From contig NC_000854.2 in the NCBI RefSeq assembly GCF_000011125.1, positions 1,560,001 through 1,592,000 on the forward strand: a stretch of DNA of 32,000 bases, read 5' to 3'. Made by a program: the position numbers and the translations under genes. This DNA comes from Aeropyrum pernix K1 (GTDB lineage: Archaea > Thermoproteota > Thermoprotei_A > Sulfolobales > Acidilobaceae). Of the stretch, positions 1 through 32,000 are shown piece after piece. Numbering within the stretch: position 1 is the stretch's first letter; each line of letters begins with the position of its first letter. Below the pieces are notes generated by a model. That model did no database searches. It was not told the DNA's origin and worked only from the letters and a program-made list of their open reading frames with translations.

Positions 1-1053
1 GAGGGGGTCGACGCCAGAAGACAAGCCCAAATAGACAGGCTCCTAATAGAACTAGACGGCACCCCGAACAAATCGAGACTCGGCGGGAACACGACCACCG
101 CTCTCAGCATAGCCGTTTCAAGAGCTGCGGCGGCTCAGGCACGCCTCGAACTCTTCCAGTATCTAGGCGGCGCCGGGGCTAGGAGACTCCCAATACCTCT
201 TCTCAACGTCATAAATGGTGGTGTTCACGCGGGGAACGAGCTAGACTTTCAGGAGTTTATGATAATACCTTATGGTTTTGAAAGCTTCACAGAAGCTATG
301 AGGGCTGCGGTGGAGACATACGGGGAGCTCAAGAGCCTGCTTAAGGACAGGTATGGTGCATCTGCAGTCAACGTCGGCGACGAAGGGGGTTTCGCACCCC
401 CTATGAGAAGCGCCGAAGAGGCCCTCAAGACTCTAGTGGATGCAGTGGAGAAAGCAGGCTACCAGCCCGGGAGCGAGATAGCCCTTGGCATTGACGCGGC
501 TGCGAGCCAGCTCTACAGTAACGGGCGCTACAGCGTTGAAGGGAAGAGCCTGTCCAGAGAGGAGCTCCTAAGCCTCTACCAGCGCTTGGTAGAGCAGTAT
601 CCAATAGTGTATCTTGAAGACCCATTTAGCGAGGACGACTATGAAGGTTTCAAGGCCGCCGTAGACGCCCTCTCGACAGAAACCATTATAGTGGGGGACG
701 ATCTCCTAGTTACCAATCCCCAGAGGGTTAAGGAGGCTTCCGCCCTCAAAGCAGTCACAGGCCTCCTAGTAAAGGTGAACCAGGTGGGGACTCTCACCGA
801 AGCTCTCGAAGCCATCCAGGCTGCGAGGGACAGGGGGATTGTCCACATAGTGAGCCACAGGAGCGGAGACACTGAGGACACCTTCATTGCCGACCTAGCC
901 GTCGCCACAGAAGCTTTGATGATCAAAACGGGAGCCCCAGCCCGGGGAGAGAGGACCTCGAAATACAACAGGCTCCTAGAAATAGAGAACATATTAGGCT
1001 ACTCAGCCGAATATGCAGGTCCAGAACTACGCGGCGTAATGGGCAGGCGCTGA
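1..1053 (+). CDS. eno: Enolase (phosphopyruvate hydratase), 5'-truncated by the window edge
   Basis: Frame 1 is open from base 1 (EGVDARRQAQIDRLLIELDGTPNKSRLGGNTTTALSIAVSRAAA...NVINGGVHAGNELDFQEFMIIP) and runs into track ORF 259..1053, so the Met at 259 is internal. SHRSGDTEDTFIADLAV and KTGAPARGERTSKYNRLLEIE are typical enolase C-terminal signatures. Confidence 0.93.
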   Translation, partial: EGVDARRQAQIDRLLIELDGTPNKSRLGGNTTTALSIAVSRAAAAQARLELFQYLGGAGARRLPIPLLNVINGGVHAGNELDFQEFMIIPYGFESFTEAMRAAVETYGELKSLLKDRYGASAVNVGDEGGFAPPMRSAEEALKTLVDAVEKAGYQPGSEIALGIDAAASQLYSNGRYSVEGKSLSREELLSLYQRLVEQYPIVYLEDPFSEDDYEGFKAAVDALSTETIIVGDDLLVTNPQRVKEASALKAVTGLLVKVNQVGTLTEALEAIQAARDRGIVHIVSHRSGDTEDTFIADLAVATEALMIKTGAPARGERTSKYNRLLEIENILGYSAEYAGPELRGVMGRR

Positions 1054-1090
1054 GACCCAGAAATCCTGCTCTGCGAAATCTATACTACAA

Positions 1091-1474
1091 TTGTTAAACC
1101 AGGCGACACTACAAAACTTTTATGGTGTCCGCTCCTTGCTATCCAGAATATTTTCAAGGTTAAAGGAGCTGACAGGGACGGGAAGAGGAGGGCTTTCCCG
1201 GGTTATAGTAGCCGTCGCCCCTAAAGACGATGAGGAGGCCCTTCCTAGGATACTTAGATGGCTTGCAGCCAAGGGCCTGAGACCCGATGAAACCATAGAG
1301 GCTAGTAGCAAGGATGAGGTAATCCAAGCCCTCGATAGTCTCAAGGGCATGATAGTAGTGGTTACTACCTCGTCTATGGCAAAGAACCTGGAGGAGTGGG
1401 CGAAGAGCCGGGGCCAGGGAGTAGTAGTTATAGATGTAGACAGCAATGCGCCTGGAATGAAAATGGGCTGCTAA
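1091..1474 (+). CDS. Hypothetical small protein (127 aa from TTG 1091; alternative TTG start at 1136)
   Basis: Only sizeable sense ORF between eno and the FixX-like gene. The antisense ORF 1120..1446 is Ser/Leu/Thr-rich and looks like an artefact. No motif recognised. Confidence 0.4.
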   Translation: MLNQATLQNFYGVRSLLSRIFSRLKELTGTGRGGLSRVIVAVAPKDDEEALPRILRWLAAKGLRPDETIEASSKDEVIQALDSLKGMIVVVTTSSMAKNLEEWAKSRGQGVVVIDVDSNAPGMKMGC

Positions 1475-1523
1475 AATAAACCCTCAGCACAACACCTACA
1501 CCCCCCGGGAGGAGTGAAAGGGG

Positions 1524-1826
1524 ATGTCTGCGAAGGTAGAGGATAGGATGCTGAGCATAGAGGATATACTCCAGAGGAACGTGTGGGACGTTGCCGAAGA
1601 CCCACATATAGAGATACCAAAAGGCGCCGACAACCAGAGTGGAATACCTAAGAAGGCCCTAGCCCTCCTATGCCCGGCAGCTTGCTATACGGAAATGGGT
1701 GACGAACTGCTCTTCAGCTACGAAGGCTGTGTGGAGTGTGCCCTCTGTAGGGTCATAACACCCAAGGAGAAGATATCCTGGCGGTACCTTAGGAGCGGGA
1801 GGGGTATTCAGTATAGATTCACTTAG
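1524..1826 (+). CDS. fixX: FixX-type ferredoxin-like protein
   Basis: 100 aa. The segment CPAACY...LFSYEGCVECALCRV...ISWRYLRSGRGIQYRF matches the FixX layout (CPAxxY, then GCxECxxCR, then C-terminal W.YPRGG.G..YRF). Confidence 0.7.
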   Translation: MSAKVEDRMLSIEDILQRNVWDVAEDPHIEIPKGADNQSGIPKKALALLCPAACYTEMGDELLFSYEGCVECALCRVITPKEKISWRYLRSGRGIQYRFT

Positions 1827-1889
1827 GATCGGCCTCTCAACAGTTAAGCTTTAAGGCTCAACACGCGTTCTGCGTTTAGGAGGTGGTCA

Positions 1890-3014
1890 GTGTTTGTGGC
1901 GGCCGAGAGGCTCGACCCTTGGGGAGCTGTCGAGATAAAGGATTATGACAGGCTTCTCCGCACCTTTGGTATCCGGCCTTTCAGCGAGGTTCTGCCACTC
2001 CTGCGTAAGGCGGGTATGGAGCCTAGTTTTCTCATGAGAAGGGGTATAATCTTTGGGCATAGAGACTTTGATAAAATCCTGGAGGCAAAGGCTAGGGGTG
2101 AGAGGGTAGCCGTCCTCACAGGGTTCATGCCTAGCGGTAAGTTCCACTTTGGCCACAAGCTCACAGTCGACCAGCTAATATACCTTCAGAAGAATGGTTT
2201 CAAGGTTTTCGTGGCTATAGCGGATGCGGAGGCATTTGCGGTAAGGAGGATAGGTAGGGAGGAGGCTGTGAGGATAGCCGTCGAAGAGTATATAGCCAAC
2301 ATGATAGCCCTTGGGCTCGACCCTAAGGACACCGAGTTCTATTTCCAGACCAACAGGGGCACACCGTACTTCAGGCTCATCCAACTCTTCTCAGGCAAGG
2401 TTACAGCAGCAGAGATGGAGGCAATATACGGTGAACTCACTCCAGCCAAGATGATGGCCTCACTAACCCAAGCGGCCGACATACTCCATGTGCAGTTAGA
2501 CGAGTACGGCGGCTACCGCCATGTAGTCGTCCCCGTGGGCGCTGACCAGGACCCCCACCTAAGGCTTACGAGGGACCTTGCAGACCGCATGGCAGGGGTG
2601 GTGGAGCTTGAAAGACCCGCAAGCACCTATCACAAGCTCCAGCCAGGCCTGGACGGGAGGAAGATGAGCAGCAGCAGGCCGGACTCGACAATATTCCTCA
2701 CAGACCCACCCGAAGTAGCGAGGAACAAGCTCTTCCGAGCCCTGACCGGGGGAAGAGCCACTGCTGAAGAGCAGAGGAGGCTTGGTGGAGTGCCTGAAGT
2801 GTGTAGCGTATACCATATGGACCTCTACCATCTAATGCCCGACGACGGGGAGGTAAAGCACATCTATACTAGCTGCAGGCTTGGGAAGATACTGTGCGGA
2901 GAATGCAAACAAATAGCATGGGAAAAACTAGAGAGGTTCCTAGCAGAGCATCAGAGCAGGCTAGAGAAGGCTAAAACTATCGCCTGGAAACTAGTGGAGC
3001 CGCCGCGATTCTAG
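1890..3014 (+). CDS. trpS: Tryptophanyl-tRNA synthetase, archaeal type
   Basis: N-terminal LDPWG...DYDRLLRTFGI. HIGH-type motif in TGFMPSGKFHFGHKL and KMSKS-type motif KMSSS. GTG start preceded by GGAGGTG (1879-1885). C-terminal C-x23-C-x6-C-x2-C motif. Confidence 0.9.
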   Translation: MFVAAERLDPWGAVEIKDYDRLLRTFGIRPFSEVLPLLRKAGMEPSFLMRRGIIFGHRDFDKILEAKARGERVAVLTGFMPSGKFHFGHKLTVDQLIYLQKNGFKVFVAIADAEAFAVRRIGREEAVRIAVEEYIANMIALGLDPKDTEFYFQTNRGTPYFRLIQLFSGKVTAAEMEAIYGELTPAKMMASLTQAADILHVQLDEYGGYRHVVVPVGADQDPHLRLTRDLADRMAGVVELERPASTYHKLQPGLDGRKMSSSRPDSTIFLTDPPEVARNKLFRALTGGRATAEEQRRLGGVPEVCSVYHMDLYHLMPDDGEVKHIYTSCRLGKILCGECKQIAWEKLERFLAEHQSRLEKAKTIAWKLVEPPRF

Positions 3015-3282
3015 CAACGAATATACACACCCCAACACTATGAATCCCGACACAGGGGATGAAGAGACGCTTTAGGGCCGAAACACAGATGAGGTAAGTA
3101 CCCTCGCCCGACCCCCATGTCCCTATGTCAATCTAGGGCTACAAACAGTGAACGCCAGAATCCCCAGCGAACAATGAAGTAAATAATAAATGCATGCAAT
3201 CAGACTCAGCCCATTCCATACAGCTACCTATAAACCTATTCTTCAGGCGAAAAAGCAAGAGCAAAGAAAGCAGGATCAGAGG

Positions 3283-3602
3283 CGGAGCCTTGGGCGCTTG
3301 TTAGCCCCGGGCTCTCTAGCCCAAGAACCGTAAGGGGGCAGCCCCTGTGGGCTAGAGAGCCGGGAAGTGGCGGAGCCCGAGCATAAGCGGCCGGAGGTGC
3401 TAGGCCGGCCGGCTCTCCGCCCCCAGGGTGCTCCAAGGCGGTGGGGGGCCGCCTTGGAGACCCTTTCGGAGCCCCTCCGGAGGGCTAGCCCTCCGGCCGC
3501 TGCTTTGCTCGGAGCCCCGCCTGCGCTCTCTAGCCCGGCGGGGTATTGCCCTCTGGTTCTTGGGCTAGAGAGCCCGGGGCTAACAAGCGCCCCAAGGCTC
3601 CG
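3283..3602. repeat. 320-bp GC-rich imperfect palindrome; candidate long-hairpin structured RNA or MITE-like/cruciform element, class unknown
   Basis: 3283-3329 is the reverse complement of 3555-3602 apart from one 1-nt indel. Inner complementary tiers are 3349-3360/3525-3536, 3369-3383/3506-3521 (one bulge, one mismatch) and 3387-3397/3490-3500. The apical hairpin is 3431-3441/3449-3459 with loop tgggggg. The three track ORFs crossing it are low-complexity and mutually overlapping. Confidence 0.85.
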
Positions 3603-3604
3603 GT

Positions 3605-3659
3605 GTGTTTATTGTGGGGGGTTGTTTATAGGGTGTTAGGGTGTTTATTGTGGGGGGTT
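3605..3659. repeat. Two perfect 19-nt direct repeats (gtgtttattgtggggggtt) at 3605-3623 and 3641-3659, period 36 bp
   Basis: Read directly from the sequence. Each repeat ends in a G6 tract. They flank the TATA-like tttata at 3625-3630 and sit immediately after the palindrome edge. Confidence 0.9.
3625..3630 (-). promoter_or_regulatory. Candidate TATA box (TATAAA on the minus strand) aimed at the palindrome
   Basis: On the minus strand, TATAAA starts 28 nt upstream of the palindrome edge at 3602, which is standard archaeal TATA-to-start spacing. T-runs follow the far edge on that strand (complement of A5 at 3250-3254). Confidence 0.35.
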
Positions 3660-3660
3660 A

Positions 3661-3670
3661 TTTTTATAAG
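3661..3670 (+). promoter_or_regulatory. AT-rich TATA-like element (tttttataag), possible promoter of the VKOR-like gene; could also work on the opposite strand
   Basis: Strongest AT-rich box in the gap, about 70 nt upstream of the TTG start at 3741. It is quasi-symmetric, so direction is not determined. Confidence 0.3.
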
Positions 3671-3740
3671 TACAAGTTTTATGGTTGTCTGTATATTCTT
3701 CTCTACTCAGAGTATTAACAGTTTAGTGGTGTAATGGAGT

Positions 3741-4178
3741 TTGTCGAGGCTTTCGCATGCTCTTCTTGCTGTCACTCTAGTTGGATATGCTGCCAGTATT
3801 GCTGGCTATTTCGAGTACGTTTCCGGCTCTGGGGTTTGTGAGATTGGTGATGTGGGTTTTGCTGTTGTTAACTGCTCTAGCGTTTACGATATTCCTGAGG
3901 CGGTTGTATTTGGCGTTGTTCATCTGAGTGTTTTAGCGCCAGTATATTTTACGTTACTTTCACTTGTTGCCCTGGCTTATTGGATTAGGCGGTCTCGCAT
4001 CTTTCTAATCGCCTCGTCCTTCCTTTCACTCGTAGGTGTTGTTACGGTTCCCTACCTGGTTTATCTAGAACTGTTCGTCGCTGGTGCTGTCTGCCTGTGG
4101 TGCACAGTCATGCATATATCTATACTTTTGGCCTTCGCGTTGGCAATTGTAGGCCTGCGGATTGGTGGCCACACCTAG
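3741..4178 (+). CDS. Vitamin K epoxide reductase (VKOR) family membrane oxidoreductase
   Basis: 145 aa with about 4 hydrophobic spans. Loop cysteine pair (GVCEIGD...VVNCSSVY) and a membrane-embedded CLWC redox motif in the last helix region. TTG is the first possible start after the in-frame TAA at 3732-3734. Confidence 0.72.
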   Translation: MSRLSHALLAVTLVGYAASIAGYFEYVSGSGVCEIGDVGFAVVNCSSVYDIPEAVVFGVVHLSVLAPVYFTLLSLVALAYWIRRSRIFLIASSFLSLVGVVTVPYLVYLELFVAGAVCLWCTVMHISILLAFALAIVGLRIGGHT

Positions 4179-4321
4179 GCTGTATTCAGTGTGGAACAAA
4201 TATTGGTTCGAAAATTAGGGGGTTAAGCCGTAATCCGCCTTAGCTGTAGCTGCAATAACTCGGGCGGGGGGTAACGGTTTATTTGTGTGGACTCGCCACT
4301 TGATGGTTTTGGTCTTCGAGG

Positions 4322-4648
4322 GTGGTCGGTTTGGAGCATGGAGTTTCTAAGGATTTTGAGGGGGAGGCTAGGATAGGGAGGGTTGTCAAGGACTTTCTGA
4401 GGCTTAGCTTGAAGCCGGAGGATTTCTCGAGCCCTGTGGCCCTGCAGATGGCCATTTCAAGGCTCTATGAGGGTATGATGAGGATGATGGAGAGGGGAGG
4501 CCCTCAGCCTACATATGTGGCGGAAGTCAGGTTTACGGATGATATGGGCAACCCTGTTGTTATAGCTGTCGAGCTGGGGCCGGAGACGCCGCCCTTCTCT
4601 AGGGATAGGGTTAAGGCCAGGATTAGGGTGGAGCTTTACGAGGAGTAG
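4322..4648 (+). CDS. Hypothetical protein (108 aa, GTG start)
   Basis: Plausible composition (charged, AGG/AGA Arg codons). No motif recognised. Convergent with the PhoH-like gene, 13 bp apart. Confidence 0.5.
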   Translation: MVGLEHGVSKDFEGEARIGRVVKDFLRLSLKPEDFSSPVALQMAISRLYEGMMRMMERGGPQPTYVAEVRFTDDMGNPVVIAVELGPETPPFSRDRVKARIRVELYEE

Positions 4649-4661
4649 CCGGTTACCGGGC

Positions 4662-5834
4662 CTACCTCCTCCTTCGCCTCCCCCGCCTCTCCTCAACTTC
4701 TTCGACAAACACTCCTACGCCGAGAAGCTTTCTCACTATCTCGTCCAGGAACCTTATGTGCGCTCCTTTCTGCCCTAGCATCGGCCCCATATGCTCCTTG
4801 CTGACCTTGATCTTGAGCTGGGGCCCTGCGAAGTCGAAGTCGATCACGTGTTTGTGTATCCAGCTGACGGGGTGTATGGCCCTCACTATCTCCTTCAGAT
4901 CTAGGGTGTGCTCTATGGCCCGGATCCTTAGGCCGGTCTCTCCCTCAATCTTCTCTATCCTCTCACCGCCCCTTCCTATAAAGCGGCCTAAGTGGCCCTC
5001 TTTGACCACGACTAAAACGTCTGGGACGTGATCGCTCTCTATACCCCACTTCCTCTTGGCGTCTTGGAGGTCTACGGCCGTTATTATATCAGCGTCGGGC
5101 GAGTGCATTCTAGCAGCCTCTATAACCTCCTTCTCCGCCTGGTTCAGCGTCCTCCTCCTCATGAGGAGTTCCATGAGCATCTTAACACCCCTCTTCGCCC
5201 CCGGCCTCACGATATCCTTCAGGCCAAGGTCGACAACTTCGGCTGTGGGCTCGTTGCTGAGTATTTCTCTAGCCATACTGGCTCCGTCTAGGCCTGGCTC
5301 GCTAGTCCTCTGGAAAACTGGATCACCGATAACTATGAGCTTGCTCCCCGTGCCAAGCCTCGTTATTATCTCAACTATAGCCTCGGGTGGCATGCTCTGC
5401 GAGTCGTCAACGATTATAACGCTGTTGTCGAAGGTTCTACCCCTTAGGAAGTGAGGATCAACAAGCACGAGGCTATCGCTAGACAGTATCTCCCTTACCC
5501 TCTCCTCACCGAGGAAGCCCGACAGTATGTCCATAAGGTATTCGGCTGCAAGCCTCCTGTAGGATTGGGCGTCAGTCATGACTGTTAGCTCCCGGCCTGT
5601 GACGACGTCTATCACTGGCCTAGCAAGCACGACCCTCCTGAACCTTCCCTCCGCCGTCATGCTGACTCCATATACTATGGAAAACAGGCTCTTCCCCGTG
5701 CCCGTAGGGCCGAAGACCCCCACTAGGTCTACATCAGACAGGAGGGCCTCCTTAAGCTCTCTCTGGCCCTCGCTTTTAGGCTCTAAAGCGTCAAAGAGCC
5801 CCTTAAACTTGTCCAGCCCATCCACTCTGCCCAC
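4662..5834 (-). CDS. PhoH-like P-loop ATPase fused to C-terminal KH RNA-binding domain(s)
   Basis: Walker A GPTGTGKS and Walker B-like VIIVDDSQ in a PhoH-like arrangement. The C-terminal third has KH-type GxxG signatures (LGRFIGRGGERIEKIEGETG and MLGQKGAHIRFL). Confidence 0.8.
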   Translation of the reverse strand: MGRVDGLDKFKGLFDALEPKSEGQRELKEALLSDVDLVGVFGPTGTGKSLFSIVYGVSMTAEGRFRRVVLARPVIDVVTGRELTVMTDAQSYRRLAAEYLMDILSGFLGEERVREILSSDSLVLVDPHFLRGRTFDNSVIIVDDSQSMPPEAIVEIITRLGTGSKLIVIGDPVFQRTSEPGLDGASMAREILSNEPTAEVVDLGLKDIVRPGAKRGVKMLMELLMRRRTLNQAEKEVIEAARMHSPDADIITAVDLQDAKRKWGIESDHVPDVLVVVKEGHLGRFIGRGGERIEKIEGETGLRIRAIEHTLDLKEIVRAIHPVSWIHKHVIDFDFAGPQLKIKVSKEHMGPMLGQKGAHIRFLDEIVRKLLGVGVFVEEVEERRGRRRRR

Positions 5835-5921
5835 CCAGGGATAGACATAACTATACTCTCCTGGGCCAATATTCGCTAGACGGGCAACCTGGGTTGCAGG
5901 CTATAGAGGGGTGCACCGTAT

Positions 5922-7277
5922 TTGCTGACCTACGGCCCAAGGGAGATTAGAGCGCTGCTTGAGGCGTTGGAGGCTGCTGAAAGGAGGAAGCCAGCGCAGG
6001 TCAGCAAGAGGGAGGTGTTCGCCCGCCACGGCCTCTTGGGTTCAAAGTATGATAGGGTGTTCACAGCTATAATGTACAAGATGTTTAGGATGCAGGGAGT
6101 TCTCGACAGGGCGGTTGCACACGCACTAGGGGTAAGGCCTGAGGATGTTATCGGATTCGAGCCTATGCTTAGACAGGCCCTAAGGCTCTCCGCCTACCTG
6201 GCTCAGTTCGACGAGACCAGGGACAGAAGGCTCATCTCTGCTCTCCTACGTCACGGCCTCCCCCTGCTGGCTTCCCGATATGGATGGAGGAAGGCCAGGC
6301 TTGTACATAAGGTTTTGGAAAGGCTTATCGACGAGCCGTGGAAGCCTTCGACGCGTGAAGAGGAGTTCATGGCCAGGTATATGGTGCCTATCGACATCGT
6401 GATAATGGCGAGAAGGGTCGTCGCTGGAGATGACGAGCTAGAAAAGCTCTTGGACGCGATAAACAGACCCCCTGTTAATAGTGTTAGAGTGAACACCCTC
6501 AAGGCTAGCTTCGACGAGGTTTATAAGGCCATAAGATCCAGCGGCCTCTACGCATGGCCATCTGACAGAGTAGAGGGTGTGATAAGGTATAGGGGTCCGT
6601 TTAACGACACACTAGCCAGGCTCCTGGCAGAGGGGAAAATTGTCCCCCAGGATGAGTCGAGCGCTGCAGCAGCCCCCCTCCTCCAACCAAGGCCGGGAGA
6701 GATTGTGCTGGACATGTGCGCTGCTCCCGGCGGAAAGACAACCCATCTAGCCGAGCTTTCAAGACTCCAGGCAAGAATACTCGGCTTCGATATTTACTGG
6801 GACAGGCTTAGGAGGATGAAGACCCTTGTTGAAGCTACCGCCTCAGAGGCGGCAGTAGCCGTTGTAAAGGCTGACGCCGCAAATGCTCCTAAAATCCTGG
6901 GTAGGGGGTCTGTTGACAAGATCCTCCTGGACCCGCCCTGCAGCACCACGGGGGGTCTCCACAAGAATGTGGACGCCCGGTGGAGGCTAACGAGAAGGAA
7001 GATAATGGAGCTTCAAGAGCTGCAGAAGACGCTCCTCGACGCAGCGGTGGAGACTGTAAAGCCTGGGGGCCTTATACTATATACTGTGTGCAGCATACTC
7101 GCGGAAGAAGGCGAGGACGTAGTACTCCACGCGCTAGAAAAATGGGGGAACCTTGAAATCGTTCCCCTAAACGGCCCCTACGACGAATCCCCCATACTTC
7201 CCGGTACTATGAGGGCATGGCCCCATAGACACGGGGTGACAGGCTTCTTCTACGCCCTTCTCAGGAAGAAGGGTTAA
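5922..7277 (+). CDS. NOL1/NOP2/Sun-family RNA cytosine-C5 methyltransferase
   Basis: SAM motif DMCAAPGGKT, motif IV DPPCS and motif VI YTVCS with the two catalytic cysteines. TTG start. Confidence 0.88.
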   Translation: MLTYGPREIRALLEALEAAERRKPAQVSKREVFARHGLLGSKYDRVFTAIMYKMFRMQGVLDRAVAHALGVRPEDVIGFEPMLRQALRLSAYLAQFDETRDRRLISALLRHGLPLLASRYGWRKARLVHKVLERLIDEPWKPSTREEEFMARYMVPIDIVIMARRVVAGDDELEKLLDAINRPPVNSVRVNTLKASFDEVYKAIRSSGLYAWPSDRVEGVIRYRGPFNDTLARLLAEGKIVPQDESSAAAAPLLQPRPGEIVLDMCAAPGGKTTHLAELSRLQARILGFDIYWDRLRRMKTLVEATASEAAVAVVKADAANAPKILGRGSVDKILLDPPCSTTGGLHKNVDARWRLTRRKIMELQELQKTLLDAAVETVKPGGLILYTVCSILAEEGEDVVLHALEKWGNLEIVPLNGPYDESPILPGTMRAWPHRHGVTGFFYALLRKKG

Positions 7278-7392
7278 GAGCCTGAGGGTCTATGCCAGGG
7301 TTATATCTGCCTCCGGTAGCAAGTCCTCTTCTAATGTTTGCAGCGGTTCGGAAGGACGTTACGCGGGGTGGGGAGGGTTTAACAGGGCGGCT

Positions 7393-8580
7393 ATGGCTGT
7401 AGCTGCTTATAACGTATTCAGAGGGTTCGCCGTCGGAGGCTACATGGCCCTCTTCCCCATGTACATGAGAAGCCTCGGCTATAGCATGGAGAATATAGGC
7501 GGTGTTATAGCCGTTTCTAGCCTAGTTTCAGCACTGGTTTTGCCAGCTGTAGGCGTTTACATAGACAGGATGGGCCCCCGAACATGGGTAATCCTGACTG
7601 GGGTACTCCAGTTCGCCGGGATAGCGATCCTCATCCCAGATCCAAGCATAGCGGGCTTAACCTCCAGCTACCTACTCTTCCTGCTATCGTTTATGGCAGG
7701 CCAGCCCTCTAGAATGAGCTTCCTCGCTAGGAGTATTGATGTAAGTAGCCTAGGCTACATTGTGGGGGTAACGAGTAGCGTTTTCAGCGCCTCAAGACTC
7801 GTAGGCCCGGCAGCGGGAGGCTACATATCGGAGGCTCTAGGATTCCAGGGTGCATTCGAGGTCCTCGCCGCCTCAAGCCTAGTGGGGCTTATGCTATTCA
7901 CAATCCTCTCAACAGGTGTGAGGCTACGTGAGGTGGACAGGCCGAGAAGCGTGCTGGAGGCGTATAAGAGCCTGCTTAACCCGGACCCGGGCTTCGGGAG
8001 GTTCCTAGTCTTCATAGGTGTTGACAGGCTATCTTGGAGTCTCTGGTTCCAAATGCTCACAGCCCACCTCTACAACCATGGGTTCTCAGAGTTTCAGGCG
8101 GGCCTTGCTGTAACCGTAAGCGGCGTAGTCCAAACGGGAGGCCTCCCGCTAGCGGGGAGGCTCGTCGACAGGCTCGGCGCCGTTATAGGCTTGATAGCCA
8201 GCGAGGCCCTTGGCGCAATGGCGGCTATACTACTTATGGATCCAACACCTCTCAGAGTGTATCCAGCTATGGTATTGATGGGCCTCTCCATAGCATACTG
8301 GGTACCCTCTTACAATAAGATGGTCGCTCTACTCCGAGGAGAAGGGGGAACCGGCTACACCCAGGTCAACACCGTTCGAAGTATAGCGGGGGCTCCGGGC
8401 CCCTACCTAGGCGGCCTACTCTACGACGCTATCTCGCCGATGGCCCCATTCGCCGTCTCATCAATACTCCTCTTATCCCTCGCAATCCTCGGGAAGAAGC
8501 TAATGATCGTTGAGAGAGCTGAGGAGGAGGCGGTTGTAAAGGTTTTGGCGCCCGAGCCGGTTAAGTCTTGGGACAGCTAG
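7393..8580 (+). CDS. MFS-type transporter
   Basis: 395 aa with about 11-12 hydrophobic spans in two halves. Loop motifs PAVGVYIDRMGPR and LAGRLVDRLG resemble the MFS D-R-x-G-R-R loop. Confidence 0.8.
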   Translation: MAVAAYNVFRGFAVGGYMALFPMYMRSLGYSMENIGGVIAVSSLVSALVLPAVGVYIDRMGPRTWVILTGVLQFAGIAILIPDPSIAGLTSSYLLFLLSFMAGQPSRMSFLARSIDVSSLGYIVGVTSSVFSASRLVGPAAGGYISEALGFQGAFEVLAASSLVGLMLFTILSTGVRLREVDRPRSVLEAYKSLLNPDPGFGRFLVFIGVDRLSWSLWFQMLTAHLYNHGFSEFQAGLAVTVSGVVQTGGLPLAGRLVDRLGAVIGLIASEALGAMAAILLMDPTPLRVYPAMVLMGLSIAYWVPSYNKMVALLRGEGGTGYTQVNTVRSIAGAPGPYLGGLLYDAISPMAPFAVSSILLLSLAILGKKLMIVERAEEEAVVKVLAPEPVKSWDS

Positions 8581-8927
8581 AGGCCGGGTAGACTTAGGTA
8601 TATCTTCCCCCTATCCCTCCGCTTAATATATCCTAGGCCAGGCTTTGCCTCAACACTCTCTATACAAAGATCAACTGGGGGGAGGGGTTGGTACACGATC
8701 CTGAAGCAGCCATTCACAACCATAATACGAAGTCTAGCTCCTCTGCTGTGTGCAATGGCGCCAAGAAGAGTGCCGCCTAGGGCGTTTTCTGGTATGTCAA
8801 GGTGGGTTTGGGAAGCCCCCATACAGCCCTTGGGGTGGAGGCTCGCCTCTATAACTCTCCTAATCCCTGATGAGTGATCAAGGATGGAGAGTTCTACACT
8901 TCTTTTACAGCCCAAAGGTCTCTCCAC
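8577..8927 (-). CDS. Hypothetical protein (116 aa, GTG start), coding status uncertain
   Basis: Only ORF in the 413-bp space between the MFS and CoA-transferase genes. Codon usage looks native. No motif recognised. Its stop overlaps the MFS stop by 4 nt. Confidence 0.3.
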   Translation of the reverse strand: MERPLGCKRSVELSILDHSSGIRRVIEASLHPKGCMGASQTHLDIPENALGGTLLGAIAHSRGARLRIMVVNGCFRIVYQPLPPVDLCIESVEAKPGLGYIKRRDRGKIYLSLPGL

Positions 8928-8993
8928 AAGCTTCTTGTCTCTCGTGATGAATGGGAAAAATGTTGTCCTTATAGTCGCCTCGTCCCAAAGTAA

Positions 8994-10676
8994 ATGTCTA
9001 TGGTGAAACGCTTGTCCCTCGAGGAGATTTCCTACCTGGGGCTAGGGAAGACTGTCACTGCTGAGGAGGCCTTGTCGAACATCAGAGACGGGTCTGTCGT
9101 CGCCATAAGCGGGTTCAACATGGCTATGACGCCTGAGTATCTTATTGAGGAGCTCTATAGGCTCTACCTCAAGACCGGACACCCCAGGGACCTGTTTATA
9201 ATAAGCGATACATTCCCCGGCGTCCCCGGGCGGGGTCTTGACAGGATTGCCATGGATATGTATGAAAAGGGTGAGGAGGAGTTCATCTCGGGGATGCTCC
9301 TACCATTCTACGGCTGGAGCAGGACTTTACAGAGGATGATTATAGAGGAGTGGTTTGAAGCCTACACTTGGAGCATAGGTATAATGGCGTATTGGTTCAG
9401 GGAGGTTGGCAGTGGAAGGCCAGGCGTTCTTAGCAGGGTTGGTGTGGAGACTTTTCTAGACCCCCGTAGGGGTGGTTGCTCGCTCAACGAGAAGGCCAGG
9501 AAAGCAGGCAGGGTTAGAGGGAGGATCCTCGAGATAGATGGTAGGGAGTACATATTATACCAGGCTCCGAAGCCTGATGTGGGGCTTTTGAGAGGTTCTA
9601 CTGCGGATGAGAAGGGCAATGTCAGTATTGAGGACGAGGGGATACAGGGGACCATATTGAATATAGCCCAGGCGGTCAAGGCAAGGCCGAAGAGGGGTTT
9701 CAACGTTGTCCAGGTCCTCAGGGTGGCAAGGTTCGGGAACATTAGGGCTAAGAACGTTACTGTCCCGGGGCCGCTGATCGACTTTGTGGTAGTGGCTCCG
9801 AGGGATAAACACTGGCAGGGAGCGTCGATGGATATGGACAGGAGGGTGAGCGGAGAGATCATAACACCTCTGGCTCCAGCCCTTGCAGAGCCGCTGCCTC
9901 TAGACCATAGGAAGATCATAGCTAGGAGAGTTCTCCTCGAAATGGTCAGGCTTGTTAAAGAGGAGGGAAGACCTATAATAGTTAATCTCGGCGTGGGCAT
10001 ACCCAGCCTTGTTGCCCATGTGGCTGTGGAGGAGGATGTATCCGACTTCATGGAAATAACGATAGAGTCCGGACCTTGGGGTGGTATACCATATACAGGC
10101 CCCGACTTCGGCCTCGCTATAAGCCCGTACGCCATGCTCAGCATACCCGACCAGTTCACCATATACGAGGGGGGGATACTCGACGCTGCCAGCCTAGGGT
10201 TCCTACAGGTCGATAGGGAGGGTAACGTCAACTCAAGTATACTGCCTGACAGGCTCCCGGGTCCGGGCGGCTTCTCCGTGATAGCTGCCGGGAGCCCTAA
10301 CCTCTTCTTCGCAGGCGGTTTTACCGCTGGCAAGAGGGATATAGTTGCTGAGGATGGAAGGCTAGTGATAAGGCGTGAGGGAAATATCAGGAAGTTCGTG
10401 AATAGGGTCTACAAGATCCTTTACAACCCGCGCTCCGCGATGGAGTACAACGACCAGGAGGTACTCTACATAACTGAGAGGGCAGTGTTTAAGCTCGAGG
10501 GAGGCAGCCTAAGACTCGTCGAGGTAGCCCCTGGGGTTGACATCGAGCGGGACATACTGGGGCACATGGAATTCAGGCCGATTATAGACCGGAGGGTAGA
10601 GGAGATGGACGAGAGGATATTCCGGGAGAGGAGAATGGAGGTTAAGAAAGAGGTCGTGAAAGCCCTCAGGATGTAG
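8994..10676 (+). CDS. Family I CoA-transferase, fused alpha/beta subunits (acyl-CoA:acetate/3-ketoacid CoA-transferase-like)
   Basis: 560 aa. The N-terminal half reads DGSVVAISGFNMAMTPEYLIEEL. The C-terminal half has IESGPWGG, an ExG-type catalytic Glu context, followed by FLQVDREGNVN. Confidence 0.78.
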   Translation: MSMVKRLSLEEISYLGLGKTVTAEEALSNIRDGSVVAISGFNMAMTPEYLIEELYRLYLKTGHPRDLFIISDTFPGVPGRGLDRIAMDMYEKGEEEFISGMLLPFYGWSRTLQRMIIEEWFEAYTWSIGIMAYWFREVGSGRPGVLSRVGVETFLDPRRGGCSLNEKARKAGRVRGRILEIDGREYILYQAPKPDVGLLRGSTADEKGNVSIEDEGIQGTILNIAQAVKARPKRGFNVVQVLRVARFGNIRAKNVTVPGPLIDFVVVAPRDKHWQGASMDMDRRVSGEIITPLAPALAEPLPLDHRKIIARRVLLEMVRLVKEEGRPIIVNLGVGIPSLVAHVAVEEDVSDFMEITIESGPWGGIPYTGPDFGLAISPYAMLSIPDQFTIYEGGILDAASLGFLQVDREGNVNSSILPDRLPGPGGFSVIAAGSPNLFFAGGFTAGKRDIVAEDGRLVIRREGNIRKFVNRVYKILYNPRSAMEYNDQEVLYITERAVFKLEGGSLRLVEVAPGVDIERDILGHMEFRPIIDRRVEEMDERIFRERRMEVKKEVVKALRM

Positions 10677-10741
10677 CGGCGTCTCACCCATCAACTATTA
10701 AAGCCTGGCGGCCGAGCCTAGGGAGTGTGGGTGGAGAGGAT

Positions 10742-11038
10742 ATGGCCAAGAAAAAGGCTCCTTCGGCTAAAGAGGGTGAGAAGCAGCAGGGCTTCAAGGA
10801 GATAATACCCGAGGTCACGGAGAAGCTTGTAGAGCAGGCGAGAAAGGAGGTAGCTAGGGAGAGGTGGGTCACACCCCATAAGCTAGCCCAGAAGATGGGG
10901 GTGAAGGTCAGCATAGCCCGCAGGGTGCTCCGAATACTCGAAGAGGAGGGAGTTCTAGTCCTCTTCACCAGGAACCGGAGAAGCCCCCTCTACCTCCCGA
11001 AGAAAAAGGTACCCACAGCCCCTCCCAGGGGCCTCTAG
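10742..11038 (+). CDS. rps25e: Ribosomal protein eS25 (S25e)
   Basis: Lys-rich N-terminus followed by a winged-helix segment WVTPHKLAQKMGVKVSIARRVLRILEEEGVL, typical of S25e. ATG at 10742 preferred, with GGAGAGG just upstream; the track start GTG 10727 is an alternative. Confidence 0.8.
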   Translation: MAKKKAPSAKEGEKQQGFKEIIPEVTEKLVEQARKEVARERWVTPHKLAQKMGVKVSIARRVLRILEEEGVLVLFTRNRRSPLYLPKKKVPTAPPRGL

Positions 11039-11100
11039 CCCTTCAGACTAGGCAAATACATTTATGGGAGTGCCAGGACCCCCTGGGGGGTTAGGCTGTT

Positions 11101-11976
11101 TTGAGGGGTGGCAGCCTCGTCCTCGTTACAGGGCTTGGGGAAGATAGCGGCAAGACTAGCCTTACAACGGGGTTGTTAGCGTCGTTCAGGTCGCTCGGCA
11201 TCGAAGCAAGAGGCTTTAAACCAGCGGGAGCCACCAACGTATGGCTACACCCGGAGGTCCTCGACGATTCTAGTAGGAGGGGTTTTCTGGTAACGTGGGA
11301 CTCTCTGAAGATCCATAGAGCATCTGGGGAGGACCTCGACCTGAGAATTTTAAACCCTGTAGCGGGGTTTTCGCTCCCCCCATACACTGCTACGAGAGGT
11401 CCTGCTGGCTTCCTACTACTGCTGGCGGGAAATCTAGCCTTAGTAAGGATCAGCGAGTGCCTGACGAGGGGTTTATCTACAATACACCTCATAGTCGACA
11501 GTATCCTCGATGCAGCCCCCAAGGGTGTCCGCGAAGCTGTCGAAGAGGCGGCTTCCCGGTTGAGACCCCCTCCCTTCAAGGTGAAGCCCGGGTTTATAGC
11601 GGAGGTCCTGGGCCAGCCAGCCTCGAAGGCTGCTGACACCTGTCTAGAGAGCCTTTTGGGTAAGGAGGGTCTAGTTGTTGCGGAGTCTAACAGCGATGTA
11701 GCAGCACCCACGCTTGGGGTCCTAGAGAGGTCTAGAGTTGTGCTCGTCTCGGGGTGGGGCAGGGTCTACCTTTTCTCCGGCGAGGTTTGGAGGAGGGCTG
11801 TTGAGGCTACAATGATAGGTGGAGTCCCGTGGAGCGTGAAAACTGGGGAAATTCTGGAACTGGCGAGGCCGGAGCGGGTGGTCGACTTAAAGCTCACCCC
11901 TCACGGCGGGCTGGATCCGGATGACGGTGGAGCGCTGGCCGAGGCAGTATTGCCTATTTTAGAAAAAAGCGTCTAA
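11101..11976 (+). CDS. P-loop NTPase with a BioD/CobQ-like N-terminus, function unknown
   Basis: LVLVTGLGEDSGKTSLTTGLLASFRSLGIEARGFKPAGA resembles the dethiobiotin synthetase/CobQ nucleotide-binding start (xTGTxTxxGKT...KP). The rest is not recognised. The antisense ORF 11091..11711 is Ser/Arg/Pro-rich and artefact-like. Confidence 0.55.
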   Translation: MRGGSLVLVTGLGEDSGKTSLTTGLLASFRSLGIEARGFKPAGATNVWLHPEVLDDSSRRGFLVTWDSLKIHRASGEDLDLRILNPVAGFSLPPYTATRGPAGFLLLLAGNLALVRISECLTRGLSTIHLIVDSILDAAPKGVREAVEEAASRLRPPPFKVKPGFIAEVLGQPASKAADTCLESLLGKEGLVVAESNSDVAAPTLGVLERSRVVLVSGWGRVYLFSGEVWRRAVEATMIGGVPWSVKTGEILELARPERVVDLKLTPHGGLDPDDGGALAEAVLPILEKSV

Positions 11977-12672
11977 CCTTCTCCTGCCGGCTAGTCTAAC
12001 CTCAACAATCCTCTTGACTAGGGGGAGGCTCACGTTGTACACAGGCACTCCATGGACCAGAGCATGGGGCTTGCCGTTGTGCGCGTGCGCGTGCACTGCG
12101 ACGTCCGGCCTTGCTCTGGCTATCATCCTCTCCATCCCACTACTGTACAGGTAGGGGTGTATCCTCGGATCTTCGCCCATGATGGTGGCCCTTGCCACGC
12201 CATAGTGGGTTAGCAATACAACGTAGTCCGCCTCACGCCTCGCCTCCCTGAGTAGGCCCTCGAGGATCCGGGGCCTCCTCTTGAACACATCGACTAGCCA
12301 CGGCATGTTTCTCCTCTGCCAAGGTGTCAGCCTATCGAGAGCTCCCGTCGACCCTACCACAGCCACAGTACCGCCGCTACAATCACCGGTGAAGACGGAA
12401 TCGTCCAGCCACACAACCTCAGGATAGAGTTTGACCATGGCCTCCCTATTCCAATCCTCGTTCCCGAAAACGCCAACAAACACTGATCCCGAAAACTTCT
12501 CCCTCAAAAGTTTAAACGCCGGGGAGAACGCTTCAGCACGACCCTTCTCAACGAGATCTCCCGCAAGCAAGACCATACACGGCTCATCGCCTCGCCAGGA
12601 TCCCGCCGCGGCGATGAGCAGGTTTAGATAGCGTGGTGAGTGTATATCACCGGTCGCGGCGACCAGCGTCAA
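11959..12672 (-). CDS. Calcineurin-like metallophosphoesterase
   Basis: Ordered motifs GDIHSP, LAGDLVEKG, GNEDW, LTHYG and HAHAHNG. Its 3' end overlaps the convergent gene by 18 nt. Confidence 0.85.
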   Translation of the reverse strand: MTLVAATGDIHSPRYLNLLIAAAGSWRGDEPCMVLLAGDLVEKGRAEAFSPAFKLLREKFSGSVFVGVFGNEDWNREAMVKLYPEVVWLDDSVFTGDCSGGTVAVVGSTGALDRLTPWQRRNMPWLVDVFKRRPRILEGLLREARREADYVVLLTHYGVARATIMGEDPRIHPYLYSSGMERMIARARPDVAVHAHAHNGKPHALVHGVPVYNVSLPLVKRIVEVRLAGRRRLDAFF

Positions 12673-12858
12673 AAGTATACACCCAGGCTATGGGTCAGCG
12701 CTTTGGCCCCACATCACAACCCCTCTAGGCCGGGACGTGAGGGGCTCAGCGACGCCACCCCCTTCATAATTTAGGGCGGTTCGCACTTCATCCCCCAAGC
12801 CAAAGTATGCTAGAGGAGTGGAAAAGGTGATAACCTGTATCGCAGCTGGAAGCCGCGG

Positions 12859-13125
12859 TTACCTGCCCGTGTATATAATCAGCCTCTCCTCCTCACCGCT
12901 GCTCTTGACCCTCACATAGCCATGCGTCTCGAGCTCCATCAATATATTCACGATCTCTCTTCTACTGGCTTTCAGCCCTTCGTTCTCGAGGTATAGCATG
13001 AGATCACTCTCTGTTATTGGCGTCTGCCCGTTTTTAGTCCTTTTAACTATGGTCTCGTATACCAGGTTCCTGAGGGTGGATGGCACCCAGGTCTCGCTTC
13101 TAGAGCTCAACGGCCACTCACCCAT
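12859..13125 (-). CDS. Small winged-helix-like protein (88 aa), hypothetical
   Basis: ITESDLMLYLENEGLKASRREIVNILMELETHGYVRV has the look of a wHTH recognition helix plus wing. ATG start. Confidence 0.5.
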   Translation of the reverse strand: MGEWPLSSRSETWVPSTLRNLVYETIVKRTKNGQTPITESDLMLYLENEGLKASRREIVNILMELETHGYVRVKSSGEEERLIIYTGR

Positions 13126-13145
13126 ACTAGCATTGGGATGGACGT

Positions 13146-15359
13146 TTACAGGGTAATGGTGGGGGCCTCCCTCTTAACCTCTTCCTGCCTCTGCTTGACG
13201 GTCTCCAGCCATCTCTTGTAGTACTCCACCATCTGCGGTGTTACGCTCGGCTTCACCTTCTTGAGGGCCACTTCGAAGTGTCTCATCGACACCTCCGCCG
13301 CGTTTATATCCTCCCTCAACGCCGCTAGACTCGCTTCCCTGACTAGAGCTTCTATATCAGCACCTGTGTAGCCCTCGGTTCTCCTAGCTATCTCGGCAAG
13401 GTCAACGTCCTCGGCGAGAGGCACCTTCCGGGTATGTATCCTCAGTATCTCGAGTCTCGAGCTGAAGTCTGGGGGTGGTACGTATATCATCTTCTCGAGC
13501 CGGCCCGGCCTCATGAGGGCTGGGTCGACCATGTCGGGCCTGTTGGTGGCGGCTATTACTACCACGTCGTGGAGGTCAGAGACCCCATCTATCTCGGTTA
13601 GCAGCTGGCTGACAATCCTCTCGGTAACCCTTGTGCCCACGTCGGTGCCTCTGACGGGGGCTATGGCGTCTATCTCGTCGAAGAACACTACGGCGGGGGC
13701 GTGTTGCCTTGCCTTCGCGAATATCTCTCTAATAGCTCTTTCGCTTTCTCCCACCCATTTGCTGAGTATCTCCGGGCCCCTCACCGCTATGAAGTTCGCC
13801 CCACTCTCAGTAGCCACAGCCTTGGCCAGCAGCGTCTTACCAGTACCCGGAGGCCCGAACAAGAGAACACCCCTAGGAGGCCTAATACCCATCCTGGTGA
13901 ATGCCTCCGGGTGCTTCAGAGGCCACTCCACTACCTCTCTCAGCTCCTGCTTCACATCCTCGAGGCCGCCTATATCACTCCACCTAACCTCGGGAACCTC
14001 AATCTGTATCTCCCTCAAGCCGCTGGGCGTTATCTCCCTGAGGGCTTTGAGGAAGTCCTCCATGGTAACTACCATCTTTTCGAGGACCTCCACGGGTATG
14101 GACTCCTGGTCCAGGTCTATCTCGGGTAGGTATCTTCGGAGGGCGTACATGGCCGCTTCTCTCGCTAGGGCTGCGAGATCAGCGCCGGTGAAGCCTTTGG
14201 TCATCTCGGCCAGCTTCTCAAGATCCATGTCCTCCGCCAGAGGCATATGCCTGGTGTGTATCTGCAGTATTTCCAGCCTGCCATGCTTATCCGGCAAGGG
14301 CACCTCTATCTCCCTGTCGAACCTTCCAGGCCTCCTCAGAGCCGGGTCTATGGCGTTAGGCCTGTTAGTCGCTGCAATGACTATCACGTTACCTCTAGCC
14401 TCAAGCCCGTCCATGAGGGCTAGAAGCTGTGCCACAACCCTCCTCTCAACCTCCCCGACAACTTCGTCCCTCTTCGGGGCTATGGCGTCAATCTCGTCGA
14501 TGAAGATAATGCTGGGGGCGTTCTTCTTAGCCTCTTCGAAGATCTCCCTGAGCCGCTGCTCGCTCTCGCCGTAATACTTGCTCATAATCTCCGGCCCGTT
14601 GATGGAGATGAAGTAGGCGTCGGCTTCGTTCGCAACAGCCTTGGCCAGCAGCGTCTTACCAGTGCCCGGCGGGCCATACAGTAAAATACCCTTCGGAGGC
14701 TCGATGCCAAGCCTCTTGAAGATCTCTGGATGCCTCAGAGGAAGCTCCACCATCTCCCTGACCTTCTCGATTACCTCTTTAAGCCCTCCGATATCCTCGT
14801 AGGTGACCTTTGGAACACGGCTCTGCGCTACCGGCTTCTCAAGAACATCAACTATCGTCTCCTCAGAAACTATGACCGCACCCTTCGGCCTAGCGTCAAC
14901 CACCTGCAGCTGGACAGCCTGGCCTATAACGGGGACAACAACCACGTCGCCCTCGGTGATAGGCACTCCCTGGAGCTTCTTCTTCACATACCTCTTGAAC
15001 CCCTCGTCTACAGTCATTGTGTAGCTGACGGGGGCTAGCTTCACCTTTGTAGCCGTCCTCACACTAGTCTTCCTAACAATAACCTTCTCTCCAATATTAA
15101 CGTCTGCATTCCTCCTCAGTATACCATCCATTCTTATGATGTCGAGACCCATGTCCTCCGGGTAGGCTGGCATTACAATGGCGACAGTTTTCTTCTTACC
15201 CTCAATCTCGACTACATCACCGGGCTCGACACCCAGCTCCTTCATAATGTCGATATCTATCCTAACCCTCTTCCTCCCCGAGTCCCTGGGCTTAGCCTCA
15301 GCAACCCTCAGTATAGCTTCTTTGACAGGCCTTCTAACGCCGAAACCACTACTTGACAA
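13146..15359 (-). CDS. cdc48: CDC48/VCP-type AAA+ ATPase (two AAA domains plus N domain)
   Basis: N-terminal double-psi-barrel-like segment. Two Walker A sites ([15 protein letters not shown], twice), two Walker B sites ([10 protein letters not shown] and [10 protein letters not shown]) and second-region-of-homology Arg residues. TTG start at 15359. Confidence 0.95.
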
Positions 15360-15489
15360 GGCCCCCTAATCCCCACTATACAACTTGGAGAGGGGGGATT
15401 ATTAATTAAGAGTTTGGAGAGGCGTGTGAGGTGGAAGCGTTTAAGCTGGAGATATAGGTTTTGGCGGGTGAAGCTGTCCAATCGGCTTT

Positions 15490-15651
15490 CTAGTGTTCTG
15501 TATTATCCTTCTCTTCCTCCTCTTTTTCTGCAGGCTTTTCTTTCTCCTTCTTCTTCTGCTTGGAGGGTGTACCGCATTCTCTCGAGACTGCTGGGCTCTC
15601 CCAGTCCCAGGTGCTCTCCCTGTGGTTTTCCTCGCTGCGCACGGGGGTCAT
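15490..15651 (-). CDS. Possible small Lys/Glu-rich protein (53 aa), speculative
   Basis: The ATG lies 1 nt after the aEF-1beta TGA (TGAAATG). The C-terminal half (KQKKKEKEKPAEKEEEEKD) is encoded by a polypurine tract. No homology recognised. Confidence 0.2.
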   Translation of the reverse strand: MTPVRSEENHRESTWDWESPAVSRECGTPSKQKKKEKEKPAEKEEEEKDNTEH

Positions 15652-15652
15652 T

Positions 15653-15925
15653 TCACTGCATCCTCGAGACGTTCTCAACCTCTACCTCCTGGACGCCCTC
15701 TATGTTCTTCAGCAGCTGCTCCACCTCCTCGGTACCGCCTTCGGTATCCTCGTTCATGGCTATGACCAGCTTAAGGGCTTTGAGCCCGAAGGCTATAGGC
15801 TCCTCCCCCTCTGCAAGAACTTCGTAGCCGCTCGGCAACTTGGACTTTATCCTCTCGGCCAGCGTCTTAGGATCGATGCTAACATCATCAGGGTAAACCT
15901 TCACTACCACCGCGACCCTCGCCAT
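15653..15925 (-). CDS. ef1b: Translation elongation factor aEF-1 beta
   Basis: The 90-aa product MARVAVVVKVYPDDVSIDPKTLAERIK...GGTEEVEQLLKNIEGVQEVEVENVSRMQ fits the archaeal EF-1beta fold pattern. The 33-codon upstream extension in the track ORF overlaps the Zn-ribbon gene and is rejected. Confidence 0.88.
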   Translation of the reverse strand: MARVAVVVKVYPDDVSIDPKTLAERIKSKLPSGYEVLAEGEEPIAFGLKALKLVIAMNEDTEGGTEEVEQLLKNIEGVQEVEVENVSRMQ

Positions 15926-15938
15926 CCAACACACCCCT

Positions 15939-16157
15939 CTAGGGACCTGTGAAGCCACAGTTTGGACACGTATATGTGGCCCCCTGCTTTCTACACCTGC
16001 TGCAGCGCCATATCTCCACTTCACCGCAGTTCGGGCATGGGAACCTTGTGGCTGTCGAGCCTGGCTCCACTATCCTGCCACAGCTTGTGCACCGTGGGGG
16101 GTGTACGTAATCGTAAACGTCTATCTTCCGGGGCTGTACTGCCATTACCCTGAACAC
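15939..16157 (-). CDS. Double zinc-ribbon protein usually paired with aEF-1beta
   Basis: Four CxxC pairs (CTSC, CPNC, CSRC, CPNC). It sits immediately upstream of ef1b, as in many archaea. Alternative start at Met5 (16145). Confidence 0.75.
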
Positions 16158-16184
16158 CCCTGTGTAGGTTTACTTGTAGGGTTA

Positions 16185-17354
16185 TTAAGCCTCGCCTAGC
16201 GGGCTGCAGCTTCTGAACTCTAGCCTCACCGCCCTCCTGAGGTCCTCGTCAACGGGGAGGTGGTCGAATATACTGCCTGAGGACCTCTCCAGCTCCAGAT
16301 GGTCGACGAGCCACTTGTACCTACCACCTGCGAGGCCGCTGGCTACCAGGGCTGCACCTGACGCACCCTCCTTGGTTTTAGAACCGAGCCTCTCTATCGT
16401 CAGGACTCTCGGGGTGAGCCCGATCGAGGAAATAAAGTCTCTAAGCCTGCTCCTCAGCTCGCTGCCCAGCCTTCCCAGCGAGAACAGCCTGCCAGAGACA
16501 TAGACTCTAACCTCTCCTCCCTCAGGTCTAAGGGAGGGGAGCAGTGTTGCAACACTCTTCACCACGCCCTCCCCAAGCATCTCCAACGCCTCTAACCCAC
16601 CGCCCTCTGAAGCCTTCTCCTCCAACTCAACAGGCGATGAAACCCCCGCAACCCAGCCAGCACCACCTTTGAAGAGCAGGGACTTGGAGAACCTGGGCGC
16701 CACCGCCGCTAGGGCGTAGGCCGCCTCACCATCCATGGCCCCGCCCCCCATGAAGCCGTGGAAGCCGCTGGTCCCACCCACGCCGTCCACAACTTTACCC
16801 CCTACGACTGCCACGGCCGCTGTGTATGCCATACCAGCCTCGACGGCTATGAACCTCGCCGCCTCCGGTTCTACCCCGTGGTATTCAACCTCAGTCCTCA
16901 AAGCTGCGGCAACAGTGTACAGCTTATCCGCTGTCCCCATATCAATCCTACCCACTTTCCTCCAAGCTGGCACTGTGGGAAGGTGTATGACGCCCGGGGT
17001 GAACCATGCGGGGAGGTCGGAGGAGGCGAAGAGGGCCATGAGCCTCCTCAGCCCCACTATCCTGAGGCCGAGGACCTCGTCGCTGGAGTGTATAAATGTG
17101 GCCTCACAGATATCCCCTGGGGCTGTCTCGCTAGCCCGCTTCAAAGGCATACCATAGCCGCTCGGCGCCACTACGGCGTCGAGACCTCCTACTTTCGCGG
17201 AGGCCTCTTCTACGATCCTCAAAGGCAGGGATGGGTCACGGGTTACCTCGTCTCTAGGTATGGACTCCTCGAGAAAAACGTTGTTAGACTCGTCGTCAAA
17301 ACCCAGAACATCCATTGACCCCGTCCCAGGGTCTATCCCCACGACCTTGGGCAA
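16185..17354 (-). CDS. ASKHA-superfamily (actin/sugar-kinase fold) protein, DUF1464/predicted butyrate-kinase-like
   Basis: N-terminal phosphate-1 motif VVGIDPGTGSMDV, with later Gly-rich segments (GGTSGFHGFMGGGAMDGE). Family assignment is from memory and was not searched. TTG start. Confidence 0.6.
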   Translation of the reverse strand: MPKVVGIDPGTGSMDVLGFDDESNNVFLEESIPRDEVTRDPSLPLRIVEEASAKVGGLDAVVAPSGYGMPLKRASETAPGDICEATFIHSSDEVLGLRIVGLRRLMALFASSDLPAWFTPGVIHLPTVPAWRKVGRIDMGTADKLYTVAAALRTEVEYHGVEPEAARFIAVEAGMAYTAAVAVVGGKVVDGVGGTSGFHGFMGGGAMDGEAAYALAAVAPRFSKSLLFKGGAGWVAGVSSPVELEEKASEGGGLEALEMLGEGVVKSVATLLPSLRPEGGEVRVYVSGRLFSLGRLGSELRSRLRDFISSIGLTPRVLTIERLGSKTKEGASGAALVASGLAGGRYKWLVDHLELERSSGSIFDHLPVDEDLRRAVRLEFRSCSPLGEA

Positions 17355-17444
17355 ACCGTGGACACCCCAACCAGAACCCGGTTTGACAGGCTAATAATAT
17401 GGTTCTATAGACACTGAGGAGAAGTTTTGGAGGTGTAGCAGTGG

Positions 17445-17912
17445 TTGACGCTGATAGTCTTCTTCAGGCATGGAAAGGCTGAGCCTAAGATGCCGGGTGT
17501 TGACGATAGAGAGAGGAGGCTTACAGAGGAGGGTGCCGCGGATGTTGAGTGCGCGGCACGGCTCCTCCGCGGAAGGGGGGTTGTGAGGATATTAACCTCC
17601 CCCTATCGAAGAGCTATTCAGACGGCCGAGATCCTGGCCAGGACACTGGACCTTGAATACTCCGTTGTCGAATGGCTGGCCCCAGACTCTGGTATCTCCG
17701 TGGAGGACCTCCCTAGACTTGGGGTGGGGGACGGTTATGTTCTAGTCGGGCATAATCCCTGGATGGAGGACACGGTAACCGAGCTTGCAGGCGGGTTTCT
17801 AGAGCTAAAAGCCGGGGGATTCGCTGTAGTCGAGGTTGAGTCTTTCAAGGCAGGAGGAGGCAAACTACTATCCCTCGTGAACCCGGGAGTAATCAGCATA
17901 TGCCAGAGGTGA
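17445..17912 (+). CDS. Histidine-phosphatase-superfamily protein, SixA-like
   Basis: 155 aa. Catalytic RHG in IVFFRHGKAE, a second Arg in SPYRRAIQTAE and His in VGHNPWM, giving SixA-like size and motif order. Confidence 0.72.
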   Translation: MTLIVFFRHGKAEPKMPGVDDRERRLTEEGAADVECAARLLRGRGVVRILTSPYRRAIQTAEILARTLDLEYSVVEWLAPDSGISVEDLPRLGVGDGYVLVGHNPWMEDTVTELAGGFLELKAGGFAVVEVESFKAGGGKLLSLVNPGVISICQR

Positions 17913-18475
17913 CTACAGGCTTGACCCGGGAGAGGGGGCCAGGCCTTTGGATAGTGCTGCTAGGCATTCTACTTGGAGGAGCCGTGTTTCTGGCTGGTTC
18001 ATTAGCAGGTTATATAAAGCCAAACTACAGCCTCCTGGAGAATGTTTCGGAGAAGGCGGGCCTTATCATGAGGCTTCCGCCATTACTAAGACCGCTCGGT
18101 ATATTCCTGAATAACATTGTCGCGGCCACTCTCACCTACATACTGACAATTGTACTAATAATACCGGGTATCTCGGTTATCGCTCTAAACGGTTACATCG
18201 TGGGGAGTGCTGTCAGGTACGCAGTAGAGGAGGGTGGACTAAGCCTTCTCACAGCCCTCCTCCTCATAATACCGCATGGAATCCTGGAGATACCAGCTTT
18301 CCTGGCGGCGGTCGGCTTCGGCATGAGATGCCTAGCCTACTGCAGGGGGGTGAGGAGGGTTATCGAGAACACCCTCTCGATGTACGCAGTAACCGCCCCA
18401 CTGCTTCTTATAGCAGCGTTCATCGAGATCTTCGTAACACCCGTTATAGCTGGGGTAGGGGGGCTTGGCGGCTGA
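17900..18475 (+). CDS. SpoIIM/DUF95-like integral membrane protein
   Basis: About 5 TM spans. FLNNIVAATLTY and IIPHGILEIPAFLAA match the characteristic HG(I/V)xE(I/L)PA motif. Overlaps both neighbouring genes (13 and 11 nt). Confidence 0.62.
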   Translation: MPEVTTGLTRERGPGLWIVLLGILLGGAVFLAGSLAGYIKPNYSLLENVSEKAGLIMRLPPLLRPLGIFLNNIVAATLTYILTIVLIIPGISVIALNGYIVGSAVRYAVEEGGLSLLTALLLIIPHGILEIPAFLAAVGFGMRCLAYCRGVRRVIENTLSMYAVTAPLLLIAAFIEIFVTPVIAGVGGLGG

Positions 18476-19274
18476 TGACTGTAGTATAGTGGCGCAAGGC
18501 TGCCCCGCAGTATTGATAGCAGAGTCCGCCAAAGGCGAGAGGAGGAGTTATTACGTAAGGGTTTCAGAAGGCTCAGCCTACTCAACTATAGCTGGCGTAG
18601 TCACAGGCCGAAGTATACTGGGGAAACCGTGGGGGGTGATACTGCGGAGCAGGCTCGGGACTATCGCTGTTGTAAAGCCCAGCCTCGCCGAACTTATGGA
18701 GGGGTTCTACGAGAGGAGGACGCAGGTCATCTACCCTAAGGACTCTGGTATGATAGCGGTTCTCGTCGGGGCCAGGCCGGGAGCTAGGCTTCTAGAGGCG
18801 GGGGTCGGGAGCGGTTTCATGACAACAGTTCTCGCAATGGGCCTCTGCCCCACTGGCAGGTTGATAGGGTTGGAGGTTAGGAGTGAAAACCTAGAAACCG
18901 CTAGAAGGAACCTGGAAGCTGCTGGACTGCTCGACTGCGTTGACCTCAGGCTAGGCGATGTTAGGAACCCCGCGAGCGTCGAGGGCTTGGGCCCTTTCGA
19001 CGGCGTGGTGCTGGACATGCCTGATCCGTGGAGAGCTCTGGAGAGCATCTCGGGCGAGGTGAAGCCGAGCGCAGTGGCAGTGGTTTTCGTCCCAACGTCA
19101 ACACAGCTCGAAAAGCTCATTACAAACATGCCAGGCGGGTGGGTTTTGCAGGGGGCCTTTGAGACTATGGCCCGAACAGTGTTGATGTCCCCTGGAGCCG
19201 TTCGGCCGGGCGAGTGGCTTGCTGGCTTCACAGGATATATAGTGGTTCTACGTAGGGTTGTTGAAACCCAGTGA
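18465..19274 (+). CDS. trmI: tRNA (adenine-N1)-methyltransferase TrmI/Gcd14 family
   Basis: QVIYPKDSGMI, SAM motif LEAGVGSGFMTTVLA, and DGVVLDMPDPWRAL (the family's DxPxPW motif). The exact start among TTG/GTG codons at 18465-18510 is uncertain. Confidence 0.85.
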   Translation: MAADDCSIVAQGCPAVLIAESAKGERRSYYVRVSEGSAYSTIAGVVTGRSILGKPWGVILRSRLGTIAVVKPSLAELMEGFYERRTQVIYPKDSGMIAVLVGARPGARLLEAGVGSGFMTTVLAMGLCPTGRLIGLEVRSENLETARRNLEAAGLLDCVDLRLGDVRNPASVEGLGPFDGVVLDMPDPWRALESISGEVKPSAVAVVFVPTSTQLEKLITNMPGGWVLQGAFETMARTVLMSPGAVRPGEWLAGFTGYIVVLRRVVETQ

Positions 19275-19351
19275 AGGCGAAGAGTTCGGTAGCCTCCATG
19301 CTATCGCTAAAAATAATATTCCTGCGCAGAACTGCTAAGTCATGTGGGTGA

Positions 19352-19804
19352 ATGCTCATGGTTGTCTTCATAAGGAAGAGAAGGAAAATTCCTGTTCGTG
19401 CTAGCGATATCATGATAACAGAGGTTGTGACTGTCAAGCCCGACGACCCCGTGACGCGTGCGGCCAAGCTTATGGTAGAGAACCTGATAGGAAGTGTGCT
19501 CGTTGTTGATGATGAGGGTAGGCTACGTGGCATAGTAACTGAGAGAGACATAGTCTACGTTGTCAGTGAGGCGTGGGACCCAACTAAACACAGGGTCTGG
19601 GAGATAATGACCGAGAACCCGATAGTGGTTAGGCCTGACGACGACTTGCTAACGGTTGTGAGGAAGATGAGTGAGACGAATGTGAGACACCTACCGGTGG
19701 TTGACGAGAAAGGAGCCCCTGTAGGTATAATAAGCTTCAGGGACGTCTTGGACTTCCTAATGTCGGTGCTAGGCCTTGCCCTGGGTATGGCCCTGGAAAG
19801 GTAG
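19352..19804 (+). CDS. CBS-domain pair protein
   Basis: Two CBS repeats: IMITEVVTVKPDDPV...LIGSVLVVDDEGRLRGIVTERDIV and IMTENPIVVRPDDDL...NVRHLPVVDEKGAPVGIISFRDVL. Confidence 0.82.
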   Translation: MLMVVFIRKRRKIPVRASDIMITEVVTVKPDDPVTRAAKLMVENLIGSVLVVDDEGRLRGIVTERDIVYVVSEAWDPTKHRVWEIMTENPIVVRPDDDLLTVVRKMSETNVRHLPVVDEKGAPVGIISFRDVLDFLMSVLGLALGMALER

Positions 19805-19904
19805 GCATTAGGTTTACCGTGGGGCTAATGGAAACCGTTCTTACTTAAAACACTATTCAATTTTAACAGGGGTTAAAGCCTGTATCCCCCATTACCTGTT
19901 AACG

Positions 19905-20744
19905 GTGTTAAACTTGAGCGAGGCGCTTGCCACGGGCCTGGTAGCATTTAGAGAGGCTTTCGAGGCTATACTGCTGAGCACCATAATAATTATGCTGCTA
20001 AAGAAGATGGGGGAGCACGGCAAGATTAAGATAGTGTATACGACGGCAATCCTGAGCGTCGTTCTAGGTGTTGCACTTGGCGCCGGAATTTACACAATAT
20101 TCAGGGGCTTCCCGGAGAAGGAGCTGGTGGAGGCTGGCATGTCATACCTTGCTGCCATGGTAATAGGCACTGTAATAGTCTGGGGAGTCAGGCATGGTCC
20201 AAAGATTAAGGGTGAGATTGAGGCGAAGCTCGCCTCCAGCCTCTCGGCCAAGGCTGTAGCCGTTGTAACCTTCATCTTCGTGTTTCGGGAGGTGTTTGAA
20301 ACAGTACTCATAACAGCCCCCTTCCTAGTCTCAAACCCATCATCAAATATTCTAGGGGTTAGCGGAGGCACTCTTGGAGCTCTCGCTCTGGGAGTAGCTG
20401 TTTACTGGCTAGGCATGAGGATAAACCTAAGAACATTCTTCCTAGGCACATCTATACTCCTTGCATTCGTTGCATCAGGCCTGGTGGGCTATGGAACCCA
20501 TGAGCTGCTAGAGTGGTTTGAGGAGGAGGGTATAAAGCTTGGTGTGCTGGGCAAGAAGATACAGTTGCTGAACGTCGGCGAGAACAGCCTATTGCACCCG
20601 AAGAATGCTATTGGAGGTCTGCTGTCTGTTATGGTGGGATATTATCACTACATGGAGATAGCGAGAATAATTCTTCAGGGATCAACGCTGCTGTTGCTTC
20701 TAGCCTACATCATAGCAGCCTACAAACCATTTGGTAAATTCTAA
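19905..20744 (+). CDS. FTR1/EfeU-family iron permease
   Basis: Two membrane-embedded RExxE motifs (REAFEAILL and REVFETVLI) in a roughly 7-TM protein. GTG start. Confidence 0.75.
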   Translation: MLNLSEALATGLVAFREAFEAILLSTIIIMLLKKMGEHGKIKIVYTTAILSVVLGVALGAGIYTIFRGFPEKELVEAGMSYLAAMVIGTVIVWGVRHGPKIKGEIEAKLASSLSAKAVAVVTFIFVFREVFETVLITAPFLVSNPSSNILGVSGGTLGALALGVAVYWLGMRINLRTFFLGTSILLAFVASGLVGYGTHELLEWFEEEGIKLGVLGKKIQLLNVGENSLLHPKNAIGGLLSVMVGYYHYMEIARIILQGSTLLLLLAYIIAAYKPFGKF

Positions 20745-20860
20745 TAGCCCTTACTCAAAGATATTCCCTGTCTACATGAAGGATCAAAGACAGCAAGATA
20801 ATGAAGCTAGCCTCTTTTAACATAGGGGAACTTCATAGCCTGCCCGCGGAAACGCTAGGT

Positions 20861-21694
20861 TTATTGACTAAGAGCCTTAGATATGGTCTCTACAATATCC
20901 TCGCCGTTTGACCCGTAGAGCCTGTGAAGACTCCTCCTTAGCCTCGCTAGTATTGCCAATGTTGCCACAAACTGGAGTGTAAAACCCATGAAACCAAGCA
21001 GGCCGATGACAATGCCTAAGATATGGATTATTGGCGAAGCCAACAGTATATAGAAGGGTAGCCTGCTCTTAATTCGAGCTAGCTTGAGCGTGTTTTCTAT
21101 GTTAAATGCGTACAGGGATAAAGCTATAATGTATACTATGTTCCCCGCAAGATAGACCATCGTGCCTGCTCCGGTATATACCGTTAGGAGCCCTATAACC
21201 ACCATTGCCGAGGATACTAGGAAGAGATACCCAGATAGCCCCGGGAGCATGGGGTTAGCCCCTGATATCGCCGCCACGAGGAATGAGGATCTGGCGTAGA
21301 CAACCATCCTATACAGATAATAAATCCAGAGAGCTACAGCAAGCAAAACAAGGTTCAGGAACATAAGGGCGATAAACGTCTCTACAAAGCCCAGCGAGAT
21401 AACCTTCGGGAGAAGCCATGCAAGACTCGAGGGAACCAGCGCCAGGTAGTTGGGCGCGCTACCCGGGTCGAACCCCCATAATGCCATTGCTGCAACCACT
21501 ACGGAGAAGAGGGAGAAAGACCACACCAGGCCCGCCAGGGAACTGTAGAGAAAGTATTTTAAACCTGCAGCAGTTAGGCCTATGTAGATGTTTCTGTAGA
21601 ACTCGGTATAGTAAGACTCTGTCTCAAGCTCGGCCTTTGAGGCGAGCTCCCAACAGTTCTCGCCTCTGCATTGGCTTGCCTCAACCCTGCTCAA
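20861..21694 (-). CDS. Polytopic membrane protein, hypothetical
   Basis: 277 aa with about 7 hydrophobic spans. No motif recognised. Lower GC than its neighbours, partly expected from the hydrophobic composition. Confidence 0.55.
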   Translation of the reverse strand: MSRVEASQCRGENCWELASKAELETESYYTEFYRNIYIGLTAAGLKYFLYSSLAGLVWSFSLFSVVVAAMALWGFDPGSAPNYLALVPSSLAWLLPKVISLGFVETFIALMFLNLVLLAVALWIYYLYRMVVYARSSFLVAAISGANPMLPGLSGYLFLVSSAMVVIGLLTVYTGAGTMVYLAGNIVYIIALSLYAFNIENTLKLARIKSRLPFYILLASPIIHILGIVIGLLGFMGFTLQFVATLAILARLRRSLHRLYGSNGEDIVETISKALSQ

Positions 21695-21849
21695 GAGTAG
21701 CCCCTACTGTAAACAGTATAGTTGTTCAATCGATTGAGCTATTTTCACAACGTTATACGCCCTCACGGGCCTTCTCTTTTAAATCCTTCACAAATAAAGA
21801 ATAGCCCTTTTTCCCCGCCTTTTAACTGCTTTAGCTTCACCGCATTCTT

Positions 21850-23502
21850 TCAGCTACACATCCACCCCCTCTCTCCCGTGAGACCTTCCAGGTTGGCTAC
21901 AGCCTCTACTACACTCCTTTTTGAATGTCGAGAGAGGGGGACCGGAACGGCCTCAACACTCCTGCCTGAATGCACGCCTGTAACCAAAACCCTATCCAGA
22001 AATGTCCCCCGGGGCAATCTACACTTAACCGCTGCTATAAGGGGATAGCTTCCAGGCTGTCTGGAATAGCAGATGCTATCCACGCACTCTTCCACCCATA
22101 GGCCTCGAAGCACGGTACCCCTGGGGGCAACCATGGAGAGCATTTTAGGGTCGAAGACGCTCCTCACCCACTTAACGAAGCTGGAGGCGAGCTTCTCTCT
22201 CTTACCACCTAACCCGGCTCCCATTCTGTATGCCCTAGCAACCGGGAGTACAAGTATCCTCCTTACATTGACTCTCCTAACGAGGAGCCTCTCATTAAGC
22301 AGAGTCTCAAGGAACTCCCGGTTCAGCCTGTAAGTCTCGCTCCTCTCTCCGGGCAAGCCTAGAATAAAGTTTATACCGGGTAGTAGATGGGGCATGCCGT
22401 TCCAGCCGCGGGCAGCGCCAACCCTGTTTACTATTCTCACAGCCTCAAGCACGTCCTCAGGGTGGGTGTTGAGATTGTTTATCCTGGCAACCTTTGGGTC
22501 AGCGGTCTCAAGACCCATTGCCGCAACATCCCCTGGGGTATGCAGCTTTACTATAACCTTCAACGCCTTCTCCGATGCTACCGGATACCTTACTATGGTT
22601 CCAGGGTTCACATTGTCTATATGCAGGACCCTTAATCCGGGGGCTGCGCTCCTGACCCCCGTGAAGAGCTTCTCCAACTCCCTGGGATTTGGGGGCGGCC
22701 ACTCCTCACTGTCGAGTGCGGGAGAACCATACACTAGGATATCTGCTTGCCTACCAAGCCTGAAGTGTAGGACGCCTGCCCGGTACAGCGCCTCTACCTC
22801 CCGTGCTATAGCTTCTGGGCGCCTCTGTATGGGCCTACCCCTGAGCGGTTCGACGCAGAAGCTACAGCCGCCGGATACCCAGCGAGCGCATCCCCTGTAA
22901 GTTTCTATCTCGGCCACAAGGTTGCGGCCATAGCTGGGGTGGTGCTTCACGATTCTTGCTCCAAGGGGGGCCACCTTGTCGACAATGCTGTAATCCTCTC
23001 TTACACTGCCTGGATCCGCCTTCTCAGCACCATAAAGCGCCAGGTCAAGGAAGTACTCCTCCACATCGCCTGTAACAAGGACGTCGAAACCCTCTCTCTT
23101 AAACTTCCATGGAGGATACGCTATAGACCCGCCCCTGACGCCTAGCCCCCATTTGGCAGCCGGGCCAGCCAGTATCTTAAGCGGGCCCTCAATTATCTTA
23201 GCCCACATAATAAGCTCCTCAGGCTCAGCAGGCCTGGCACCTATATACCTTCCTGGGACGACGACGCCGGCTATGAAGACTACTGCATCATACGTAGATG
23301 CTCGATAGAGCCAATTCTTGTTCTCCCTGAACCTATCGACGTCAACATAGTCCACCCGAATGCTCTTATCAACACTCCACAGAGCCCCCGCAATGTACCG
23401 GGGGTACACGTCGATGTAAGGCGGCACTCCCAGCCCTCCAGGCTCGTCGTTATAGCCGTCAACTATGAGCAGTTTCTCCAAACCCATAGCAAAACTCCCC
23501 AT
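21850..23502 (-). CDS. Radical SAM-type Fe-S enzyme with N-terminal Rossmann-like and C-terminal OB/TRAM-like extensions
   Basis: Cys triad YRGCARWVSGGCSFCVEP (CX7CX2C). The downstream segment resembles a radical-SAM barrel (HFRLGRQADILVYG, INFILGLPGE). The family resembles the archaeal radical-SAM group with C-terminal extensions; this is recollection, not verified. Confidence 0.75.
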   Translation of the reverse strand: MGSFAMGLEKLLIVDGYNDEPGGLGVPPYIDVYPRYIAGALWSVDKSIRVDYVDVDRFRENKNWLYRASTYDAVVFIAGVVVPGRYIGARPAEPEELIMWAKIIEGPLKILAGPAAKWGLGVRGGSIAYPPWKFKREGFDVLVTGDVEEYFLDLALYGAEKADPGSVREDYSIVDKVAPLGARIVKHHPSYGRNLVAEIETYRGCARWVSGGCSFCVEPLRGRPIQRRPEAIAREVEALYRAGVLHFRLGRQADILVYGSPALDSEEWPPPNPRELEKLFTGVRSAAPGLRVLHIDNVNPGTIVRYPVASEKALKVIVKLHTPGDVAAMGLETADPKVARINNLNTHPEDVLEAVRIVNRVGAARGWNGMPHLLPGINFILGLPGERSETYRLNREFLETLLNERLLVRRVNVRRILVLPVARAYRMGAGLGGKREKLASSFVKWVRSVFDPKMLSMVAPRGTVLRGLWVEECVDSICYSRQPGSYPLIAAVKCRLPRGTFLDRVLVTGVHSGRSVEAVPVPLSRHSKRSVVEAVANLEGLTGERGWMCS

Positions 23503-23607
23503 AAGGTGCTACAACATCACCGGACCCTTCCAGACATTATATAGAGGCTCCGAGGGCGTGATATTTCTGTAATTAATATAACATGGCAAGTAGGATATGG
23601 CCGGGTT

Positions 23608-24069
23608 TTATCCCTGTAGCAGGTTCAACTCTTCAAGATACTCCTCGATGAGCTTTTCAACCCCTCTAAGCGTGTCGAGGACCTCCCCTGCCTCCTCAGG
23701 AGTTATCTCGTGCCTGTCACCCCAGAAGCTCCTGGGAGGCCCCCATCTGGGTATGACGTGGACGTGGAAGTGGAATATTATCTGGCCAGCATACCTGCCG
23801 CTGTTAGTCAACACGTTTACCGCTGGCGCTCCAGCCTTTTCCCTGTAATATCGTGCTATGGCAGAGGCAGCTAGCCAGACCTTCGCCGCCACCCTCGGAG
23901 GCGCCGTATGGATACTCTCATAATGCTCGTCGGGCACTACGAGCAGGTGCCCCTTTGAGGCGGGATACCTGTCAAGGAAAACTGTGACCCCGTTTCCCTT
24001 GTAAACCGTGTACGCCTCCGCCTCGCCCTTCACAATCCTACAGAATATACACTCCACCCCGGCCACCAT
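23608..24069 (-). CDS. HIT-family nucleotide hydrolase/transferase
   Basis: CIFCRIV N-terminus and the histidine triad HFHVHVIPR. Confidence 0.9.
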   Translation of the reverse strand: MVAGVECIFCRIVKGEAEAYTVYKGNGVTVFLDRYPASKGHLLVVPDEHYESIHTAPPRVAAKVWLAASAIARYYREKAGAPAVNVLTNSGRYAGQIIFHFHVHVIPRWGPPRSFWGDRHEITPEEAGEVLDTLRGVEKLIEEYLEELNLLQG

Positions 24070-24163
24070 ACACCCCCTCCGAAGACCAGCCTCATATTTA
24101 TTAGGCCATATATTTGACCGTCAGCTGCGAAGCACTATAACGGGCCCCCTAGACCCCGGGGGC

Positions 24164-24610
24164 GTGGGGGTGATCAGGGTGGAGATAGACCCCGAGCTAA
24201 GAGAGATACTGAGGAAGAAAGCTGCAAGCATTGTTGTAGAAGCCAGTACCTGCTGCAGGATAGACTATGAGGGTCCTGTGGCCGAGGTCCTCGACCCCAG
24301 GGAGCTGAGGGAGATGCTGGATAATTGCAGAGTTGTCATAGCCTTTTTCTACACTCCCACGTGCCCGTACTGTCGGATGCTGAAGCCTGTTTTCGAGGAG
24401 GCGGCGAGATTCTATAGAGGTAAGGCGCTCTTCGCAGCAGTTAATCTAGCGAGATTCCCGTTCATGAGCGACGCCCTCGGCATAATGGGCACCCCTACTA
24501 TAATAGCGTTTGTGAGGGGTAGAGAAGCAGGCAGGCTAGTGGGGCTTATGCCGCCCGAAAGGCTGGAAGCCTTTGTAGAGGCGGTCCTCGACGCCGGGGG
24601 CTGCGTCTAG
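24164..24610 (+). CDS. Thioredoxin-fold protein with a CPYC active site
   Basis: VIAFFYTPTCPYCRMLKPVFEEAA...GTPTIIAF is a thioredoxin-like core. The track ORF start at 24008 overlaps the divergent HIT gene, so GTG at 24164 or 24170 downstream of AT-rich boxes (24091-24116) is preferred. Confidence 0.72.
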   Translation: MGVIRVEIDPELREILRKKAASIVVEASTCCRIDYEGPVAEVLDPRELREMLDNCRVVIAFFYTPTCPYCRMLKPVFEEAARFYRGKALFAAVNLARFPFMSDALGIMGTPTIIAFVRGREAGRLVGLMPPERLEAFVEAVLDAGGCV

Positions 24611-24633
24611 CAACCCCCTGGGGGGCCCTTATC

Positions 24634-25233
24634 ATGGCTGACCTATATACTGTTGTATCATCGATAATACTCCTCTTCATAGTTCTCGACCCCGTAGGCG
24701 TTTCGCCCTACGTAGCCTCTATAGTGGCGCGTAGGCCTGAGGGAGAGAGGGAGAGGATAGTTAGGACAGCTCTCGCGAGCGCCGGGGCGATTTTGGTGGC
24801 ATTCACCCTGATAGGTGTGGCTGTGCTAGACATACTTGGCGTGTCTATGGACGAGTTTAAAGTAGCCGCTGGCCTTCTCCTCCTGATATATGCCACTGCA
24901 GACCTCTTCGAAATAAAGATAGGCTACTCTGAGCCCTCCGGCGACGAGGTTGCGATATTCCCGCTCGCAACCCCCCTTCTTGCAGGTCCTGGCAGCATAG
25001 CTACTGTGATGTACATTATGGGCTCTAGTGGAATAGCCGTTGCCCTGATAGCGATACTGGTTAACCTAGTTCTAGCATATCCCATACTCCACGCTAGCCT
25101 AAAGCTCGTGCGCCTATTGGGGAGACACGGCTCTCTGCTGGTGGCCAAGTTCACCGCGTTCCTAATGGTGGGATTCGCAGTCTCCATCATATTTGACGGT
25201 CTACGGGGAATAGTTCCAGGCGTCTTCTCATAA
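24634..25233 (+). CDS. MarC-family (UPF0056) integral membrane protein
   Basis: 199 aa, about 6 TM spans. The N-terminal LFIVLDPVGVSPYV resembles the family's NPxGxxP motif region, with PLATPLLAGPGSI mid-protein. Confidence 0.78.
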   Translation: MADLYTVVSSIILLFIVLDPVGVSPYVASIVARRPEGERERIVRTALASAGAILVAFTLIGVAVLDILGVSMDEFKVAAGLLLLIYATADLFEIKIGYSEPSGDEVAIFPLATPLLAGPGSIATVMYIMGSSGIAVALIAILVNLVLAYPILHASLKLVRLLGRHGSLLVAKFTAFLMVGFAVSIIFDGLRGIVPGVFS

Positions 25234-25301
25234 CTACCGATCTCACAGTACAACAACATACATGATGGGCGGATTATACCCTAGTCTTGAGGTGAGATCA
25301 G

Positions 25302-25706
25302 TTGCCTCCGGATCTCGAGGGTTTAGAAGGCTTTACCTGCTCAAAGGAGTGGATAGCTGAAGAGGGCCACGCAGCACTGCACTTGAAGCACATGGGGCTC
25401 CAAGTATTAGCTACACCCTACATGCTTCTCTATGGCGAGGTTACTGCTCGGGAGTGTCTTGACCAACATCTACCCGCGGGTATGGCTAGTGTTGGAGTTG
25501 AAGCTCTTGTCAGGCATTTAGCACCCATACCTGTGGGCAGTAGGGTTATGATTGAGGCCAGAATAATTAGTGTTGATGGAAAGGGCGTCTCGATAGTGAT
25601 AAGAGTTAAGAGGCACGACGGGACGCTAGCCGGAGAGATCTACCATGTTAGGAGAATTGTCCGTCTTGAAGAGCTTAAGAAGCGAATCAAACAGCCTCAT
25701 AGCTAG
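25302..25706 (+). CDS. Hotdog-fold thioesterase (FlK-like family)
   Basis: VLATPYMLLYGEVTARECL...GMASVGVEALVRHLAPIPVGSRV...G.IYHVRRIV follows the pattern of the small acyl-CoA thioesterase hotdog family. TTG start. Confidence 0.68.
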   Translation: MPPDLEGLEGFTCSKEWIAEEGHAALHLKHMGLQVLATPYMLLYGEVTARECLDQHLPAGMASVGVEALVRHLAPIPVGSRVMIEARIISVDGKGVSIVIRVKRHDGTLAGEIYHVRRIVRLEELKKRIKQPHS

Positions 25707-25808
25707 CAAACGCCTCGGAGGCTGAAACTTTTCCTTTTCTTCCCTAAACTTCAACTGTTTAATTAAAACTGTTTCCAGATCACCCCACTTATTTCGGGTG
25801 TCGAGGCT

Positions 25809-28800
25809 TTGCCCCGTATCCTCTACAAGGCAGTGGCGCGCTATCACATACTGATATTTATAGCGTGGTTCATAGTGACCGCCCTCCTACTGCCTTATGC
25901 ACTGGCGCTGGACGAAGTCCTCGTTACAGAGACCGAGTCTTTCCTACCAGAGACTGCTGAGAGCAGGATGGCGGAGGAGAAGGTCAAAGAGATACTGGCT
26001 GCAGAAGGATATGGGGGGGCGGACAGCCTTCTAGGACTCCTAGGGTCCGCCAACGCTTTAATCATGGTCACAGGGTTGAGAGAGCCTCTAGACCCCTCGA
26101 GCTATCAGCTGTTGAAAGAGCAAGGTTATGACGAGCTGAGAGCCGAGTATAACCTCTTCTCATGGATAGACATCGTAGACAAAGCCATGGAAAACCTGGA
26201 GCCAGCTCTAGAAGAGGCCGTACGAGGCGGTGTACAGGCCTTTGAGGGAGGATACAGCATATGGAACTCATACCTAGAGGTCTCGCAGCGGCTTTCAAAC
26301 CTCTCCCAATCTGTCGACGGCCTGAGCCTCCTCCTGACCGAGTCTGACAAGGCCTACTCAACTCTAGCCTCGTCATGGGGAGAGCTGGCCGCTCTACGGG
26401 GTGTGTTGGAGTCGGCCTCGACCCCCCTCATCGATGTTTGCACCGCCATCGCCCCCGTTTACTCCACGGTTTACCTAGACGTTGTCAGAACAGAGGGGGC
26501 TCTAGAATTCTACACAAACGCCTACGCCACAGGGCTCCAGGACGTGGATATCACGGTTGTAACTCTACTCACCTATGTCCCCGAGGCAGGCCTAGAACCG
26601 GTTGACAGGGGCTTCGTGGTATACGTATACACAGAGACCCTCAGCCTCGGGGGGCCCGGCGCCTTTAATAACGCGGCGGCGGCTGAGATTACGTACACGA
26701 TCGTCCAGGCTAGGATAGGAGATTCTAGCCTGCTACAGGCCTATCACCAGGCGTGGCTACATGCAGTCTCAGAAACACCTGAGCTGAAGCTGTTCATGGC
26801 GGAAGACGCAAAAGTGGGGCAGATTAGGCTGAAGGCGGCTGTCGAGGATATCGCCGACCAGGTAACCGAAGCCACGGTCATGGCTCTCGCGGAGGAGGCC
26901 TCCTCTATAATGCCGGATGACATCAAACCTATATACACTATTTACGTCGAAAGCCTCATAGAGGAAGGGTGTACCGAGGAGGCTAAAGAGAGAGCCCTCC
27001 AGACAGCCATAACCCAGCTACTCAAGTCGAGAGGCCTACCCGAGGAGCACGCTAGTACCCTGGCCAGCGCATTTGCGAGGGGCGACTACAACTCCTACCT
27101 CCAGACGGCAGCACTCGCCTCAGCTACATTAGCCCTAGCGGAGGCTAACATGACAGAACTACAGCCTGAGGACCTGGCCTCGGTGCTGGTGGCCTTCGAC
27201 CCCGAAGCCTCCGGGGCCATAGCCTCTGGAGAAACTCTCGAAGATGCTCTTTCGGTCTTGCTGTCGCGGATAGCTGGCCTGACGCCGGACACGGCTAGAC
27301 TGATTATCGAGGAGAGGATAGAGGAGGCAGCAGCGGAAATAGTATTATCCAACACTCCCCCCCAGGCCGCCGACCTTGCGCAGGCTCTCCTCGCACCCGC
27401 CCCTCCCGCTACTGAGGAGGAGGCTCTACAGAGGATACGCTCCTACCTGGAACAGCAACTGGCTTCCCAGGGAATGCCCGAGGACCTGGCTGTGAAGGCT
27501 GCAGAGGCTGCTGAGGAGGCTTGGAGAGAGGGCATTGTAGACGCTGTTATACAGAGGCTTGTGGGTGAGGTGGCTCACGACGCTGCTAAGGGCGTTCTAG
27601 ACGAGCTAAGGGGGGTTCTCGTCGAGGACGACATGGGCGGCTTCCTGATAGCATATCTGGGTGGGGGAGGTTATGAGGGTGCCAAGGCCGCGGCTGAGGA
27701 TGTTAGGAGGCTTGTTAATGAAGCGTTAGATGGCGATGCAAGGGTTATGCTGGCGGGGGAGGAGGCTCTGAGGAAGGAGCTCCAGGAGGCTGTCGTCGAG
27801 GACCTCAGGAGGAGTGACGCGGCTAGCTCAATCATAGTGGTAGCCATACTGGCCGCTGTCATAGGGACTATACTGGGGGTTATAATACCGTTCATAGGCA
27901 TAGGGGCAGGCTTGACAGCAGCCCTCGCCATACTCTATTTCCTGGCATCGAACGACCTGGTCGATGTAACAAGCCAGTCCAGGGCGATAGTATTTACAAC
28001 AGGGCTAGGCCTCGGCATAGACTACTCAGCCTACGTTACCAAGAAGTTCCGCGACAACATAAGAGGCTCTCGGGGGGCGTGGGAGGCGGCGGGCAAGGCT
28101 GCCTCGAATAGCGTGAGGCCTGTGCTTGCCGGGGCATTCGCAGCCGCAGCAGGATTCTCATCCCTAATGCTCGCCTTCGAATTCCCCTTCGTCAAGTCGA
28201 TAGGAGCCACTGTACCAATAGCAATACTCTCCGTGGCTGTAGCCAGCCTCACCTTGACCCCGGCCATACTAGCCCTTGTAGGATGGGCTGGCATACTATG
28301 GTTCCCCACCTGCCCATACAAAGCCTACCAGCCAGGCTCCAGGGTCTTCAAGAGCCTGGTTTCAGCGGCTGGCAAGGCAGCCCCAGTACTACTCCCACTT
28401 CTAGTGGTCGCTGGCCTGGCGGGCGTATACTACGCCGCCACCAGTTTTGAAGGGAGCTTCGACATATTGATAAGCATCCCTAGGGAGACGGGTGTTTACG
28501 AGTCAATGCAGCACCTGGTAAGCGAGTACGATGCCTCGAGGCTGTTCCCCCAATACATAGTGGCGTCCAGCAGCACTTTAGCCCCAGATGTTGCAGACGC
28601 CGCTGACGACCTGGAATGTGTGAGGGAGGCTGAAACAGATGGGAGGCTCATTTACGTGGTCCTCGATACAAACCCCCTCAACACCGAGGCTGTGAAGTGT
28701 GTTGAGGAGCTTAGAGGCAAAGTTAGAGAGGTAGACCCAGGCAGCCTGGTTGGTGGCACTGCAGCTGTGAACCTCGACCTCAGGGACTACCTCTACAGGG

Positions 28801-29351
28801 CTTTCTACAACAGGGTTATACCAGCTGCTGCAGTGCTGGTAGCAGCCATTATAGCTGTCTTCTATGGCAGCATACCTGCCGCCCTTGCAGGCGTGGCTAG
28901 CATACTCTTCGCGGCCGCCTGGTCCCTATCCATCGTAAGCATCCTATCAGGCTGGACGGGCATCGAGGCCCCATGGTTCGCTCCAGTGCTGCTAGCCGCC
29001 GCCCTTCTGGGAGTGGGAATGGACTATATTAGCTTCTACGTAAACCACGCCCGTGAAGCCTACCTTCGAGGAGAGCATTCGAGATACTATGTTGAGGCGG
29101 CCTCCACAGGCACAGGGCTCGTCATAGGTTTAGCCATGATAATGGGCGGCGCATATGCCGGCCTAACACTCAGCAGGGTTGAGGCTCTCCAGGCTATAGG
29201 CGTGAGCCTCTCCCTCGGCGTGATACTGGCGGGGCTACTGGCGTCCCTGCTACTTATACCCCCCGTGATGGCACTACTGAAAGCTAGGTTCTGGTGGCCC
29301 CTGGCAAGAGGACGCAAGAGTGGTGGTGCGGGGAAGGTTGAAAGGGGTTGA
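25809..29351 (+). CDS. RND-superfamily MMPL-type transporter with a greatly enlarged first extracytoplasmic loop
   Basis: 1180 aa. TM1 at aa 12-35, then a soluble Ala/Glu/Leu-rich segment at about aa 36-672. Two 5-6-TM bundles carry the MMPL-like motifs GLGLGIDYSAYV and LLGVGMDYISFYV, with a second loop of about 100 aa between them. TTG start. Confidence 0.75.
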   Translation: MPRILYKAVARYHILIFIAWFIVTALLLPYALALDEVLVTETESFLPETAESRMAEEKVKEILAAEGYGGADSLLGLLGSANALIMVTGLREPLDPSSYQLLKEQGYDELRAEYNLFSWIDIVDKAMENLEPALEEAVRGGVQAFEGGYSIWNSYLEVSQRLSNLSQSVDGLSLLLTESDKAYSTLASSWGELAALRGVLESASTPLIDVCTAIAPVYSTVYLDVVRTEGALEFYTNAYATGLQDVDITVVTLLTYVPEAGLEPVDRGFVVYVYTETLSLGGPGAFNNAAAAEITYTIVQARIGDSSLLQAYHQAWLHAVSETPELKLFMAEDAKVGQIRLKAAVEDIADQVTEATVMALAEEASSIMPDDIKPIYTIYVESLIEEGCTEEAKERALQTAITQLLKSRGLPEEHASTLASAFARGDYNSYLQTAALASATLALAEANMTELQPEDLASVLVAFDPEASGAIASGETLEDALSVLLSRIAGLTPDTARLIIEERIEEAAAEIVLSNTPPQAADLAQALLAPAPPATEEEALQRIRSYLEQQLASQGMPEDLAVKAAEAAEEAWREGIVDAVIQRLVGEVAHDAAKGVLDELRGVLVEDDMGGFLIAYLGGGGYEGAKAAAEDVRRLVNEALDGDARVMLAGEEALRKELQEAVVEDLRRSDAASSIIVVAILAAVIGTILGVIIPFIGIGAGLTAALAILYFLASNDLVDVTSQSRAIVFTTGLGLGIDYSAYVTKKFRDNIRGSRGAWEAAGKAASNSVRPVLAGAFAAAAGFSSLMLAFEFPFVKSIGATVPIAILSVAVASLTLTPAILALVGWAGILWFPTCPYKAYQPGSRVFKSLVSAAGKAAPVLLPLLVVAGLAGVYYAATSFEGSFDILISIPRETGVYESMQHLVSEYDASRLFPQYIVASSSTLAPDVADAADDLECVREAETDGRLIYVVLDTNPLNTEAVKCVEELRGKVREVDPGSLVGGTAAVNLDLRDYLYRAFYNRVIPAAAVLVAAIIAVFYGSIPAALAGVASILFAAAWSLSIVSILSGWTGIEAPWFAPVLLAAALLGVGMDYISFYVNHAREAYLRGEHSRYYVEAASTGTGLVIGLAMIMGGAYAGLTLSRVEALQAIGVSLSLGVILAGLLASLLLIPPVMALLKARFWWPLARGRKSGGAGKVERG

Positions 29352-30303
29352 AGCGGAGTTCATCGACTTCCATGTACACATGCCGTACTGGATAAGAGAC
29401 CCAGTGAAGTCCTGCCGCCGCCTCCTCCTAGAGGAGCTGACAGCGGGAGCCATCTCGGCAGTTGTGATCGGGGTAGACGCAAGCCTCGAGACAATAAAGA
29501 GCAGGGTTACACCGCGTGAGATAACGGAAGCTGCCATGGAGGACTTCGACTACCTGGCTTTCCAGCAGGTAGGGTATATTGGAAGGATGATAATGGAGCC
29601 GGAGAAGTTTCTCGACGATTTTCTAGGCGACTTCCACAAACACAGAAGAGGTCCTGAGGACCTCAGGGCCTGCAGAAGCGTCGAACCGAGGTTCTTCTAC
29701 ACTATTGTATCCTACAAGCCAGGCATGGAGGAGGAGGTGGCGCAAATTGTTAGAAGCGACTCTTCAATCCTGGGTGTAAAGATCTTCCCCACCTTCCACT
29801 TCACACGGCCAGACAGCCAGAGGCTGTACCCGGTGTATAAGGCTGTGGAGGAGGCTGGCGGGCTCGTGGTGGTCCACACGGGCTGCGACCCTGGCCCGTG
29901 GGAGCTAACCAGGTTCTGCAGGGAAGCCAGACCAAGCTACGTGGCCAGAGCCGCGAAAAGGTTCGAGAACCTAGTCTTCGTGATAGCCCATCTAGGGGCG
30001 TACAGCGCCCTAAAACCCGGGATTTATTTCGAGGAGACTCTTAAGGCGCTCTCTCTTGAAAACGTGTATGCAGACACAAGCGCTGCAGACCCCTTCTTTG
30101 CTGCAATGGCTGTTAAGGAGGGCTATGCAGATAAAATCCTCTTCGGAAGCGACTATCCATACGTCTCCGGATACAACGTGGCAATGGCTGTCAAGGATAT
30201 CCTATCACTGGACATAGACAATAACGATAAAGAAGCTGTACTAAGGTATAACGCGGAAAAACTACTAAACAGCCTACCACGCGGAAGGCAAAAACCTGGT
30301 TGA
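29320..30303 (+). CDS. Metal-dependent TIM-barrel amidohydrolase
   Basis: FIDFHVHMP (HxH), VVVHTG, IAHLG and FGSDYP in the canonical order. The start is ambiguous (GTG 29320 or 29323, TTG 29338) and overlaps the transporter's 3' end. Confidence 0.8.
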   Translation: MVVRGRLKGVEAEFIDFHVHMPYWIRDPVKSCRRLLLEELTAGAISAVVIGVDASLETIKSRVTPREITEAAMEDFDYLAFQQVGYIGRMIMEPEKFLDDFLGDFHKHRRGPEDLRACRSVEPRFFYTIVSYKPGMEEEVAQIVRSDSSILGVKIFPTFHFTRPDSQRLYPVYKAVEEAGGLVVVHTGCDPGPWELTRFCREARPSYVARAAKRFENLVFVIAHLGAYSALKPGIYFEETLKALSLENVYADTSAADPFFAAMAVKEGYADKILFGSDYPYVSGYNVAMAVKDILSLDIDNNDKEAVLRYNAEKLLNSLPRGRQKPG

Positions 30304-30403
30304 ACCGTAGAAGCTCCCCGCTATTATCCTGGGTATTAAAGTTATTTTCCCAGCTGCTTCCAACTTACATGAAGAGGTACAAGCTAGTCTTGGTGGATCG
30401 GTC

Positions 30404-31156
30404 TTGGAGACAACTTATGCTCTAGTGACAGGTGGGAGCAGGGGTATTGGTAGGGCTACGGTTCTCCGTTTCGCCCGTGAAGGATGGAGTGTCGTGATCG
30501 CCTACAAGTCGAGGGCTGATCTGGCTGAGAAGACTGCTGAGGAGGCTAGAAGGCTGGGGTCTCCAGAGGCTTACACTGTTAGAGTAGATGTTGGCGATCC
30601 TGATAGTGTCACTGAGATGTCTAGTAGGGTTGGAGAGCTCATTCCCCATCTCAACGTGCTTGTAAATGCCGCAGGCGTTCTACAGCTAGGCGGGATAGAA
30701 GAGACCTCTATAAGCGAGTGGGAGGAGACCCTGAGGGTTAATCTAACGGGAGTGTACCTTGTGACAAAACTGCTGCTACCCCTTCTAAGGAAGGCCAAAT
30801 GGGCTTCCATTGTTAACGTTGCAAGTATTGCAGGGGAGACAGGAAACGTTGTGGCTGGTGTAGCGTACTCCGCCAGCAAAGCAGGGGTCATCGGTCTTAC
30901 GAAGAGGCTGGCAGTCCAGCTTGCAGGCTACGGTATCAGGGTGAACGCTGTTGCACCCAGCTTCGTCGAGACCGACATGACCAGGAGTTTCCTCGACACT
31001 CCTGAGAAGAGGGAGAGGATAGCAAGTCTCCACCCGCTAAAAATAATACTCAAGCCTGAGGACGTTGCGGAGGCCATACTCTTCCTTGCAGACCCACGTA
31101 GGAGCAGGGGGATCACTGGCCATGTGCTGTCGATAAACGCAGGGAGACGCACCTAA
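30404..31156 (+). CDS. Short-chain dehydrogenase/reductase, FabG-like
   Basis: TGGSRGIGRA cofactor motif, NAAG, and the catalytic YSASKAG (YxxxK). 250 aa, TTG start. Confidence 0.9.
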   Translation: METTYALVTGGSRGIGRATVLRFAREGWSVVIAYKSRADLAEKTAEEARRLGSPEAYTVRVDVGDPDSVTEMSSRVGELIPHLNVLVNAAGVLQLGGIEETSISEWEETLRVNLTGVYLVTKLLLPLLRKAKWASIVNVASIAGETGNVVAGVAYSASKAGVIGLTKRLAVQLAGYGIRVNAVAPSFVETDMTRSFLDTPEKRERIASLHPLKIILKPEDVAEAILFLADPRRSRGITGHVLSINAGRRT

Positions 31157-31216
31157 TCAAGGCCTCGGAAAACGCCTGTGCAGAGTCCAAAACTGGGCTA
31201 AAGGGCTTAGACGAGC

Positions 31217-31678
31217 CTAGCCAGGCGCATCGGCTTGGGCTTCCACTCTACGGAGGCTATAGACGACCCTCCTACCGTCCCTCCTCTTTTCCACAATACC
31301 CCTTTCTACAAGGCGTTTGAGTACGCCGTAGACCCTGTTTTTAGACAGGCCTGTATCCCTGATTAGCTCAGATGGCGTTGCATCACCCTTCTCGAGATGC
31401 GATATAATTATGCCTTCATCCTCGAGCATCCCCTCCTCTACCGTTCCATTATGGCCTTCATACTCGGTTTCCCTACCACCCTCCTTCTCCACCCCTTGCA
31501 AGCTCTCCGTGGATCTGGCGTCTCTCCCCAAGGCTTGTGAGATTGAGGATATCCTCTCCTCCAGCCTGGCTAAAGCTGCTTCGAGAGCCTCGATTCTCCT
31601 CCTGTTTTCCTCGTTACTCCTCGCCAGTGTTTCGATGTCTCTCCGGTCGAATCCTAACAGAGCTTTGAGTAGTCCCAC
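31217..31678 (-). CDS. Winged-helix transcription regulator with an N-terminal coiled-coil segment
   Basis: The C-terminal TPSELIRDTGLSKNRVYGVLKRLVERGIVEKRRDGRRVVYSL is a MarR/TrmB-like wHTH. The N-terminal NRRRIEALEAALARLEERISSI shows a heptad-like pattern. Confidence 0.65.
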   Translation of the reverse strand: MGLLKALLGFDRRDIETLARSNEENRRRIEALEAALARLEERISSISQALGRDARSTESLQGVEKEGGRETEYEGHNGTVEEGMLEDEGIIISHLEKGDATPSELIRDTGLSKNRVYGVLKRLVERGIVEKRRDGRRVVYSLRRVEAQADAPG

Positions 31679-31862
31679 AGTCTAACACCCTAAGAACTCT
31701 TGGATTGTTCCCTACTATGCCGTATCTGGGATGGTGAGACACAAGTATTACAAGGTCCCCTGGTGCGCCCACCGTATATTCCATCAATTTTATTATGGAT
31801 AAATATCTGTGGGGGTGTATTGAGGTCTTGGTGGAACTCATTTGGCGTTCAAGATTGTTTCT

Positions 31863-32000
31863 ATGAGCCCGTTGCCTCCGCAGTTTGTCGAGGCCCTCTT
31901 CGACCCGTATAAGAAGGAGGTCGGCGATCTCAGAGTTGTGAGCGTCGCGGGCCTCCCGAGGGAAAGGGTTCTCGAGGAGCTGAGAGATGCTGATGTGGTG
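31863..32000 (+). CDS. 5' part of a gene running off the window, possibly a D-2-hydroxyacid dehydrogenase family member
   Basis: ATG at 31863 opens a frame with no stop to the window end (MSPLPPQFVEALFDPYKKEVGDLRVVSVAGLPRERVLEELRDADVV). The ...EELLxxADxV pattern is typical of that family's N-terminal substrate domain. Only 46 codons are visible. Confidence 0.35.
   Translation, partial: MSPLPPQFVEALFDPYKKEVGDLRVVSVAGLPRERVLEELRDADVV

What the first reader, a model, noticed from the sequence alone, without database searches (positions are those of the whole stretch)
3283..3602. 320-bp imperfect palindrome with near-perfect 47/48-nt arms, not matching the standard ~300-nt archaeal RNAs
Seen directly: 3283-3329 is the reverse complement of 3555-3602 with a single 1-nt indel. 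The two-fold symmetry continues inward in degraded form: 3349-3360 gggctagagagc pairs with 3525-3536 gctctctagccc; 3369-3383 pairs with 3506-3521 with one bulge and one mismatch; 3387-3397 gcggccggagg pairs with 3490-3500 cctccggccgc. The apex is an 11-bp hairpin at 3431-3441/3449-3459 with loop tgggggg. The whole element could therefore fold into one interrupted rod of about 150 bp as RNA on either strand, or extrude as a DNA cruciform. Each arm also carries local alternative hairpins, for example 3334-3345. It is the GC-richest piece of a 726-bp gap in an otherwise tightly packed genome. The three track ORFs over it are Ala/Pro/Gly/Arg-rich overlapping artefacts. Promoter geometry is plausible. 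On the minus strand, TATAAA (3630-3625) starts 28 nt before the palindrome edge, and T-runs follow the other edge (complement of 3250-3254). On the plus strand, TATAAA at 3229-3234 lies about 55 nt upstream and T5 at 3661-3665 follows. Mismatch types (A.C versus G.U) are mixed, so the transcribed strand cannot be decided. I could not find the universally conserved SRP helix-8 motif (GNAR loop followed by AGCA) or RNase P CR-I/CR-V-like strings. Neither of those RNAs is palindromic along its full length. Perfect outer arms with a decayed interior also fit a MITE, but I see no target-site duplication at the edges (cagagg|c ... g|gtgtgt).
Basis: partly seen in the sequence, partly recalled or inferred. 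Interest (0 to 1): 0.75.

Follow-up and report, generated by a model that had tools for sequence, protein, structure and literature searches.

The report
Conserved giant hairpin gene in Aeropyrum
A 320-base, G+C-rich, almost perfectly self-complementary stretch beside the VKOR gene of the hyperthermophilic archaeon Aeropyrum pernix is conserved as a long hairpin in related archaea, carries its own promoter-like and terminator-like signals, and matches no known RNA family. It is most likely an undescribed structured RNA gene of unknown function.

Summary
Window 3283-3602 is an imperfect palindrome with 47/48-nt outer arms and an 11-bp apical hairpin. It folds as one ~130-pair rod on either strand (z -16 and -18) and still folds at 90 C.

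The window is Aeropyrum pernix K1. It is not SRP RNA, RNase P RNA or any Rfam family. I found no sign that it is a MITE or virus-derived.

Homologous rods of 211-320 nt lie beside VKOR in A. camini, an Aeropyrum sp. MAG and three uncultured relatives. Two more are cut by contig ends.

- The outer arms of A. pernix and A. camini are only 38-48% identical, as low as neutral spacer, yet stay paired.
- A 114-nt apical module is 87% identical and shows clear covariation.
- Polarity is conserved. On the window's minus strand every full-length rod has a TATA-like box 28-34 nt upstream, and a pyrimidine-rich or G+C-rich tail with T-runs downstream. Four of them, plus one truncated homologue, also have a CCCACA motif between TATA and rod.

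Best reading (confidence 0.5): a stand-alone minus-strand hairpin RNA gene, divergent from VKOR, whose conserved tip is the functional site.

Main rival: a DNA-level palindrome kept paired by arm-to-arm copying, because G.U counts show no strand bias. There is no transcript evidence and the function is unknown.

The parts
3283..3602 (-). The whole rod: a 320-nt imperfect palindrome and candidate hairpin RNA gene. The RNA-sense strand is inferred to be the minus strand.
   Evidence: Inverted repeats. MFE -264.7 (-) and -272 (+), z -18 and -16. Still a single rod at 90 C, MFE -81. Homologous rods: L011:7384-7704, L024:3535-3782, L099:2110-2371, L100:2133-2343, L102:2121-2336.
3283..3329 (.). Left outer arm. 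It pairs with 3555-3602.
   Evidence: repeats I1 and I7: 38 + 12 nt at 100% complementarity with one 1-nt indel. Only 38-48% identical to A. camini, yet 13 of 24 outer-stem pairs are compensatory.
3555..3602 (.). Right outer arm. It pairs with 3283-3329.
   Evidence: repeats I1 and I7.
3386..3500 (-). Conserved apical module. It is 87% identical to A. camini and is recognisable in five loci.
   Evidence: Covariance model R1 hits, C-loop strand only: window 3386-3500 (98 bits), L011 (110), L024 (99), L099 (47), L012 (33). Covariation: 87.6% of cells paired versus 71.4% shuffled (0/500); 21 pairs with double changes versus 10.2 (0/500); slid controls 38-52%. Segment identity.
3442..3448 (-). Apical heptaloop: CCCCCCA on the minus strand, TGGGGGG on the plus strand. 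It closes an 11-bp stem, 3431-3441/3449-3459.
   Evidence: repeat I13. The loop is identical in A. camini, L024, L099 and L012 while the stem covaries (CTCCAAGGCGG, GCTAGGAGCGG, CCCCGGGGGCG, CCACGGCG).
3420..3424 (-). G5 run in the internal loop 3' of the apical stem on the minus strand (CCCCC on the plus strand). Beyond it on the minus strand come GGAGAG and the palindromic GCCGGCCGGC helix (plus-strand 3405-3414).
   Evidence: Conserved as UGGGGGCGG(A/G)G..GCCGGCCGGC in A. pernix, A. camini and L024. A G5-7 run also sits there in L099 and L012.
3625..3630 (-). TATA box (TATAAA on the minus strand). It starts 28 nt before the first paired base of the rod.
   Evidence: Read. A TATA-like hexamer starts at -28 to -34 on the same (C-loop) strand in all six full-length homologues. 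The region 3603-3670 is 76% identical to A. camini, against 34-39% for the spacers.
3605..3623 (.). Copy 1 of the direct repeat GTGTTTATTGTGGGGGGTT, lying between the TATA box and the rod. On the minus strand it reads CCCCCCACAATAAACAC and contains the conserved CCCACA motif at about -17 to -11.
   Evidence: repeat D1. CCCACA sits at the same distance in A. camini, L024, L099 and L012.
3641..3659 (.). Copy 2 of the direct repeat. It lies upstream of the minus-strand TATA box and next to a second TATA-like box, TTTTTATAA at 3661-3669, that faces VKOR.
   Evidence: repeat D1 (92% identical copies). Both copies are conserved in A. camini.
3250..3282 (-). 3' tail and candidate terminator on the minus strand: CCUCUGAUCCUGCUUUCUUUGCUCUUGCUUUUU.
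   Evidence: Read. After the 3' edge all six homologues have T-runs: T5 in A. pernix, L100 and L102, T4 in A. camini and in L099 (where T3 runs lie nearer the edge), only T2 in L024. The stretch before them is pyrimidine-rich in A. pernix, A. camini, L024 and L100, and G+C-rich in L099 and L102.

Best explanation
Window 3283-3602 is a single-copy gene for a long hairpin ('rod') RNA. It is vertically inherited and transcribed from the minus strand, divergently from the VKOR gene.

Inferred steps (none shown experimentally):
1. An archaeal TATA box at 3630-3625, with a conserved CCCACA element between it and the start, places initiation at about 3602.
2. The transcript folds as it is made into a helix of about 130 base pairs over a rod about 150 positions long, G+C-rich, which is predicted to stay folded at 90 C.
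3. Transcription ends in the pyrimidine-rich tail and T-runs at about 3282-3250.
4. The working part is the conserved 114-nt tip: a CCCCCCA loop on a covarying 11-13-bp stem, an A/U-rich bulge opposite a G5 run, and the GCCGGCCGGC helix. It most likely serves as a binding platform for a protein or another nucleic acid.
5. The long arms are free to vary in sequence and act as a thermostable, nuclease-resistant handle.

Shown here: the palindrome, its conservation, the covariation, the conserved polarity and the promoter/terminator geometry.
Inferred only: transcription, the transcribed strand, and the role of the tip.
For: 1. Statistical reality: z -16 and -18. All six rods remain single rods at 90 C.

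2. Conserved position.
- A. camini has the same trpS-rod-VKOR order.
- The Aeropyrum sp. MAG L024 has VKOR(-), then the rod(+), then trpS(+).
- L099, L100 and L102 have the rod, then SNase(-), then VKOR(+).
- L012 and L095 carry truncated copies after trpS.

3. Structure is conserved, not sequence.
- Outer arms are 38-48% identical between A. pernix and A. camini, the same as neutral spacer (34-39%). Even so, 16 of 90 pairs are compensatory in that two-species comparison alone.
- In the apical module, 21 of 38 pairs have double changes, 87.6% of cells are paired versus 71.4% shuffled (0/500), and slid controls give 38-52%.

4. Conserved polarity, which a symmetric DNA site would not need.
- The CCCCCCA loop, the G5 bulge, the TATA side and the tail side keep the same mutual orientation in A. 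pernix, A. camini, L024, L099 and L012, even though the unit is inverted relative to trpS in L024 and L012.
- Unpaired positions are A/C-rich on that strand: A 76 / U 34 and C 79 / G 28 in total. A exceeds U and C exceeds G in each of the six rods.

5. Promoter and terminator geometry.
- A TATA-like hexamer starts at -28 to -34 in 6 of 6 rods.
- CCCACA lies at about -17 to -11 in 5 loci.
- T-runs follow the 3' edge in all six rods (T5 in three, T4 in two, only T2 in L024); the stretch before them is pyrimidine-rich in four and G+C-rich in L099 and L102.
- In L099, L100 and L102 the TATA box lies between the 3' end of a convergent gene and the rod, so it cannot be serving VKOR.
- The promoter region is 76% identical between the two Aeropyrum species.

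6. A G+C-rich island (72%) in a 48%-G+C intergenic gap. From general knowledge, this is typical of RNA genes in hyperthermophiles.

7. Not coding.
Against: - I could obtain no transcript data.
- G.U pairs show no strand bias: 31 on the proposed RNA strand versus 38 on the other.
- Predicted stability favours the other strand in A. pernix, A. camini and L099.
- More than 93% of pairs are Watson-Crick. The outer 47 bp are perfect although they evolve at the neutral rate.
- A. pernix carries the same 14-mer symmetrically in both arms. These last three features are what DNA-level arm-to-arm copying would produce.
- The tip is not conserved in L100 and L102.
- The distribution is narrow, and no partner protein or target was identified.
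- TATA boxes are nearly symmetric, and T-rich sequence also follows the rod on the other strand.
Confidence: 0.5

Rival explanations
1. It is a DNA-level palindrome and has no RNA role. The two arms are kept complementary by copying one arm onto the other, through intramolecular gene conversion or template switching on a hairpin. The element either acts as DNA (a hairpin or cruciform recognised by a protein, or a barrier to replication or transcription) or simply persists.
For: - There is no G.U versus A.C strand bias: 31 versus 38.
- Neither strand is consistently more stable.
- The outer arms diverge at the neutral rate (38-48% identity versus 34-39% for spacer) yet are perfect over 47 bp in A. 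pernix and 25 bp in A. camini.
- The A. pernix-specific 14-mer GGGCTCTCTAGCCC sits at mirror positions in both arms, which needs a DNA copying step.
- Short-read assemblies break at the element.
Against: - The polarity of tip and flanks is conserved in five loci, and unpaired bases are A/C-rich on one strand in all six.
- L024 keeps regular 3x3 and 4x4 mismatched internal loops that frequent conversion would erase.
- TATA spacing and T-runs are conserved.
- From general knowledge, long palindromes with short spacers are unstable as DNA, and cruciform extrusion needs negative supercoiling, which is unlikely in a reverse-gyrase organism growing at 90-95 C.
- Arm-to-arm copying could also operate on an RNA gene, so the evidence for it does not exclude an RNA role.
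Confidence: 0.2
2. It is an RNA gene, but the plus strand is the one transcribed. That RNA would carry the UGGGGGG loop.
For: - The plus strand folds 7-12 kcal/mol better in A. pernix, A. camini and L099 and has slightly more G.U pairs, 38 versus 31.
- TATAAA at 3229-3234 and a T5 run at 3661-3665 exist in A. pernix.
- Overall G>C on that strand is usual for structured RNAs (general knowledge).
Against: - The 3229 TATAAA lies 54 nt from the rod and is not conserved in A. camini (ATAACC).
- A/T-rich runs on that side sit anywhere from -10 to -54 in the six loci.
- L100 and L102 fold better on the other strand.
- Loops on this strand would be U/G-rich rather than A-rich.
Confidence: 0.12
3. It is a cis-acting part of a neighbouring transcription unit rather than a gene of its own. 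It could be a 3' stabiliser or terminator for the upstream gene on its strand (SNase in L099, L100 and L102), or an insulator or regulator of the divergent VKOR promoter.
For: - It is always within 60-140 bp of VKOR or SNase.
- In L099, L100 and L102 it lies directly downstream of SNase on the same strand.
- In Aeropyrum and L024 it shares a short, conserved, repeat-bearing intergenic region with VKOR.
Against: - In Aeropyrum and L024 no gene lies upstream on its strand, yet the TATA box is kept.
- With SNase in between, it cannot be part of the VKOR leader in L099, L100 and L102.
- A 215-320-nt rod with a conserved tip is far more than termination needs.
- The 3' tail shows no complementarity to the VKOR start region beyond chance in any of six genomes.
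- More distant VKOR loci have no rod.
Confidence: 0.1
4. It is the relic of a MITE or other palindromic mobile element that inserted once in an ancestor.
For: The size, the terminal inverted repeats and the intergenic location fit. The outer arms are more nearly perfect than the interior.
Against: - There is no target-site duplication.
- There is one copy in the 32-kb window.
- No extra copy was found in about 280 kb of related loci, nor in phage, plasmid or viral collections.
- Its spurious ORF has no relatives among 5.8 billion proteins.
- Its position beside VKOR is conserved in six genomes with compensatory change. A decaying relic would lose pairing.
Confidence: 0.05

Closest known systems
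Archaeal SRP (7S) RNA, Rfam RF01857
   Same: About 300 nt, G+C-rich in hyperthermophiles. The 5' and 3' ends pair, so the molecule is an elongated rod. It is a stand-alone gene.
   Different: - No helix 6 or helix 8 branch.
- No GNAR loops or AGCA motif.
- It is a single unbranched hairpin.
- No Rfam match even at E<=10.
Bacterial 6S RNA
   Same: A largely double-stranded rod RNA in which structure is conserved far better than sequence, produced from its own gene.
   Different: - 6S RNA has a large central bubble that mimics an open promoter. This rod has only small internal loops, and its conserved part is the hairpin tip.
- No Rfam 6S match.
- No 6S-like RNA is known in archaea (my own knowledge).
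Palindromic intergenic repeats and MITEs (ERIC/IRU, Correia elements, Sulfolobus SM1-4)
   Same: Imperfect palindromes of 100-350 bp in intergenic DNA that fold as long hairpins when transcribed.
   Different: Those are dispersed multi-copy families, often with target-site duplications. This element looks single-copy and syntenic beside VKOR, and evolves by compensatory change.
Archaeal pre-rRNA processing stems and other bulge-helix-bulge precursors (for example the permuted SRP RNA of Thermoproteus)
   Same: Long, near-perfect helices formed by inverted repeats that flank an RNA.
   Different: No bulge-helix-bulge motif is present. The nearest arrangement is a 3-nt bulge, 8 positions, then a 3x1 loop (structure). 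The enclosed sequence is itself the continuation of the same hairpin.
Viroid-like rod RNAs and eukaryotic long hairpin RNAs
   Same: A 250-400-nt quasi-double-stranded rod with small, regularly spaced internal loops, a conserved core and variable arms.
   Different: It is chromosomally encoded and linear, with a blunt base. I noticed no circularisation signal and did not look for ribozymes. It occurs in an archaeon that, to my knowledge, lacks RNase III and Dicer.
Orphan G+C-rich ncRNAs of hyperthermophiles found by composition screens (the Hgc RNAs of Methanocaldococcus and Pyrococcus)
   Same: A G+C-rich island in an A+T-richer intergenic region, with own promoter signals and unknown function.
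   Different: No sequence or structure match to any of them in Rfam. The near-perfect helix of about 130 pairs is unusual.

Membership tests
Archaeal SRP RNA (RF01857) | Match to the covariance model. Helix 8 with a GNAR loop and the conserved AGCA/GA internal loops. Helix 6. | tested here: not met
   No hit at gathering score in the whole window and none at E<=10 in 3100-3800. The fold is unbranched.
Archaeal SRP RNA (RF01857) | About 300 nt with paired 5' and 3' ends giving an elongated shape. | tested here: met
   A 320-nt rod. This feature is not specific to SRP RNA.
Archaeal RNase P RNA (RF00373, RF02357) | Match to the covariance model and the CR-I to CR-V conserved regions. | tested here: not met
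   No hit.
MITE / palindromic mobile repeat | Several dispersed copies in one genome. | tested here: inconclusive
   One copy in the 32-kb window. No extra copies in about 280 kb of related loci. The ORF proxy finds only itself. The complete A. pernix genome could not be scanned: the genome collection returned neither A. pernix nor A. camini.
MITE / palindromic mobile repeat | Target-site duplication flanking the terminal inverted repeats. | tested here: not met
   The flanks are cagagg|...|gtgtgt. None is seen in the homologues either.
MITE / palindromic mobile repeat | Presence or absence at otherwise orthologous sites, rather than stable synteny. | tested here: not met
   The element lies beside VKOR (or SNase-VKOR) in six genomes.
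6S RNA | A large central bubble flanked by long helices, and a match to the Rfam 6S models. | tested here: not met
   No Rfam hit. The largest internal loops are 4-8 nt and lie near the tip.
Bulge-helix-bulge processed or circularised archaeal RNA | Two 3-nt bulges on opposite strands separated by a 4-bp helix. | tested here: not met
   Inspection of the predicted structures. The nearest arrangement has 8 positions between a 3-nt bulge and a 3x1 loop.
C/D-box or H/ACA guide RNA | C/D boxes (RUGAUGA, CUGA), or an ACA box with a pseudouridylation pocket and k-turn. | tested here: not met
   No boxes in 3283-3602. The only box-H/ACA entry in Rfam is a chance-level match to Pyrobaculum sRNA 209 (14.3 bits, E 9.1). 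The neighbouring element at 3055-3113 is a C/D sRNA.
Stand-alone archaeal ncRNA gene (generic) | Own TATA box about 25-30 nt upstream and an oligo-T terminator. | tested here: met
   By sequence only: TATA-like hexamer at -28 to -34 in 6 of 6 rods. T-runs follow the 3' edge in five rods (T5 in three, T4 in two); L024 has only T2, so the terminator signal is weak there.
Stand-alone archaeal ncRNA gene (generic) | Compensatory base changes that preserve the structure. | tested here: met
   DNA-level arm copying could mimic this signal in the arms.
Stand-alone archaeal ncRNA gene (generic) | A discrete transcript. | not testable with these tools
Replication origin (ORB/mini-ORB plus an A+T-rich unwinding element) | ORB repeats flanking an A+T-rich region next to orc1/cdc6 or whiP, and a marker-frequency peak. 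| not tested
   I ran no motif search or annotation for ORB repeats or initiator genes. By eye the region read shows no ORB-like repeat, and the ORFs in window 1-8000 that I inspected do not look like orc1/cdc6 or whiP. The element itself is 72% G+C.

The most novel reading that the evidence does not exclude
The rod is the founding member of a new class of archaeal RNA: a chromosomally encoded, near-perfect double-stranded RNA of about 130 base pairs. It would work either as a double-helix mimic or decoy for a nucleic-acid-binding machine (by analogy with 6S RNA), or as the substrate of a still unknown double-stranded-RNA pathway in Crenarchaeota, which lack RNase III. In this reading the C6 loop and the G5 bulge are the recognition or dimerisation elements.
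Probability: 0.12. Interest if true: 0.85.

Novelty: new variant of a known kind. Interest (0 to 1): 0.55.

Why it matters
If it is transcribed, this would be an undescribed archaeal RNA family with an unusual build. It is essentially one thermostable helix of about 130 base pairs with a conserved C-rich tip, in organisms growing at 90-95 C that have no known double-stranded-RNA processing enzymes.

It would add to the very short list of non-guide, non-housekeeping RNAs known in Crenarchaeota. It would also give a tractable handle, a 114-nt conserved module, for finding its partner.

If instead it is a DNA palindrome kept paired by arm-to-arm copying, it is a natural example of a long palindrome being tolerated and renewed in a hyperthermophile. 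That bears on how archaeal Mre11-Rad50 and replication handle hairpins.

Either way the locus explains why short-read assemblies of Aeropyrum break here.

Tried and rejected
1. Rfam at gathering score on the whole window and at E<=10 on 3100-3800 gave only chance-level microRNA-like hairpin matches. No Rfam or tRNA hits in the homologous loci. No tRNA in the window.

2. An exact-pattern scan for the conserved core (CCGCCCCCAGGG..GGGGGG..CCCTTTCGG) found nothing in genome contigs or metagenome contigs. The pattern does match the window and A. camini. So those two genomes are absent or masked in the genome collection and the pattern was too strict for other relatives.

3. BLASTN of the rod against phages and plasmids found nothing. 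A strict tip pattern in viral contigs gave 0 hits. A loose pattern gave 82 G+C-rich chance hits, none of which the covariance model accepted.

4. A search with the 90-aa ORF across the rod, as a proxy for homologous rods called as genes, returned only itself.

5. trpS-anchored synteny. Several close relatives (L013, L015, L096, L097) have other genes directly after trpS and no rod. The rod travels with VKOR, not with trpS.

6. VKOR-anchored search of JGI metagenomes. None of 30 more distant VKOR loci has a rod or a model hit. A first sliding-window script timed out and a first inverted-repeat script had a bug.

7. A whole-rod alignment of six homologues with MAFFT and RNAalifold failed, because the arms are too divergent and differ in length. 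Only the tip could be aligned.

8. Strand assignment from G.U counts and folding energies gave no consistent answer.

9. Pairing of the 3' tail with the VKOR start region was no better than shuffled tails in any of six genomes.

10. A co-occurring small protein as a possible partner. The 108-aa ORF next to VKOR is conserved within Aeropyrum but is unrelated to the 108-aa ORF in L099.

11. Bulge-helix-bulge motifs, k-turns and C/D or H/ACA boxes were looked for by eye in the sequence and predicted structures and not found.

12. 'Flip-flop' inversion of the tip. I considered this when L012 showed the loop as CCCCCCA on the trpS strand. I rejected it because the flanking CCCACA motif shows that the whole unit, not just the tip, is inverted there.

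13. Literature searches on Aeropyrum ncRNAs, hairpins and origins found no description of this element.
Full report
**Source and context.** The TrpS protein encoded at 1890-3014 is 100% identical to that of Aeropyrum pernix K1, so the window is from that hyperthermophilic crenarchaeon. The finding lies in the 726-bp gap between trpS (+) and a VKOR-family gene (+, 3741-4178). No tRNA gene and no Rfam family reaches threshold anywhere in the window.

- The repeat finder reports perfect complementary arms at 3292-3329/3555-3592 (38 nt) and 3283-3294/3591-3602 (12 nt).
- The 320 nt fold into one rod of 129-134 base pairs on either strand: -272 kcal/mol (+) and -264.7 (-), against -171 and -164 for shuffles, z -16 and -18.
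- The rod persists in a 90 C fold.
- G+C is 72%, against 40-50% in the flanks.
- It is the only long inverted repeat in the 32 kb.
- The ORFs across it are artefacts.

**It is not one of the standard RNAs.** Rfam gives no match at gathering thresholds. At E<=10 it gives only chance-level hairpin resemblances to microRNA precursors, equally on both strands. SRP RNA, RNase P RNA, 6S RNA and guide RNAs are therefore excluded as far as covariance models can see.

**It is conserved, and what is conserved is the hairpin.**
- A. camini has the same trpS-gap-VKOR arrangement with a 321-nt rod at L011:7384-7704.
- Segment by segment, the two species are 38-48% identical in the outer arms. That is no better than the unconstrained spacers (34-39%).
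- They are 87% identical in the central 105 columns and 76% in the 68 bp just right of the rod.
- Despite the arm divergence both rods are almost fully paired. A two-sequence RNAalifold run finds 16 compensatory pairs, 13 of them in the outer stem.

**More homologues came from synteny.** An exact-pattern scan of the public collections found nothing. A. pernix and A. camini themselves did not come back from the genome collection, so they are absent or masked there. Following trpS and VKOR homologues gave the following.
- L024, an Aeropyrum sp. MAG with TrpS 84% identical: a 248-nt rod at 3535-3782 between VKOR (-) and trpS (+).
- L099, L100 and L102 (= L105), uncultured relatives with VKOR about 50% identical: rods of 262, 211 and 216 nt between a peptidase M17 gene and SNase(-)/VKOR(+).
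- L012 and L095: truncated copies at contig ends after trpS.
- Other close relatives have different genes after trpS and no rod there.
- One VKOR locus (L106) and 30 more distant VKOR loci from metagenomes have none.

So the element is confined to Aeropyrum and a few relatives, appears to be single-copy, and travels with VKOR.

**The tip is a conserved module.** In A. pernix, A. camini, L024, L099 and L012 the apex reads, on one strand:
1. a short helix,
2. a 3-4-nt A/U-rich bulge (AAA, UAU, AUAA, UACA),
3. an apical stem of 8-13 bp in the different loci whose sequence covaries,
4. the invariant loop CCCCCCA,
5. the returning stem,
6. a G5-7 run,
7. and, in the Aeropyrum group, GG(A/G)G..GCCGGCCGGC.

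A covariance model of 114 positions built from these five sequences recovers them at 33-110 bits, on that strand only. It finds nothing else in 280 kb of related loci or 716 kb of viral loci. On the model alignment:
- 87.6% of cells are standard pairs, against 71.4% after shuffling (0 of 500 shuffles reach it).
- 21 of 38 pairs show changes on both sides, against 10.2 expected (0 of 500).
- Sliding the partners by 1-3 columns drops pairing to 38-52%.

L100 and L102 have rods in the equivalent place, but their tips differ (L102 has loop CUCCUCA).

**The element has a polarity, and it fits a transcription unit on the window's minus strand.** I aligned the six full-length rods on the strand that carries the C-rich loop (the minus strand in the window).
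- Each has a TATA-like hexamer (TATAAA, TATAAG, TATAAATA, TTAAAT) starting 28-34 nt before the first paired base, with A-rich sequence just upstream as expected of a BRE.
- A. pernix, A. camini, L024 and L099 among these, and the truncated L012, have CCCACA at about -17 to -11.
- After the last paired base T-runs follow in all six: T5 in A. pernix, L100 and L102, T4 in A. camini and L099, only T2 in L024. The stretch before them is pyrimidine-rich in A. pernix, A. camini, L024 and L100 (CCUCU, CCUCUC, CCCUCUCUUC, UCCCCUCCCUCC) and G+C-rich in L099 and L102.
- On the opposite strand the A/T-rich stretches lie anywhere from 10 to 54 nt from the rod.
- In L099, L100 and L102 the TATA box lies between the 3' end of the convergent SNase gene and the rod, so it cannot be a promoter for VKOR.
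- In L024 and L012 the whole unit (flank motifs, loop and bulge together) is inverted relative to trpS. That is how an independent gene behaves, and it rules out mere flipping of the tip.
- Positions unpaired in the folds of both strands are A/C-rich on the C-loop strand: A 76, U 34, C 79, G 28. A exceeds U and C exceeds G in each of the six rods.

**What speaks for a DNA-level process.**
- G.U pairs are rare (2-10 per rod) and equally frequent on both strands (31 versus 38).
- Predicted stability favours the C-loop strand in three rods and the other strand in three.
- The A. pernix outer arms are perfect over 47 bp although they evolve as fast as spacer.

These features suggest that one arm is sometimes copied onto the other. 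That process could act on an RNA gene as well, so it does not exclude the RNA reading. It does mean that covariation in the arms is weaker evidence for RNA-level selection than it looks. Against a purely DNA role stand the conserved polarity, the persistent mismatched 3x3 and 4x4 internal loops in L024, and the promoter/terminator geometry. From general knowledge, cruciform extrusion is also difficult in positively supercoiled DNA at 90 C.

**Other readings tested.**
- MITE: there is no target-site duplication, no second copy anywhere I could look, and stable synteny. However, the complete source genome could not be scanned.
- Viral or plasmid origin: no similarity.
- Replication origin: the element is G+C-rich. 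I saw no ORB-like repeat or initiator gene by eye in the sequence and ORFs I inspected, but ran no dedicated search. A. pernix has only two origins by marker-frequency analysis (PMC10769869), though I could not get their coordinates.
- Antisense regulator of VKOR through its 3' tail: duplex energies are no better than shuffled tails.
- Bulge-helix-bulge processing, k-turns and guide-RNA boxes: not found.

**Conclusion.** The best-supported explanation (confidence 0.5) is a stand-alone, single-copy gene for a thermostable hairpin RNA of 215-320 nt. It would be transcribed from the minus strand, starting at about 3602 and ending at about 3250-3280, and divergently paired with VKOR. Its conserved C-loop/G-bulge tip is the functional site and its long arms are a structural handle. 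Transcription, strand and function are inferences.

The main rival (0.2) is a DNA palindrome maintained by arm-to-arm copying. Lesser rivals are a plus-strand RNA (0.12), a cis-element of neighbouring genes (0.1) and a mobile-element relic (0.05).

I found no description of the element in Rfam or in the literature I could search. I therefore rate it an orphan variant of the 'G+C-rich structured RNA gene of a hyperthermophile' kind. Its near-perfect helix of about 130 base pairs is unusual.

Noticed in passing
window 3055-3113 (+): A C/D-box guide sRNA lies directly downstream of trpS, with boxes GAUGAAGA / CCGA / GAUGAGG / CCGA and terminal GGGG/CCCC. It gives a weak Rfam sR39 match (18 bits, E 0.008, below gathering score) that shares the guide AGUACCCUCGC. 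It is conserved after trpS in A. camini (L011:7173-7237), L012, L024 (about 5186-5250) and L095, including relatives that have no rod there.
   Followed up: partly
L099:1927-1995, L100:1981-2050, L102:1906-1975 (+): A conserved element of about 70 nt (GTTCCGGCCGCAAGGCGCCCGCC...GGGCGGGCACGGGGTCC) sits just outside the rod's 3' edge in three uncultured relatives. Its stem, internal loop and stem look H/ACA-like. It has no Rfam or tRNA hit and is absent from the A. pernix window.
   Followed up: partly
window 3605-3669: There are two tandem modules between the rod and VKOR, each a GTGTTTATTGTGGGGGGTT repeat followed by a TATA-like box (TTTATA at 3625-3630, TTTTTATAA at 3661-3669). Both are conserved in A. 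camini. L099 has one module. They probably form a shared, factor-regulated divergent promoter region.
   Followed up: partly
window 3309-3322, 3349-3362, 3523-3536, 3562-3575: Four copies of the near-palindromic 14-mer GGGCTCTCTAGCCC, two per arm at mirror positions (5 matches in the window versus 1.06 expected). They are specific to A. pernix. They allow each arm to fold on itself, and they suggest a duplication that was copied from one arm to the other.
   Followed up: partly
L001-L010 (Logan assemblies of A. pernix runs SRR26374275-300 and SRR4136260/1): Every short-read contig carrying trpS ends at window 3212-3293. Contigs carrying VKOR start at 3563, 3621 or 3660. The start at 3563 is the first 31-mer that is unique beyond the perfect 38-nt arm. 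So the palindrome breaks assemblies and is probably under-covered in sequencing. The SRR26374xxx runs are probably those of PRJNA1027590, but I did not verify this.
   Followed up: partly
Genome-contig collection: Neither A. pernix nor A. camini came back from the species-representative genome collection, either with a pattern that matches both or with their own TrpS protein. The source genome appears to be absent or masked there, so copy number in the source genome could not be measured.
   Followed up: no
window 4322-4648 (+) and 4662-5834 (-): A 108-aa ORF with no Pfam domain, 87% identical in the Aeropyrum sp. MAG L024, and a PhoH-like ATPase with KH (RNA-binding) domains. In Aeropyrum both keep the order PhoH/KH, 108-aa ORF, VKOR, rod. 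The more distant rod-bearing loci do not share this linkage.
   Followed up: partly
L189:3611-3694: An unrelated palindromic hairpin in a viral contig scored weakly with the tip model on both strands (26 and 24 bits, E 0.24 and 0.51). I judged it a chance match.
   Followed up: no
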